A stretch of 64,000 nucleotides of DNA. Source: Bdellovibrionales bacterium. GTDB lineage: Bacteria > Bdellovibrionota > Bdellovibrionia > Bdellovibrionales > Bdellovibrionaceae. The stretch spans positions 94,068-158,067 of the forward strand of contig JANMPT010000025.1 in NCBI GenBank assembly GCA_031370005.1, written 5' to 3'. A model generated the notes under the pieces. The model was not told where the DNA came from and made no database searches. It saw only the letters and a program-made list of their open reading frames with translations. The position numbers and the translations under genes are program-made. Positions within the stretch are counted from its first letter, which is position 1. Each line of letters begins with the position of its first letter. This document shows, piece by piece, positions 1 to 64,000 of this stretch.

Positions 1-1
1 T

Positions 2-475
2 CTTCACAAGAGCCCGTGGTTTTTTGTGTGTCTTGTTCCTTTGATTCTCGGTCTTTTTATCTGGAAATATAAAAAGTCAGGAGTCGCCCTTTTTGTTGTG
101 TTACTGCTGGCGCTGGGAAGCTCCGACTTGATCGGCAATCAACTTTTTAAAAAAACAGTGGCACGCGCCCGTCCTGGCGACACAACACTCAGCACGGTAC
201 TGATTATTCGCTCACCTTATGGGGGCTATAGCTTTACCTCGAATCATGCAGCAAATATGTTTTGCCTAGCAAAATACATGAGCGAGTTCATTCCTCAAGC
301 CACGTTGATAGTATATTCTGCCGCTATCTTAGTCTCCTATAGCAGAGTGTATAATGGAGTCCATTATCCTTCAGATGTTTTTGGCGGAGGACTGCTTGGT
401 TGGCTTGTTGGATGGATGTATAGTATTCTCGGCAAAGAAGTCTACAACAGATTGAGAAAAAGAGTTACATTATGA
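2..475 (+). CDS. PAP2 family membrane phosphatase (5' end outside the window)
   Basis: KxxxxRxRP, SFTSNH and SRVYNGVHYPSD motifs; frame is open back to position 2. Confidence 0.85.
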   Translation, partial: LHKSPWFFVCLVPLILGLFIWKYKKSGVALFVVLLLALGSSDLIGNQLFKKTVARARPGDTTLSTVLIIRSPYGGYSFTSNHAANMFCLAKYMSEFIPQATLIVYSAAILVSYSRVYNGVHYPSDVFGGGLLGWLVGWMYSILGKEVYNRLRKRVTL

Positions 476-1461
476 AAGTTTTGGTCACAGGAGCAAATGG
501 TTTTTTAGGGAGCTGGCTCACTCGGGCCCTGGTCAAGGAAGGTCATGAGGTTTTTGCTTTAGTACGTGCACAAAGCGATTTGTCCGAACTTGAGGGTGTC
601 CCTTGCAATTATGTTTATGGTGATATTACGGACCTTGAGAGTCTTTATAAATCTTTTGCTGAAATCGATACTGTATTTCATCTCGCGGGGCTCATAGCGT
701 ATAAGAAAAAAGATCGTACTGAAATGGAAAAGATTAATGTCTTTGGTACTGAGAACGTAATTGAGGCATGTTTAACAAAAAAAATCAGAAAGCTTGTCTA
801 TGTTTCTTCAGTTGTGGCGGTTGGCGCTGGTTTTAATTCTCAGCAGATTCTCAACGAAGACTCGCACTATAATGTTGCGCATTTGAATCTAGGCTATTTT
901 GAAACCAAAAGATCCGCGGAGGGACTTGTTGTCGACGCGTATAAGAACAAAAATCTGGACTGTGTCATTATTAATCCAAGTACGATATATGGCGAAGGCG
1001 ATGCTAAAAAAAGCAGCCGCAAAACTCAAGTCAAAGTCGCTCAGGGGCATTTCAATTTTTATACCTGTGGTGGAGTTAGCGTTGTTTCTGTCGAAGATGT
1101 TGTGAGCGCCATTATCACTGCCTGGAAGAGCGGACGCAGCGGTGAACGCTACATTTTATCCGGTGAGAATCTTACTATCAAAGATCTTTTTAAATTGATC
1201 GCTGAAGAGGCAGGTGCGCGCCCACCGCAGTACAAGATTCCAAACTGGGTCCTGTTCGTGCTGGGACGTACTGGCGACTTAATGGAGGCTCTAGGCATGA
1301 AGGGCTCGCTCAGTACAGAGAATGCCTGGACGGCAACCTTATATCATTGGTTTGATAATAGTAAGGCACAAAAAGAGCTAGGATTTAAGCCCCGTCCTGC
1401 TCGCGAAGCGATTCGAAGTAGTGTATCGTGGATGAAAAAAAATGGGTTACTGAGTTCATAA
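472..1461 (+). CDS. NAD-dependent epimerase/dehydratase (extended SDR, HpnA/DFR-like)
   Basis: TGANGFLG Rossmann motif and YFETK (YxxxK) catalytic motif. Confidence 0.85.
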   Translation: MKVLVTGANGFLGSWLTRALVKEGHEVFALVRAQSDLSELEGVPCNYVYGDITDLESLYKSFAEIDTVFHLAGLIAYKKKDRTEMEKINVFGTENVIEACLTKKIRKLVYVSSVVAVGAGFNSQQILNEDSHYNVAHLNLGYFETKRSAEGLVVDAYKNKNLDCVIINPSTIYGEGDAKKSSRKTQVKVAQGHFNFYTCGGVSVVSVEDVVSAIITAWKSGRSGERYILSGENLTIKDLFKLIAEEAGARPPQYKIPNWVLFVLGRTGDLMEALGMKGSLSTENAWTATLYHWFDNSKAQKELGFKPRPAREAIRSSVSWMKKNGLLSS

Positions 1462-2261
1462 TGACAAAACTGTTTAAAATTTCAGGAGTCATCAGTCTAT
1501 TTATTTTAATAAGTGCGGGATCCTTCGCAGGCTATGTTTTTTACAAAATTCCATCTGAAAAAAAAATTAAAGGTTGCTTGGTGACGACGATGTATCAGGT
1601 ACACCTTTGTCCAGGATCCAAAGATTATGCGCCACTGAAGTCAATTTCAGCTTATTTGCAAAAAACAGTGGTGCTAACGGAAGACTCGACATTCTTTCAG
1701 CACGATGGCTTTGATTGGAGATCTATAGAGGAAAATGCGAAAAAGAATTTAGAAAAAGGTCAATATGCCAAAGGTGGATCTACAATTTCACAGCAGCTCG
1801 CAAAAAATATGTTTTTGTATAGGGATAAAACACTGTTTAGGAAGGGCCTTGAGGCTCTGATTACACAAAAAATTGAGAAAACGCTGACAAAAAATGAAAT
1901 ACTAGAGCGGTACTTAAATGTGGTTGAGTTCGGTAAAAACATTTATGGCGTGAAGCAGGCCGCAAATTTTTATTTCAAAAAGACTCCAGCACAGCTAGAT
2001 GTCGTAGAGTCCGCTTTTTTGGCGATGATTTTACCCAGCCCTATTAAGTACTCACAATCGTATTTCCGAAAAGATCTCACCCCGTTTGCGCAAAAAAGGC
2101 TGCGACGGATTGTGAACGATATGTATCAATATAGCCGTATCACAGAAGCGGAATATGCTGTGGCCATTGCTGAGGTAAACGGGCTTTTTTCTTCAAACCC
2201 AATGCCGGACTTCTTGGACGAACTCGAACAAAACAAAAACGAAGACGACTCGTTTTTCTGA
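1461..2261 (+). CDS. mtgA: Monofunctional peptidoglycan transglycosylase (GT51)
   Basis: EDSTFFQHDG, GGSTISQQLAKN and ILERYLN motifs; no transpeptidase domain; TAATG overlap with the upstream stop. Confidence 0.85.
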   Translation: MTKLFKISGVISLFILISAGSFAGYVFYKIPSEKKIKGCLVTTMYQVHLCPGSKDYAPLKSISAYLQKTVVLTEDSTFFQHDGFDWRSIEENAKKNLEKGQYAKGGSTISQQLAKNMFLYRDKTLFRKGLEALITQKIEKTLTKNEILERYLNVVEFGKNIYGVKQAANFYFKKTPAQLDVVESAFLAMILPSPIKYSQSYFRKDLTPFAQKRLRRIVNDMYQYSRITEAEYAVAIAEVNGLFSSNPMPDFLDELEQNKNEDDSFF

Positions 2262-2264
2262 TTT

Positions 2265-3053
2265 TTATTTCAGCAGTTTATTGCGAATTCTGTATATTGC
2301 AATATTCATAGCTAGGTAAGCCAGCATGAATAAAATGAACACGTGGATACCCACGGTTGCTGAAAAGCCGTCTTGAAGAATCCCGCGAACCGCCTGAACC
2401 GCATGAGTCAGTGGGAATAAATATGCAAAATATTTAAGACCGCCTGGTAGCTGGTCAATGGGGAAATAAGTTCCGCTTAACAAGGACATAGGCACAATAA
2501 ATCCAGATGTCGAATAAATAAAAGAATCATAATTTCGCGCATATGAAGTCATAATCATCGCAAGGGAGGCGAATAACCAACATAGAATCATTAAAACTAT
2601 CAAGGCAGGGAAAACTCTCCAGGTGTCGATAAGACCAAAGAAAGCTGCAACAAAAGCAACCCCGCAAACGCTGATATAACCTTTTGTTCCTGCCCAAAGG
2701 AGCTCACCAAGGGCGATTTCCTCAGGGCCAATTCGTGTTAGCATAATGGTCGAGTAGGTTCTTTGGTGAGTAAGCTTTGTAAAACCGCCGTAGGTGCCTT
2801 CGAAAAAAGTCACCATCATCCCTGTTGAGCATAAAAGGCCGGGGAAAAAAAAGTCGACATAGGAGTGCCCATGGATGTTACTTACAAAAGCTCCAAGGCC
2901 AAAACCAATGGCTCCTAAATACATTAATGGCTCAAGAAAAACCCAGAATAAAGAAACGGTCCATGTTTTGCGGAAGTATAAAAAGTTACGAGCCCAAACA
3001 CGTAGGAAGCCACTATTCATCTTGGGAGTGCGAAGTATCTCGGTAAATTTCAT
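2265..3053 (-). CDS. ABC-2 type transporter permease (NodJ-like)
   Basis: Six hydrophobic segments; SGTYFP and FPLTH motifs; coupled to the adjacent ATPase. Confidence 0.85.
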   Translation of the reverse strand: MKFTEILRTPKMNSGFLRVWARNFLYFRKTWTVSLFWVFLEPLMYLGAIGFGLGAFVSNIHGHSYVDFFFPGLLCSTGMMVTFFEGTYGGFTKLTHQRTYSTIMLTRIGPEEIALGELLWAGTKGYISVCGVAFVAAFFGLIDTWRVFPALIVLMILCWLFASLAMIMTSYARNYDSFIYSTSGFIVPMSLLSGTYFPIDQLPGGLKYFAYLFPLTHAVQAVRGILQDGFSATVGIHVFILFMLAYLAMNIAIYRIRNKLLK

Positions 3054-3979
3054 TACTCGTCCCTCAAGGTATGTCCTGCTAACTTCAAAAAGACATCATT
3101 CAATGTGGGTTTTCGGATAAGAATTTTATCGCTAGCTATTAACTCAATTGCCTTACGTCCCTCTTGTGTGGGGCTTATGAGAATCATTACGGTGTTTTGA
3201 ATAACTTGATAATTATAAGCGCCCTCGCGCAATCGCCCGGCATAGTAATTTAAATCTGCGGGGTTAGTTTCAAACTCCACGACTTCGATTCCGATATGCT
3301 CAAGGATCAAATCAGAAGGTTTTCCCATTGCTAGAATGCGACCATGATCCATGATTGCAACGCGGTCACATAAGCGCTCGGCCTCTTCCATATAATGGGT
3401 TGTTAAAACCACCGTGGCACTTTTCGTTTTCAACCGTTTGATAAAATCCCAAATCCATAAGCGTGCCTGAGGATCTAACCCAGTCGTGGGCTCATCCATA
3501 AAGAGAAGTTCAGGTTTATTCACGAGTGCGCGAGCAATCGCTAAACGGCGCTTCATCCCGCCACTGAGTGTGTCTACGGAGCGATCTGCGTATTCCTCCA
3601 GGCGCATCTCGCGCAATAATGATTGAGCTTTGATCGATGCTGTCTGAGCGGGAATTTCGTGGTAGCTGGCATAAACTAGCAGATTCTCAAGCACGTTGAG
3701 ATCGGGGTCCAGACCATCTTCTTGTGGAATCACGCCGATGCGAGCTTTAATTTCGCGATAATTTTTTTTAACATTTAAGCCCAAAACATAGAGCTCGCCA
3801 CTGGTTACAAGGGCACTACAATACATCATTTTCATCGTAGTAGATTTGCCAGCGCCGTTCGGACCCAGCAAACCAAAGCACTCCCCTTTGGGAATTTCTA
3901 AATTGATGCCATTGACGACAAAGTTCTCGCCATATTTTTTTTTGAGATCTTTGAGCTCAACGGCAACTTTTTGACTCAT
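3053..3979 (-). CDS. ABC transporter ATP-binding protein (NodI-like)
   Basis: GPNGAGKST, LSGGMKRR and MDEPTTGLDP motifs. Confidence 0.9.
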   Translation of the reverse strand: MSQKVAVELKDLKKKYGENFVVNGINLEIPKGECFGLLGPNGAGKSTTMKMMYCSALVTSGELYVLGLNVKKNYREIKARIGVIPQEDGLDPDLNVLENLLVYASYHEIPAQTASIKAQSLLREMRLEEYADRSVDTLSGGMKRRLAIARALVNKPELLFMDEPTTGLDPQARLWIWDFIKRLKTKSATVVLTTHYMEEAERLCDRVAIMDHGRILAMGKPSDLILEHIGIEVVEFETNPADLNYYAGRLREGAYNYQVIQNTVMILISPTQEGRKAIELIASDKILIRKPTLNDVFLKLAGHTLRDE

Positions 3980-5793
3980 TAGTCTCTCGATGCTTTTCCG
4001 CGGCGGCTTGAATCAAGATCGCGACAACGAATACGAATTGTCTTCGGAGTTACCTCAATCAATTCTGAATCCTTAATCCACTCCATGGCTTTTTCTAAGG
4101 TCATGGGACGAACTGGTACAATGCGAACGGCCTCATCGGTCCCTGAAGCACGAACGTTAGTCAGTTTTTTCTCGCGAGTTATATTTACAACAAGATCATT
4201 TTCTTTGGCGTGTTCGCCCACAATCATGCCTTCGAAGACTTCATCACCATGATTAACGTACATCACGCCGCGCTCTTGTAGGTTCCAGATTGCGTAAGCA
4301 ACAGCCATGCCTTTACGGTCAGATACCATTGCGCCGTTCATACGATGCTCAATCTCACCTTTGAAGGCTTCATAGCCATCAAACTGTGTGTTCAAAAGAC
4401 CCGTTCCACGAGTGTCTGTCAAAAAGGTGGATCTATAGCCAATCAATCCGCGAGAAGGAATGCGAAACTCAAGACGAGTTCGTCCGGTGCCTTTTTGTAC
4501 CATATTGGTCATGATGCCTTTGCGCTTGCCAAGTTTTTCTGTCACTGCGCCCACGTAGGCATCTTCGATATCAATAACCGCTATTTCCATGGGCTCTGTT
4601 CGCTGACCATTTTCTTCCTTGAAGATAACCGTTGGTTTAGAAACCAGAAGTTCGAAGTTTTCACGGCGCATTTGTTCAATCAAAACCGCCAATTGCAATT
4701 CGCCACGCCCGATAACCTTGAACGAATCTGTCAGTTCGGTTTTTTCAACCCGAATAGCCACATTGTAGAGAAGTTCTCTCTCAAGGCGTTCAAGAATTTT
4801 ACGGGAGGTTACGTTTTTCCCCTCCATGCCTGCGAAGGGCCCATTATTCACTGAAAAGATCATACCGACGGTGGGCTCATCAACCCGAATTCGCGGAAGT
4901 GGAGTTGGCTCAAGGGCAGAGGTAATGGTGTCGCCGATGGTGAAGTCTTCCATGCCGGCAATGACAACGATATCCCCTGCGCCAACTTCTTGAGCCGGTA
5001 CCAGTGAGTTTACTTTATATTGGAATAGGGCAGTAACTTTTACTTTCCTTTGTGAATGCTCCATCACGCAAAGAACGTCATCACCGACTTTAATAGTGCC
5101 GGCTCTCATTCGACCGATAGCTAAACGACCGACGTAGTCATTATAGGAAATGTTAGAAACCATCACTTGCAGTGGTGCATTCTCAACAATTTTTGGTGGC
5201 GGAACAAGATTTACGATTGCATCGTATAGAACCTCAAGAGTACCCGTGTTCACGCTTGGATCCAAAGTCGCCATACCCTCGCGGGCAATCGCGTAGATGG
5301 TGTGGAAATCGCACTGTTCTTCATTGGCTTCTAGATCAATAAATAAATCGAAAAGTTCATTGTGAACCTCTTGAATACGAGCATCTGAGCGGTCAATTTT
5401 ATTGATACAAACAATGACTTTTAAATTTTGCTCAAGCGCTTTTTTTAAAACGAAACGAGTTTGTGGAAGTGGACCTTCCGAGGCGTCGCATAGAAGGATG
5501 CAACCATCAACCATGTTGAGGATACGCTCAACTTCTCCACCAAAATCACTATGTCCCGGCGTATCGACTATATTTACTTTTATGTCTTTGTATGTGAACG
5601 AAGCGTTCTTGGCCGCAATAGTAATACCACGTTCTTTTTCAAGATCCATAGAGTCCATTAGTCGTTCTTCCACGTGCTCATTGTCACGGAAGGTGCCCGC
5701 CTGCCTGATCAAGTGATCAACGAGAGTTGTCTTACCATGATCGACGTGAGCAATAATGGCGATATTTCGAATTTTCTTTGGATCCTGAGTCAT
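3979..5793 (-). CDS. typA: Translational GTPase TypA/BipA
   Basis: IAHVDHGKTTLVD, ERGITI, DTPGHSDF and KKLTNVRASG motifs; start placed at MTQDPKK. Confidence 0.95.
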   Translation of the reverse strand: MTQDPKKIRNIAIIAHVDHGKTTLVDHLIRQAGTFRDNEHVEERLMDSMDLEKERGITIAAKNASFTYKDIKVNIVDTPGHSDFGGEVERILNMVDGCILLCDASEGPLPQTRFVLKKALEQNLKVIVCINKIDRSDARIQEVHNELFDLFIDLEANEEQCDFHTIYAIAREGMATLDPSVNTGTLEVLYDAIVNLVPPPKIVENAPLQVMVSNISYNDYVGRLAIGRMRAGTIKVGDDVLCVMEHSQRKVKVTALFQYKVNSLVPAQEVGAGDIVVIAGMEDFTIGDTITSALEPTPLPRIRVDEPTVGMIFSVNNGPFAGMEGKNVTSRKILERLERELLYNVAIRVEKTELTDSFKVIGRGELQLAVLIEQMRRENFELLVSKPTVIFKEENGQRTEPMEIAVIDIEDAYVGAVTEKLGKRKGIMTNMVQKGTGRTRLEFRIPSRGLIGYRSTFLTDTRGTGLLNTQFDGYEAFKGEIEHRMNGAMVSDRKGMAVAYAIWNLQERGVMYVNHGDEVFEGMIVGEHAKENDLVVNITREKKLTNVRASGTDEAVRIVPVRPMTLEKAMEWIKDSELIEVTPKTIRIRCRDLDSSRRGKASRD

Positions 5794-5812
5794 CTGTTTT
5801 CCTTGTGTTTCT

Positions 5813-6829
5813 TTAGCCGTGTCCACCCATGAGGAACTCTTCATGGCTAGTGTCTTCTTGTTTTATTGTTCCAATACTTTTAAAAAATTCCATAACTATT
5901 CCCATAAGTTCATCATTGGTTTTCGTTTGGAATAGATTTTTACGGAATTGGGAGGCCCCAGGGTATCCTGTTGCGAACCAAGCTGCAAACTTTCGCAGCT
6001 GAATCCCGGTGATATGCTCATCACAATGCGCCACGAGGGCTTCGCGTAGATCCATAAATAAGCTCATAAAGTCGCGGGAGAACTCCTGAGGAGCCTCTTT
6101 TCCCCCCCACAAGCTCAAAGCATCCATAAAAATATGTGGATTTTTTAAGCAGCCACGCCCGATAAGAACACCGTCACAACCAGACTCCTTCATCCTCATA
6201 ACAGCTTGTTTGGCAGTCAAAATGTCGCCATTTCCAAGGATCGGCAAGCGAGCTTTTGCTTTAATCTCTGCAATATGCTCCCAATCTGCCTGACCCGAAT
6301 ATGCTTGCGCGCGGGTTCTGCCGTGAATGGCAACCCAGGTGATTCCCTCATTATACGCAATATTGCAGACATCATGGGCATTGAGAGAACTTGAATCCCA
6401 GCCCGTACGGATTTTAATGGTCACAGGGATTTTCACGGCCTTTACTACTGCGCCAAGGACCTTCTCCATCAAGGGTAGGTCGCGGAGCATCCCAGAGCCA
6501 GCGCCCTTTTTAACAACCTTTGGAACAGGACAACCGAAGTTGAGGTCAACAAAATCGCAACCGCTTTCTTCAGCCACCTGAGCACCCCGGGCCAAAAGTC
6601 CCGGATCTTCGCCAAAAAGCTGAATGCCAATTGGCCGTTGGGTCCCATCAAAACTCATTAACTTCAGCGTGCGCTCGCTTTTGTACTCGATTCCCGCCGC
6701 GCTCACAAGTTCAGAGACAACAATGCTCGCACCACGCTTTTTCATAAAAGTACGAAAAGCATGGTCGGTGATTCCCGCCATAGGGGCTAAGACAAAAGGA
6801 TTTTGTTTTAAAGCATTTAATGGATGCAT
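5813..6829 (-). CDS. dusB: tRNA-dihydrouridine synthase
   Basis: LAPMAG, DLNFGCP, HGRTR and GNGDI motifs. Confidence 0.9.
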   Translation of the reverse strand: MHPLNALKQNPFVLAPMAGITDHAFRTFMKKRGASIVVSELVSAAGIEYKSERTLKLMSFDGTQRPIGIQLFGEDPGLLARGAQVAEESGCDFVDLNFGCPVPKVVKKGAGSGMLRDLPLMEKVLGAVVKAVKIPVTIKIRTGWDSSSLNAHDVCNIAYNEGITWVAIHGRTRAQAYSGQADWEHIAEIKAKARLPILGNGDILTAKQAVMRMKESGCDGVLIGRGCLKNPHIFMDALSLWGGKEAPQEFSRDFMSLFMDLREALVAHCDEHITGIQLRKFAAWFATGYPGASQFRKNLFQTKTNDELMGIVMEFFKSIGTIKQEDTSHEEFLMGGHG

Positions 6830-6953
6830 ACGAAGTGACAGGGTATAGCAAAAGACGGTCATTGGTGCCAGCGGAATCATGTTAAGTTATTATTTGATTG
6901 GACTCTTTAGCCTCAAACTCATTATAAGCCTTTTAGCAATATTTGGAGGATTT

Positions 6954-7721
6954 ATGTCAGATAGTGTTTTCGAAAAACCCGTAGAGACTCAGTATTTAGA
7001 ACCCGCTATTGAGTGCGACTTTGAAGCTTTTGCCAAAGTCGCTCAAAGCCGGCGATCTGTCAGGGTATTTACTGAGGATATTATTCCGGATTCTGTTGTG
7101 GAAAAGTGTCTGGATATGGCCCTACTTGCGCCGAACTCTTCAAATCTTCAACCTTGGGATTTTTACTGGGTAAAGTCGACTGAGAAAACTCAAAAACTAA
7201 AGGAGTATTGCCTCTATCAGCCAGCAGCAAAAACTGCCCCGACTTTAATTGTGGCAGTGGCAAGGCCAGACAACTGGAAGCGAGGGCAAAAAATCAACCT
7301 CGACTATCTCGCTGGACAAAAAAAACCACACGCAAGCATGATATGTTACTACGAAAAATTAGTCCCCTTTGTCTACGGCAATGGGCCCCTAAATTTGCTT
7401 GGACCTATAAAAAGTCTTTTATATGCAGTTATTGGGCTCTTCAAAGTCATTCCTCGTGGGCCTGTTGGAAAATCTGGCAATCGTTTATGGGCAACAAAGA
7501 CGACGGCATTGGCTTGTGAAAACCTGATGTTGGCCTTTAGAGCCGCTGGCTATGACTCTTGCCCCATGGAGGGCTTTGATGAAGTCCGAGTAAAAAAACT
7601 TTTGCGACTTACGCGCGGAGCCTCTGTCGCCATGGTAATTGGTGCCGGAAAGCGCGCAGCACATGGAGTTTACAACGAGCGTATCCGTGGTCCCAAGGAT
7701 ATGTTTGTAAAGGTCCTTTAG
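6954..7721 (+). CDS. Nitroreductase family protein
   Basis: RRSVR, APNSSNLQPW and CPMEGFD motifs; GGAGGA RBS before ATG 6954. Confidence 0.9.
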   Translation: MSDSVFEKPVETQYLEPAIECDFEAFAKVAQSRRSVRVFTEDIIPDSVVEKCLDMALLAPNSSNLQPWDFYWVKSTEKTQKLKEYCLYQPAAKTAPTLIVAVARPDNWKRGQKINLDYLAGQKKPHASMICYYEKLVPFVYGNGPLNLLGPIKSLLYAVIGLFKVIPRGPVGKSGNRLWATKTTALACENLMLAFRAAGYDSCPMEGFDEVRVKKLLRLTRGASVAMVIGAGKRAAHGVYNERIRGPKDMFVKVL

Positions 7722-7726
7722 AAAGA

Positions 7727-8335
7727 CTACTCCAGCCAAGTCACGCGACCCTCAAGTTGGCGAGGCGCTTTTGGTGGCTGGTGATCGGGGTATCCAATCA
7801 CCATGGCGCAGAGCAATTCCAATTCGCCTCTTTGATACTCAGGAAGCTGATCTACTCCAAGAAAGCGATCCACCTCTTCTTTGATTTCTAGTGGTGCCCC
7901 CATGGTGCAACAGCCAAGACCTTCAACAAAACAGGCAAGATTCATGTTTTCCACAGCCATATACACACTGCCGATGCTGGTATGATAACGTTCTTCGGCA
8001 TCGTTGTGGGAATAGGCAAAAACAAGAACTGGGGCATCGCCAAGGGTGAAGAAAAATCTTTCTGTGAAATCATAAAGTGAGGGTTTTAGGCGCAGACGAA
8101 GAAGATCTTTGATGCCGAGCCAAGACTTCTGAGAGTACTTGAGATACTCTTCACGCTTTGCTCTTTGAACAACAAAAAATCGCCAATTTTGTCTGTTTTT
8201 TCCAGACGGAGCCTCTACCGCAGCAGCAAGAATACGCTCTAAAATCTCCTTGGGAACGGGAATATTTTTATATTTGCGTACGGACCTGCGGGACTTTAAT
8301 AAATCGTAAAACTCTTCTTTATTCATCGTTTTCAT
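7727..8335 (-). CDS. Nitroreductase family protein
   Basis: RRSVRKY, APSGKNRQNW and EGLGCC motifs. Confidence 0.88.
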   Translation of the reverse strand: MKTMNKEEFYDLLKSRRSVRKYKNIPVPKEILERILAAAVEAPSGKNRQNWRFFVVQRAKREEYLKYSQKSWLGIKDLLRLRLKPSLYDFTERFFFTLGDAPVLVFAYSHNDAEERYHTSIGSVYMAVENMNLACFVEGLGCCTMGAPLEIKEEVDRFLGVDQLPEYQRGELELLCAMVIGYPDHQPPKAPRQLEGRVTWLE

Positions 8336-8363
8336 TCTAGCAAAGTTATGGCAGACTTCACCC

Positions 8364-8852
8364 ATGGATGTAAAAAAAAAACCATTCTATGCTGAAGGTC
8401 TATTCATCGGCGGCCTACTTGTTCTGGCTCTCCTTGTCACGGCTGTCGCAATAACGCCCCCTTGGCGCCAAGGCTTTAGAGATTTTTTTAATCCTGAGCA
8501 GCGCAATATTCTGGCAAAAATATCTGGAGATCTCACTGGTCGGGGTCTTTTTGTTACTGTTTTTAAAATACAAATACGGGACCGTCTGGTTTTAGAAGTT
8601 TACAACACCGAGAATCCAGAAGCGGTTACTTTGATGGCTCGAATTGTATTGCCTGAAAAAAGAGACGCGTACTTTCAATTAAAGGGAAATGCGACGAATT
8701 TAGGACTAGCGGATGTGGACAACGACGGGATATTAGAAATCATTGCCCCAGCTTTTGATGATCAAATGCAAGCAAGGTTGAACATTTATAAGTTCAACCT
8801 TGCCACTCGAAGTTTTGACCGGATGAATACACCACCAGGAGTCGAATTCTGA
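8364..8852 (+). CDS. Membrane-anchored hypothetical protein with one FG-GAP-like Ca-binding loop
   Basis: N-terminal TM helix; DVDNDGILEI motif. Confidence 0.65.
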   Translation: MDVKKKPFYAEGLFIGGLLVLALLVTAVAITPPWRQGFRDFFNPEQRNILAKISGDLTGRGLFVTVFKIQIRDRLVLEVYNTENPEAVTLMARIVLPEKRDAYFQLKGNATNLGLADVDNDGILEIIAPAFDDQMQARLNIYKFNLATRSFDRMNTPPGVEF

Positions 8853-10514
8853 TTAAAATCCTGAAACGTCGCCGACCTTGCCTCGTCCATTAGAACTTAC
8901 TTCGTCTTCATCAAATGGAATTGCATCTTGGCCGCTGCTTTTGTTTTTAGAAGCTATTTTTTTGGGCGTGAACTTTACAACACTGTGCTTTGGTTTGCCA
9001 TTTGCTTTTTTAGCTATGGAAGCCCCTGCTCTTGGGGCACCCATGATGTCATCGGCGCCGGGTTCAGTACCCAGGACAACTTCATTTAGTTTTTCTGTTA
9101 ACTGGCGCATTTGTATTGCTTGGGAAGCAATTTCTTCAGAAGTTGATGCGATCTCTTCGGAAGAGGCAGCATTGCTCTGAGCACCTTGATCCAATTGATT
9201 CATCGCTTTGCTAATTTGCTGAATACCGCTTGTTTGCTCTGAAGAGGCTGAAGCAATTTCATTGGCCAGATCTGCCACTTTTTTCACAGAAGAAACAATG
9301 TCTTGCATAACTACGCCCGACTTATCAGCGACAACCGTACCTTTTTCAATTTTTTCTACAGAATCCTTGATAAGTGTTGTGATGTCTTTTGCTGCGTCCG
9401 CACTTTTTTGCGCCAAAGTTCGAACCGCATCTGCTACAACTGCAAAGCCCTTACCTTGTTCCCCTGCACGAGCGGCCTCAACTGCCGCGTTGAGTGCCAA
9501 TAAATTCGTTTGAAAGGCAATGTCATCAATAACGTGAATGATTTCTTCAATTTTCCTAGAGGCCTGAGAAATTCCTTGCATTGATTCCACAAGGGTTTTG
9601 ATTTCTTTTTCGCCTTTTTCCGCTGAATCACGTGAAGTCTGTGCCAAAGCCGCAGCTTCCCGGGCATGGTCAGAATTCATTTGCACCATAGAACTCATCT
9701 CTTCAAGGGAAGCCACGGTTTCCTCTAGTGAGGCTGCGGATTCTGTTGAAGACTCTGAAAGTGCGTGGCCAGCAGCAGAAAGTTGTTCAATAGCTTGAGT
9801 CACTTGACCCGTAGAATCTGACAGATTGCTAGCAACATCACCCACTGAGTTTGAAATTCGGTAAGCAATCCACATAAGAGTAGAGAAGGTTGCAAAGATA
9901 GCAAACAAACCCCCAAAAATAAGAATGTTCCGACTAAAGGCGCGGAGCTCTGCCTGGTCCTTATCATGTGTCTTTGCGCTTGCTAAATAAATCTTAGTTA
10001 ATTCGCTAGAAGTAACCCTCATTTTAGCAAGAGCAGTCCTCCATTCACCTGTTGTAAGTTGGTCCTGAACAATTTTTAAAGACTCAGGATCGCCCTTTTC
10101 AATAAGACCAATAAGTTTCTCATTTAAAATAAAGAAAGCATCAATGCCTGCCTTTAGGTCAGAGGACAATTGACTTGTCCCTTCTAAATGGGGGATCGCA
10201 TCGTATGCTTTTAGGCTTTCTTTGAGCTCGCCCAAAGTCACAGTTGCTTTTTCAAGATACTCTTTGGAGGCTTTTGGGTCAGTGGTTTTTGTGCTGTAGC
10301 TTGCCCAAAGATAATAAGCGAGCCCCACCCTTGATCGTGCCATAGGAGTAAAGGTTTCAAGGCCGGGAACTAGGATTGTGAATGACCCATCTAACATCGC
10401 GCCGAGCTTGTTAGCTGTATTGACAGAAGCTCCCACGACAGCTAGCAAAGCTACAACCGGCAAAAATGCTGTCATTAATAATTGTCCGCGAATACCTTTA
10501 AACCACTGTTTCAT
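8853..10514 (-). CDS. Methyl-accepting chemotaxis protein
   Basis: Two TM helices; [30 protein letters not shown] signalling hairpin. Confidence 0.95.
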
Positions 10515-10689
10515 TATTGTCTCTCCTTCACTTTAAGTGACTACACATCCTTTCGTGCAAAATGGACTTTTTCTAAAGGCTGAGGCGGTTTTTTATCTGA
10601 AATTTAACTTTTTGTGTGCTCCGGAAAAGGAGCAGCCAGTCGAACGTCTCAGTTTAAGGCCGAATTAAGGCTAATACTTATTTGTTTGT

Positions 10690-11754
10690 CTACTGGCGGT
10701 TGTTTAAATTTCGCCAAGACTTTCCAATACGCTCTTTGGGGCTAATTTGAAACCTCTGAACCGCTTTGTTATGCCTGCCAAGATCTTCTGAAAACACCGT
10801 GGTGCCATCATTGCGACTTACGAAAAATAAATACGTCGTAGTTGCTGGCCTTAGCACTGCTAATAAAGACTCTTTTCCAGGATTAGATATGGGCCCTGGC
10901 GGAAGTGCGCTAATCACATAGGTATTATAGCGCGTTGGTTTTAGAATATCTTCTTTATGAATATTATTCGGCATGACTCCGGTGGTGTCCGCAATCCCAT
11001 AGAGAATTGTTGGATCCGTTTGTAACTTCATGTGTTTGCCCAGGCGATTATGAAAAACAGAGGCGATCAGGGGCCGGTCCCCTTTGGCTCCGGTTTCTTT
11101 TTCAACAATACTGGCAAGAGTAACAACTTGATTTCGACCCCAGCCTGGAAGGGCCTGACTTGCATCGAGGGTCTTGTAAACTGCGAGGAATCTTCTCACC
11201 ATGGAGCTTATTAGATCACGTGTGCTATCAAATTTTGTGATTTGATAGGTTTCAGGAAAAAGATATCCTTCAAGGCTTTCGACGGGCTCACCCAAAAGAT
11301 GTTGGGCAAGAGCTTTATCTTTCGCCGCTGCCAAAAACGCTGTTTTCGTACCAAATCCTTGTTGTTCATAGAGATCCGCGATCTCATAAATATTTAAGCC
11401 CTCAGCTATTGTGAAGGGCTTTGCAATGCTTTTTCCTGAGGTGATAACTGTGAGGACTTCCCTTGGCACCATGTTTGGCCGAAGACCGTACTCACCGCGC
11501 TTCATTTGTTGGCGTTGATTTGTGATCCGAGCGTATAGTGAAAACGCAAAGGCGTTTTTAACAAGACCCTTGGTTTCTAAATCCTTAGCCACGGCATTGA
11601 AGCTCTGGCCGGGCTTTACTTCATAGATCATCGTTCTGTTCTCTGAGCTTGGAGAGGTGCTTGTAAATTCATGCGCTAAGTAGCCGACAGTTGCTGCGAA
11701 GGCGACAAAAAGACTTCCAAATGCAATCAGACCAATTAAAGTCACTCGCTTCAT
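10690..11754 (-). CDS. mltG: Endolytic transglycosylase MltG
   Basis: LEGYLFPETY, LASIVEKE, LQTDPT and YNTY..LPPGPI motifs. Confidence 0.92.
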   Translation of the reverse strand: MKRVTLIGLIAFGSLFVAFAATVGYLAHEFTSTSPSSENRTMIYEVKPGQSFNAVAKDLETKGLVKNAFAFSLYARITNQRQQMKRGEYGLRPNMVPREVLTVITSGKSIAKPFTIAEGLNIYEIADLYEQQGFGTKTAFLAAAKDKALAQHLLGEPVESLEGYLFPETYQITKFDSTRDLISSMVRRFLAVYKTLDASQALPGWGRNQVVTLASIVEKETGAKGDRPLIASVFHNRLGKHMKLQTDPTILYGIADTTGVMPNNIHKEDILKPTRYNTYVISALPPGPISNPGKESLLAVLRPATTTYLFFVSRNDGTTVFSEDLGRHNKAVQRFQISPKERIGKSWRNLNNRQ

Positions 11755-13253
11755 AAGCCAATACCTGGAAGCATTTTTGTTTTATCAAAAGGTGTAGGAT
11801 CCTCAAGGCTTGCAACTGGGACCGTGCAGTATTGAATTGCATAATCGGCAGAAGGTCTATCATTGCCGGACTTACCCATGCCGCCAAATGGAAGGCGGGA
11901 ACTGGCTCCATTTGTTGTCCGATTCCAGTTGAGAAGCCCCACGCGGGCTTCAATCAGTGCTTCTTCATAAAGAGCTTTGTTTTTTGTAAAAAGAGCCATT
12001 ACTAAGCCATAGCCTGTTGAGTTCACAATATTTAAAGCCTGATTAAAGTCAGAGCTCTTATAGATTGCTACATTCGGCCCAAAGATTTCACTTTTTTGAT
12101 AAACGGAGTTTAGATCAAATTTATTTACCAAATGAATACTTGGTGTGACGTAATGACCTTTGTGTTTTAAATCCAAAGCCTTCCCACGCATCATAGACTC
12201 GCAGCCCTCGCGATTGGCGATTTCTTGAAAGCGAATGTATTTTTCAACTGCGGCCACATTGATCAAGGGACCCATAAATGGATTCTCACCCCAGTGGCCG
12301 ATACTTAGTTTTTTAGCCGCCTGATAGAACTTTTCGGTGAACTCGTCGGCGATCTTGTCATGTACAATAATTCGGCTCGTTCCGGAGCAGCGTTGACCCG
12401 TACTTAAATAAGCGCCAATTAAAGTTTCGTAAACGGCCTTGTCCATGTCGGCGTCATCCCAGACGACAGTCGCATTTTTACCGCCCATTTCTAAAGCCAA
12501 GATCTTCCAATAGTGATTCATGGTCTCTTGTTTTATTTTTAGACCGACCTCATATGAGCCCGTGAAAAGAACACCATCGACGTTTTCATTAGCCGCTAAA
12601 CGACGACCGGATTCGCCGTCGCCTTGAACTAAATTGAAAACGCCTGGTGGAAGCTCGGCTTTTTCAATCAATTGCGCCATAAACTGACCGACAGCTGGAG
12701 TCTGCTCTGACGGCTTAAAGACCACCGTGTTGCCGGCAATCAATGCGGGAATAAGGTGGCCGTTCGGCAAGTGCGCAGGAAAGTTAAAAGGGCCCAGAAT
12801 AGCCATTACACCACGGGCTTTATGACGAACAACCCCTTCGACTCCCGGAAGAGCATTTGGAATATGGGTTTCACTAACAAGTCTTAAGGAGTGATTGATG
12901 GTAATATCAATTTTATTGCCAAGGTTTTTTGCCTCAGTCAGAGAGTCCCATAAAGCTTTTCCTGTATCTCTAGAAATCATCTGGGCCATTTGGTCCGTGT
13001 GCGCATCAAAAACTTCTTTAATACGAAGAAGATAAGTTTTTCTTTGATCTAATGAAAGGCGTGCCCAAGAAGAAAAGGCTTTTTTAGCGGCCAGGCAGGC
13101 CTCGTCGACATGATCATACTTGAATTTCACTGACATGATTTGGTCATTCAAGTCGCCGGGGCTGACATCTTTAAATTCGCCATCTCCCTTTTCTACAGAT
13201 ACAAAATGGCCAGCAATAAAGTCCCCTTGATATTTAATCGGATAGATTTCCAT
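11751..13253 (-). CDS. astD: Succinylglutamate-semialdehyde dehydrogenase-like aldehyde dehydrogenase
   Basis: GPFNFPAHLPNGH, LEMGGKN and GQRC motifs; next to astA. Confidence 0.85.
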   Translation of the reverse strand: MEIYPIKYQGDFIAGHFVSVEKGDGEFKDVSPGDLNDQIMSVKFKYDHVDEACLAAKKAFSSWARLSLDQRKTYLLRIKEVFDAHTDQMAQMISRDTGKALWDSLTEAKNLGNKIDITINHSLRLVSETHIPNALPGVEGVVRHKARGVMAILGPFNFPAHLPNGHLIPALIAGNTVVFKPSEQTPAVGQFMAQLIEKAELPPGVFNLVQGDGESGRRLAANENVDGVLFTGSYEVGLKIKQETMNHYWKILALEMGGKNATVVWDDADMDKAVYETLIGAYLSTGQRCSGTSRIIVHDKIADEFTEKFYQAAKKLSIGHWGENPFMGPLINVAAVEKYIRFQEIANREGCESMMRGKALDLKHKGHYVTPSIHLVNKFDLNSVYQKSEIFGPNVAIYKSSDFNQALNIVNSTGYGLVMALFTKNKALYEEALIEARVGLLNWNRTTNGASSRLPFGGMGKSGNDRPSADYAIQYCTVPVASLEDPTPFDKTKMLPGIGL

Positions 13254-14290
13254 TATGTCTGCTCCTTTCTTTTTGTATAGCTAAGCGGCGAAATAAATAC
13301 ATGATCTCCGATTTCAGCATCCAGGGCCTCGCGTATTTTTCTTGGAATTGCCACTTCATTACCTCGAAGATCATAAGAAACCTGGGCCGCGCGGAAGGTA
13401 TCGCCATCTATCCCGAGCAAACCTTGTTCTTTAAAAGTTGGATCTTTAAAATCTTGTAATTTAGCACGTATTCCTAACTTAATTGGTAAAATATCTTCCA
13501 CATTGGCCCCGTAGTGAGGGCCGCCATCGAAGGGGTCGACCTCGTCAAGGTATTCAAAGCCAATGCTTTCTAATAGATGTTGAGCGGGCTTGGTGGCTTC
13601 GCCAACACGTCCCAAAACCAAACGGGCCTTTCCATCGAGAAGGCATAAATAAATATCATCTTTTGGGAAAAGACTTTCAATAAACTCTTTATGGCTTTGG
13701 CTAAGCATGTCGGCTTCCTGATATGGAAGGCCGGTAAAGCGGCGCCCTAAGGACTCCCAGAATTCACTGCGGCCTTCTTCTGTCAAGGGCGGCGTCAGCT
13801 CACAAAGCACACGGTCTTCAAATTTTTCAGGATAGAGTCCCATATAGGAAAATCGTGCCAGGCTGATTTGCTTTCCTAACTTTTCCGGACGACGACGATA
13901 AGCTTTATCAATTAACAGGCCACCGATTTCTGTTGGGCCATCGTTATCCAATTGAAAGCGCAAAACCTGATGGATAAATCCCACGCCTAAATCTTGGCTA
14001 AACATGTCCCGTTTCAAAATTTTAAAAAAACAATGGGGAGTTTCGTCGGAGCCATGCTTTGCAATCACTAAAGAACTTCCAACAATTAGCTTTTCTTCGA
14101 TGTTTTCTAAAACAAATAAATACTCGGCCTGATTTTTCGAAAGTTTTCCGGCAAAAGATTGTTCGCTGCGATCAATCTTTTGGCTGAGAACTTTACGATC
14201 GCCCGGAAGGTTTAATAAGGTGAACTGTTTTGCCAGATCGACTACCTGGGTTAGATCGTCGTGTTGGGCGGCTCTGATAATAAAACTCAT
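13253..14290 (-). CDS. astA: Arginine/ornithine N-succinyltransferase
   Basis: TEIGGL, FWESLGRRF and DPFDGGP motifs typical of AstA. Confidence 0.88.
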   Translation of the reverse strand: MSFIIRAAQHDDLTQVVDLAKQFTLLNLPGDRKVLSQKIDRSEQSFAGKLSKNQAEYLFVLENIEEKLIVGSSLVIAKHGSDETPHCFFKILKRDMFSQDLGVGFIHQVLRFQLDNDGPTEIGGLLIDKAYRRRPEKLGKQISLARFSYMGLYPEKFEDRVLCELTPPLTEEGRSEFWESLGRRFTGLPYQEADMLSQSHKEFIESLFPKDDIYLCLLDGKARLVLGRVGEATKPAQHLLESIGFEYLDEVDPFDGGPHYGANVEDILPIKLGIRAKLQDFKDPTFKEQGLLGIDGDTFRAAQVSYDLRGNEVAIPRKIREALDAEIGDHVFISPLSYTKRKEQT

Positions 14291-15633
14291 AAACAAAACC
14301 TTTCAATGACACGTTTATAGAAATCTACCGCTTTGTGCAGATCTTCAACTGCAACATGCTCAGTGGGAGTATGGGAGTTTCCCTCGCGCATTCCTGGGCC
14401 GAAACACAGACAGTCCATACCTATGCGAGAGAAAATACTTGCCTCATTCGTTGACGACTGAGTCGTTAAATCTTCTGGAAGCCCCATGCTACGAAGTTCA
14501 TCGCGGCAGCCTTTGACAAAATCAGAGGCCTCATTTGTTCGATATGGTTTTTTATAGTCCGTCACTCGAAACTGCGAGCTATTGGCTTCACAGATTTGTC
14601 GTAATTTTTCCATCCAAGACTCATATACTTCATTCGATATAATCGGCGGAATATGACATGAGCCGGCCATTAAAACATGATCTGGAAAGGTTCGGATTAG
14701 CCCAATATTTAAAGTCGGCTCCGGTGGATAAAAGTCTTTATCCAAATAGTTTCCAAGCTCTTTTTCAAGGGAAATAATAGACTCATAAATTTTCACGATT
14801 TTCGTAACAATAGGCTTTTCAGAATTGGAAACGATATCAATCTCCAGTAAAGCATGACTTGGCACGGAGTTGTAATTTACGCCACCATCGACTTCCATCA
14901 TGCTTACTGAATTCGGCAGTTGCTGCAAATACTGTAAAAGCTTAATAACGGCATTGTCACCCAAATGCGGAGCTGAGGAATGCGCAGCTTTTCCAACAAA
15001 GAGCTTACTTTGAGTTGAGGCGCTTTCAAGGAGATTGTGTTCTTGGCGATAGGCCATTTCTTCAGCGGAAAATGGAATGCGGATCTCTACGGCGGCGAAG
15101 CCCTTTGCTGCACTGATTAGTTTTAAATTGCTGGGCTCCCCGATCAAGGCAATCTTTGCTGAAATTTTATTTTTTCGGATAAGCCGGAGGGCCCCTTGCA
15201 TTCCCAGCTCCCCACCATAGGTTCCCACCAATACTGGCGAAAGCTTCCACTTTCTGCCTGTTCCAAACGAAGAGAGTGCCTCGAGTTTGCAGAGAAAATC
15301 CAATTTCACATTGGCCGTACCCAGGCCATAAATTTTTCCATCAATGATAGTGGCATCAAAAGGATTGCATTCCGTGTGCGTCCAAAGTGGAAAGGGATCG
15401 GGGTCGACCGTGTCTAAATGGGTTTGCAATAAGAATTCTAGCGAAGACGCTTCGGTTTGCGGGCGGGCAACCACATTCACGTGCTCTACATCACGCACGA
15501 AATCGCTCTGTAATTCGACATGCAGGCCGTGATCCTGACAAAGCACAGCTGCATACTCGGCAACTTCTTTGTTGCCATGAGCAGGGGTGCTGTCGATGGA
15601 AATAAATTTACGGCAAGCCTCAATAAAGTTCAA
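14287..15633 (-). CDS. M20 family deacylase/desuccinylase (ArgE/DapE-like) with a non-canonical active site
   Basis: HLDTV, IGEP, GKAAHSS and SHTPTEH motifs; TTG start. Confidence 0.8.
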   Translation of the reverse strand: MNFIEACRKFISIDSTPAHGNKEVAEYAAVLCQDHGLHVELQSDFVRDVEHVNVVARPQTEASSLEFLLQTHLDTVDPDPFPLWTHTECNPFDATIIDGKIYGLGTANVKLDFLCKLEALSSFGTGRKWKLSPVLVGTYGGELGMQGALRLIRKNKISAKIALIGEPSNLKLISAAKGFAAVEIRIPFSAEEMAYRQEHNLLESASTQSKLFVGKAAHSSAPHLGDNAVIKLLQYLQQLPNSVSMMEVDGGVNYNSVPSHALLEIDIVSNSEKPIVTKIVKIYESIISLEKELGNYLDKDFYPPEPTLNIGLIRTFPDHVLMAGSCHIPPIISNEVYESWMEKLRQICEANSSQFRVTDYKKPYRTNEASDFVKGCRDELRSMGLPEDLTTQSSTNEASIFSRIGMDCLCFGPGMREGNSHTPTEHVAVEDLHKAVDFYKRVIERFCL

Positions 15634-15643
15634 TCAGGCTCCC

Positions 15644-17020
15644 TTAAATGCCTTCAAGGATAGTTTTTTCGACAATCTTAATCGCAAGATCAATTTCTTC
15701 GTCTTTGATGATCGCAGGAACAAGAAAGCGTATACGCACGGGATCTTTGCCGCAGGTAAAGCAGATCAAGCCGTTATTGAATAATTTCTTAGTCAAAGAG
15801 TCCACTTGTTCCTTTTTTCCATCAAATGGTGTAAAGGCAATCATTAACCCCATGCCGCCAGCATCTTGAACTTTCCCTTTGCAAGTCGTCGCGCCAAGTT
15901 CATTTAATTTAGATATAAAATACCGGTGAATTTGCATTATGCGCCCCTCAGCGCCCAAAAAACCTTCTTGTAACATATCCAAAATTTCCGAACCTACGCT
16001 CAAAGAAACCGAGGAGCCCGAAAAGGTTCCCGCGATCAAACCTGGTTTGGGATTATATTCTTCAGTATAGAGAGTAGCACCGACTTGTGCTGTTTTTGCA
16101 ATGGTACAGATGTCGATGTATTGGCCAAGGGCCAGGGTTTCAAAAGCAAAGAGCTCTCCGGTGCGAGTGAAGGTTTGCACTTCATCCGCCCAAACAGCAA
16201 TGCCTTGGGATTTACAGAACTCTAGAAGTGGAACAAAGAATTCCCGTGGCGCGGCTTGATAGCCCCCTTCGCCAAGCATCGGCTCAAATGCGAAAGCTGA
16301 AATGTTCTTTGTATGCTTCGCGACGTGCTCTTTAAGTGCACTCAAGGCTTTTTCCCCACTTTTTGGATCGCGTTTATCATAAAATGGAACGCGTAAAACC
16401 TCATTATACTCAGGTAAGCCTACCTTGTATGCGGGGTTATCCGTGACTTCCGCCATCATCGTGGAGCGTCCGGCAAAAGCATTTTGAAAACTTAGCACAA
16501 AGCGAGCCGGGCTATTTTTCTGACGGGAAATTTTCAAAGCGTTTTCATTGGCCATTGTTCCGCAGGTTGAAAGCCATGCATATTTCAAACGACTGTTTTT
16601 ACCAGCAAGCTTTACTAGTTTTTCAGTGAGTTGTTGGTATTCTCTGTTCGGCTGCAGGTTCCCTTGGGTTACAATATCAGAAAGGGCACCGCGAACGGCC
16701 GCCTTCATTATACGAGGATGACTGTGTCCCATTAGGTGAATGCCAATGCCGTTAATTAGATCAAGCTTGATACTTCCATCTTCAAGTTCTACGAAAGGGC
16801 CACGGCCGGCACCGGTTCCTACATAAGCATAATGCAAGGGTCGACCTCGGAATTGTCCTGTTTTGTCAACCCAGCCTTTACCTATATCCATAAACTCTGG
16901 TTGAGCTGCCTGAACAGATTTAACTTGGCCGTTAATAGCTGTAACCTCTTGAACTAATTCCGTAATTAAGTCCTCTATTTTTGAGGATTGATCAATTTTT
17001 TGGCCTACGAGAGAATTCAT
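15644..17020 (-). CDS. Class III PLP aminotransferase (AstC/ArgD/lysine-aminotransferase-like)
   Basis: AFAGRS, EPMLGEGG, ADEVQT and TIAK motifs. Confidence 0.85.
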   Translation of the reverse strand: MNSLVGQKIDQSSKIEDLITELVQEVTAINGQVKSVQAAQPEFMDIGKGWVDKTGQFRGRPLHYAYVGTGAGRGPFVELEDGSIKLDLINGIGIHLMGHSHPRIMKAAVRGALSDIVTQGNLQPNREYQQLTEKLVKLAGKNSRLKYAWLSTCGTMANENALKISRQKNSPARFVLSFQNAFAGRSTMMAEVTDNPAYKVGLPEYNEVLRVPFYDKRDPKSGEKALSALKEHVAKHTKNISAFAFEPMLGEGGYQAAPREFFVPLLEFCKSQGIAVWADEVQTFTRTGELFAFETLALGQYIDICTIAKTAQVGATLYTEEYNPKPGLIAGTFSGSSVSLSVGSEILDMLQEGFLGAEGRIMQIHRYFISKLNELGATTCKGKVQDAGGMGLMIAFTPFDGKKEQVDSLTKKLFNNGLICFTCGKDPVRIRFLVPAIIKDEEIDLAIKIVEKTILEGI

Positions 17021-17077
17021 ATCTAACCTTCCATTGGTAATTGACTGATTTTCGCAGTTTAGTACAATTTATTAATC

Positions 17078-17944
17078 ATGTCTTGGTTATTAAAAGTCTT
17101 CTCCATATTCCTATGCTTCGCTTCACTGGTTCACGCAGAACCGCTGGTGACGATGCCGACTACGGCCGAAAGCCCAGAGATTCACCAGAATAATGCTTTG
17201 GTTCCTGTCGAGAAGTTAAGCTTCGAGGAGTATTTTGGTCGTGGCACAAAGAGTTATCAGGACAAGAAGTTCGAAAACGCGATATTTAATTTTGAAAAGG
17301 CTCTAGAACTTCACCCTGAAAGTGTCACTGTCCTTACGGATTTAGGGCTCAGTTATTTTCAGATTCAAAAAAAGGGCTTGTCGATTGCCATGTTCCGTCG
17401 AGCACTTTACCTGGATCCATCCCAAACAGTGGCGGAAGCCGCATTGCGGTTCGTTCTATCGCAGCTTGAGATAAAAGAGATTCCCCACCAAATAGAAACC
17501 TACGAGCGCCTTCGCTCCTCAGTTTTGAATGCAGTTTCTGTTAATAGCTTCCAGCTTTTAACTGTACTCTTGCTTTTTACAAGCGGCTTTATTTGGCTGC
17601 GCCATTTGGGGCGTCGTCGCAAAGCGTTTGAGCTTGAGCTCTCTCCACCAAGTGCTCCGCTTATTGGTTGGCTGCTGCCAATTGCCCTGGCTTTATCATT
17701 TTTTGCCACCATTTTGAAGATTTATGACCTTTCAGTCCCGCGAGCGACGATTATTGCTGATAAAGTAAGCGCCCAAACGGCCCCAGGGGACGGTCAAAGT
17801 GGCCTTTTTGAACTCTATGCCGGCTTTGAGGTCATTGTAAGAAACGCCTCAAATGATTGGATTCAGGTCAGCTACCCAGGCGGCCTTACTGGTTGGGTCA
17901 AAAAAGACAGCCTCATGAGCACTTCTAGCAAAAATGCCTTTTGA
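17078..17944 (+). CDS. BatE-like TPR + TM + SH3b protein
   Basis: Signal peptide, TPR repeats, two TM helices, C-terminal WIQV..GLTGWV SH3-like segment. Confidence 0.7.
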   Translation: MSWLLKVFSIFLCFASLVHAEPLVTMPTTAESPEIHQNNALVPVEKLSFEEYFGRGTKSYQDKKFENAIFNFEKALELHPESVTVLTDLGLSYFQIQKKGLSIAMFRRALYLDPSQTVAEAALRFVLSQLEIKEIPHQIETYERLRSSVLNAVSVNSFQLLTVLLLFTSGFIWLRHLGRRRKAFELELSPPSAPLIGWLLPIALALSFFATILKIYDLSVPRATIIADKVSAQTAPGDGQSGLFELYAGFEVIVRNASNDWIQVSYPGGLTGWVKKDSLMSTSSKNAF

Positions 17945-17978
17945 CTCGACCAAAGGCCCCTAGTTAAACTGCAGGTCT

Positions 17979-18731
17979 ATGTTTCAAACACTTAAATCAC
18001 TTTCATTTTTATATATTATTCCAGCGGTGTTTTTAAGCCTAATGGCTTGCTCAACCATGGACAAAAAAAGCGACACTCCTGATGGAGCCTTTTCAATTGC
18101 TGAAGAGTTCGATAAGGATGAGCGCTATGAAGAGGCTATTCGCCGTTACACGGAAGTAAAAAATAAATTTCCATACAGCAAGTTTGCAACAAAAGCAGAG
18201 CTCGCTATTGCTGATGTCTATTACAAACAAGAGTCTTATCCTGAGGCGCAGGTAAGCTATCAGGCGTTCCGTGAGCTTCACCCAAAGCATCCGCAAATTG
18301 ATTACGTCCTTTTTCGTATTGGAATGAGTTACTACAACCAACTGCCTTCAAGTCTTGATCGCGATCTCAGTGTTGCACAAGATGTTGTAACGAGCTTTGA
18401 TGATTTGATGAAGCGCTTTCCGAACTCCCAATATATCAATGAGGCCGCTGAAAAAAAACTTGCAACTTTAAAGATGCTTGCTGGCAAAGAAGAATACATT
18501 GCTAACTTTTATTTTAAACGCGAGATGTTTGACAGCGCACTGTCACGCTATGAATTGATCATTTCTAAGTATCAAAAACTTGGTTTTGACGAAACGGCTT
18601 ACTATGGCGCGGCTGTCTCCGCGAGCAAGATTGGTGACGCCTTCAAGGCGAATAAATATCTCTCTGAGCTTGTGGCAAAATATCCGAAATCTGCTGAAGC
18701 GGAACGCGCAAAAAAGGAAGTCAAACTATGA
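17979..18731 (+). CDS. bamD: Outer membrane protein assembly lipoprotein BamD
   Basis: Lipobox LMAC, TPR repeats, FPYS, HPKHP..DY, DRD and IANFY motifs. Confidence 0.88.
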   Translation: MFQTLKSLSFLYIIPAVFLSLMACSTMDKKSDTPDGAFSIAEEFDKDERYEEAIRRYTEVKNKFPYSKFATKAELAIADVYYKQESYPEAQVSYQAFRELHPKHPQIDYVLFRIGMSYYNQLPSSLDRDLSVAQDVVTSFDDLMKRFPNSQYINEAAEKKLATLKMLAGKEEYIANFYFKREMFDSALSRYELIISKYQKLGFDETAYYGAAVSASKIGDAFKANKYLSELVAKYPKSAEAERAKKEVKL

Positions 18732-19450
18732 AATCATTGAATGATGACATGCTTTCAAGTGCGCGGGAATCCTTTGTCGATGGCAACTACAAAATGGCAG
18801 AGCCTATTTTACAGCAAATGCTTTTACAAAACACACGTAATCCTGAAGTCTATCAAATGTTAGCGACCATCTATTATGACAAGGGCCAATTCAGTAAAGC
18901 GATTAAGACTTTTAAACGCGCACTAGAAATTGATCCTGCCTATACAGATGCGAGTGTCGGACTTTCTATTATACTAAACGACCTTGGTAAGTATGACGAG
19001 GGCAAGCAAGTTTTCGTGGAGGCCCAGGCTCAGCTAGAAAAGAAAACTGGAAAGAACGATCCTTTCATTGATGAAAAACTTTCCTCGAAGCACGAGGAGC
19101 TCGCCGACCTCTATTTTCAATACAAAAGGTATTCCGAAGCCCTTGATCAGCTTTTGAAGGCGCAAGCGCTGTCCACTCGCAAAGCTGAGATCACCATGCG
19201 CATTGCAGAGGTCTATGTTCAAGTCGGCCAATTCGAGCGTGCAATTAAAGACCTTCGGGCCTTGATTCGTGAGTATCCCCACTTTACTCCAGCTCGGCTA
19301 AAGCTCGGAGTTATCTACTACAACTCAAACGATATTGCTGAGGCAACGGAGCAGTGGGAGAATATCTTGATGCGAGACCCACAACACCCCGAGGCTTTAC
19401 GTTATTTAAAAATGGCACAGGCAGTCGGCATTACTTCCATCGAACTATAA
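18728..19450 (+). CDS. Tetratricopeptide repeat protein
   Basis: Multiple TPR repeats; ATGA overlap with bamD. Confidence 0.85.
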   Translation: MKSLNDDMLSSARESFVDGNYKMAEPILQQMLLQNTRNPEVYQMLATIYYDKGQFSKAIKTFKRALEIDPAYTDASVGLSIILNDLGKYDEGKQVFVEAQAQLEKKTGKNDPFIDEKLSSKHEELADLYFQYKRYSEALDQLLKAQALSTRKAEITMRIAEVYVQVGQFERAIKDLRALIREYPHFTPARLKLGVIYYNSNDIAEATEQWENILMRDPQHPEALRYLKMAQAVGITSIEL

Positions 19451-19462
19451 AGGCAGCAAATT

Positions 19463-19981
19463 ATGGGACAAATTAAAAACGAAATGGTTCCCTTCATCAC
19501 TCGATCCGAAATTGACGAGCTTGTAGACCAACTTGCAAAGCAAATCGAGTACGATTATGAAGGCAAAGAAATTATCTTTATCTGTCCGCTTCGCGGTTCG
19601 TTGCATTTGACCGCTGATTTAATGAGGAAAATCGATCTTCCTCAGCAGGTAGATTTCGTTTATGTAAAAGCTGTTGAAAAGGGTGGGACAATCAAGATTG
19701 TGAAGGACATTTCTCTGAATATCGCTGGGAAACATGTGATTATCGTGGAAGAGATCATTGATACAGGCCGTACTTTGAGTTTTTTGCGAAATCGATTGTT
19801 CGCCTCGGTTCCGGCTTCTTTGAAAATAGTCACTCTTTTAGATAAGCCCGCACGTCGTGAGCTACCTATTAAAGCCGATTATATTGGTAAAACTATTGAT
19901 GACCGTTACGTCGTGGGATACGGAATGGATACAGATGAAATAGGGCGTAATTATCCGGACATTTACCATCTCAAGAACTAA
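19463..19981 (+). CDS. hpt: Hypoxanthine phosphoribosyltransferase
   Basis: VIIVEEIIDTGRTL, LLDKP and VVGYGMD motifs. Confidence 0.85.
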   Translation: MGQIKNEMVPFITRSEIDELVDQLAKQIEYDYEGKEIIFICPLRGSLHLTADLMRKIDLPQQVDFVYVKAVEKGGTIKIVKDISLNIAGKHVIIVEEIIDTGRTLSFLRNRLFASVPASLKIVTLLDKPARRELPIKADYIGKTIDDRYVVGYGMDTDEIGRNYPDIYHLKN

Positions 19982-20011
19982 AAGTCCATTTTTCGCAAAT
20001 GAGAGTACTGA

Positions 20012-20086
20012 CTAGCTAACAGCAACATTTACTAAAAACAAAGCAATGACACAGACAACGTAAAGTATGATGAGTTGCTTAGACAT
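20012..20086 (-). CDS. Putative 24-aa single-TM small protein (MSKQLIILYVVCVIALFLVNVAVS)
   Basis: Read manually; GGAGGAG RBS at 20098-20104; hydrophobic helix. Confidence 0.4.
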   Translation of the reverse strand: MSKQLIILYVVCVIALFLVNVAVS

Positions 20087-20236
20087 TTATTTACGATCTC
20101 CTCCGGCCTGACTAAATTGGCTTAAATAAATATCTGATTATTCTAGCGCGACTTTCTTTTACCGTCAATGGTCTGTATTTGAAAGCACAGTCTGGTTGCA
20201 ATTGATTATTTTCTCCTGTGGACTATATTTCTAAAT

Positions 20237-20959
20237 ATGCGCTCAGTGACCTCTGCATTCCTTATTTTTATCTTTTCGTTATTCTCATGGGGACGTGAAG
20301 CCAAACCTATTGCGCTTATTTATCAAGGGCCTGGTACGTGTAAAGGATGTTCTGAAGCTGTCGGGGATATATTTAAAACAATGGGCTTAAGCTTTGCTTA
20401 CATTAAGCCTGGAGAATTAAGTCCAGAAAATTTTAAAAAATCTTGGATTTATGTTCAACCTGGCGGGACAGATCGTATTGAAGATACTCTGGAGGCTCTT
20501 TCAAAAAATGAAATTCAAAACCTTAAAAATTTCGTAGGCGATGGCGGGCGCTTCCTGGGGATTTGTGCCGGAGGCTATTTAGCTGGTGCCTGGACAGATA
20601 CGACTAAGAAAAGGGCGGCGTTTGGCTTAATTCCAAGCATTGTTGAGGAAGAATCAAAAGACTCAAAAGCAAAGCTAGAGCCTATTATTTGGAGAGGCGT
20701 TAGTTATTGGGTCTATTTTCAAGGCGGCCCGCAATTTAAAATGAATGAAATTCCAAGGGCTGAGTCGTGGGCAGTCTATAAAAACACAGGGCATTCAGCG
20801 GGCCTAATTACTCAATTTAAAAAGGGATTTGTGGGGCTACTCGGACCACATTTTGAAGCCCAAGAGGACTGGTATAAAGACGATCAACTTAATTCCCCGG
20901 ATGGATACCATACTGATTTGGCCAGGGAGTTTATAGAGGCCCTGCACTCGAAACAATAG
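20237..20959 (+). CDS. Secreted BPL_N (class I glutamine amidotransferase-like) domain protein
   Basis: QPGG, FLGICAGGY and GPHFE motifs; signal peptide. Confidence 0.8.
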   Translation: MRSVTSAFLIFIFSLFSWGREAKPIALIYQGPGTCKGCSEAVGDIFKTMGLSFAYIKPGELSPENFKKSWIYVQPGGTDRIEDTLEALSKNEIQNLKNFVGDGGRFLGICAGGYLAGAWTDTTKKRAAFGLIPSIVEEESKDSKAKLEPIIWRGVSYWVYFQGGPQFKMNEIPRAESWAVYKNTGHSAGLITQFKKGFVGLLGPHFEAQEDWYKDDQLNSPDGYHTDLAREFIEALHSKQ

Positions 20960-21193
20960 AGGATGCTCCGAGCGCTCCATTTATTGAATAGTGATCCCTA
21001 GCATTATGTATTTAAAACTAGAGCCTAGAACTGTCTTATCTATGTTGTTATGTTATATTTATTCGAGGGGTATATATGACTAGTGGGATTTATGCCGCGT
21101 AGCTTAGAGGCTTAGTTATCTCGCCTCAAATCTGACATTGAATCTCTATGAGAACGAAATTTTTAAAGCATAGAATTTTTTTAAGGGAGATTT

Positions 21194-21661
21194 GTGAATA
21201 AAGATTTCATGAAAAAAGCCATCCAACTATCTTTAGAAAATATGCGCAAAGGTGCCGGGGGGCCCTTTGGTGCTGTGGTTGTAAAGGAAGGAAAAATTAT
21301 CGGTTCTGGTTGGAATAAGGTGACGTCAACCAACGACCCCACAGCCCATGCTGAAGTGATTGCGATTCGTGATGCTTGTCACGTCCTTAATAATTATGAC
21401 CTTTCTGGTTGTGAAATCTATACAAGTTGTGAGCCTTGCCCAATGTGCTTGTCGGCAATCTATTGGGCCCGCATCGATATGATCTATTACGCAAATACTC
21501 GTCAAGATGCCGCCAATATAGATTTTGATGATGACTTCCTCTATCAGGAGATTCCTAAAAATATCGAAGACCGCAAAGTACCCATGGTTCAGTGTTGTCA
21601 CAATGATGCCATTGCGGTTTTTAAAGAGTGGCAAGAAAAACAAGATAAGATCGAATACTAA
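21194..21661 (+). CDS. guaD: Guanine deaminase / nucleoside deaminase (cytidine-deaminase fold)
   Basis: GGPFGA, DPTAHAE and CEPCPMC motifs. Confidence 0.8.
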   Translation: MNKDFMKKAIQLSLENMRKGAGGPFGAVVVKEGKIIGSGWNKVTSTNDPTAHAEVIAIRDACHVLNNYDLSGCEIYTSCEPCPMCLSAIYWARIDMIYYANTRQDAANIDFDDDFLYQEIPKNIEDRKVPMVQCCHNDAIAVFKEWQEKQDKIEY

Positions 21662-21873
21662 GCTGCAAAATAGCTGAGTAACTTATCAGACGTGAAGGTC
21701 AACGGTGTCTTACGCTCATTACCCTGTTCAAGCTCCATTTTTTTTACTTTTTGAGTTCCCAGGTTTTCAAACTTTCCTTGTTTCATTTTCTCGCCCAAAG
21801 GACCATCACATTTGTAGGTAGAGACATTCCCGTCTTTGTCTTGCACAGGAATGCAATTGACGTCCCTAAGCAT
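21658..21873 (-). CDS. Small hypothetical protein or gene fragment
   Basis: ORF track only; no recognisable motif. Confidence 0.35.
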   Translation of the reverse strand: MLRDVNCIPVQDKDGNVSTYKCDGPLGEKMKQGKFENLGTQKVKKMELEQGNERKTPLTFTSDKLLSYFAA

Positions 21874-21890
21874 TTGAGAAAGGTTCTTTC

Positions 21891-22187
21891 TTAACTCGCC
21901 TTAATGAGTGGTTTTGGGAGCTGCTTTGAGCGTTGGCGTACTTTTGAAATATCAACAGAATGTTGAAGATTTAGCCAAAATTCAGCACTCATGGAAAATG
22001 CGGCTGCAAACTTAACCGCTAGCTCTGGTGTGACGGCTGTGTGCCCCTTAACAACACGATTTATCGTTTTAGTATCAACATTGATATGAGTAGCGAAGGC
22101 TTTTTGCGTCAGGTTCAAGGGTCGCAAAAATTCCTCGCTGAGCATTTCTCCAGGGGTCACTGGGTTTTTAATTATACGCTTATTCAT
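21891..22187 (-). CDS. higA: HigA family antitoxin (XRE HTH)
   Basis: PGEMLSEEFL...SAEFWLNLQ signature. Confidence 0.92.
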   Translation of the reverse strand: MNKRIIKNPVTPGEMLSEEFLRPLNLTQKAFATHINVDTKTINRVVKGHTAVTPELAVKFAAAFSMSAEFWLNLQHSVDISKVRQRSKQLPKPLIKAS

Positions 22188-22205
22188 AAACTTTTCCTCG
22201 TCTTG

Positions 22206-22499
22206 TTAGTGGTAATCAACAACAGCTACTGCAGATGGGCCTTGGGCACTTGAGGGCCACTTAAAAAGGACTCGCCATTGATCATTCACACGAATGCTAT
22301 GGTAACCTAAAAGATCATCTTTCAAGGCCTCCAGCTGATTTCCAGGCGGCGCTTTTAAATCCGCAATTCTATGAGCGGCGTCAAGCGCTGCTAATTTTCG
22401 TCTTACGACCTTGTGAGTATTTGCCCATCCAACGCCTCGCGGAATCTTCTCATTTAGAAAAAATTTTTCTAGTTCTTTATCCGCAAACGACTGGATCAT
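22206..22499 (-). CDS. higB: HigB family toxin (RelE superfamily)
   Basis: MIQSFADK...PPGNQLEALK...HSIRVNDQWR...DYH; toxin-first gene order. Confidence 0.92.
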   Translation of the reverse strand: MIQSFADKELEKFFLNEKIPRGVGWANTHKVVRRKLAALDAAHRIADLKAPPGNQLEALKDDLLGYHSIRVNDQWRVLFKWPSSAQGPSAVAVVDYH

Positions 22500-22515
22500 C
22501 TGAACTCCATACATA

Positions 22516-22551
22516 TATTACCACATAGTGGGATACCACGCAATGGTAATA
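22516..22551. promoter_or_regulatory. Palindromic operator upstream of higBA (probable HigA autorepression site)
   Basis: TATTACCA...TGGTAATA inverted repeat enclosing CCAC-ATA-GTGG and ACCA-CGCAA-TGGT. Confidence 0.5.
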
Positions 22552-22675
22552 ATATAAAACCTTACGGGCAATGTAATTCGCTAATTTTTTTAATGAATTT
22601 GAAGCATTCGGACCCACAACCCACCCGGCGGTAACTGTTTCAGAATGAGTCGTTTGGAAGCACGAATTTAAAAGC

Positions 22676-22703
22676 TAAAGTCCTGATAAAAACACTCCGA
22701 CAA
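22676..22703 (+). promoter_or_regulatory. Possible sigma28 (FliA)-type promoter
   Basis: TAAA-N16-TCCGACAA versus consensus TAAA-N15-GCCGATAA. Confidence 0.35.
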
Positions 22704-22767
22704 GAACTAAGTCTAGTCCTGATGTGATTTAGCACTGTATAATAGTACCTAAGGGGTTTCCGTGGGA

Positions 22768-24090
22768 ATGAAGCGTTATTTAAATTATGTTATAAGGTAT
22801 TGTTTTAATTTATTGCCGCAATCTTTTCGCGTCCGTTTGATTCGTAATAAATTCTGGATCCCGGAGACAACCTGGGATCAGAGGTACACGATTAAAATCG
22901 CTGACACTCAAGAGGAATTGGAAGAGGCATACAGGCTCTTGCATGATTCTTATGTGAGTATGAAGTTAATGGATAAGCAGCCGCATGGCTTGCGCTGTAA
23001 CATCTATACCTTTTTACCGTACACGACAACCTTGATAGCAAAGTATGGCCGTGAAATAGTTGGGACAGTCACATTGATTAAAGACTCACAGATCGGCTTA
23101 CCATCGGATCATGATTATAAAAAGGAAAATGACGTCTATCGATGTCAAAACTTTAAACTCGTCGAGGTTTCTGCTCTGGCGATTTCGGAAAAGTTTCGCA
23201 ATAAAGGACACTCCGCGAGCCTGTTGTTGATGAAATACTTATATAACTATTCGGGTTACTACATGGACGCAAGTATGCTGATTTGCGCTGTTCATCCGCG
23301 TGCAGAAGACTTTTATAAGGCGCTTTTCGGTTTTGAAAAAAACGGCAAAGTAATTAAGTATGATTTTGCCAAGGGAGCATTGGCGATCCACTTAAGTCTT
23401 GGCTTCAAAGATAAAAAATTACACGAAGAAATGGTAGCTGAATTTTTTAGAAACAACCCAAAATATAGTCAGCCATCGGATCCATTTCCCGAGCGAAGTC
23501 TTAAGCTTTTTTGGATGGCAACGGACAAGCGATTTGTATACCCATCCCGTCGCGAAGAACAAGTTGTTGACCCAATATGGAATCCGCAATTATTAGAATA
23601 TTTTTTATTTGAAAAAACACAAGTTTACAAAGACTTTGATGACGAATCAAAAATTACGTTTATACAAATCTATCGACATATTTTTGATGTAAGCGCCTTA
23701 AGCCGTATTTTTAAAATTGATGATTTATGTCGCTATCGCGAGTTTCGATTTCCCATATCATTGACCGCCGCGATGTCAGTTAACGGCAATGTAATGATTG
23801 GCAAACTTATCGATATAACAAGCGAAGGTTGTTTTTTTGAATTTAATGCGGACATTAGTGCCGAAGAAAAAATTGAGCTTTTATTCCGGTTGGATGGGAA
23901 GTTGCACAAAGCTGTCGCCAGTATTGTTTGGAGAAATGAAAACAAACAAAATTCCCGTTATCCATTTGGTTATGGTATGAAATTTAACAAGTCCATTGAT
24001 GAAATTTCGACTTTACAAAAATCATGGTTAAGTGCGGACTCTGCTTCTGGTCATGACAGCGTGGCAAAGCCCTTAGTTCGAAAAGCCTGA
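22768..24090 (+). CDS. FeeM-like N-acyl amino acid synthase (GNAT) fused to a C-terminal PilZ domain
   Basis: AYRLLHDSY, VGTVTL..D...GLPSD, VEVSALA and VHPR..FY motifs; C-terminal R-rich motif, DITSEG, IVWRN and YGMKF. Confidence 0.72.
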   Translation: MKRYLNYVIRYCFNLLPQSFRVRLIRNKFWIPETTWDQRYTIKIADTQEELEEAYRLLHDSYVSMKLMDKQPHGLRCNIYTFLPYTTTLIAKYGREIVGTVTLIKDSQIGLPSDHDYKKENDVYRCQNFKLVEVSALAISEKFRNKGHSASLLLMKYLYNYSGYYMDASMLICAVHPRAEDFYKALFGFEKNGKVIKYDFAKGALAIHLSLGFKDKKLHEEMVAEFFRNNPKYSQPSDPFPERSLKLFWMATDKRFVYPSRREEQVVDPIWNPQLLEYFLFEKTQVYKDFDDESKITFIQIYRHIFDVSALSRIFKIDDLCRYREFRFPISLTAAMSVNGNVMIGKLIDITSEGCFFEFNADISAEEKIELLFRLDGKLHKAVASIVWRNENKQNSRYPFGYGMKFNKSIDEISTLQKSWLSADSASGHDSVAKPLVRKA

Positions 24091-24159
24091 TATTAAGTTA
24101 TTTCGAAATCTACACAAAAAATCTACATTGCAAACTTGTAGATCATGATAACTTAGTAC

Positions 24160-25608
24160 GTGGCAAAAAAAACGACTCTGACCCTCTTACAACTGAATGA
24201 TTTGCATGGGTATATAGAGCCTCACTGGGAGATGGTGCGTAAAACGGGAAGCTGGTCCTTCGAAAAATTGGGTGGCCTGGCCCGGATCGCAACTCTTTTC
24301 CGCAAAACGAGAGAGCATGCGCCAGACTCCGTACTCACTCTTGATAACGGCGACACATTTCATGGAACACAAGTGGCCGTTTTTAGCCGAGGACAGGCCT
24401 TAGTTCCACTTCTGAATGCGCTCAAAATTGATGCAATGACTGTTCACTGGGAGTTCGCCTACGGTCCTGAGGGCGTTCGTCAATTAGCAAGTAAGCTCAA
24501 CTATCCCATGCTCGCTATCAATTGCTATCGCAATGATGATGGTTCATTGTTTTTAAAGCCCTATGAAATGATTGAACGCGCTGGAGTTAGAATTGCGATC
24601 ATTGGACTTGCCTGTCCCATCGTGGATAAAACAATGCCAGCTTCATTTTCTGTAGGGCTGCGGTTTTCAATCGGAAACGAAGAGCTTCCATTTTGGATCC
24701 GAACAGCTAAAGAAAAAGATGGGGCGCAGCTGATTGTGGTGCTTTCGCACCTTGGGTTTCCTCAAGACGTACAGCTGGCCAAAGAGACTTCTGATATTGA
24801 TATTTTAGTTAGTGGGCATACTCACAATCGAATGGACCATGCCATTGTTGTAAATGGCACGGTGATTTTTCAGTCTGGTTGCCATGGTTCCTTTGTGGGA
24901 AGACTTGATATTGATCTCGCCGACGGAAAGATAGAGACCTTCCGCCACACTCTCATTCCTATAGATGATTCGCTGGAAGAGGATCCGGAAATACGTCAAC
25001 TCGTAAGTCTTGCCTTGGCTCCGCATAAGGAAGAAATGAATGCCATAGTTGGAGAAACCACTGCTCCCTTGCACCGATACTCAATGTTGAGCTCTCCCAT
25101 GGATGACGTGCTTTTGCAGGCTATCGCTGAAACTGCAAAAACGGAAATTGCATTCTCCAATGCCTGGCGATATGGGGCTCCGATTCCCGCAGGACAGGTA
25201 ACAGCGCAAGATCTGTGGAATATTATTCCTATGAATCCTATTATACAGACAGTAGAACTAACTGGATTTGAAATTTATCAGATGCTCGAGGAGAGTTTAG
25301 AGCGGACTTTTGCGGCAAACCCTTACGAACAAATGGGCGGCTATGTGAAAAGGATGCGAGGTCTTGTCCTTTATTTTAAGGCAGAAAACCCCAGCGGTCA
25401 TAGGATTGATCGTCTTTTTGTGAAAGACGGGCCCATTGTAGTGAAGCGCACTTACAAAGTAGCTTTTGTCACCTCACAAGGGGTGCCGAGTAAGTTCGGA
25501 AGTGCCCGTCAAAAACTTGATGTTGATGCAGTCACATCTCTTCGACAATTTTTCAAAAAAAACTCCCCAGTGACTCCATCGATTATTCAGACCGTCTATG
25601 AGATTTGA
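24160..25608 (+). CDS. Bifunctional metallophosphatase/5'-nucleotidase (SoxB-like), no signal peptide
   Basis: NDLHG, DNGD, HWEF, LSHLG and SGHTH motifs plus C-terminal nucleotidase domain. Confidence 0.82.
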   Translation: MAKKTTLTLLQLNDLHGYIEPHWEMVRKTGSWSFEKLGGLARIATLFRKTREHAPDSVLTLDNGDTFHGTQVAVFSRGQALVPLLNALKIDAMTVHWEFAYGPEGVRQLASKLNYPMLAINCYRNDDGSLFLKPYEMIERAGVRIAIIGLACPIVDKTMPASFSVGLRFSIGNEELPFWIRTAKEKDGAQLIVVLSHLGFPQDVQLAKETSDIDILVSGHTHNRMDHAIVVNGTVIFQSGCHGSFVGRLDIDLADGKIETFRHTLIPIDDSLEEDPEIRQLVSLALAPHKEEMNAIVGETTAPLHRYSMLSSPMDDVLLQAIAETAKTEIAFSNAWRYGAPIPAGQVTAQDLWNIIPMNPIIQTVELTGFEIYQMLEESLERTFAANPYEQMGGYVKRMRGLVLYFKAENPSGHRIDRLFVKDGPIVVKRTYKVAFVTSQGVPSKFGSARQKLDVDAVTSLRQFFKKNSPVTPSIIQTVYEI

Positions 25609-25711
25609 GTACATAATGTCCACCAAGGCTGTCTTACTGACTCATATTGAGAAAATTGAAAGACTTTGTGGACATCTATTATTTAAAATAAGTCTTTTTG
25701 TCCTTCGCTAT

Positions 25712-25738
25712 TAACCTTTGGTCGAGTTTGGCCGATGA
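25712..25738 (+). promoter_or_regulatory. sigma28 (FliA)-type promoter
   Basis: TAAC-N15-GCCGATGA, 40 bp upstream of the ATG at 25778. Confidence 0.45.
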
Positions 25739-25777
25739 GTCTAGTATAAGTAGAACTGATTTTCAGAAAGGCGTACA

Positions 25778-26182
25778 ATGAGTGACTCTAAAACCAAGAC
25801 CACACCAAACAGACGGCTTGCACCACGGAAGGAAGTCAGTCCAATCAATGTTTCCTATATAACGGCGCTTTCTGATTTCACAAAAATTGCGAAAAATTGT
25901 GAAATTATTGAGGCGTCCGCCACAGGACTTTTGTTGCTGATTAGGCGAGAGGATCTTCTACCAGCATCCCTCAGGAAAAACCTGAGTTTGGAGCTCTTGC
26001 TTGGTGAAAATATTTTTATGCATCTTGAAGACATGAACCTTGAAATATCGGGCTCTATCGCCAGAACACAGCTGATAGGTAAAAAGGGATTTCACGTGGC
26101 CGTTGACTACAGTGAAGATGCCCCTGAATACTGGCGGGAGTGTTTGATGGATTTACTTCCTGCTCCGGGGGAGTTTGAATAG
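25778..26182 (+). CDS. PilZ-like domain protein
   Basis: RRLAPR (RxxxR) and EASATG (DxSxxG-like) motifs. Confidence 0.6.
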   Translation: MSDSKTKTTPNRRLAPRKEVSPINVSYITALSDFTKIAKNCEIIEASATGLLLLIRREDLLPASLRKNLSLELLLGENIFMHLEDMNLEISGSIARTQLIGKKGFHVAVDYSEDAPEYWRECLMDLLPAPGEFE

Positions 26183-26185
26183 CAA

Positions 26186-26821
26186 TTAAAGACTTATAAA
26201 AGCTGGGAGCCCTTTTTCGCTAACCAATACAATGGAGTAGTGCGGGGGCAGGAACCAGCTGATTGCTTCGGCGATTCCCTGATGTTCCTTTACTGGCGGG
26301 TTGCCGAGGGACTCTAATGAAAATGCCAAATCATAATTTACGCGATCACTGCTAATTACCAAAATCTTGGGTGAATAAACGCTTTGATCTAAGAAGAACT
26401 GCTTTAAAATATGACGTACGTACTGAGGCAAATATTGAAGAGTGGGTTCACCGGCGTGGAGTTTGGCACCACCGTCGAGCTCAAAGGAACCAATTGAAAC
26501 CTCGGGCTTTGCTCTAAAGAACAGCCCAGTTTCTTTAAAATGCCAAACCATTCCGTAAGAGAAAACATAATCGGGATATTCTTTTTGAGGGTTTATAACA
26601 AGGCCCATGCCTTTAGTTGCAAGCCACTGAAGTATCTTTTGAGCAGGCTCATCGGCCTCTGGAGTGGCCTCTGTTAACAAATAAGGCCAGCCATCGGGAC
26701 CGATTTGTGGATCCTGCGAAAGCAGCTTTAGATTGCTTTGGGAAAGCTGCATAAAAAAATCAGTTTCCCATTGTGAATCACGGTTTTCATCAGAAACGCT
26801 AGTGAGCGCAATAATACTCAT
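26186..26821 (-). CDS. Conserved hypothetical protein
   Basis: Well-formed ORF in an operon with the L,D-transpeptidase; GPDGWPY motif. Confidence 0.65.
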   Translation of the reverse strand: MSIIALTSVSDENRDSQWETDFFMQLSQSNLKLLSQDPQIGPDGWPYLLTEATPEADEPAQKILQWLATKGMGLVINPQKEYPDYVFSYGMVWHFKETGLFFRAKPEVSIGSFELDGGAKLHAGEPTLQYLPQYVRHILKQFFLDQSVYSPKILVISSDRVNYDLAFSLESLGNPPVKEHQGIAEAISWFLPPHYSIVLVSEKGLPAFISL

Positions 26822-26827
26822 AAATAA

Positions 26828-27559
26828 TTAATACTCTTCCACGATAACGAGGGTTTTATAGCCCTTTTCATAAATCATTTTACCGCCAGCATCAAGTATT
26901 GGCTGCCCGGTGCGGGTGTCCAAAACAGGGATTAGGCCTCGATCTGCAGCAACAACAGCGCCGTGGATTTCTTGGATTACATTTTTGTGTACGCGGACGC
27001 ATCCGCTGGAGGCTCTGTTGCCCAAGGCGTTCTCACCTGCGGCCTCGCCGCCCTTAAGATCTGGTGGAACCTGGTGCACGGCCAAACCACGTTTTTCATT
27101 AAAAAACATCGCGTAGGGCATGTGGAATTTGTTTTCGCCAGAGCGGTAATCCACATTTTCCACACGCTTAATAACATAGAAGCCGCGAGTTGTATGACGC
27201 CAATGAGACTCCATTGCGCCACGATAAAATCGGCGAAGGAAGCCAGCTATTGGAGTTACATATTCAAGATCTTCACGGCCCGTTGAAACCTTGGTTTCCA
27301 AAATGAACTGGCGATTGGTGTAAAGGCGAAGCGTTTGAGCTTTGGCGGCTTTGTTGATAACAATCACATTTACGTATTGGCTCTGTGCAGTTTCATTTTT
27401 GAAATAAGCGTCTTCATTAAAAAGCACGCCTGGGGGCGCCTCATAAGAATCCTCAATCATAAGTCTTTGCTCAGCCTCGGAGCGGCTTTCTGCACGGGCA
27501 ACGGGGATCATGGCAATTAATGTGAGAACGATTGTAATTAACGCCAATAGGAATTTCAC
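26828..27559 (-). CDS. Secreted L,D-transpeptidase (YkuD family)
   Basis: VSTGR, MPYAMFF and AVH...ASSGCVR motifs; GGAGG RBS before GTG; signal peptide. Confidence 0.82.
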   Translation of the reverse strand: MKFLLALITIVLTLIAMIPVARAESRSEAEQRLMIEDSYEAPPGVLFNEDAYFKNETAQSQYVNVIVINKAAKAQTLRLYTNRQFILETKVSTGREDLEYVTPIAGFLRRFYRGAMESHWRHTTRGFYVIKRVENVDYRSGENKFHMPYAMFFNEKRGLAVHQVPPDLKGGEAAGENALGNRASSGCVRVHKNVIQEIHGAVVAADRGLIPVLDTRTGQPILDAGGKMIYEKGYKTLVIVEEY

Positions 27560-27819
27560 GGGTAAAGCCTCCAAAGACAAACGCGATCGGAGACAGACTC
27601 TATCAGAGATATCAGCAAGCGTTGAGAAGTATTATGAAAAATGTAAATCCTCCATTTTTCACTGAACTTTGTAGACTGCTTAGACAGAGAGTCAGGCTAA
27701 AAACGAAATAAACGGCTTTTAGCGCGATTAGCCTGTCTAACTAACTAACACAAACTTGACAACATTGTTTCTAAGCATGAGTTAGAAGTATTCAGCTTAA
27801 AACTTTTAGAGGAGATTTT

Positions 27820-28254
27820 ATGAAGTTTGCACGCGTACGCTTAGTCCTTGGTTTGACTTTTTTTACTGCAATAACTGCTACGGTTTCTGCCCATGCATCG
27901 CCTCATCGCGAGCAGACGGCCAACATCAAGATTCAATGCTTGAGCGCTGCCGGCGATCTTGTCCTTACACAGGAATTCGGTCAATATGGCCAGTGGCGCC
28001 GCAATAATACGGTACTTCATTCTGGTTATTACAAATTTGACTTTGAAAAAACACTTTCAGAGTTGCCAGTGGATCTTTCGAAAAGCACTGAGTATGGCGT
28101 TCCTTATTCTCAGCAGGATTTGATCTCAATTACTGACCGCAGCTTTGAAGCGGATGTCACCCTTTTTGGGAAAGCTGATGATGAAGTCATTGGCAAGGAT
28201 CATGTTCAATGCCAATCCCTGTTTGTTACTTACTGGGAGACTGTGATCGACTAA
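27820..28254 (+). CDS. Secreted hypothetical protein
   Basis: GGAG RBS, Sec signal peptide, Cys pair. Confidence 0.65.
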   Translation: MKFARVRLVLGLTFFTAITATVSAHASPHREQTANIKIQCLSAAGDLVLTQEFGQYGQWRRNNTVLHSGYYKFDFEKTLSELPVDLSKSTEYGVPYSQQDLISITDRSFEADVTLFGKADDEVIGKDHVQCQSLFVTYWETVID

Positions 28255-28258
28255 GACA

Positions 28259-30940
28259 TTAATTAGACAAGTCGTCCTTCAAAAAGTCAGTGGCTTCTTC
28301 TGATTTATTTGAGGCGCTTGTTGGTTCCGTGCCTTCGACAAAAGCTTGCCTCAGAACACTTTTGGTGGTCGCTGTGGCAAGCTTCCCGGTATCACTATCA
28401 ATATTTGCAAAGACGATACCTTCGGGTACTGGGAAGGTCATCTGCGGAAGCCCCTCGTGAGCGGCCTTCATATACTCAACCCAAATTGGAAGGGCTGCGT
28501 GGCCTCCGACCTCACCCTTACCAAGACTGTGTTCCTTATCAAAGCCCACCCACACGCCGGTTACAATTTGAGGTGTATAGCCGACAAACCAAGCATCAAA
28601 ATAGCCGTTTGTAGTGCCGGTTTTTCCGGCAACTTCGCGTCCAATTGCACGAGCGCGTCCCCCTGTTCCGTATTTATCTTCTACGACTCCTTTTAATAAA
28701 GTGGTCATGATGTACGCGGTTTGAGGTTTGATTAGCTGTTCTTTGTCTTCAAAGAAAAAATTGTAATCCGCTTTTTTCTTTTTATCTTCAACGAGCTGTT
28801 CTGGCGTCATGTTTTTAACTCTTTCTGCCAGGGCCTCTCGGCGCTCGTCAAATTGCTTATCAAGCTCGAGGATTTCTTTGTTAAAGCGAAGATCTAGGCT
28901 GACATCATCAAGAATTTTTTGGCCATTTTGATTTAGAACTTTGTGAATAATGATAGGTCTCAGCCTTTTTCCTAGTCGGCCGAATTGCCCAAAAACTTTC
29001 GTCATTTCGTACAAGGTGACACTGCTAGATCCGAGGACTAAAGTGAAATCTGGATTCAGAGGGCTAAAAATCCCGAGGCGTTTTGCATAATCTGTGGCCC
29101 ATGGAACACCGAGGTCTTCTATAACTTTGACGGAGGGGACATTCAGTGATTTCACCAAAGCATTACGGAATATCGTATCACCGCCGAAACTTTTAGAGTG
29201 ATTCGCGGGTCTCCAAGTCTTTGTGTCTTCCTGGCCTTCGCTGTCTTCTTTGTTTGGATCGGATTCTTCAAACACGATCGGCGAATCCATAATTGGTGTT
29301 GCTGGAGTAAAGCCTTTATCCAAAGCCGAGGCATAAACAATAGATTTAAATAAAGATCCAGTTTGTCGGGCAGCCTGCAGCGCACGATTGAACTCAGTGC
29401 GAGCAAAGCTGTAGCCGCCGACCATAGCAAGGACATCGGCAGTTTGCTCATCAAAGGAAAGTAAAGAGCCCTCAACAATTGGTTCTTGATCAAGCTCCAT
29501 GCCAAGGAATTTTCCAAAATCAGGAAGGCTGCTAGTTATAATATTTTTTTTATTTTTTACCGGGGCTGTTAAGCGTGAAGAGGTGAAGGCTTCACTAGTG
29601 ATTTTGACATAGACAATATCGCCGGCTTTGATTGCCTCTGAAGGTTTTTTAAGCGTATCTAAGTCCCAGCGCTTTTCAGTATTTGGCTTACGCGCCCAAG
29701 TCATGTCCGCAAAGTCGATCAGACCACGGGCATCTGCTACGCGAATGTAGACAAGGCCATCTTGATCATCAACTTTTTCTACAAGCCCCTCTACAGTTTG
29801 TCCTATCTTCATGTAAGAAGGTAAATTTTTAGAGACCTGTTTAGTGTTTTCACTGCTAGCTGGGTTAATGTCCGCAAATTTTCCGTCAAGCATGATTGTG
29901 CGCTCAGGAGTGGACTCTGCAATAAGTTTCTTATGGCCATCGATCAGAAACTTTTCAATTTCTTCTTTAGTTGAAAGCCGTCTTAAGGCTCCGCGAAAAC
30001 CCTGCCTTTTATCTAACTCTTTAAGGCCATTTACCACAGAATCTTGAGCTGCGATTTGTTTTTCCAGATCAATACTGGTGTAAATGCGGAGGCCCTTGTC
30101 TAGGACTTGTTCTTCTCCTAACTGAGCCACTAGCTGTTGGCGAACTGTTTCGAGGAAGAAAGGAGCATATTGCTCATAGTTTTCACGAACGTAAACTTTC
30201 ACAGGTTGCTTAACAGCTTCATCCGCTTCTGCTTTTGATATAAACCCCACGTCAGCCATGCGATGTAGAACATAAGTTTGTCTTTCTTTCGCACGCAGAG
30301 GGTTGGTCAGTGGGGAGTAACGAGTTGGCGCTTGGGGAAGTCCCGCCAAAATAGCCATCTCTGGCAGAATAAGTTTCTCAACAGTTTTGTGAAAGTAGGT
30401 TTGAGCGGCCGCTTCGACGCCATAAGCGCCTTGGCCGAAGTAGATTTGGTTCAGGTACAAATAGAGGATATCCTCTTTTTTTAAATTTTCTTCCATTTGC
30501 TGTGCAAGAATAGCCTCACGGATTTTTCTGAGAAGTGTTTTTTCAGTATCGCGCAAAAGCAAGGTCTTTGCGACTTGTTGTGTGATAGTAGAGCCACCTT
30601 GAACAGAGCGTCCGGCGCGCAGATTAGCAAAGGTCGCACGTAAAATGGCAAGATAGTTGATCCCACCGTGCTGGAAGAACTGATCATCCTCGGCTGCCAG
30701 GAACGAGTTCACTAGATTTTTTGGAATTTTCTCGTAAGGAACCAAAGTCCGACGTTGACGAAAGAACTCGCCAATTTTTTTATTATTACGATCAAAAACT
30801 TCAGAAACCAAAAGTGGCTGATAATCTTTCACTGTGATTAATTGAGGCAAATCTGCCCTGATGGAGCGAAAAACAAGATAAGCACTAGTAGCGCCCACAA
30901 TAGCCAGGGCAAGGCCTGCAAGAATAAGTTTTTTTAGCAC
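28259..30940 (-). CDS. mrcA: Penicillin-binding protein 1A (class A PBP)
   Basis: EDDQF..HGG, GGSTITQQVAK, SLFK (SxxK), SLN and KTGT motifs. Confidence 0.92.
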   Translation of the reverse strand: MLKKLILAGLALAIVGATSAYLVFRSIRADLPQLITVKDYQPLLVSEVFDRNNKKIGEFFRQRRTLVPYEKIPKNLVNSFLAAEDDQFFQHGGINYLAILRATFANLRAGRSVQGGSTITQQVAKTLLLRDTEKTLLRKIREAILAQQMEENLKKEDILYLYLNQIYFGQGAYGVEAAAQTYFHKTVEKLILPEMAILAGLPQAPTRYSPLTNPLRAKERQTYVLHRMADVGFISKAEADEAVKQPVKVYVRENYEQYAPFFLETVRQQLVAQLGEEQVLDKGLRIYTSIDLEKQIAAQDSVVNGLKELDKRQGFRGALRRLSTKEEIEKFLIDGHKKLIAESTPERTIMLDGKFADINPASSENTKQVSKNLPSYMKIGQTVEGLVEKVDDQDGLVYIRVADARGLIDFADMTWARKPNTEKRWDLDTLKKPSEAIKAGDIVYVKITSEAFTSSRLTAPVKNKKNIITSSLPDFGKFLGMELDQEPIVEGSLLSFDEQTADVLAMVGGYSFARTEFNRALQAARQTGSLFKSIVYASALDKGFTPATPIMDSPIVFEESDPNKEDSEGQEDTKTWRPANHSKSFGGDTIFRNALVKSLNVPSVKVIEDLGVPWATDYAKRLGIFSPLNPDFTLVLGSSSVTLYEMTKVFGQFGRLGKRLRPIIIHKVLNQNGQKILDDVSLDLRFNKEILELDKQFDERREALAERVKNMTPEQLVEDKKKKADYNFFFEDKEQLIKPQTAYIMTTLLKGVVEDKYGTGGRARAIGREVAGKTGTTNGYFDAWFVGYTPQIVTGVWVGFDKEHSLGKGEVGGHAALPIWVEYMKAAHEGLPQMTFPVPEGIVFANIDSDTGKLATATTKSVLRQAFVEGTEPTSASNKSEEATDFLKDDLSN

Positions 30941-31080
30941 GGAGGTGGCTCCTTAAGCATATTAAATTCAGCCACCATTTTAACAGCGTGATGAGGGAGG
31001 GTCTAGCAATGAAAAAAAAGCCATCGAGAGGTCGAGCTAGTCCGATGACGAGGTAAAATTACTAGGGAACAAATAAATAT

Positions 31081-32523
31081 TTATTTTTTCCCACCAGGTC
31101 TTGCAGAGCCCGCTCTGCTGCTGGGTGAACTCTCTATAAAGAATGCATCACCCGCATACTCGCCCTTGCAAGCTTGAGTCGCCTCGTGGTCGGCAGCCTT
31201 GAAGGCATCGTAGGTATTGGTGACTTCACTTGTTGTCCCCCGACTAGTTTCGTCAGTTGGCACCGCGCCCAAAGCCAAAATAGAGTTGGATGCGCTCTTG
31301 GATCTCGTTGAGAGGTAAGCCTGTTCATCGGTTAAGGCTTTGTTCTTTGTCTGGGTGGTTTGCTGCAAGCTTTGCAGCTCCGTAGTTGCTCGTTGGATTT
31401 TTTGTTGAAGTGCGGTTTGGGCATTGGTTAAAGTTGTTGCTTCGGCCTGCTTGGCTTGGTCTTCAGTTGCGTTCATTTGGCTGAGCTGAGTCGTTATGTT
31501 GTCAAGATCTGATTGCGCATTTCCGATTTCGTTTTGCGTGGTTTGAATTTTATTATCGGACTCCTGAATAATCTTCATGCGCCCCTGATCAAACTTAACC
31601 ATACATTCTTGAAAAAGATCGTTCAGCTGTTTCTTTTTGATAGAAGCACTTTGGAATTGAGATTGAACATTGCCAGCTACGATAGCGTCGTATTTTTTTC
31701 GTTCATCACGAACTTGGGCCATGCACGTTCTATTGGCTGCGGCTTCGGTAATTTGCGCAAGTGAGTTGTTCTTATCCATGTAAATGGTATTTATATCCTG
31801 ACGTTTGCTCAATATTATTGTTTGTAATTCGCGGACTTTTTTTGCCAAATCAGAGGCTGTTTTTGCATTTTCAGTGGCGCGGTTTCGCTGATCTTCACCT
31901 GTTTTTGTTTGCAACTCTTGATAGTCTTTTTGTGCTGTAGCAATATCTTCTTGGATTTTTTTCACATCCTCAGTGAAGCTTTTATTGAGATCGGCGATAT
32001 CAGTTTTATTTGTTTTAAGGTCTCTATTAATATCTTTAAGATCGGCTTCATATTTGTCTTTTCTTTCAAAATAACCTTGGCCTGAGTATTTAGGACAGCT
32101 GCTACCAACTTTATCTTGGGGAACGCCAAGGGCTCGACTGAAGGCTCCCAATAGATCGCTATTATTCGCATATTCTTCATCTCCGCCAACATCAGCGCAG
32201 GTTTTTGCTAAAGTTTTACATGTCAAGGTCCCTTTGCCAGCACTTGTGCAGGCTTTATAAAAGTCATCCTTTTTTGACAGCGCGGTTCCTTTTGCTGAGC
32301 TGCACGAATCAGTGCTGCTTGAAGCTTGGCATTTGGTATTTACATTATTGCAGTCGCCCCAGTGATCTGTGTTAAATTTTTCATCTTTACACCTTGTAAT
32401 TAAGGCTTTGTCTGCCTGGCTACAATCGGCAAAAGAGTATGAGGCAGCGCTTAAAAGCAAAAGGCTCAAAATGAATGAATTCTGGGCAAATGAACGGAGT
32501 CTAAACACTCTATTCCAATCCAT
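31081..32523 (-). CDS. Secreted Cys-rich, long coiled-coil hypothetical protein
   Basis: AGGAGG RBS, signal peptide ending SFA, Cys-rich N-terminus, Q/K/E/A-rich heptads. Confidence 0.7.
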   Translation of the reverse strand: MDWNRVFRLRSFAQNSFILSLLLLSAASYSFADCSQADKALITRCKDEKFNTDHWGDCNNVNTKCQASSSTDSCSSAKGTALSKKDDFYKACTSAGKGTLTCKTLAKTCADVGGDEEYANNSDLLGAFSRALGVPQDKVGSSCPKYSGQGYFERKDKYEADLKDINRDLKTNKTDIADLNKSFTEDVKKIQEDIATAQKDYQELQTKTGEDQRNRATENAKTASDLAKKVRELQTIILSKRQDINTIYMDKNNSLAQITEAAANRTCMAQVRDERKKYDAIVAGNVQSQFQSASIKKKQLNDLFQECMVKFDQGRMKIIQESDNKIQTTQNEIGNAQSDLDNITTQLSQMNATEDQAKQAEATTLTNAQTALQQKIQRATTELQSLQQTTQTKNKALTDEQAYLSTRSKSASNSILALGAVPTDETSRGTTSEVTNTYDAFKAADHEATQACKGEYAGDAFFIESSPSSRAGSARPGGKK

Positions 32524-32699
32524 AAGAGATCCTCCTGGGTAAACTAACAAGATGCAAAATTGATTCCTTATTATGTCGGGATTTTTACTAAGATAAAAGG
32601 CTCGTCTCAATTCGATACGACCTTAGTCGAGAAGTTGATATGCTAGGACATGTTTTGTCTTTTTGATTTCTGTAGCGATAATATGCTAGGGTTTGCAAT

Positions 32700-32954
32700 A
32701 TGCAAAAAGGCTTTAATTCTGACATAACCGTTCGCGGTCAAAAGTTCCATGTACAGACTGAAGATTGGGGTATGAGAAACCCTTTTTTAGTCAGTAGAAT
32801 TTTTTGTAATGGTGCGGTCATTAAAACCGTGAAAACTTCTTATGAAATCGCCCTCAAGGCTGAGACAATTCGCGAGGAAGAAGCCATCAAAATGGCACTT
32901 CGACGCCAACATACAGATATTCTCGATGTCTTAATGGCCGGCAAAATGCCCTAA
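32700..32954 (+). CDS. Small conserved hypothetical protein upstream of ftsE
   Basis: GFNSDI..FHVQTED motif, which I recall from deltaproteobacterial small proteins. Confidence 0.65.
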   Translation: MQKGFNSDITVRGQKFHVQTEDWGMRNPFLVSRIFCNGAVIKTVKTSYEIALKAETIREEEAIKMALRRQHTDILDVLMAGKMP

Positions 32955-33025
32955 GTACTAGCCTCTTGTCGAGACTAGACCTGAGTACTCTAGGAAACAA
33001 AGCTATACTTCCCTAGAATAAAAAG

Positions 33026-33685
33026 ATGATTGAATTTTCTCACGTTTACAAAACATATCCTGGGCCTGTCCACGCACTCAAAAATATAGATTTGCAAATT
33101 GGTAAGGGAGACTTTGTATTTCTCACGGGCCCAAGTGGCGCGGGGAAAACTTCATTGTTCAAGATGATTTCAGCCTTTGACACGTCGACCTCTGGCCTGG
33201 TGCAAGTGGCTGGCTTTGATATCAATAATTTGAGTAAAAATAAAATTGCTGAATATCGCCGTAAGATCGGTGTGGTTTTCCAAGACTTTCGCCTTCTCAA
33301 AGATCGCACAGTTTTTGAAAATGTGGCATTGCCTTTACAAATTCGTGGGGACCGCCCCTCTGTGATTCAGAGAAGAGTTCAAGAGGTTCTAGAGCAAGTA
33401 GGGCTAGTTCAAAAATACGATCAATTTCCTGAATTCATCTCTGGAGGAGAGCAGCAAAGAACTGCTATTGCCAGAGCCATTGTTCATCAGCCCGGAGTTT
33501 TGATCGCAGATGAGCCCACCGGAAATCTCGATTTGCAACTCAGTGAGGAAATTATGGATCTATTAGAGCGAGTCTGCTCGCAAGGGACGACGGTGCTTGT
33601 CGCAACCCATGATCATGAAATGGTGAAAAGAAGAAGCAAACGAGAGGTTCAACTCAAGGATGGTCTTATTGTGGGTGATCAGTAA
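33026..33685 (+). CDS. ftsE: Cell division ATP-binding protein FtsE
   Basis: GPSGAGK, IGVVFQDFRLL and SGGEQQR motifs; followed by ftsX. Confidence 0.93.
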   Translation: MIEFSHVYKTYPGPVHALKNIDLQIGKGDFVFLTGPSGAGKTSLFKMISAFDTSTSGLVQVAGFDINNLSKNKIAEYRRKIGVVFQDFRLLKDRTVFENVALPLQIRGDRPSVIQRRVQEVLEQVGLVQKYDQFPEFISGGEQQRTAIARAIVHQPGVLIADEPTGNLDLQLSEEIMDLLERVCSQGTTVLVATHDHEMVKRRSKREVQLKDGLIVGDQ

Positions 33686-34605
33686 TGGTGCGCTCATTAT
33701 TTCAGCAACGAGTTGGCAGCCTTAAAAGAAATTGGACTTTGCAATTTTCAACGCTAGTCGTAGTTACTGCGTGTTACCTTGTCGTTTGCATATCAATGTT
33801 GCTGTCACAAAATCTTCGTAAGATCCTTACCGTGTGGGGTGAAGAACTGCAAATGACGGTTTATCTTTCTGAGAACACCGAAGTAGCGGATGTCGAGTCG
33901 TTAAAAAAAACAATTGAAGCAAATCCGAATGTTGGGAAGATTAAATTTATTAGTAAGGAAAAAGCTCTTGAAGACTTTCGTATCCAAATGGCAAGCTACG
34001 CCCCTGATGTTCTGAATGAAAAAGATCTTCTGAGCTTGATTCCCGAAAGCTTTCAAGTGTCACTGAGCGAGTCATTAAAAGCCGTGGATCATTTAAAAAT
34101 TCTCGACACCTTAGCGGGAACTCTTAAAAATGAAAAAGCCGTTGCTGAAGTTAGCTATGGTCAAGATTGGGTGCAAAAATACGGTCAGTTTTTATATTAT
34201 TTTGAAAAAATCTGTCAAGCATTGGGAATTATTATTTTTTGCGCTGCACTTTTTGTGCTTTCGAATGTGATTCGTGCTTCGGTTCAATCTCGTCGCCAAG
34301 AAATTGAGGTTTTAGAGCTTATTGGCGCGACGCCTGCAATGATTCGTCGTCCCTTTATGGTTGAAGGTGCACTGATCGGCTTGGCATCATCAGTAATGGC
34401 GGTCGGGGCGGCTTATTTTGCCTATATGAATGTAGTAAAGATTTTTGAAAGCGAACTGCATTTTTTGCAGCTGAGTCAGCATTTGCATTTCTTAGGTATT
34501 GAACTAGTTGTTTTCTTTTGCCTAGCAGGAACTCTGTTAGGGGCTCTTGGGTCTTATCTTTGTGTTCTCCAGATCAACAATGGTTGGGCGGCGCGAAGCC
34601 TATGA
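33685..34605 (+). CDS. ftsX: Cell division permease FtsX
   Basis: Four TM helices; RRQEIEVLELIGAT..IRRPF..EG motif. Confidence 0.9.
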   Translation: MVRSLFQQRVGSLKRNWTLQFSTLVVVTACYLVVCISMLLSQNLRKILTVWGEELQMTVYLSENTEVADVESLKKTIEANPNVGKIKFISKEKALEDFRIQMASYAPDVLNEKDLLSLIPESFQVSLSESLKAVDHLKILDTLAGTLKNEKAVAEVSYGQDWVQKYGQFLYYFEKICQALGIIIFCAALFVLSNVIRASVQSRRQEIEVLELIGATPAMIRRPFMVEGALIGLASSVMAVGAAYFAYMNVVKIFESELHFLQLSQHLHFLGIELVVFFCLAGTLLGALGSYLCVLQINNGWAARSL

Positions 34606-35723
34606 TTAGAAGCTTTGTGATGTTATTTTTCTATGCATCTTTTGCTTTGGCAGAAATCCCTGTGAATGATGCGAATTTAGAGAAGATCGCAAAGGACATG
34701 CAGGCGGCAAAAGAGAATCTCGAGATTCAGGAGTTTAGACAAAAGAAAGTCCTAACTGCACTGTATAGTATTAATAAAAACCTGAAAAAGCTTGTTAGTG
34801 AAAAATCAAATCTCGAACAACAGCGAAACATCACGGACCTTCAGATTCAGCAGCTAAATAAGAAAATTATAGAGAACGACAAACAGGCCATGCTCCAAAA
34901 ACTGCAACTAACCGATCGTTTGCGTGCTATTTATAAACTTAAGGGGCCCACATTAACGCGCTTTTTATTTGAGGCCAAGAGTTCTTCGGATCTGGAAAGA
35001 AATCTTAAGATCTTGAGTGTTGTCGCCAAAAGAGATTTTACGCTTATAAAATCCTATAGAAAATCGGTTAATGATCTTCGTTATCGGAAGGACAGCCTGA
35101 CTCAGAAATTGGAGTCTTTAAAAGATGTGGAATTGAGTCTTCAAATTTACGAAAAGAAGTTACAAAAAGAGATTTTTCAAAAAAATAACATTCTTGCCGG
35201 GATTCGGCGCTCGAAGTTGTTCACACAAGATCAGATTAAGTCTTTAAAAGATAAATCATTGAACTATGACATTGTGGATTCCGGCCTGATGGATCTTTTA
35301 CTAAGACCATCTTTTGAGGGACAAAAAGGCAATCTACCTAGACCAGCACATGGTCTAGTGGTGAAAACATTTGGCCTGCTGAAGTCGCCAGATCAGCCCT
35401 ATGTTCTTAGTAACAAAGGCCTTTTCATTGCCGTGACCCCCGGCAGCCCCGTCCGAGCAGTTTTTAGCGGAGTGGTATCATTTGCAGGAAGTTTGCCTGG
35501 CCTTGGCCAAGTTTTAATACTCGATCACGGAGATCATTACTATACTGTCTATGGAAATAATGCGGACTTACGTGTTCAGCTTGGACAAGAAGTAGCGCAA
35601 ACGCAGGTCATTGCAAACAGTGGACGAAGCAGTTTTGACCAGCAAAGTGGATTATATTTTGAAGTCCGACATTTTTCAGAGCCCTACAATCCGATGGAAT
35701 GGGTGAAAGGATTCAGCCAATGA
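34602..35723 (+). CDS. envC: Murein hydrolase activator EnvC (coiled coil + degenerate M23)
   Basis: Coiled coil; M23 domain lacking the Zn ligands (NKGLFI, YGNN, LYFEVR); follows ftsEX. Confidence 0.85.
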   Translation: MIRSFVMLFFYASFALAEIPVNDANLEKIAKDMQAAKENLEIQEFRQKKVLTALYSINKNLKKLVSEKSNLEQQRNITDLQIQQLNKKIIENDKQAMLQKLQLTDRLRAIYKLKGPTLTRFLFEAKSSSDLERNLKILSVVAKRDFTLIKSYRKSVNDLRYRKDSLTQKLESLKDVELSLQIYEKKLQKEIFQKNNILAGIRRSKLFTQDQIKSLKDKSLNYDIVDSGLMDLLLRPSFEGQKGNLPRPAHGLVVKTFGLLKSPDQPYVLSNKGLFIAVTPGSPVRAVFSGVVSFAGSLPGLGQVLILDHGDHYYTVYGNNADLRVQLGQEVAQTQVIANSGRSSFDQQSGLYFEVRHFSEPYNPMEWVKGFSQ

Positions 35724-37108
35724 AGACATTTATACTAAAGTGGAAAACGTTTATACTCGCATTTGCACTGCTTTTATCGCTGTTCATGATGGCCGAGGCG
35801 GGATTTCAAGTGAGAGCTTTCGCCCAAGATCGCTACGCGGACTTGCAAAACTTCACCAAGGTTTTGAATTTAGTGGAGCAATATTATGTCGAAGAGGTTG
35901 ATACCAAAAAACTTCTTTATGGCGCTATCAAAGGTATGCTTCGTGAGCTGGATCCTCATACAAACTTTATGCCTCCAGATATTTTTAAGGACTTCGAAAC
36001 CGAAACCACTGGCGAGTTTGGCGGTTTGGGAATTGAAATCTCTGTAACAAATGGAATTCTTACAATCATTTCGCCGATCGAAGATACTCCAGCATGGGAG
36101 GCCGGGATCAAGCCTGGTGACAAAGTCATAGCAGTAGACGGTCATAGCACAAAGGGTCTGAGCTTGGTTGAGGCTTCACAATTGATGAAGGGAAAAAGAG
36201 GTACAAAAGTTGTTTTGCGTATTGTTCGCGACAGCGAAGATGAACCTAAAGATATAGCGATCACTCGTGGCAGCGTTAAAATTAAATCAGTGAAGTATAC
36301 GAATCTTGACGATGGTTATGCATACATAAAAATTACTAGTTTTATTGAGAACACGGCGAAGGATTTAGAAAAAGCAATTGATGCCCATATTAAGAATAAT
36401 AAAAAAATGGAGGGCCTGGTTATCGACATGCGCCGGAATCCGGGTGGTTTGTTGGATCAAGCAGTAAAAGTTAGCGATATGTTTTTAAAAGAAGGAATTA
36501 TAGTTAGTACGATTGGTCGAAATAAAAAAGATAAAGAAGTTTTATCAGCCTCTAAAAAAGGTCGTTTTACTGATTTTCCAGTAATTATCCTTGTGAATGA
36601 ATACACGGCTTCAGCAAGCGAGATCGTTTCAGGAGCCCTTCAAGACAATAAGCGCGCCTTGATTGCTGGTCAGCGCACCTTTGGAAAGGGTTCTGTTCAG
36701 TCAGTTGTGAAGCTCGGTGATGGAAGCGGTTTAAAATTAACCGTGGCACGCTATTATACTCCAAGTGGTATCAGCATTCAGGCGGAGGGCATCAAACCGG
36801 ATATTGAAATCGAAGATGTAGATCCAGAAGCTTTTTCGAAGTCTATATTGAAATCCAAACCGACTCGTGAAAAAGATATTGCTGGCCACTTGCAAAACGA
36901 GCATGAAAAAGACACCGAGAGGGCAGAGAAAAAACTTGATTTAAGACCTAAAGATCCAAGCAATGCATTGGCCTGGTGGAAAGACGTTGGTAATAAGAAG
37001 GGCGAAAGTCTCACGCCGCGTGAGAAACTTTTTAGGAATGATTACCAAGTTTACCAATCGTTCTCATACTTGAAGGCTTGGAAAACTCTGAGGTCACTGG
37101 CGCGCTGA
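35720..37108 (+). CDS. ctpA: C-terminal processing protease (S41 family)
   Basis: LDPHT, PDZ GGLGI, DMRRNPGG, ASASEI and TFGKGSVQ motifs. Confidence 0.92.
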   Translation: MKTFILKWKTFILAFALLLSLFMMAEAGFQVRAFAQDRYADLQNFTKVLNLVEQYYVEEVDTKKLLYGAIKGMLRELDPHTNFMPPDIFKDFETETTGEFGGLGIEISVTNGILTIISPIEDTPAWEAGIKPGDKVIAVDGHSTKGLSLVEASQLMKGKRGTKVVLRIVRDSEDEPKDIAITRGSVKIKSVKYTNLDDGYAYIKITSFIENTAKDLEKAIDAHIKNNKKMEGLVIDMRRNPGGLLDQAVKVSDMFLKEGIIVSTIGRNKKDKEVLSASKKGRFTDFPVIILVNEYTASASEIVSGALQDNKRALIAGQRTFGKGSVQSVVKLGDGSGLKLTVARYYTPSGISIQAEGIKPDIEIEDVDPEAFSKSILKSKPTREKDIAGHLQNEHEKDTERAEKKLDLRPKDPSNALAWWKDVGNKKGESLTPREKLFRNDYQVYQSFSYLKAWKTLRSLAR

Positions 37109-37170
37109 GCCACTTGAGATTGCTATTTCCAGTTAAGCACTTTAGTCTAGCGCCGGAATTGAGGCTCTAA

Positions 37171-37728
37171 ATGAAGAAATTGATTTTGATATTTATAATC
37201 CTGGGTTTTGCTGCTGCGACAAGGGCTGAAGCAACAGGTTTCACGTTGGGAAATCAGTTTTACTCGATTCATCTTCATGGACGCGTCGAGGTCTATTGCG
37301 GCGCTGAGAATATGGCAATCTATACATGCAATGATATAGTTTTAGATCCGGCAAGCTATGACTATTTTATTGGTCCAAAAGGCATCAAAGCCGAAAATAT
37401 TTTTCTGACGAATACCAGGGCGGATGGAAGTCAACGCAGCCGAAATGGAGTATACAATTCGAGTATTTCACGCAGTGCAGATGCCTTTAATTTATGGATT
37501 TCAACACCCTTCCAAAGACCTTTGCTGGCACTCGGTGTAAATAAAATTGATTATAAGTTAGTAAGTACTGGAAAAATCGCAAATCAGGGGAGTTTTTCTG
37601 TAAACATAACCCATGGTGAGCCAAGGACTTGTCCAACAACATATTATAACTCTACAGATATCAATGACTGCCAATCGCAGTACACTATTTGCCAAAAATA
37701 CTTCGAGCAATATGACTATTGCCGTTAG
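37171..37728 (+). CDS. Secreted Cys-containing hypothetical protein
   Basis: Sec signal peptide; six Cys. Confidence 0.7.
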   Translation: MKKLILIFIILGFAAATRAEATGFTLGNQFYSIHLHGRVEVYCGAENMAIYTCNDIVLDPASYDYFIGPKGIKAENIFLTNTRADGSQRSRNGVYNSSISRSADAFNLWISTPFQRPLLALGVNKIDYKLVSTGKIANQGSFSVNITHGEPRTCPTTYYNSTDINDCQSQYTICQKYFEQYDYCR

Positions 37729-39038
37729 TTTTTCTCATCTTTGAGTTGATCAGCAGGAACCTCTTTGATGTTTATTTTCTCACTTAAGAAATTAATGACT
37801 TTTTCCTCAGTGATCATATAGCTCAAGCGGCTCGTTTGCTCTGGTCGTCCATAAAACTCGCGTATGCGAGCCTCTTCGATTCCCGTTTGGGCAGTATATT
37901 CCTGAAGTTTTTTATCAAGATCGGCCTCTTTGCAGTGAAGGTCATGTTTTCGCGCTACTGCATCTACTAAGAAACTGGATTGGATCATCTCAGCTGCAGT
38001 TTTCTCAAAATCATTATCCCACTTTGTAACGTAATCTTGAAAATCAGCTGGGGACATGCCCTGCTCATTCATTTTCTTTTTGAAGTCTTCGATCAATGAA
38101 TTTTTTTGATCCTTCAGAAGTGAAGGTGGGACTCCCACAGGGTTTTCTTGCACCATTTTTTTAAGAAGTCGATTTTTGAAGGCGTCCTCTATGCGTTTTT
38201 TCTCGGTGTTTTCAAGGTCCTCGCGGATCGTTTTTTTCAATTCTTCAAGACTTGTTGGGCTGCCCAAGGTTGATAAAAACTCATCAGTTAGCTCCGGCAA
38301 GACCTTCATTTTTAAACCAGTGAGTTTCACTTTGAACTCAACTGCTTTTCCTGACAAATCAGCAGAGTGGTAGGGGGTCGGGAATTTCAGATTCAAAGTT
38401 TTTGAATCTCCGACCTTCATGCCGATAACACCGTCCTCGAAGCCTTCGATAAATTGTTTGGCGCCAAGTTCAAGATTGTGATTTGTGCCTGTGCCGTTTT
38501 CAAGTGGCTTGCCGTCGACAAGACCTTCGAAATCAATAATTGCGACATCGCCCATTTGAGCGGGACGAATCTCAAGCACCTCCTCAAGGGAGGCACGGGA
38601 GCTGCGAATGTTCTGAAGAACTTCATCAATTTTTTTGTCGTCGAAAGCAAACTTTTCTTTTTCAACTTCGAGACCTTCATATTTTTTCAAATTCACATCT
38701 GGACGAACATCAAAAGAAGCGGAGAATGAGAAATCTTTTGCTTCAGCAGGAGTATCGAATTCGAACTCTGGGTTGCTAATGGGGTCAAGTTTGTGCTCTG
38801 TTAGAGCTTTGATGTAATGCATCTGGATCAACTCCTGAGCCACATCTTGTTTTACTCGGTCCGTATACATGCTCTTGATGGTTGCAAGAGGAGCTTTGCC
38901 TTTACGGAAACCTTTTATGCTTACTTCTTTTTGAATATTGCTAAAGATTCTGTTGAAAGCTGTTTGCACAACCTCCACAGGAACTTGAATGTGGACTTTA
39001 TGGTGAAGAGAAGAAACTTTCTCGACATTTGTTTTCAT
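37725..39038 (-). CDS. tig: Trigger factor
   Basis: GFRKGKAP ribosome-binding motif; FKBP domain (FIEGFE, FPTPYH). Confidence 0.95.
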   Translation of the reverse strand: MKTNVEKVSSLHHKVHIQVPVEVVQTAFNRIFSNIQKEVSIKGFRKGKAPLATIKSMYTDRVKQDVAQELIQMHYIKALTEHKLDPISNPEFEFDTPAEAKDFSFSASFDVRPDVNLKKYEGLEVEKEKFAFDDKKIDEVLQNIRSSRASLEEVLEIRPAQMGDVAIIDFEGLVDGKPLENGTGTNHNLELGAKQFIEGFEDGVIGMKVGDSKTLNLKFPTPYHSADLSGKAVEFKVKLTGLKMKVLPELTDEFLSTLGSPTSLEELKKTIREDLENTEKKRIEDAFKNRLLKKMVQENPVGVPPSLLKDQKNSLIEDFKKKMNEQGMSPADFQDYVTKWDNDFEKTAAEMIQSSFLVDAVARKHDLHCKEADLDKKLQEYTAQTGIEEARIREFYGRPEQTSRLSYMITEEKVINFLSEKINIKEVPADQLKDEKN

Positions 39039-39166
39039 GAGATCTCCTCAGTTTTGCGGCAGCGTCAAAATGAACCGGGATACTAGAAGATTGCTCTTTG
39101 AATAGCAAGCAATTGTCGCCACGCGCAATGCCTTAGATTCTAAGCTCAGCGACACTTAAAAAACCT

Positions 39167-40039
39167 ATGGATTCAGAAATTATCTTTGTGACCGGTAAAG
39201 GAGGGGTGGGAAAGTCCACCGTGGCGGCAGCATTGGCTATGAAAAAAGCCCAGGCCGGCCAGCGAACTCTACTTGTTGAAATAGGGGATCAGAGCTTTTA
39301 CAAAGACTATTTTCAGCTACCAAAAATTGGTTTTGAACCGGTAAGACTACGAGAAAATTTTTCAGTGGCACTATGGACTGGGCAAAATTGTTTGCGGGAA
39401 TATATTATCCATCTGATCAAGGTTGAGGCTCTTTACCAGTTGTTCTTTGAAAACGCTGTTATGAAGGCCTTTACCAATGTGGCCCCGGCATTGCCAGAGC
39501 TCGCCATTATGGGGAAGGCAACCAGCGGTGTCCGTCATCATGGACCGCCACTTAACTATGATTGTATTGTAATGGACTGTTATGCTACTGGGCATTTCAT
39601 GGCCTTAATTAGCGCAGCAGAAGGCATGGCCATGGCAGTGAAATTTGGCCCAATGGGAGATCAGAGCCGCAATATAGACAAGGTGCTTCGCAACCCAAAA
39701 ATTTGTCAATACTACTTAGTCTGTCTTCCTGAAGAGTTGCCAGTGCGGGAAAGCGAAGAGCTTTACGATAAGCTCAAAAAACATTATGGCATTCAATCCA
39801 AATTGATACTCAATAAATTTCTTGGTGAAGAATTCTCGGCGAACGAATACGTTTCGGCTCAGAAAGCCTCAACTGAGGAGTTCCGCAGCTTCGCAGAAAA
39901 TGATAAAAAAAATCGCAATCAGCATCGTGAGATGAAAGCGCGTTTACAGCTTATCGATCCGCAGTTGCAGTGCTTGCCATCAATTTGGGAACACGAGGCA
40001 GAACAAATTTTGATTCAACTCAGTGCGCGGTTATTATGA
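39167..40039 (+). CDS. ArsA/Get3-family ATPase, subunit 1
   Basis: GKGGVGKST and DCYATGH motifs. Confidence 0.82.
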   Translation: MDSEIIFVTGKGGVGKSTVAAALAMKKAQAGQRTLLVEIGDQSFYKDYFQLPKIGFEPVRLRENFSVALWTGQNCLREYIIHLIKVEALYQLFFENAVMKAFTNVAPALPELAIMGKATSGVRHHGPPLNYDCIVMDCYATGHFMALISAAEGMAMAVKFGPMGDQSRNIDKVLRNPKICQYYLVCLPEELPVRESEELYDKLKKHYGIQSKLILNKFLGEEFSANEYVSAQKASTEEFRSFAENDKKNRNQHREMKARLQLIDPQLQCLPSIWEHEAEQILIQLSARLL

Positions 40040-41094
40040 AAATATTTGTCTGCGTTGGCAATGGCGGAGTCGGAAAAACCACACTGGCAGCGGCCATGGG
40101 GGTCCGCGCGGCTCAACAGGGTTTAAAGGTCTTAGTTTTGACCATTGACCCCGCAAAGCGCTTGGCGACGACTCTCGGAATTGAAGGTGAAAAAGATATC
40201 ACACGGGTTCCAGATCAAAATTTTAAGGGTGAGCTTTTCGCTTCAGTCGTTGATCACAAAAAAACTTTTGATGATTTCGTTTTAAGAGCAGCGAAAAAAT
40301 CAGAATCGGCAAAAAGCCTTTTTCAAAATAAACTGTACCAACAGTTATCAACTAGCCTAAGTGGTTCTCAAGACTTTACGGCACTTGAAAAGCTTTACTC
40401 ATGTTTTGAGTCTAACGAATTTGATTTGATTATTTTAGATACACCGCCAGCAAAACATGCGATTGACTTCTTAAATGCGCCTCAAAAGTTGTCGGTTCTT
40501 TTTAATGACAAGGTGGCGCGCTGGTTCCGCGAGTCTAAAAACAGCTCTGTTACCGGTGTTTTTTTAAATCTTTTGAATACAGGAACGAAACAAGTTCTTA
40601 ACATCATGGAATCTGTGACTGGCAGTGAGTTACTGAAAGAACTCTCTGATTTCTTTCTTAGTATTGAGCAATGGCAAGGCCACCTCGAAGAACGTATCGC
40701 CAACGTTCATCGAATGATGGTCAGTTCCGACACGCAATTTTTTCTAGTTACAAGTTTTGATCAAGCAAAACTCCTCGAGGCCGAATATTTTTTACGTGAA
40801 ATTCGAAAGGGTGGGTATAATCTTCAGTCGGTGATACTGAATCGCGCATTCCCAGAGTGGTTTTCTATTCAGGAAAGGCCGCTAGCGGAAGCGCCGACGG
40901 GATGCGAAAAAATTTTTTCGTTATATCAGAAGGAAAAGTCTTTTTATCTTCAGCAGGATCGCGAACACGAGAACTTTGTAGCGAAGCTCGGTAAAGACGT
41001 TCATGTGCTAAGACTTCCTGAAGTTTCTGAGCCTATTTCAGACCTCCAAGGTCTGATTAAGTTGGCTGAAATTTTGAAAGAAAAAGGAGATTAA
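40036..41094 (+). CDS. ArsA/Get3-family ATPase, subunit 2
   Basis: GNGGVGKTT, TIDPAKRLA and LDTPP motifs; ATGA overlap with subunit 1. Confidence 0.85.
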   Translation: MKIFVCVGNGGVGKTTLAAAMGVRAAQQGLKVLVLTIDPAKRLATTLGIEGEKDITRVPDQNFKGELFASVVDHKKTFDDFVLRAAKKSESAKSLFQNKLYQQLSTSLSGSQDFTALEKLYSCFESNEFDLIILDTPPAKHAIDFLNAPQKLSVLFNDKVARWFRESKNSSVTGVFLNLLNTGTKQVLNIMESVTGSELLKELSDFFLSIEQWQGHLEERIANVHRMMVSSDTQFFLVTSFDQAKLLEAEYFLREIRKGGYNLQSVILNRAFPEWFSIQERPLAEAPTGCEKIFSLYQKEKSFYLQQDREHENFVAKLGKDVHVLRLPEVSEPISDLQGLIKLAEILKEKGD

Positions 41095-41096
41095 GG

Positions 41097-42182
41097 GTGA
41101 AGTTAGTATGGGCCATGCTCGTAATTTTTGTTTTTGTTGGCTGTTCCTTATTTCCAGGACATCGTACTCAGGAATTGGCCTTGGAGTCTCCCGAGACACG
41201 GGATTTTAAATTTCTTGAACTACAAATGAAAACCCAAAACTATAACTCTGCCTTGTCGGCCGCCGAAGGCTTTCAAAGAGCATATCCGTACTCCTTAAAG
41301 CTTCAAAGGGTGCGATTTTTAAAAGCCGGTGCTCTTGAAGAGCTTGGTCGTTGGACAGAGGCCGCAGATACTTATAAGTCTATTTCTGCGATTTCAGAAA
41401 AAAATCAGCTGGAGATTTCTGCCATGAGCATTTACCGACTTTCATTTGCATATGAAGCTTTGGGTGACGATCAGCGGGTGATTACCACTCTTTTGGAAGC
41501 TTCTAAGTATTACAAATACCTGCCGCCAGAGGTGATCAATGCCGAAATCCCCTCGCGTTTAGCCATGGTTTATGCAAAAGAGAACAACATCAGCGAAGCG
41601 CAAAAATGGTTGAAGGAAGCAGATAGTGGACTTAAAAAAACGCTGGCAACGCATCAGGGGCCAATTACCAACGAGTGGTTAGCTGAGCTTTATTTCAATA
41701 TGGGCTCAATTTCGACTCAGCAATTGTCAAACGACAATATTCTGACAATTATTCAAGGGCAGTCTGCAGTTCAAAAGTATTTAATACGTGCATTGCAATA
41801 CAATGATCCAATCTGGTCTGCGAAGGCACTTCAAAAATTAAAAAACACTTACTTGGACCTTTGGAAATCCATTGAGGCTTATCCGCCGCCTTCTGGCTAT
41901 GAGCCGCTAGTGGCGCAGAAAATGATAAAAGATGAGCAGCTACGATTGGCAGGACCGTTCTCGAGTCTCATCAATGAAGCAGAGCTTTATCGTCCTGGAA
42001 TCGAGCAACAGAGTAATCAATACCAAAGTGAGTTTTTTAATTTTTTGGAAGAGTTGCAAATTCGGGTTCGCACGGTTTTAGGAGAATCCTTATTTACGCC
42101 GCTTATGCCGGGACGGGATAAGACTCCACAAAAAGGCAAAACTCCAGTTAAGATAATTCCTTCTGAGGATCCAAATTTATAA
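41097..42182 (+). CDS. TPR-like lipoprotein
   Basis: Lipobox FVGC; helical repeats. Confidence 0.7.
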   Translation: MKLVWAMLVIFVFVGCSLFPGHRTQELALESPETRDFKFLELQMKTQNYNSALSAAEGFQRAYPYSLKLQRVRFLKAGALEELGRWTEAADTYKSISAISEKNQLEISAMSIYRLSFAYEALGDDQRVITTLLEASKYYKYLPPEVINAEIPSRLAMVYAKENNISEAQKWLKEADSGLKKTLATHQGPITNEWLAELYFNMGSISTQQLSNDNILTIIQGQSAVQKYLIRALQYNDPIWSAKALQKLKNTYLDLWKSIEAYPPPSGYEPLVAQKMIKDEQLRLAGPFSSLINEAELYRPGIEQQSNQYQSEFFNFLEELQIRVRTVLGESLFTPLMPGRDKTPQKGKTPVKIIPSEDPNL

Positions 42183-42196
42183 AAGAGGTCTCATTC

Positions 42197-43507
42197 ATGG
42201 TCAAAGAACTATTACATAAGCAAATACTTGAGAACAAGGACGAAGTCTGTAGCTGGTTTCAAGCTAAAACAAGCGGCGTGGCATACCCAATTTATTCAAG
42301 TTATGATATTCGGGATGCTGGTTATAAAGTGTCGAACGTTGATGCGAATATCTTTCCTGCGGGGTTTAATAATATTTGCCCAGCTGACAAGGAAACCTCA
42401 GTAGGCCTGATGGCCAGCTACATTGATATGCATTACGGAGCAAGTGTGAAAAACATTTTACTCGTCACTGAGGAGCATACCAGCAATGCTTTTTACTGGG
42501 AAAATGTGCACACCATCAAATCCTTAATTGAGCAGGCTGGTAAAGAGGTGCAAATTGCGATTCCTCGCGAGCTTCAAGAGCCCTTGAATGTTCAAAGCTC
42601 CACTGGTCGAGAATTGACTATTGGCTCTGCTTTGAAAGGCGGGAGCTTGCTGAAGGAGTTCAAGCCGGACCTCATTATTAGTAACAATGATTTTTCTGAA
42701 GCCTATGAAGAATGGGCAAAGACGATGGATTTTGCTATGAATCCACCACGAGAGCTTGGTTGGTATCAACGGAAGAAGAGTCGTTATTTTAAACACTATA
42801 ATCAACTTGTGAATGAGTTTGCGGAAGTGGCGAAGTTCGATCCATTTTTATTGAGAGTTGAAACTGAAATACATGCCGACTTTGACATTAACAGCGAAGC
42901 CAGTCGCGATGATCTTGCAGATCACGTAGATCAAATGTTGGTGCGTTTAAAACTTGAATACCAAAAGCGTGGTATCACTCAAGAGCCCTTTGCCTTTGTA
43001 AAAAACAATGCAGGCACCTATGGCTTGGCCGTGATTCGTGTGGCATCAGGAGACGAGGTTCGTAATTGGAGTTATAAATCACGTAAAAAAATGAAAGCAG
43101 CAAAAGGCGGGCGTGAGGTAGAAGAGGTTATTATTCAAGAAGGGATTCCATCGATCATTCAGGCTGACAATGCGTCCGCCGAACCTGTGATTTACATGAT
43201 AGGTTGTGAGTTAGCGGGTGGTTTCCTGCGGACTCATTCCGATAAAAGCTCAACGGAAAGTCTCAACAGCCCAGGAGCCGTTTACAAGCGACTTTGCGTT
43301 TCGGATCTTTCCGTTCGTGCGGAGGGATGTCCCCAAGAAAATGTTTATGGTTGGAGCGCCAAGCTTGGGCTTCTCGCCATAGCTTTTGAGGGGCAAGAGA
43401 TGGGCGTTGCATATAAGAACTACAAGATCACTCCCTGTGGAGCGAGCCCCGCCGATAGTCCTGTTGAAAAACCAAACAAAATACGAAATATAAAATCTAT
43501 GTTATAG
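42197..43507 (+). CDS. gshA: Glutamate--cysteine ligase (ATP-grasp GshA type)
   Basis: DIRDAGYKV..VDANIFPAGFNN, GTYG, VIIQEG and EPVIY motifs. Confidence 0.85.
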   Translation: MVKELLHKQILENKDEVCSWFQAKTSGVAYPIYSSYDIRDAGYKVSNVDANIFPAGFNNICPADKETSVGLMASYIDMHYGASVKNILLVTEEHTSNAFYWENVHTIKSLIEQAGKEVQIAIPRELQEPLNVQSSTGRELTIGSALKGGSLLKEFKPDLIISNNDFSEAYEEWAKTMDFAMNPPRELGWYQRKKSRYFKHYNQLVNEFAEVAKFDPFLLRVETEIHADFDINSEASRDDLADHVDQMLVRLKLEYQKRGITQEPFAFVKNNAGTYGLAVIRVASGDEVRNWSYKSRKKMKAAKGGREVEEVIIQEGIPSIIQADNASAEPVIYMIGCELAGGFLRTHSDKSSTESLNSPGAVYKRLCVSDLSVRAEGCPQENVYGWSAKLGLLAIAFEGQEMGVAYKNYKITPCGASPADSPVEKPNKIRNIKSML

Positions 43508-43549
43508 TGAACGAGGCACTTTCGCGTGCTTGTGATCATGGAGGATCTT

Positions 43550-44185
43550 TTGAAAAAGTTAGGAATGACTTTTCTCCTTTTTTTGTGTTCATTTGGTTTG
43601 GGCTACGGTGTTATATTGCGGACCTCCGATTGGGGACCAATTAATCGCGACCCTGCGGCTGTTCGGCAAGTCTATGATTTTTCAAACTTAAGTGGCAGTG
43701 ATCTCAGCAATGCGATGAAGAAAAGAATTCTTTCAGGCTCTGTTATTATCCATGAAAAGCAAAATCTAGGAATTGAACTCGGTCACTTCGCCATGGCAAA
43801 GATCACTGGCGAGAAAACTCTGGCCTGCCAAGAGTTTGAGCAGGTCATCTTGAGATTTGAAGCAGAAGGTATCGCTACGAACGGCGAACGCCCCGTGATG
43901 GAAGTGGAGGGTGCCTGTGAGTTTTCAGCAGATATGACTAAGATCAATCCAGTTTTTATTCCCGTTGATAGGATTTTGGCAGAGAAACCTTCTGACGGTG
44001 AGCTTCAGTACCGAGAAGGAAAACCTGTAACTATCAGATTCCACGGAATGACAGAGACTTGGCCAACACGCTGGCTTTTGACTTCAGTGAGGCTTTCTAG
44101 CCCTGGCGATCAAAAAGAGCTTTTGATTGACCGCGAAGAGGTTAGTGAAATTCTTGGCCGCCCGATGGTGGTAAGTTTCAAATAG
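43550..44185 (+). CDS. Membrane-anchored hypothetical protein
   Basis: GGAGG RBS before TTG; N-terminal TM followed by RDPAA. Confidence 0.65.
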   Translation: MKKLGMTFLLFLCSFGLGYGVILRTSDWGPINRDPAAVRQVYDFSNLSGSDLSNAMKKRILSGSVIIHEKQNLGIELGHFAMAKITGEKTLACQEFEQVILRFEAEGIATNGERPVMEVEGACEFSADMTKINPVFIPVDRILAEKPSDGELQYREGKPVTIRFHGMTETWPTRWLLTSVRLSSPGDQKELLIDREEVSEILGRPMVVSFK

Positions 44186-44191
44186 CGCTAA

Positions 44192-45700
44192 TTATATGTA
44201 CTGTTTTGCGATTTCTAAGAAAGTGCGAATCATAACTCCACTGGCACCTTTTTTCGAACAATAGTTAAGACGGCTTCCCACTGCCCACCCAGTTCCCGCA
44301 ATGTCGAAGTGTGCCCATGGGATGCCTTCGCCGACGAATTGCTCTAGAAATCCTGCCGCTGTGGAGCTGCCGGCACCTTTTCCAGAAGATATATTTGAAA
44401 GATCTGCGAAGGTACCCTTCATGTCTTTTACATGCTGGTCAGTCAGCGGCATATTCCATACAAGTTCCCCAGAGGCATGAGCTGCCTTTTCTACTTTGCC
44501 TTTGAGTGAATTATTACGAGTGAAATAACCTGTATGGATATTGCCAAGTGCAACAACCATAGCGCCAGTCAAAGTGGCTGCGTCGAGGATCACTTGGGGT
44601 TCAAGTTCTGTGGCATAGCTCAAGGCATCCGCTAAGATCAAGCGCCCCTCTGCATCAGTATTGTTGATTTCAAAAGTTTTTCCATTGCGAGCAGTGTGCA
44701 CATCGCCTGGCTTTGTTGCCGCAGGACCGATAAGGTTTTCTGTGGAGGCAACCAGGCCTATGGCATTCACTTTTAGTTTCAATCTTGCGATTGCTAGCAT
44801 TGTACCAATTACGTTAGCGCCACCACACATGTCATACTTCATTTCCTCCATGGCAGAAGAAGGCTTAATGCTGATGCCGCCACAGTCAAAAGTAAGTCCT
44901 TTGCCGACGAAGACAACTGGCTTTTTAGTTTTAGCTGCGCCATTGTATTCCATGATGATGAATCGTGGTTCTTCTGCAGAACCATTTGAAACACCAAGTA
45001 AACCGCCCATTTTTTCTTTTTTGATACGTGCTTTGTCCCAAATGGTGACCTTCAGGCCAGAGCCTTTTGCCGCTTCAGCAGCAGAGTCTGCTAAGTTTGT
45101 TGGCGTCATCAAATTCCCAGGTAAATCGCCTAAACGACGTGAGAAGTTTACACAGGCACCCAAAGTCATGCCTTCAGCGAAGGCAGCTTTGAAAAGCTTA
45201 TCTGAGCTTTTTGCGATCACATGAATTGCAAGCTTATCTTCTTTTTTATGCTCTTTTTTTCCATGAGTTTTTAATTCGTCAAAAACATAAGAGGCAAGTG
45301 CCAAACCTTCTGCAGTTGCTTTTGCATACGCTGGCATTTCTTTTTTATTCGTAGTTAAACCGTCAAAATGGAGGGCGGCCTCCTTGACCCCCGAACCTTT
45401 TATCGAATCGAAAGCCGCTGCAATGGATTGACGAATTGTTTCGTGACTTATTTCAGACTCTTTGCCAAGACCAACGACGAGGACATGGCGGTAATTTTTG
45501 TAATTTATTTCGCGGTAAAGAATAGTTTCAAGATGTTTGCCCGTGATGGTTTTCTCTTCGAGGGCAGTTGCTAATTTTTTTCCAAGCTCAACATGAGTCA
45601 CTTTTGCTGATTTATCTTTTTGAGACGGAGCTTTTGAGAACACGACCAAAGCAGGGCAGGTCAGAGTTTCAATATCCTTGATGATAAGGTCGAAGAGCAT
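44192..45700 (-). CDS. pepA: Leucyl aminopeptidase (M17 family)
   Basis: VGKGLTFDCGG, MKYDM and NTDAEGRL motifs. Confidence 0.95.
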   Translation of the reverse strand: MLFDLIIKDIETLTCPALVVFSKAPSQKDKSAKVTHVELGKKLATALEEKTITGKHLETILYREINYKNYRHVLVVGLGKESEISHETIRQSIAAAFDSIKGSGVKEAALHFDGLTTNKKEMPAYAKATAEGLALASYVFDELKTHGKKEHKKEDKLAIHVIAKSSDKLFKAAFAEGMTLGACVNFSRRLGDLPGNLMTPTNLADSAAEAAKGSGLKVTIWDKARIKKEKMGGLLGVSNGSAEEPRFIIMEYNGAAKTKKPVVFVGKGLTFDCGGISIKPSSAMEEMKYDMCGGANVIGTMLAIARLKLKVNAIGLVASTENLIGPAATKPGDVHTARNGKTFEINNTDAEGRLILADALSYATELEPQVILDAATLTGAMVVALGNIHTGYFTRNNSLKGKVEKAAHASGELVWNMPLTDQHVKDMKGTFADLSNISSGKGAGSSTAAGFLEQFVGEGIPWAHFDIAGTGWAVGSRLNYCSKKGASGVMIRTFLEIAKQYI

Positions 45701-45800
45701 AAAGGGTCCTTTCAATAACAACTTAATGTCACGCGTTAAGATTCTATTCTTTGATTATTACTGACTATCATAATCGCAAATCCCGGCAAAGCCTTTTTAA

Positions 45801-45827
45801 TAAAGTCCTGTATTATAATACCGATAG
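45801..45827 (+). promoter_or_regulatory. sigma28 (FliA)-type promoter upstream of clpP
   Basis: TAAA-N15-ACCGATAG with the consensus spacing. Confidence 0.5.
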
Positions 45828-45864
45828 GTAAGAAGATGGAGTTAACCACCAACAGGAGACCACT

Positions 45865-46473
45865 GTGGCACTGATACCTTACGTTGTAGAACAGACCTCT
45901 AAAGGCGAAAGAAGTTATGATATCTATTCGCGCCTACTCAAAGATCGGATTATTATTCTAGGAACTCAGGTTACTGACGAGGTCGCAAATAGTATTATCG
46001 CGCAATTTTTGTTTCTCGAGGTGGATAACCCCGAGAAGGATATCCACCTCTACATAAACTCTCCGGGTGGCAGTGTTTCTGCCGGACTGGCAATCTATGA
46101 TTTTATGCAGTTTGTAAAGTGTGACGTTGCAACTTATTGTATGGGTATGGCGGCAAGTATGGGTTCAATGCTCTTAACGGCCGGCGCGGCTGGTAAGCGT
46201 TTTAGTCTTCCAAACACGCGTATCATGATTCATCAGCCGCTGTTATCTGGAGGCGGACTTTCAGGTCAGGTGACTGACATTGAAATCCATGCCAAGGAAT
46301 TGATAAAAACTAAAGAAAAGTTGACGAAAATTTATGAAGTTCACACCGGCCAAAAATACGAAACTCTTTCAAAGTTAATGGAGCGAGATTGCTTCCTCGC
46401 ACCGGCCGAAGCTAAAGAGCTCGGTTTGATCGATACAGTTGTTGAATCTCGTAAAGCTACTAAAAAAGGATAA
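45865..46473 (+). CDS. clpP: ATP-dependent Clp protease proteolytic subunit
   Basis: [23 protein letters not shown] and MIHQP motifs. Confidence 0.97.
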
Positions 46474-46476
46474 TCA

Positions 46477-47778
46477 ATGAGTACCAAAGATGCAGGCACA
46501 TTAAAGTGTAGTTTTTGTGGCAAAGGTCAAAAAGAAGTTAAGAAACTGATTGCGGGCCCAGGTGTTTATATTTGCGATGAGTGTATTGATCTATGCAATG
46601 ACATCATTGATGAAGAAAAGGATCGTGAGACATCAGTTAAAGGGACCTTTAAGGTTCCAAAACCTCACGATATCAAAACCTATCTAGATGACTATGTAAT
46701 CGGTCAATTGAAGGCGAAAAAAGCCTTGGCGGTGGCGGTTCACAACCATTACAAGCGCATCAATGCTCTTGGTAAAGGGAAAAAAGGCACTGACGTTGAG
46801 TTGCAGAAATCAAATATTCTTTTGGTGGGCCCAACGGGTTCAGGGAAAACATTGCTGGCGCAAACAATTGCAAAAATTTTAAATGTCCCATTTGCAATGG
46901 CGGATGCAACAACCCTGACAGAGGCCGGTTATGTCGGTGAAGACGTAGAAAATGTGGTTCTGAACCTTCTTCAATCTGCGGATTATGATGTTGAAAAAGC
47001 CCAGAAAGGCGTTATTTATATTGATGAGATTGATAAGATCTCTCGTAAATCCGAGAACCCTTCGATTACTCGCGATGTGAGTGGTGAGGGAGTCCAGCAG
47101 GCTCTTTTGAAAATTCTTGAGGGAACAGTTGCGAATTTGCCACCGAAAGGGGGGCGTAAGCACCCTCAGCAAGAGTTCATTCAAGTGGACACCGCGAATA
47201 TTCTTTTTATCGTGGGTGGTGCTTTTGTGGGTCTTGATAAGGTGATTGAAAACCGCACGACAAATAAAACAATGGGTATTGGTGCAGATATTCGCACTGC
47301 CGGGGAAAAAGATATAGCCGGAGAGTATATCTTGCAAAAGGTAGAGCCGGATGACTTATCTAAGTTTGGTCTGATTCCAGAGTTTATCGGTCGACTTCCG
47401 GTGATTGCAGTATTGGACCCGCTTGAGGAGTCGGCTTTGATAGATATTTTAGTTCAGCCTAAAAATGCCGTTACCAAGCAGTATCAAAAGCTTTTTAGCT
47501 ATGAAGGTGTAGACCTCAAATTCACTGAAAAAGCCCTAAAAGCAATCGCTCAGTTAGCTTTGAAGCGTAAAACTGGGGCACGGGGATTAAGAGGAGTGAT
47601 TGAGTCTGCGATGATGGATATTATGTTCGACCTCCCATCTAAAACAAATGTTAAGGAGTGCATTATTGACGAGAAGGTGATCAATGATGGAGCCACTCCA
47701 AAGCTGGTTTACAAGACTGAGGACGAGATGCGCATGGCCGCAGAGAAGCCTGAAAGTGACCCTGCAGAGAGCGCGTAG
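46477..47778 (+). CDS. clpX: Clp protease ATP-binding subunit ClpX
   Basis: CSFC zinc finger; [12 protein letters not shown] and RKH motifs. Confidence 0.97.
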
Positions 47779-48021
47779 TTTTATATTTGTCAAATCAAGT
47801 CTATTTTACTGCGCTTTCCTTTGCGCTTTGACTTGGTCTGGCTTTTTCGCTCTGCCAAAGAAAAATGACACCAGATTAATTTACTTCCCTGAACGCATGC
47901 ACATACTTATACTTAATACTGAGGATTGGGTGGGTTGAAAGGAATTAACCCCCCGCTTCGCCCCTGGGTTCTTATCTATAGCCAAGGGGTTGTCGAACTA
48001 TACACAGGGAGGGTCATTAAA

Positions 48022-50502
48022 ATGAGCGAGAGCAACAAGGTCCAACAACTTCCACTATTGCCTTTAAGGGATCTCATCATTTTTCCGCACATGATGATGC
48101 CTCTGTTTGTAGGCCGTGATAAGAGCATCAATGCTCTTGAAGAGGCCATGAGTAAACAAACGGACATTGTTCTTGCCGCTCAAAAAGATGCGAAGACAAA
48201 TAACCCAGAGCCTAAAGATATCTATCAAACGGGAACAATAGCCACGATTATTCAGCTTTTGAGAATACCTGATGGAACAGTCAAGGTTCTAGTTGAGGGT
48301 AAGCGAAGGGTTCGCATCAAAAACTTTATACCAAATGAAAACTTCTTCCAGGTTTCCTGCGAGGAAATCCCTGAGGAGAGCGAAAGCCCTGTTGAAGCAG
48401 CCGCGCTTGTGCGTTCTGTTAAAACAACTTTCGAAACATACGTTAAGCTCAACAAACGAATTCCTCCTGAAATTTTAATGAGAGTTTCTACAATCGAAAG
48501 TCCAGGGGAGCTTGCTGACATTATCGTGGCACAACTCAATCTCAAACTTGAGGATAAACAAAAGGTATTGGAGATCTCAGATCCTTCAAAACGCCTGGAG
48601 CATTTATTAAATCTTATGACTGGCGAGATCGAAATCCTCGAAGTCGAGAAAAAGATTCGCACCCGTGTTAAAAAGCAAATGGAGCGTTCTCAGAAGGAAT
48701 ACTATTTGAATGAGCAAATGCAGGCTATTCAAAAGGAACTTGGCGAGAAAGATGATTACCAGGCTGAGCTTCAGGATTTGGAAATAAAAACCAAGGCCAA
48801 AAAAATGAGCCAAGAGGCCAAAGACAAAGTAATGAAGGAGATCAAAAAGCTGAAGATGATGTCTCCGATGTCTGCAGAGGCCACTGTCGTCCGCAACTAC
48901 ATTGACTGGGTTTTGTCTCTACCATGGGCCGATTACGCTGATGAAAAACACGACATCAGGAATGCACAGAAGGTTCTTGACGATGATCATTGGGGACTTG
49001 AGAGAGTGAAAGAAAGAATTCTGGAATACTTGGCGGTTCTTTCAATTTCTAAAAACATGAAGGGGCCTATCCTCTGTCTTGTGGGGCCCCCTGGTGTCGG
49101 TAAGACTTCCTTGGCTAAGTCGATTGCAGAGTCCATGAATCGTCCGTTTGCACGGATTTCTTTGGGCGGAGTAAGGGATGAGGCAGAAATTCGTGGTCAT
49201 AGAAAAACATACGTCGGGGCGATGCCAGGAAAAATCCTGCAAGCACTCCGTAAAGTTGATAAAGGCAATCCCTTGGTTCTCTTGGATGAGATCGATAAGA
49301 TGGCCTCTGATTTCCGCGGTGATCCAGCGTCAGCAATGCTTGAGGTTTTGGACCCCGAGCAAAATGCGACCTTCCAAGATCACTATTTGGAATTGGAATA
49401 TGATCTTTCTAAAGTAATGTTTATTGCGACGGCGAATACATTGCACACAGTTCCTAGACCACTTTTAGACCGCATGGAGATCATCAGTCTTGAGGGGTAT
49501 ATTGAGCAGGAGAAGTTCCATATTGCAAAGAACTATCTTGTGCCAAAGCAAATCGAAAATCATGGGCTGAAAGAATATAAGGTTTCTATCTCTGAAAAAA
49601 CGATTCGCGACATCATTCGTTTCTATACCCGCGAGGCGGGTGTGCGAAACTTGGAAAGACAGATTGCCAATGTTTGCCGTAAAGTTGCTAAAGACATTGT
49701 AATGTCACAAGCTGTGGCAGATATGAAAGATGGAAGCAAAAAATCCTCCAAAAAAGAGGCAGCGAAAACAGTTCCTGGAAAAGCAACTCCCTATGTTGTG
49801 ACGCCACAAAAATTAGTAGAGCTATTGGGTCCGCATAAATTCAAATTTGGTAAGATCGAAGAACAAAATGAGATTGGTCTTACGAATGGGATGGCTTGGA
49901 CGGAAGTGGGCGGGGACATGTTGGCAGTTGAAGCCAGTGTGGTTCCAGGAAAAGGCAAATTCACGATTACTGGTCAGTTGGGTGATGTGATGAAGGAATC
50001 CTGTTCCGCAGCGATGAGTTACGTGCGTTCTCGCGGGCCACTTTTTGGTTTGGACAAGGATTACTTTTCAAATATTGATGTCCATATTCATCTTCCAGAA
50101 GGGGCTGTGCCGAAGGACGGGCCTTCAGCGGGTATTGCATTGACGACAAGCATCGTGTCAGCGATTACAAAAATTCCGGTGAAAAGAACTGTTGCAATGA
50201 CTGGGGAGATTTCCTTAAGGGGTCGTGTTTTGGCGATTGGTGGCTTGAAAGAGAAGATCTTAGCCGCTCACCGCGGTGGTATTAAGATGATTATGTGTCC
50301 GAAGGAAAATGAAAAAGATCTTAAGGATATTCCTAAGGAAGTGATGAAAGAGCTGAAGGTGATTTTAGTGGATCATGTCGATCAGGTATTAATCAACGCT
50401 TTGGACATCAAAAATCCTAAGGAGCTCTTCAAGGTTTCAAAAGAGACAGATTACGGGGTCAAGGCTCAGTACACTGGTCAGTCACTACATCAACATCACT
50501 AA
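48022..50502 (+). CDS. lon: Lon protease
   Basis: [24 protein letters not shown] and IGGLKEK motifs. Confidence 0.97.
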
Positions 50503-50529
50503 AAATTACGCAAATATGGCAATTATTTC

Positions 50530-50560
50530 AGGGGGGGTCGAAAGACCCTCCCTTTTTATT
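50530..50560 (+). terminator. Rho-independent terminator after lon
   Basis: GGGGGGGTC-GAAA-GACCCTCCC hairpin followed by TTTTTATT. Confidence 0.85.
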
Positions 50561-50676
50561 CACTAAATGCTCGAAAACAAGGCAACGCTATCAGTCAGTG
50601 GATTGACGTATTATTAGGAATCTGTCAGAAAGTGACCTTCATTCCATTCGGTTATTTTAAAAAGGGGATCCGCGTA

Positions 50677-51780
50677 ATGAGTCAATTCGATCGCACATTT
50701 GAGGTGGGCAAGCTTTATTGCGATCGCGGCGATTTTAAGGCAGCAATTGGGCATCTTAAGGAAGCTGTTGCTGGTTACTTTTCAGATAAAGACTACTCTG
50801 GATACTTAAAATCAATGAACCTTCTTCTCAGAATTTATGCTGAGATGGAAATGTTTGATGAAATTAATGATGCCAAAGAGAAACTTCAAGACCTCGTTCT
50901 GAAGGAGGGCTTTGAGCTTAACTCAAAAACTTATTATACTCTTGCCGTATGTGCGTCATATAAACAGCAGATGGAAACGGCACTAGATTATCTTCAAAAA
51001 GCGCTTTCCATTTCTCTAGCAACAGACAACAAAGAAGATATCTGCCGGGCGATTTTCGGGCTTGCCTCTGTATATGCTCATCCAAGTATGGGTCGCTATA
51101 CAGATGCCTTGAAGGAAATCTATAACCTTGAGGTGTTTTTCCAGGTCTATAGTCTTCCTGAAATCAAAGTCTCTAGCCAAATGCTCAATGCAAATATTCT
51201 TCGTCGCCTTAAAAAATATGAAGAAGCGATTGAGGTTTTGTGGACAGCCTACGACGAGATTAAGTCGACAAAAAACTTCAATAGCATCGTCAATCTACAG
51301 GTGCAGCTGGGTGAGTGCTATCTCGAGATGGGCGAAAAAGATCTGGCACGTCTTTATTTGGACCTTGCAGGGCGTATGATCGATCCTGAAAATATGGTTC
51401 GGATGGCAAAAATATGGAGAGACTTATCGGCTCAACTGGGTGGTGATCAGCAGAATATTTTCGACCTGATCTTTAATGAGCACAATCACTCGGTCGTTGA
51501 AAAGAAATTAGGCCGCATTGATTTCAAGAATCAATTTATTCTTTTGGATCTCCTTAGGCTGTTTATGCAGAATCAAGGGGTTGTCTACTCGAAAGAATAC
51601 CTGGTTGAAAATGTCTGGAAACAGGCCTATGACCCGACAGTTCACGACAATAAAATTTATGTAACTATTAAGCGTCTCAGAAAATTAATTGAGCCTGATT
51701 ACGAAAAGCCCAAATATATTTTTAGAGCGAAAAATGGTTATTATATGAATAAGAGCGCAAGAGTTTCATTTGATCACTAG
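50677..51780 (+). CDS. TPR + C-terminal OmpR-type winged-helix transcriptional regulator
   Basis: TPR repeats, then SKEYLVENVW..IYVTIKRLRKLIEPD..KYI..NGY; no receiver domain. Confidence 0.82.
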   Translation: MSQFDRTFEVGKLYCDRGDFKAAIGHLKEAVAGYFSDKDYSGYLKSMNLLLRIYAEMEMFDEINDAKEKLQDLVLKEGFELNSKTYYTLAVCASYKQQMETALDYLQKALSISLATDNKEDICRAIFGLASVYAHPSMGRYTDALKEIYNLEVFFQVYSLPEIKVSSQMLNANILRRLKKYEEAIEVLWTAYDEIKSTKNFNSIVNLQVQLGECYLEMGEKDLARLYLDLAGRMIDPENMVRMAKIWRDLSAQLGGDQQNIFDLIFNEHNHSVVEKKLGRIDFKNQFILLDLLRLFMQNQGVVYSKEYLVENVWKQAYDPTVHDNKIYVTIKRLRKLIEPDYEKPKYIFRAKNGYYMNKSARVSFDH

Positions 51781-51796
51781 GTGAGAGGGGCTCCTA

Positions 51797-52372
51797 ATGG
51801 TTCGCACAATTAAGTTATTGCAGATGTGGTTGATCCTTGGCGGAATTTGTATTGCTACGTCTTCACAAGCGCAGGTCCGCCAAGATGGCAAATACTGCAA
51901 CGATACGCAAACGACACGTGGACCTGGTGATGATACTCATCCATGGCCTTGGGGTTTTGAGGTTAAGTTCCCATGGGATGACGTTCAGGGCATCTGGAGA
52001 ACTCAAAAAGACGGTAAAACTTTATATTTCAGCTTCCGCAGAGTTCAAACGAAGCGTGTAAAGATTAAGCAGATTGATTTTGAAACATGTGATGTCGTTG
52101 GAACGGGTCAAGGCCTCGAGCGAGATAGGACCATTGTTGCTCAAATAAGAAACACATATTCAAACGAGACCTATAATCTTACAGTTTACGCGTTTAACGA
52201 AGAGGACTCCCCAGAGCCGCCGATTTTAAATCAAGTAAACCAAGATCATGTTATCGTGGCACGCATTAATAGCCTCGATCGTCCAGATATTGAGTTCGCT
52301 GCTCAGATGGTAAGAATTTCTGACCATCTTGAGTTTAAGTGTGGAATTGGGGATAAAAAAACAAGATTTTAA
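51797..52372 (+). CDS. Secreted hypothetical protein
   Basis: Signal peptide; PWPWG..FPW..QGIW motif. Confidence 0.7.
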   Translation: MVRTIKLLQMWLILGGICIATSSQAQVRQDGKYCNDTQTTRGPGDDTHPWPWGFEVKFPWDDVQGIWRTQKDGKTLYFSFRRVQTKRVKIKQIDFETCDVVGTGQGLERDRTIVAQIRNTYSNETYNLTVYAFNEEDSPEPPILNQVNQDHVIVARINSLDRPDIEFAAQMVRISDHLEFKCGIGDKKTRF

Positions 52373-52434
52373 AAAATCAACTTGGCAGAGAGGACTAATG
52401 TTGTTACATAAATCCTCTCTCGAAAGAGCACTAT

Positions 52435-52510
52435 AGGGAGTTAGCTCAGTTGGTAGAGCGCCACCCTTACAAGGTGGACGTCGCAGGTTCGAATCCTGTA
52501 CTCCCTACCA
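52435..52510 (+). tRNA. tRNA-Val(TAC)
   Basis: 76 nt: AGGGAGT/ACTCCCT acceptor stem, GCTC/GAGC D-arm, CCACC-CTTACAA-GGTGG anticodon arm, GTTCGAATC T-loop, encoded CCA. Confidence 0.97.
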
Positions 52511-52628
52511 TTTTCCGCTCAAGGAAATTGGATTCTCAGAAAATCTCAAGTCAAATTAATCACATACAGAGCATAAAAAGAACCCAAACACACAAGGATT
52601 TCAAGATCTTTCAGCATATTTCAAATTA

Positions 52629-52656
52629 TGGTAGGAGTTGGTAGGGTTTTGGTAGG
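52629..52656 (+). repeat. Three direct TGGTAGG repeats at 10-11 bp spacing (possible integrase arm-type sites)
   Basis: Copies start at 52629, 52639 and 52650. Confidence 0.6.
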
Positions 52657-52954
52657 ACTGTAAAATCGACTGAACCTTAATGACCAAAGCCTTATAAAAA
52701 ATGAAATTTAAAACGATCAAATCAAAAAGTTAAAAATAAATCTGCATCCGTAACTTCGGTTTTAAAAGCCGAAAAGGATGTTCTATGGAAATCGCAAAAT
52801 TTGTATCGTTCGTTGTTAGGCTTGGGCTGTTGCTGGCTGGATATTAAAGCGAGCTTTTGCGAGCAGTAAAAAACAGCTTCCCCGCGAAATCCCGATAAAA
52901 AATTATTTTTGCAAAATTTAAAATATTTTTTGTGGGAACACGGCGGGGAAAGAA

Positions 52955-52983
52955 AAAAATCCGCTTTTTTAGAGCGGATTTTT
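52955..52983. terminator. Probable bidirectional terminator
   Basis: AAAAATCCGCT-N7-AGCGGATTTTT. Confidence 0.55.
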
Positions 52984-53147
52984 GGTAACTAAATTTTTTC
53001 AGAATGAAGTGTATATGGACAAATTGTTATTTACAGTCACGGGCCCCGGGAATGTCTGGAGGCAACTAGCCATCGGATCCGTTGAGTTAAAGAGGACCCT
53101 GGTTCAGGTGTTGATATCATCATCTACATCTTTTTAACGGTATCCTC

Positions 53148-53980
53148 TTACTTAACCTCGAAATTGACGTCGGTGTTGGTGTTTAATTGAAATTGTGTCA
53201 GGCTTCCATTTTCACATGCGCCAAAAGCGCGAACCTTGTTAGACTGAGGAGCTGCTTCAGGAGCCGGGTTTAGGGTCGCGGTGCGAACCATTCCTTTTTT
53301 TGTACGGATTGTGACGGTGAAGGCTGAAGCCAACTCGCCAAGAGGCGTCGCGCATTTTGTTGATCCTCGGCCCTTGTTAATTGAACGGATCTAAGATCGT
53401 TGTAGATCCCGCCGCCGATAAGGCCACGCGTGCTCAGTTCTTGAAGCGTTCCATCTTTAGCGCGAAGATTAACCTTTGGTGACACATCAATGACTGTTCC
53501 GTATTAGCGCGCCCCACGCCGTGGAGCACCCGCTGGCTCTTGGCTCATCGTTGATTCAATTGGCAAAGGTGAATGTTCATCCATATAAAGTGAAAATTCA
53601 CCTGAAATAGCGCCATCACAGTTACCAGAGACTAGAACTCGTGCTTCGCGAGTGGACGCTTTGAAGTTGAAAGTAACTATTTCGTTTTCATCTGTTTTAA
53701 CTACAATTTTATAGTCGGACGCAAGTTCCCCGATCATCATACTGCATGTTAAATACTTTACGGGCTTACTTATAGAAACAAACCTCTCGTACGACTCATT
53801 TGTGACAGATCCTGCTATCATGTCTGAAACGTCAAATGTTCGGACGGAACCATCCCAATATTTTACCGAAACCTGTTGTGAAGCAGATTGGATTGAGCCG
53901 CCATAGGAATTTTTAAGTTCTTCAGCCTGTGTGACAAGAGAAAGCGACGTTATCAGTACGCATACCAAAAGCGATTTCAT
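53148..53980 (-). pseudogene. Disrupted secreted protein made of two tandem homologous domains
   Basis: Signal peptide; in-frame TAA at 53504-53506; frameshift near 53380; the second half resembles the first. Confidence 0.65.
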
Positions 53981-54276
53981 AGATTACTCCCTTATTATTA
54001 ATTCATGCACAATAGGCTCAAAGCTAGTGCAAGTAAATGTTCTAGTTTTTAACCTAAAAAAAATACCAGGTCAAAACCTAGTCCATTTAATACCCAGGTC
54101 CCATATAATTGAATATAGCTTTAGAAGCTCTATAGTGGGGATGCAATCCATTTTTTTAGTGTAAATAATTTTGATTCAACAAATTTATTTACTAAAATCT
54201 AGTCCCTACACACTTGCACGATAAGGATCGCTTACTGAATCGTCAGAAAAGCGATCCTAAGCGATTTCAATAAGGG

Positions 54277-54384
54277 TTAGTTAGTACGATCGCTTCCACC
54301 ACCAGTTTTGTCTATTTTAGTAAGCTCATGACGTTCATTTAGAAAGAAATGCTTAGCGTGTGCTCTTTCCTTTTTATCACTCAT
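54277..54384 (-). pseudogene. 35-codon remnant of the ATPase partner gene (probably an S8 protease N-terminus)
   Basis: ATGA overlap with the ATPase stop; MSDKKERAHAKHFFLNERHELTKIDKTGGGSDRTN*. Confidence 0.5.
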
Positions 54385-55292
54385 CCCATTCCCGCTTTAG
54401 AGTCGTCTAAAATCTTTTGCCTTACCTCGTTAATAACCACACGTTCAACATCAGCGAAAGAATTCACTTTTCTTAGGCTTTCAAGTGTTTTCCTTGGTAT
54501 TTTAACACCGTACCGAGTGGCCAGCTTTGAACAAAATAATTTTCGTTCCTTAAGAGTCGGCTTAGAAAATTTAACAACTAAATCAAATCTGCGCGTAACA
54601 GCAGAGTCGATGGAGTTTGGTAAATTTGATGTACAGATTAGTAGACCCAGCGGCTGAACCAACTCGAGCTGCTGCATAAGAGAAATCACAACGCGATCTA
54701 GCTCTGCAATATCTCTTGAGGTTCCCCTGGATGTTGATATTGCATCTATCTCATCAATTAAAACTACGGATGGCGTTCGTTGAATAAAATCAAAAATTGA
54801 TCTTAAGTTTTGAGATGTTTGTCCTAAATATGAACCAATCATAGCGTCAAATCTAAGAATAAAAACTGGCAACCCCAGTTGTCGCCCCAACCCCTTTGCC
54901 GTTGCACTTTTTCCACAGCCAGGAGGGCCAACAAAAAGCATTTTATTTCTATTATTTAAACCAGCCTTTTTTATCTCCCATCGCGCAATGTACTCTTCCA
55001 TAATGGTCAAAAGCTCTTTTCGGTTGTCATCACTCAGTTCGATTTGATCTATAGAATTTAAATCAGAAATCTGCGTAAGGGCTTGTCTTAGCATTTCGTC
55101 GTTTTTTATGACTTCCATAGTGCGCATCTGCGGGGAAGGATTTGCTAGAGCACCTCTTAGAAGTTGTTGGGCAGCATGACGGCCTTTTTTTCCTTCCTTG
55201 TCAGCAATAGACATAGCTATAGATCTGGTACCAGACGTGTCATTGTCAGCGATTGCATTGAAAAGTTGAAGAAGGTCGTTCGTTGTGGCCAT
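54381..55292 (-). CDS. AAA+ ATPase, IetA-like
   Basis: GPPGCGKS, IGSYLGQT, LIDEIDAI and DSAVTRRFD motifs; N-terminal A..IA..E..KGRH..A pattern. Confidence 0.8.
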   Translation of the reverse strand: MATTNDLLQLFNAIADNDTSGTRSIAMSIADKEGKKGRHAAQQLLRGALANPSPQMRTMEVIKNDEMLRQALTQISDLNSIDQIELSDDNRKELLTIMEEYIARWEIKKAGLNNRNKMLFVGPPGCGKSATAKGLGRQLGLPVFILRFDAMIGSYLGQTSQNLRSIFDFIQRTPSVVLIDEIDAISTSRGTSRDIAELDRVVISLMQQLELVQPLGLLICTSNLPNSIDSAVTRRFDLVVKFSKPTLKERKLFCSKLATRYGVKIPRKTLESLRKVNSFADVERVVINEVRQKILDDSKAGMG

Positions 55293-55936
55293 TTATGAGA
55301 ATATTATTCCTGATTTCAATTAGTTACAACGATTTTATAAATTTGCTAACTCTCTGAAATCTTTTAGCTTTGTAAGCCCACTCAAAATATTGAAAACGCG
55401 CAGAATCGACTCTAATTAATCCGCTCATCAGATAGGCACGTTTTCCTAAGCAAATAGGTGCTACGAAAAATATCTAGCAACAACAAAGGTACTGGCCAGT
55501 GCTATTAAAAAGAATGCCCTTACAATGCTAAATTTCTCTCTTTTTAACACATAGACAAAATCTTCAAATTCAATATTTTTAATATTTGAAGAGAACCCGT
55601 GGAGATGGAGCGATTTGGTCTTCTCGATCATTGCCATCGAGATAGCCCTTTCTAACCTGATAGCCAGCCCATCGAATATAAAGAGAACACAAAGAAAATT
55701 TTCATGTCTTTTATTAAACAAAAAATAAGCCCAAATTATGCAGGACGTATTATCACACTTTTAAATCGCTGGAGAAAGTTTGTCTCTTTTAGTTTTGATA
55801 TTCCACTTGAAATCGCGATTAAAGACTCCTGCGCAGCATCCTCCATGTCTTCAGCACGGCAATGCCTTGTGGGCATCCTTGCAATGTTTTTGTTTCCAAC
55901 CGGGCTGGTCGATCAGAATGGCTTCGTATTTCACAC

Positions 55937-57706
55937 TCAGGACTTTTTAATTTCAAATGTAACAAATGGCACCAGAGCTTTTGGGAGAATCTTCACGTTA
56001 AGACTTGCTGCACGAGCTCTGACATGTGGTTCCTCATAGAGTGAGGTCACAAGAATCGCATGAGGCCCGATGCTAGTACGTTCAATTATATCAAGACCAT
56101 TACCCGCCTGGCCTAGGAATTCATAGCCGACGAAATACAACGCCACTGATGTTTTATTGTCTGAGCGACTCGTCGCAACCCAAGCTTCAAACTGCTCCAA
56201 GGACGAGAACGTCAAATGCTTGTTGCCCGATTCAACCGCGCCGGACGAGGCCAGCCGCCCAGCACAGATCTGGTGAATTGTTTGGTCATCATCGGCAGAA
56301 ACGAAAGCCATTCCGGGTTGCAAAATGATCTTATCAACGAACCACGATGGCGTCGCGACACGCGGCAATGATATTGTGATCATTGTACCGACTCCGACCT
56401 GCGACTGAATCCCAAATTTACCACCCGCTTTTTTGATGGCTTCCCGGGCATGAAATACACCGAGTCCTGAGCCACTCTGCGTACCCTCTTTCCCATGCGT
56501 TACTCCACGCTCACCAAGGCGAGCCAGTATATCGGGTGGAATCCCTTTCCCGTTATCGCTAATTATAACGGCGACACTCTCAGCGTAACCCCTGATCGAG
56601 ATTGTTACCAGACCAGGTCCGATGAGCGCTTCGATTGAGTTATTCACAAGATTTGAAATAACTCGAGCAAACTCCGGTGCGCAAATATGCGCGAAGAGAC
56701 CATAGCCCTGACTCAGATCACCTTGCACTTCAATCTCCATTCGTTCTCTGAATTGCACCCGCTTTTCGCTGACAATTGAGTCGAGAAGTGAAACGAGCAT
56801 GACCGATTCTGTCGCCGCCAATGCTTGGGTTGTGGACTGCTGTTCTTTTGTAGGTCGGCCCTTTTGCAAAAGCTGATTCGCGATATCATTAATACGCTGA
56901 GTGGCGTTGCGAATGATGAGCCATTTTTCTTCTGGAAGGCCCTGAAGAGTTCCAGTGATCATATTTAGCGCCGAAAGGGGCGATCGTATATCGTGAGAGA
57001 CCTGGACAGCCATCGAACTCAATGCACTTTGAATCTTCGACTGCTCCAGTTCTTTTTCAACTCGACGAAACTCAATCGCTATGTGCTTGATCCCGCCAAG
57101 CATGGGTGCCCACAGAAGCTTTGTCAGATTGCTTGGTTCCTCTTCACGCCCAAACGCCAGGAGTCCCTCGAAATAGCGGGAGATACCCGTGCCACTTCGC
57201 CAAACAAAGGCAAAGAACAAGACGACGCCGAGTAAGGACACCGCACTGGCCGCAAGCGAATGGATAACCACATTCGCCTGAAGACTCCACAATATCTGGT
57301 TCAAATCGTGATAAGAAGTCAGATACGATATTGATCCCCAACGTTCACCGCCGGGACTAAAATAAACAGGTATCACTGAAAGCAAAAAGTCTGAATTGGC
57401 CTTCAAAGTAGCAAACTCGTTACTTTCCTCTAAAAGCTGATTGCCCTTTTGGATCGAGTATTCAGAAAAGAGCGCTTCCTCGCGTAGAGAGCTGAGGCGC
57501 CCTCTGACTAGCCGAATGTGCTCCATGAGTAGATCATCATGCAAACTGCTGGTTATCTGATTGAGATAGACTTGAGTTCGATGCGCAAATATCGACGAAG
57601 CTTCACTAGCCAAAGTAGAATTTCGTGCTGACGAAACAAAGAATGACGTCAAAAACGTAATTATGGCAATTGTGACTGATACCAACCAAAGTGATGATTT
57701 TTTCAT
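55937..57706 (-). CDS. Membrane sensor histidine kinase with a degenerate C-terminal receiver domain
   Basis: Two TM helices with a periplasmic loop; SHDIRSPL H-box, NLVNNSIEA N-box, DNGKGI, GSGLG; receiver-like ADDD, LVTS and ILPK. Confidence 0.9.
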   Translation of the reverse strand: MKKSSLWLVSVTIAIITFLTSFFVSSARNSTLASEASSIFAHRTQVYLNQITSSLHDDLLMEHIRLVRGRLSSLREEALFSEYSIQKGNQLLEESNEFATLKANSDFLLSVIPVYFSPGGERWGSISYLTSYHDLNQILWSLQANVVIHSLAASAVSLLGVVLFFAFVWRSGTGISRYFEGLLAFGREEEPSNLTKLLWAPMLGGIKHIAIEFRRVEKELEQSKIQSALSSMAVQVSHDIRSPLSALNMITGTLQGLPEEKWLIIRNATQRINDIANQLLQKGRPTKEQQSTTQALAATESVMLVSLLDSIVSEKRVQFRERMEIEVQGDLSQGYGLFAHICAPEFARVISNLVNNSIEALIGPGLVTISIRGYAESVAVIISDNGKGIPPDILARLGERGVTHGKEGTQSGSGLGVFHAREAIKKAGGKFGIQSQVGVGTMITISLPRVATPSWFVDKIILQPGMAFVSADDDQTIHQICAGRLASSGAVESGNKHLTFSSLEQFEAWVATSRSDNKTSVALYFVGYEFLGQAGNGLDIIERTSIGPHAILVTSLYEEPHVRARAASLNVKILPKALVPFVTFEIKKS

Positions 57707-58632
57707 GGCAATGGATGTATCGATGTATTCATGGTTGTTAAGGGCCCCACTGCATACTGCCCGACCCTTTTATGATTGATCCGGTCACCCACGCTCGGCC
57801 CAGCAAAGTAGGGCTGAATGTTCTCGCTCTGGGCACTGACGATAAATAGTGGCCATGGCATTGCAATATGCGACTGCCAATCTTTTATTTCAATAGCCGG
57901 CGTGGTTGGCTCAATAAATGGGGTACTAGAGTTGAACAGCCACCCAACTTCAGCAAGGTGCTTTGGATTAAGGTAAAAGTCACGATGATCGCCAGGTTCT
58001 CGAACGTCACACTCCTGCATTTCTAAATTGCACTTCTCTGGATTTGTTGAAACGTAGGTATAGTTGCGGCGTTGATTCAAAATAACCCCTTCGACGGCCG
58101 ACAAAAAGTCAGTACTCGCCGATGATGCGTATACAAAGCCGAAGCCTCCCGGGCGGACCGTAGGTCGGAGCACAGAGACAACAACAAAGATGTCGCCAAC
58201 TTTCGCTTGTAGACCAATCAGACACTCAAGTCCAGCCCCTGAGAATTTCTTAACAGCCAGTTGCATCGAATCAGTAGGTTGTAGACTCTCAAGTGGCAAC
58301 CAGAGAGGAGATCGCTTTGTCAGCCAACACCCCATAACAACGTCTCGTTCAATCAATTCCGCAACCGCTGCATTCTTCGCCAGCCCCTGAGTGAGATGAG
58401 CGGCGAATCCATTTGAGCTGTGGATCGAATTCTTTTTCCCTTCGAGCAGATGGATTGACCTCTCAAAAAACTCGCTTATCGCCTTTCTAAGGGCATTCTC
58501 GCTGGAATTCCCAGAACCGAAACCGCGAATCTCCGAGCCATCCTCAAGGGAATGGTATACGCGAAAATGGTGAACGTCTGAGCCGAGCGGATCGATGAAA
58601 GTCTCTACGTTTACAAGCGAAAAATCGATCAT
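57703..58632 (-). CDS. Stand-alone YcaO-family protein
   Basis: GFGSG..KAISEFFER, SSNGFAAH and AELIERD motifs; Pro-rich C-terminus IHPLP. Confidence 0.82.
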   Translation of the reverse strand: MIDFSLVNVETFIDPLGSDVHHFRVYHSLEDGSEIRGFGSGNSSENALRKAISEFFERSIHLLEGKKNSIHSSNGFAAHLTQGLAKNAAVAELIERDVVMGCWLTKRSPLWLPLESLQPTDSMQLAVKKFSGAGLECLIGLQAKVGDIFVVVSVLRPTVRPGGFGFVYASSASTDFLSAVEGVILNQRRNYTYVSTNPEKCNLEMQECDVREPGDHRDFYLNPKHLAEVGWLFNSSTPFIEPTTPAIEIKDWQSHIAMPWPLFIVSAQSENIQPYFAGPSVGDRINHKRVGQYAVGPLTTMNTSIHPLP

Positions 58633-60170
58633 TGCCTCGGCCCAACTCCCAATTCGGCCGGCTGAATTTTCCAGAACCGAACATCCGGGTAGAGATTAGA
58701 CCAACCCGAATAATCCCAAGACTTTGAGGCAAGCAAAATGTTTTTACGATAGGCAATAGGGATTACGCCAACATTTTCTAGAAGGTCTAAACCGATTTTC
58801 TTGAGTATGGTGTGCTTGGTGTCGGGGCTCTGCATTTGTCGCGCTCGCACCAATAGTTCCTGATACTGATGTAAGTCTTGACCGACAGCAATAAGCGGTC
58901 GTGAGCTACTAAATGTTACTGAGAGGTTTTCGAGGACATCGAAAGAACTAAAGTCATTATTGATTTGCATCAGGTCGAATTGCCCTGCCTTCATCTTTGT
59001 CTCAAACTCACCAATATCCTGATAGACGTCCAAATGTATTTCGACACCCTCCTTGGTAAGAGCATCCACGATTGCTTGAGTAAATGGGAATCGGGAAGAA
59101 ACCAAAAATCGAATTGTAGACATCCTATTCCCGGCACCATCCTGGATTCGAAGAAAAACCGCATTCAACTCTTGTTCAGTTGGTCGACCGAATCCGTCAT
59201 TCAAAAAGATCTGCCGCGCGCGACTCCAATAGGGCTGGTAAGCATCGAAATCAATCTTGATATCACTGAGCTTCGCCGCCAACCACTGCCTTGCCTTAAC
59301 ATCTTGGAATTGTAGGGAAGTAAAATTGGGGGCAAGCCAGAATGTATACCCGACATGGGTATCAATGGCCTGAATGTTGGCATTTTTTTTCATTTCGGAA
59401 AAGTTCGCCGGGGTAACACCATTCATCGGAATAATAATGTCAGCTCTTCCCGATTTAAGACGCTCGAACTGATCTTCTACACTCTTGGCCCCAGTTAGAC
59501 GAATTTGCTCGGGAGCGGAACCTTTAGCGAAGGGAAAGTATGGGTTCTTGAGCAAAACAATCTCTTCCGGTAAGGAACTTAAAATCGAATACGCGCCTGC
59601 GGTCACGCTCAGATCAGGAGCGCTATCATTACCGAGACTTGGCCTAAGAGGGCCAAACTCTGGATGAACGAGTTGGGTTAAGAAACCGGGATTGGATTCT
59701 TTAAGACGAATAATGAGTGTGTTTGCTTTAGTCTCAACTGATAGAATAGTCCGAAAGTCAAAGTGGGTCGTGGAGCCGACTTTCATTTGCGCTTGAATTC
59801 CTCGCGCTATCTCGTCAACGCCGATGGACTCACCATTCGACCACCGAGCATTCTTCGCAATTTGAAAAGTGTATTTTGAAAATGAGTCTTCAATTTGCCA
59901 AGACTCAGCGAGATCACCCTCGATTTGGGCTTCACGGTTAAGATGCACGAGTGGTCGAATGAGGTGCGCCATAATTAAATACTGAGTGGCGGATCTCACT
60001 TCCCGATGATTAAGCTGGGAAGGAAGTTCGGTCGCCAGAACAACCGCAAGTGAAGAATGAAGAGGAGTCTTTTTTTTCGCCGATACTGACATAGTTATCC
60101 ATCCAATCGTGGCCAAGAACCCTGCTGCAATGACCCCTATCCAAATTTTGAAATTTCTAAATTTCATCAT
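58629..60170 (-). CDS. Orphan family-5 (OppA/DppA-like) substrate-binding protein with an N-terminal membrane anchor
   Basis: GDLAESWQI..YTF..A.WSNGE..I, TAGAY and L.KNPYF motifs; no permease or ATPase nearby. Confidence 0.85.
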   Translation of the reverse strand: MMKFRNFKIWIGVIAAGFLATIGWITMSVSAKKKTPLHSSLAVVLATELPSQLNHREVRSATQYLIMAHLIRPLVHLNREAQIEGDLAESWQIEDSFSKYTFQIAKNARWSNGESIGVDEIARGIQAQMKVGSTTHFDFRTILSVETKANTLIIRLKESNPGFLTQLVHPEFGPLRPSLGNDSAPDLSVTAGAYSILSSLPEEIVLLKNPYFPFAKGSAPEQIRLTGAKSVEDQFERLKSGRADIIIPMNGVTPANFSEMKKNANIQAIDTHVGYTFWLAPNFTSLQFQDVKARQWLAAKLSDIKIDFDAYQPYWSRARQIFLNDGFGRPTEQELNAVFLRIQDGAGNRMSTIRFLVSSRFPFTQAIVDALTKEGVEIHLDVYQDIGEFETKMKAGQFDLMQINNDFSSFDVLENLSVTFSSSRPLIAVGQDLHQYQELLVRARQMQSPDTKHTILKKIGLDLLENVGVIPIAYRKNILLASKSWDYSGWSNLYPDVRFWKIQPAELGVGPRQ

Positions 60171-60193
60171 TGCGGTGCCTCGCGAGCCCCACA

Positions 60194-60555
60194 TTAGGGA
60201 CGAAATATTTCCGTGTCATTTCCTGACAACATTTCCCGCTTGATCGCGCGATTCATCATAGAACTCAAAATCTGATTAGTTTCAGGATGCAATAATTGAG
60301 ATTCCTTAGCGAGTGACTCATTCACAATTTGCACGACAGCTGCCTGTTTCTGAGTCAGCAACGTCTGGTTTGCAATGATCGCTTTCACATTCGGATAAAC
60401 CGCGATCTTGCCGGAAAGGTAGAGGTCATTAATAACCTTTGCTGCCTCTGTATCTGAGATCACCAAGTCATCAATGGAAACGGTGGCGCAGCTCGACCAT
60501 TCGTACAAACAAGCAATAAAGACAAAATAGCGGCATTGGACACATTGTGATTCAT
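60194..60555 (-). pseudogene. Small secreted protein / putative peptide precursor, frameshifted after its signal peptide
   Basis: GGAGGG RBS and ATG at 60555 give MNHNVSNAAILSLLLVCTNGRAA; the body (TVSIDDL...REMLSGNDTEIFRP) is in another frame. Confidence 0.6.
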
Positions 60556-60994
60556 AGACCCTCCAGAAAAGAATTTATTAGCATGAAGTATTTAAAAAAG
60601 TTCAAATTCAACTCAAGGTTTGTTAAACAATGTGGGCTTTAAACCACACCCTCGGAGGCGGCGCAACAAAATTAGGCAACGCCAAGCTTTTTCCCAGTGG
60701 AGGAGCCGGTATAAAAATGACCGGGTATCATCTCACGATCACGATCAGCGCGAGATCCTTCAAAATCACTTGCGGCGTCAACCTGATGGAGAAAGAATTT
60801 TCAATGCATATCCTTTCACTACATTTCGAAAGCAGGGTTCGAGAAAATTAAGAAATATTTTCAGACTCGAAAAAAGAGTTGTCGTCCTCAAGAACCACTA
60901 TTAATTGCCCTACAGGGACCAGATGAACATTAACCTGTAAAAAGCCCTTAAAAACTGTAAATAACCTCTGCCACTTCCGAAGATCGATTTTGAG

Positions 60995-61372
60995 GTGCCG
61001 TCAAAACGGCACGTTTACTTGCGCAATATAGAACTTGGTCGCCAAAGTGCCCTGAGCCAGAAATACTTCTGCACGTCTTTTTACTTTCAAAGAAAGCTGC
61101 GCGACTTATTACTTTCTTTCTTACCCTATGAGTGTTGGCTCTCAAACTACCAACGCAAAAAGGCGTTCCGCTCGAGACTTCTGGGCTTCGTATTTAAACT
61201 CGAGTATTCGTTGTTATACGTTATCATCCATGTCATTTGCCGACTCTCACGCTTGAGATAAAAAACATCTCCCAGACAACCTCCTTTAAAATCAAGAAAT
61301 TTTTAGCGCCCAATCCAGGGACTATTGGTATGCTATTGCCTCGCGCAAGTAGCCGTGCCGTTTTGACGGCAC
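60995..61372. repeat. 30-bp inverted repeat pair (60995-61024 and 61343-61372), each with a GTGCCG/CGGCAC hairpin; REP/MITE-like
   Basis: GTGCCGTCAAAACGGCACGTTTACTTGCGC matches the reverse complement of the second copy at 28 of 30 positions. Confidence 0.85.
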
Positions 61373-61516
61373 TCTTCTACGGGGCGCGTTTTTTATTTTC
61401 TGGACGCAATCTTTAAAGCTCATTTCTTTCACCGGCTATTGTGGGCTCCGTTTTTTATCCAGTTTTCTTCCAGTGCAGATCTGAAGGAGAAATGATTCGC
61501 CCAAGTAAAAATAAAT

Positions 61517-62098
61517 CTAAAATTGGAACCCGACGTGAAGAGTTCCAAACGGAAGCCACTGTTTTGCTGAATAGGTCTGGGCTCCTATCTTTGGATCATC
61601 CCCAACCAACGAAACATAGCCAACGCCTGCCCAGGGTAAAAGATAGAGGCCGCTTGTTCCGATATTCCAACGATAGCCAACGCGTGGCATAATTATCACT
61701 GCATTGTATTTGACGACACCGCCAGCAACATTCTTGTCAATAAGTTCAAGTGCGTGGTGAGCCAGCTGAACCCCAACAAAAAGGCCCTCATTTTTTGAAG
61801 ATGATAGGTACCTATCCACAAACAGGCCAAAGCCCGACTTCAACTTTACAGTTAAATTATCAGATGATGGGCTAATGACTAAACCTTTCATAAGGCCAGG
61901 GAATTCAAGAGAATACGTACCCAGGCCAATCACCCATGGTGACCCATCTGTTTGAACTCTGATATGGGCAGCGTAGCCACCGAATGCAAAAGTCGCAGGA
62001 TCAGTCTCTACTGAGAGATCAGCGGCGTTCGCAGTTGTCGCCACAAGACTTAGCGTAAAATACAGAGCCATTACATTGAACCAAATAATCATCTTCAT
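61517..62098 (-). CDS. Small outer-membrane beta-barrel protein
   Basis: Signal peptide ending ANA; alternating beta-strands; C-terminal VGFQF. Confidence 0.7.
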   Translation of the reverse strand: MKMIIWFNVMALYFTLSLVATTANAADLSVETDPATFAFGGYAAHIRVQTDGSPWVIGLGTYSLEFPGLMKGLVISPSSDNLTVKLKSGFGLFVDRYLSSSKNEGLFVGVQLAHHALELIDKNVAGGVVKYNAVIIMPRVGYRWNIGTSGLYLLPWAGVGYVSLVGDDPKIGAQTYSAKQWLPFGTLHVGFQF

Positions 62099-62201
62099 CA
62101 CTATTCCTCCGGGTTTATAAGTGCTATAATTACTTTAATAGCCATACAGTAATTTTAAAAGTAGTAGCAAAATTGTAACTAATGGGAAGGGAAGGTAATA
62201 C

Positions 62202-62549
62202 TTGGCGAAATCTTACTCGAAAAGTGGAAAAAATAAATTTGATGACGCTTGTAACCCGAGTTGTCCCGTAAGGAAATCGCTTGAGCTTCTTGACGGTAAG
62301 TGGACTATCTTGGTTTTACGAGATTTACTTGGCGGACCAAGAAGATTTGGAGAACTCAAACGATCTCTCGGCGATCTAAATCCTAAAACACTGACAGATC
62401 GACTTCGTCAGCTTGAGAAAGCTAAAGTCGTATCAAAAAAAATATTTGCCGAGATTCCACCAAGGGTTGAGTATTCCCTCACAAAAAAAGGAATGGCACT
62501 CAAGGGCGTGATTGAGGCGCTGGCTCAGTGGGGAACCGATTGGATTTAA
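62202..62549 (+). CDS. HxlR family winged-helix transcriptional regulator
   Basis: CPV..L..KW, RRFGEL and PPRVEYSLT motifs. Confidence 0.92.
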   Translation: MAKSYSKSGKNKFDDACNPSCPVRKSLELLDGKWTILVLRDLLGGPRRFGELKRSLGDLNPKTLTDRLRQLEKAKVVSKKIFAEIPPRVEYSLTKKGMALKGVIEALAQWGTDWI

Positions 62550-62976
62550 TATAAACTAGCAAATTTAAAAAGGCCCGAACCTGCACGTACCTTTTGGTTT
62601 GGTACGTTTCATTTTTTATATTCAAGCCATGCTTCGCGAAGTCTTTTTCGCTGTTATTGGCGCAAGGAAGTACGCACGAGCTTCTTTTAATGCACCTACA
62701 AAAACTATTATGACAAGTGTACAGCAGTTATTAAGGGCGGTTCCAAACAAGCAGACTTGCAAATAGCAAGTTTCATTGCGGCTCCACCCATTCTCCTTAT
62801 TGGCAAGTCTTTAGCTACGGATTCAAGCAAAGGACCACTTGATGAACATTAAGACCAAAATAAAGGATGCGTTCGCTGGTGCCTGGTTTAGAGTCCGCTC
62901 TAAAGAAAGTTCTTTTTATCTTCTTGTAACTCCCTACCTCTTGAACTACCATTTTTATCTTGAAAAGGGGAAGACT

Positions 62977-64000
62977 GTGAAAAAAAATTGGATTTTTGGT
63001 GTCGCAGGAATTTTACTGGCTTTGTCCGGTTGTATTGGTGATAAAACAAAAGCCCCTTTGCACGTAGGGATCAAGTTGGTCAGGGCTTCGATGATACAAA
63101 ATATTTCATCTCCGGCAGATTCATCAAATCCAATTTTAAATTTCGCAATCCCGGCCTGGCAATCCTTCACTCCTGATGTAATTGCTATACCATTTTTCTC
63201 TGTTGGATTGAAGGATTCATTCGGCGTTGAGCATGAGATCTACAACTGTGCCGCACAGACTAATGATGCTTGTCTCATTCAACTTTCGGCAAATCCTGAC
63301 TCAATGAACTTGATTGATACATCTAATTCTGGGGTCGCTCTTGGAACTTATGTCAGTGTCTATGTGCGCACGTGCACAAGTGGAAATCAGTATTTTGGAA
63401 GAATGCAGGGATCAATCACCATGGGTGGTCTTCGCTATGTAACACAAGCTTCTGGGCTTATTGCTAGCGAAGTTGCACAAGTAGGAGATGCTGTATTCCC
63501 TGCCCTGGGATGCAAACATGAATATATTTTCCCATCGCCGGTTACTGTCGCAGATACGACCCAAAAAACTTTGCAATTTTATATGGATATGAACGATGTT
63601 GCATGGGCAGCAATTGGCGATGCCGCGACGTCGAACAGTTGGAACCCGTCTACTTGCACTGGCTCAAGTGCTACAGCCGGGCCCTTTGCATGTATATCTT
63701 ATCCAGAAGTAGCCGTTAACCTACTTGCATCTCCAAGCGCGCCAAATCCAGATCATGAAGCATATCATGTCAATGGTGGAGCAACGTTTTCTTTGTTTTT
63801 TGCAAACAATAGACCCTTAAGTGGTTGGGCAAGGCCCTATTACACTTATGGAGTCTATAATTTCCCTGGCTTTAATGCTGGTACTCCATTTAAAACTTTT
63901 TCTTTAAATGCCAATGGCACATTAAACTTAGAAACTTTTCCTAATTTTGGGTCAACGCACGGGTCTTTTTTGGCCACTGCATTTCAACGAATAACTCATG
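62977..64000 (+). CDS. Cys-containing lipoprotein, runs off the window end (missing from the ORF track)
   Basis: GTG start after AAGGGG; MKKNWIFGVAGILLALSGC lipobox; no stop through position 64000. Confidence 0.75.
   Translation, partial: MKKNWIFGVAGILLALSGCIGDKTKAPLHVGIKLVRASMIQNISSPADSSNPILNFAIPAWQSFTPDVIAIPFFSVGLKDSFGVEHEIYNCAAQTNDACLIQLSANPDSMNLIDTSNSGVALGTYVSVYVRTCTSGNQYFGRMQGSITMGGLRYVTQASGLIASEVAQVGDAVFPALGCKHEYIFPSPVTVADTTQKTLQFYMDMNDVAWAAIGDAATSNSWNPSTCTGSSATAGPFACISYPEVAVNLLASPSAPNPDHEAYHVNGGATFSLFFANNRPLSGWARPYYTYGVYNFPGFNAGTPFKTFSLNANGTLNLETFPNFGSTHGSFLATAFQRITH

Follow-up and report, generated by a model that had tools for sequence, protein, structure and literature searches.

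A candidate YcaO-modified peptide signalling cassette of Bdellovibrionota and its probably signal-null copy at a tRNA-Val hotspot

Modified-peptide signals sensed by kinases are textbook knowledge in Gram-positive bacteria. In agrBDCA and ComQXPA, a precursor, a modifying enzyme and a kinase form one cassette that is hypervariable, co-evolves and falls into specificity groups; Rap-Phr and PrgZ pheromone binding are examples of ICE peptide signals. The family described here resembles these systems in its combination of precursor, modifier and kinase, in its specificity groups and in its copies on mobile elements. It differs from agr and ComQXPA in its Gram-negative hosts and, as we propose, in using YcaO chemistry, Sec export, a separate binding-protein receptor and a sigma-54 output.

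Among two-component systems, CBP of Vibrio is a family 5 binding protein and LuxO is a sigma-54 activator. CBP is described as binding and controlling the kinase ChiS (10.1101/2020.01.10.902320), and as in CBP-ChiS and LuxP-LuxQ, a periplasmic binding protein is here encoded with a hybrid kinase. The ligands there are chitin oligomers or AI-2, whereas here the operon itself would encode both the peptide ligand and the enzyme that modifies it. RiPPs exported by Sec exist: the bufferins, or oxazolins, are MNIO-modified (PMC12452194). Like them, the cassette has a putative RiPP precursor that bears a Sec signal peptide, and it would form heterocycles in the cytoplasm and deliver a periplasmic product; unlike it, bufferins use another enzyme and, in the relevant parts of that source, are described for metal chelation, with no binding protein-kinase unit. 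A stand-alone YcaO unfused to another domain is shared with streptamidine and bottromycin, which differ in their actinobacterial amidine products, their additional tailoring genes and, in the portion of the source that deals with them, the lack of a described binding protein-kinase unit (PMC8442711). Our literature search found no paper on YcaO-based modified-peptide signalling in Bdellovibrionota.

The window is a stretch of 64,000 nucleotides from a Bdellovibrionales contig (JANMPT010000025.1). As the preliminary description had claimed, it contains four co-oriented genes, which form one minus-strand unit of a small secreted-type ORF, a family-5 binding protein (SBP), a stand-alone YcaO and a kinase. 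The claimed ATGA overlaps are at 58632-58629 (SBP/YcaO) and 57706-57703 (YcaO/kinase). A GGAGGG ribosome-binding site (60559..60564, minus strand) precedes the ATG at 60555 by 3 nt, and the GGAGGG-xxx-ATG spacing is identical in relatives L041, L043 and L069. Scans for sigma-70 promoters and terminators gave only chance-level results. The genome carries three such cassettes, from three different clades.

The order of genes is conserved, as a check of the gene neighbourhood proposed earlier revealed. Among 85 non-redundant YcaO loci with room for neighbours, 79 had the SBP, 80 the kinase and 77 both, adjacent to the YcaO; in 67, there was also a clear small ORF with a signal peptide. When loci were collected from the SBP instead, YcaO was present in 24 of 40, the kinase in 26 and neither in 9. 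A locus scan yielded 2 and 6 loci when run with a 4-sequence alignment. At 3 loci, a DUF4135 (LanM-type) gene took the place of the YcaO gene. No dedicated protease or exporter was seen in the conserved unit.

The YcaO (309 aa, 57703..58632, minus strand) matched PF02624 (E 1.7e-10; 41.2 bits, cut-off 25.7), as did 82 of 82 relatives at E<=0.01. Its relatives at E<=0.001 numbered 476, with none in a plasmid collection. The predicted model (pLDDT 95) aligned with LynD (4v1u) over 283 residues (Z 23.3, rmsd 2.9), and Z ranged from 17 to 23 across seven kinds of YcaO structure. Judged from this model, the nearest folds are those of azoline-forming RiPP enzymes: the fold (Z 22-23, 278-283 residues aligned) and the first two ATP motifs are shared with LynD/TruD and with McbD of microcin B17. 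These two motifs (ExxER and S[NS]G...ExxERD) have E54/E57/R58 and G75..E92/E95/R96 invariant in 82/82 relatives. The third motif, which we take to be R-x3-E and which reads RALTE in the M. jannaschii YcaO, falls on G182..N186 in a sequence alignment and is degenerate throughout the clade, with D in 34, E in 18, G in 9, S in 9 and N in 7 of the 82 relatives. The claim that the enzyme keeps its ATP/Mg motifs thus holds for two of the three and fails for the third. N186 is common to P0002 and P0005, and no decay specific to the window was seen in the YcaO or the SBP. R189, present in 66/82 relatives, might compensate for the degenerate motif. The enzyme ends in IHPLP, as had been stated; the HP[L]x end is conserved among the relatives, with P as the last residue in only 34/82. 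By end points only, its aligned range stops at residue 309, opposite residue 396 of McbD and 775 of LynD. The tail appears to end at the position of Pro396 in McbD, whose C-terminal residue is described as the proposed base (PMC6395948).

In contrast to the LynD, TruD and McbD systems, this YcaO has only about 300 aa and a degenerate third motif and comes without an E1/RRE partner or a visible dehydrogenase; its precursor has a Sec signal peptide and the unit is wired to an SBP and a kinase. The reported absence of an E1-like partner, a dehydrogenase and TfuA was borne out by the four-gene unit. Azol(in)e RiPP clusters (TOMM/LAP) have an E1-like or Ocin-ThiF partner with an RRE, in some cases along with a flavin dehydrogenase. 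The model TIGR03604 reached 37 bits against a cut-off of 219. TfuA (PF07812), the partner in thioamide systems, was not matched anywhere in the genome, which is 99.8% complete; a control search was positive in Methanosarcina.

The secreted precursor of the preliminary description has a signal-peptide-like start but no intact ORF. A stub of 31 aa (60460..60555, minus strand; MNHNVSNAAILSLLLVCTNGRAA...) has a Sec-type signal peptide with a best 8-residue hydropathy of 3.2, and stops there because of a frameshift: from the ATG at 60555 to the stop of the body there are 362 nt, and the body with its conserved tail is in another frame. The body lies in the shifted frame (60194..60508, minus strand), which is open over 60574-60194 and has internal starts without a ribosome-binding site. 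A separate Logan assembly, probably of that sample too, reads identically across the lesion (contig depth 11.5). The body had no match in Pfam or NCBIfam, and apart from the window protein itself, a homolog search turned up just the sister precursor, which was part of the query.

The putative core (60194..60223, minus strand) carries the C-terminal sequence GNDTEIFRP, whose Thr is the likely site of cyclisation; the tail at the sister locus L125 is GNDCEIGR. Their match score of 32 was reached by 0/4960 other precursor windows and by 1/10000 shuffles, and the Thr/Cys swap between the two tails points to the residue that would be cyclised. Precursors of the family are 50-170 aa long. In the tails of 81 of them, Cys was enriched 5.4-fold and Gly 3.5-fold, and the tails are rich in Cys, Ser and Thr like those of azoline systems; C, S and T were absent from the last 10 residues in 7/81. 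In the window clade, [STC]-E was found in 14/18 tails, against 5/63 other tails and 8/63 body windows of the clade, for a motif picked after the data were seen and in related sequences that are not independent. Of the 4 tails without it, L150 and L108 end helix-like. Better conservation of the tail than of the body was rejected as a general rule: in 24 sister pairs, tail against mid-body gave 11 versus 11 with 2 ties. The signal along the tree was equally strong in the 14 residues preceding the tail (rho -0.24) and in the tail (rho -0.26).

The SBP (521 aa, 58629..60194, minus strand) is an OppA-like family-5 protein (PF00496, E 2.8e-24) with a hydrophobic segment at residues 15-33 and 43% identity to the L125 SBP. 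The profile of its clade matches the structures of OppA, MppA, NikA and PrgZ. No Opp-type permease adjoins it, in agreement with the claim that it is an orphan, and six permease queries, which do match one another, had no hit with E<1e-4 among the ORFs of 150 loci. Four canonical family-5 SBPs are on other contigs of the genome, three of them next to permease-like genes.

The hybrid sensor kinase (589 aa, 55937..57706, minus strand; HATPase_c, E 1.1e-18; HisKA, E 7.6e-5, under cut-off) has two membrane segments flanking a small Cache-like periplasmic domain, an H-box with H238, intact ATPase boxes and a receiver. In this C-terminal receiver, Gly527 (codon GGC, 56128-56126) replaces the Asp present in 41/42. 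By its features, the periplasmic part is akin to GAPES3/CHASE8/LapD-type sensors (score 0.94-0.96). The 19 best matches of the sensor domain were all within its own YcaO clade, whereas the kinase core was 50% identical to that of another cassette in the same genome and 38% identical to the sister's. In these comparisons, the sensor domain follows the SBP/YcaO clade while the catalytic core does not. Tree distances for 78 cassettes gave rho of 0.69 for YcaO-SBP, 0.46 for SBP-sensor, 0.42 for YcaO-sensor and 0.06 for YcaO-kinase core. Correlated trees are also expected from co-inheritance alone. A complex prediction for SBP 46-513 with kinase 27-166, a fragment that spans most of the second membrane segment, scored 0.00 with the partner fold uncertain and counts neither for nor against contact. 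SBP and kinase are coupled genetically in 77/85 loci, and the periplasmic sensor of the kinase covaries with the SBP.

A sigma-54-type promoter was found ahead of 12/79 cassettes, compared with 0.5% of shuffles, and an activator motif was adjacent in 28 loci, 6 of them confirmed as activator by Pfam. Conjugation genes were present in 19/104 loci, with an activator in 15/18; sigma-54 promoters ahead of conjugation genes were not enriched (1/17 versus 5%). The examined DNA of 49/85 loci had neither activator nor transfer genes. The window copy had no sigma-54 activator, transfer genes or sigma-54 promoter, and its genome no homologs of conjugation genes. The variable island that holds it has tRNA-Val(TAC) (52435..52510, plus strand) as its left border. 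The same tRNA-Val is followed by different islands in four genomes of the genus, and in G003, of the same genus, an ICE with another cassette occupies the site. Neither in 50-64 kb nor elsewhere on the contig did the end of the tRNA recur as an att-like direct repeat.

Comparison bears out what had been predicted: the genes keep their order, no permease lies alongside the SBP clade, precursor tails track YcaO clades and the sensor domain tracks SBP and YcaO. The best explanation at the family level is therefore that these are modified-peptide modules for sensing self or kin in Bdellovibrionota and that the window copy is signal-null, to which we give a probability of about 0.6. Where the cassette is intact, its YcaO would act in the cytoplasm and spend ATP to cyclodehydrate Thr, Ser or Cys near the precursor C-terminus; because no dehydrogenase was seen, the product is presumed to be an azoline. 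Sec would export the modified precursor, as its signal peptide suggests, and the membrane-tethered SBP might bind the modified tail or the whole protein. By analogy with LuxPQ and CBP-ChiS, the SBP could then switch the kinase through its periplasmic domain, and the kinase would typically act on a sigma-54 activator, which in turn would regulate the cassette. Private channels would arise from the tails, SBPs and sensor domains proper to each clade. Many copies are on conjugative elements, so a likely use would be counting self or kin.

A bufferin-like role in metal handling, in which an exported YcaO-modified protein chelates metal through azolines or Cys and the SBP and kinase sense the loaded form, would make the unit an environmental sensor without cell-to-cell signalling. 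Cys is present in 34/63 tails outside the window clade, nickel-binding proteins head the NCBIfam matches to the SBP (far below cut-off), and Sec-exported heterocycle RiPPs are described as chelating copper (PMC12452194). However, Cys is found in only 3/18 window-clade tails, and clade-differing tails, three coexisting channels in one genome and the ICE location suit identity signalling better; we consider metal handling unlikely.

The small protein could instead be an unmodified periplasmic accessory or ligand, with the YcaO acting elsewhere, like protein-modifying YcaOs: on a cytoplasmic protein, or on the SBP or the kinase while these await export. The degenerate third motif, the sister-pair tails conserved no better than bodies, and L211 and L219, which keep SBP and kinase without YcaO, agree with such a target. 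We hold it improbable nonetheless in view of the Thr/Cys swap within a conserved tail, the Cys and Gly enrichment of tails, the catalytic Glu/Arg, which are invariant, the conservation of the HP[L]x end, and a score of only 12.9 bits with the ribosomal YcaO model (cut-off 700).

The likeness to azoline-forming RiPP enzymes and the mobile, patchy, clade-specific distribution would also fit an antagonist of competitors or prey that the SBP and kinase sequester and use for induction, as is seen where a bacteriocin cluster includes a two-component system; this is less probable still, as each tail has few modifiable residues and the conserved unit lacks an exporter, immunity and an extra tailoring gene. 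The genome has Opp/Dpp operons and PrgZ is among the structure matches, so an Opp/Dpp permease encoded elsewhere could take over the ligand from the SBP, in the manner of PrgZ, with the kinase a mere neighbour. This is very improbable, since the kinase is adjacent in 80/85 loci and its sensor domain keeps to the SBP clade also where the core has been exchanged.

Under the self/kin-sensing reading, the earlier claim that the cassette makes a modified peptide best explains the family but probably does not apply to the window copy, with its frameshift, lost receiver Asp and lack of an activator or sigma-54 promoter. This copy is muted: the signal gene is broken, and SBP, YcaO and kinase core are intact. 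We regard it as what is left of a cassette at a tRNA-Val hotspot, signal-null and unable to make an exported precursor. With those three parts intact, it either still listens or has only begun to decay. More tentatively, at somewhat less than even odds, the family may be a phylum-wide means of communication in Gram-negative bacteria. A minimal YcaO would then install an azoline in a peptide exported by Sec, channels private to each clade would be read by an OppA-like co-receptor together with a swappable Cache-type sensor, conjugative elements would use the system to count themselves, and signal-null listeners like this copy would arise repeatedly. If YcaO-based signalling in Bdellovibrionota is real, hundreds of short stand-alone YcaOs would gain a function, and matched sets of enzyme, substrate and receptor would come with predicted modified residues, such as those of the Thr/Cys swap. 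A minimal partner-free YcaO would be on offer for peptide engineering. Communication between predatory bacteria, and between the mobile elements they carry, would be open to direct test. The window copy adds a natural signal-null allele.

The window cassette consists of four genes on the minus strand, from 60555 to 55937: the small precursor ORF region (60555-60194), a family-5 peptide-binding protein (SBP; 521 amino acids, 60194-58629), a YcaO (309 amino acids, 58632-57703) and a kinase (589 amino acids, 57706-55937). They are joined by a TAATG and two ATGA overlaps, in agreement with the co-oriented, overlapping genes of the preliminary description. Two further cassettes with divergent YcaOs were found in the same genome, on contigs C119 and C120. 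Both YcaOs are below the Pfam cut-off and are therefore missed by standard annotation. The C119 cassette lies downstream of a Tn5-type transposase and encodes a YcaO with the C-terminus RFVY; in the C120 cassette the kinase is divergent, the precursor ends in GDGHGSGNRVSK and the YcaO in LFLF.

By profile search, YcaO relatives were present in 38 of 61 related genomes and 48 of 301 genomes of the phylum, and 476 representatives scored E ≤ 0.001. Atlas neighbours are most frequent in Bdellovibrionota, the likeliest phylum of the host. Wide locus DNA was taken for a subset of the best-scoring profile matches and for loci from locus scans (110 loci; 104 without 6 near-duplicates), and 85 loci, the window among them, had at least 700 nt on either side. 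The gene-neighbourhood check proposed earlier bore out a conserved layout: SBP (79 loci) and kinase (80 loci) occurred together by the YcaO in 77 of the 85, in the order SBP-YcaO-kinase (56), YcaO-SBP-kinase (14) or with the kinase upstream (7). A clear small ORF, scored automatically by ribosome-binding site and hydropathy, was present in 67 of the 85. As a control, we took 40 loci from the SBP side, none reached via a YcaO; 24 had a YcaO, 26 a kinase and 9 neither. A DUF4135 gene replaced the missing YcaO in three of them (28 of 59 neighbours scanned), suggesting that the modifying enzyme is swappable. L236, L237, L239 and probably L238 hold an activator, SBP and kinase with a LanM-type DUF4135 gene in the YcaO's stead, and L239 has a secreted ORF of 96 amino acids with a Ser/Thr-rich tail at its end.

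The YcaO's substrate appears to be the small protein. A hydrophobic N-terminal stretch was found in 76 of 81 precursors, and the last 12 residues were enriched in Cys (5.4-fold) and Gly (3.5-fold) over the body. Tails track the YcaO tree: Cys tails go with PHP[IL]G clades and Asn-Lys tails with several RF[LV]Y members, while an [STC]-Glu tail, a motif picked after inspection and counted over non-independent kin, occurs in 14 of 18 members of the window clade versus 5 of 63 outside. The window and its sister locus L125 share 38-40% identity in YcaO and 43% in SBP. Their precursors are unalignable except for the tails, GNDTEIFRP and GNDCEIGR, whose score was matched by none of 4960 other precursor windows and by 1 of 10000 shuffles. 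YcaO nucleophiles include both Thr and Cys, so the Thr/Cys position is a likely site of cyclisation. No general rule that tails are more alike than mid-bodies was seen in 24 sister pairs (11 wins, 11 losses, 2 ties). Metal chelation is an unlikely explanation of the cassette, and an unmodified, accessory small protein is about equally so. Bufferins are a precedent for RiPP precursors that are modified and then Sec-exported (PMC12452194). The L036 precursor (148 amino acids) has repeated GNW units and resembles a multi-core RiPP precursor; L053 and L057 have precursor-like ORFs of 82 amino acids with an Asn-Lys tail and no signal peptide.

The predicted structure of the window YcaO (pLDDT 95) matched LynD, MusD and McbD over its full length (Z 22-23). 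Its ATP/Mg motifs had been described as intact; this held for motifs 1 and 2, invariant in 82 of 82 relatives, but not for the third, which we take to be R-x3-E and which is degenerate throughout the clade. The absence of a TfuA partner extended to the whole of the window's genome.

Judging from sequence comparison, SBP and kinase look coupled. Tree distances in 78 cassettes were correlated for YcaO-SBP (0.69), SBP-sensor (0.46) and YcaO-sensor (0.42), and uncorrelated for YcaO-kinase core (0.06). The window sensor resembles single-Cache domains, and its 19 best matches all came from the window's YcaO clade. For the kinase core, identity was 50% with its counterpart in C119, which belongs to a different clade, and 38% with that in L125. 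The output half has been exchanged and the input half kept with the ligand-making genes. CBP-ChiS and LuxP-LuxQ are precedents for such coupling (10.1101/2020.01.10.902320). Antagonism is an improbable alternative. Six permease queries matched nothing across 150 loci. Transport through a distal permease is a very improbable reading. Genomes G319 and G265 (L122, L147, L206-L210, L227) have a split arrangement, with a gene of 470-510 amino acids, YcaO and kinase in one place without an SBP, and elsewhere pairs of SBP and small Cys-tailed ORF; these parts possibly act in trans.

A sigma-54 activator motif adjoins the cassette at 28 loci (Pfam confirmation for 6). Sigma-54-type promoters were found upstream of 12 of 79 cassettes versus 0.5% of shuffles, 10 of them 18-67 nt ahead of the first gene; a feedback loop is therefore plausible. 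Conjugation-gene homologs were present at 19 of 104 loci, and an activator at 15 of 18 conjugation loci with room versus 18 of 67 others. Sigma-54 promoters were not enriched ahead of transfer genes (1 of 17), leaving direct transfer control unsupported. The window island is bordered by tRNA-Val(TAC). At this tRNA, the same-genus genome G003 has an ICE, with genes for a serine recombinase and a coupling protein and with VirB4-, VirB8- and TrbI-like genes, that carries a complete five-gene cassette of a clade differing from the window's, and G001, also of the genus, has a different island. No cassette was found there in G004 or in the 5.7 kb examined of G006. The window's YcaO clade was found in none of six same-genus genomes, which points to horizontal gain.

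The window copy is, on its sequence, muted. The precursor ATG at 60555, behind a good ribosome-binding site, opens a signal-peptide stub of 31 amino acids; the remainder, including the tail, is encoded in a different frame that lacks such a site. The letters are the same in a separate assembly (depth 11.5) that probably derives from the same sample. The receiver phospho-acceptor is Asp in 41 of 42 receiver-bearing kinases and Gly (GGC) in the window only; 45 of 87 kinases have no receiver, so this loss may be tolerated. Up to the contig end we found no activator, recombinase, transfer gene or sigma-54 promoter (best candidate 3/8) at the cassette; ten strong activator matches lie elsewhere in the genome. 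SBP, YcaO and kinase core had no private changes at conserved columns. Among 77 cassettes, L034 (T-run frameshift) and L048 (stop at codon 8) also had a broken precursor, and none was found in L103, L149 or L056; by comparison, a single kinase was split (L123) and no SBP was short. The SBP-first set had two YcaO fragments. Loss of the signal may be recurrent, a pattern that profile-match selection and assembly errors could mimic. The odds are even between a listener and a dying copy.

Around the cassette, an AAA ATPase (54381-55292, minus) is closest to anti-phage IteA (183 bits, cut-off 510) and has no protease-sized ORF next to it, which fits a decaying island. A 378-bp element (60995-61372) lies between 30-nt inverted repeats (93%), each beginning with the hairpin GTGCCGTCAAAACGGCAC; no further copy of the repeat was found genome-wide, and the element may be what remains of a MITE or REP-like sequence. 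The secreted beta-barrel-like protein (61517-62101, minus), HxlR regulator (62202-62549, plus) and lipoprotein-like ORF truncated by the contig end (62815-63999, plus) showed no connection with the cassette.

The tests applied did not place the cassette among TOMM, thioamide or Opp systems. Literature searches on YcaO with Bdellovibrio and kinase, or with Bacteriovorax, returned no paper, and titles and abstract openings from other searches described no system of this kind, subscription papers being outside the scope. With a probability of roughly 60%, the cassette family works as a modified-peptide circuit like the agr-type systems, in which the modified peptide would be read via a LuxP-type co-receptor.
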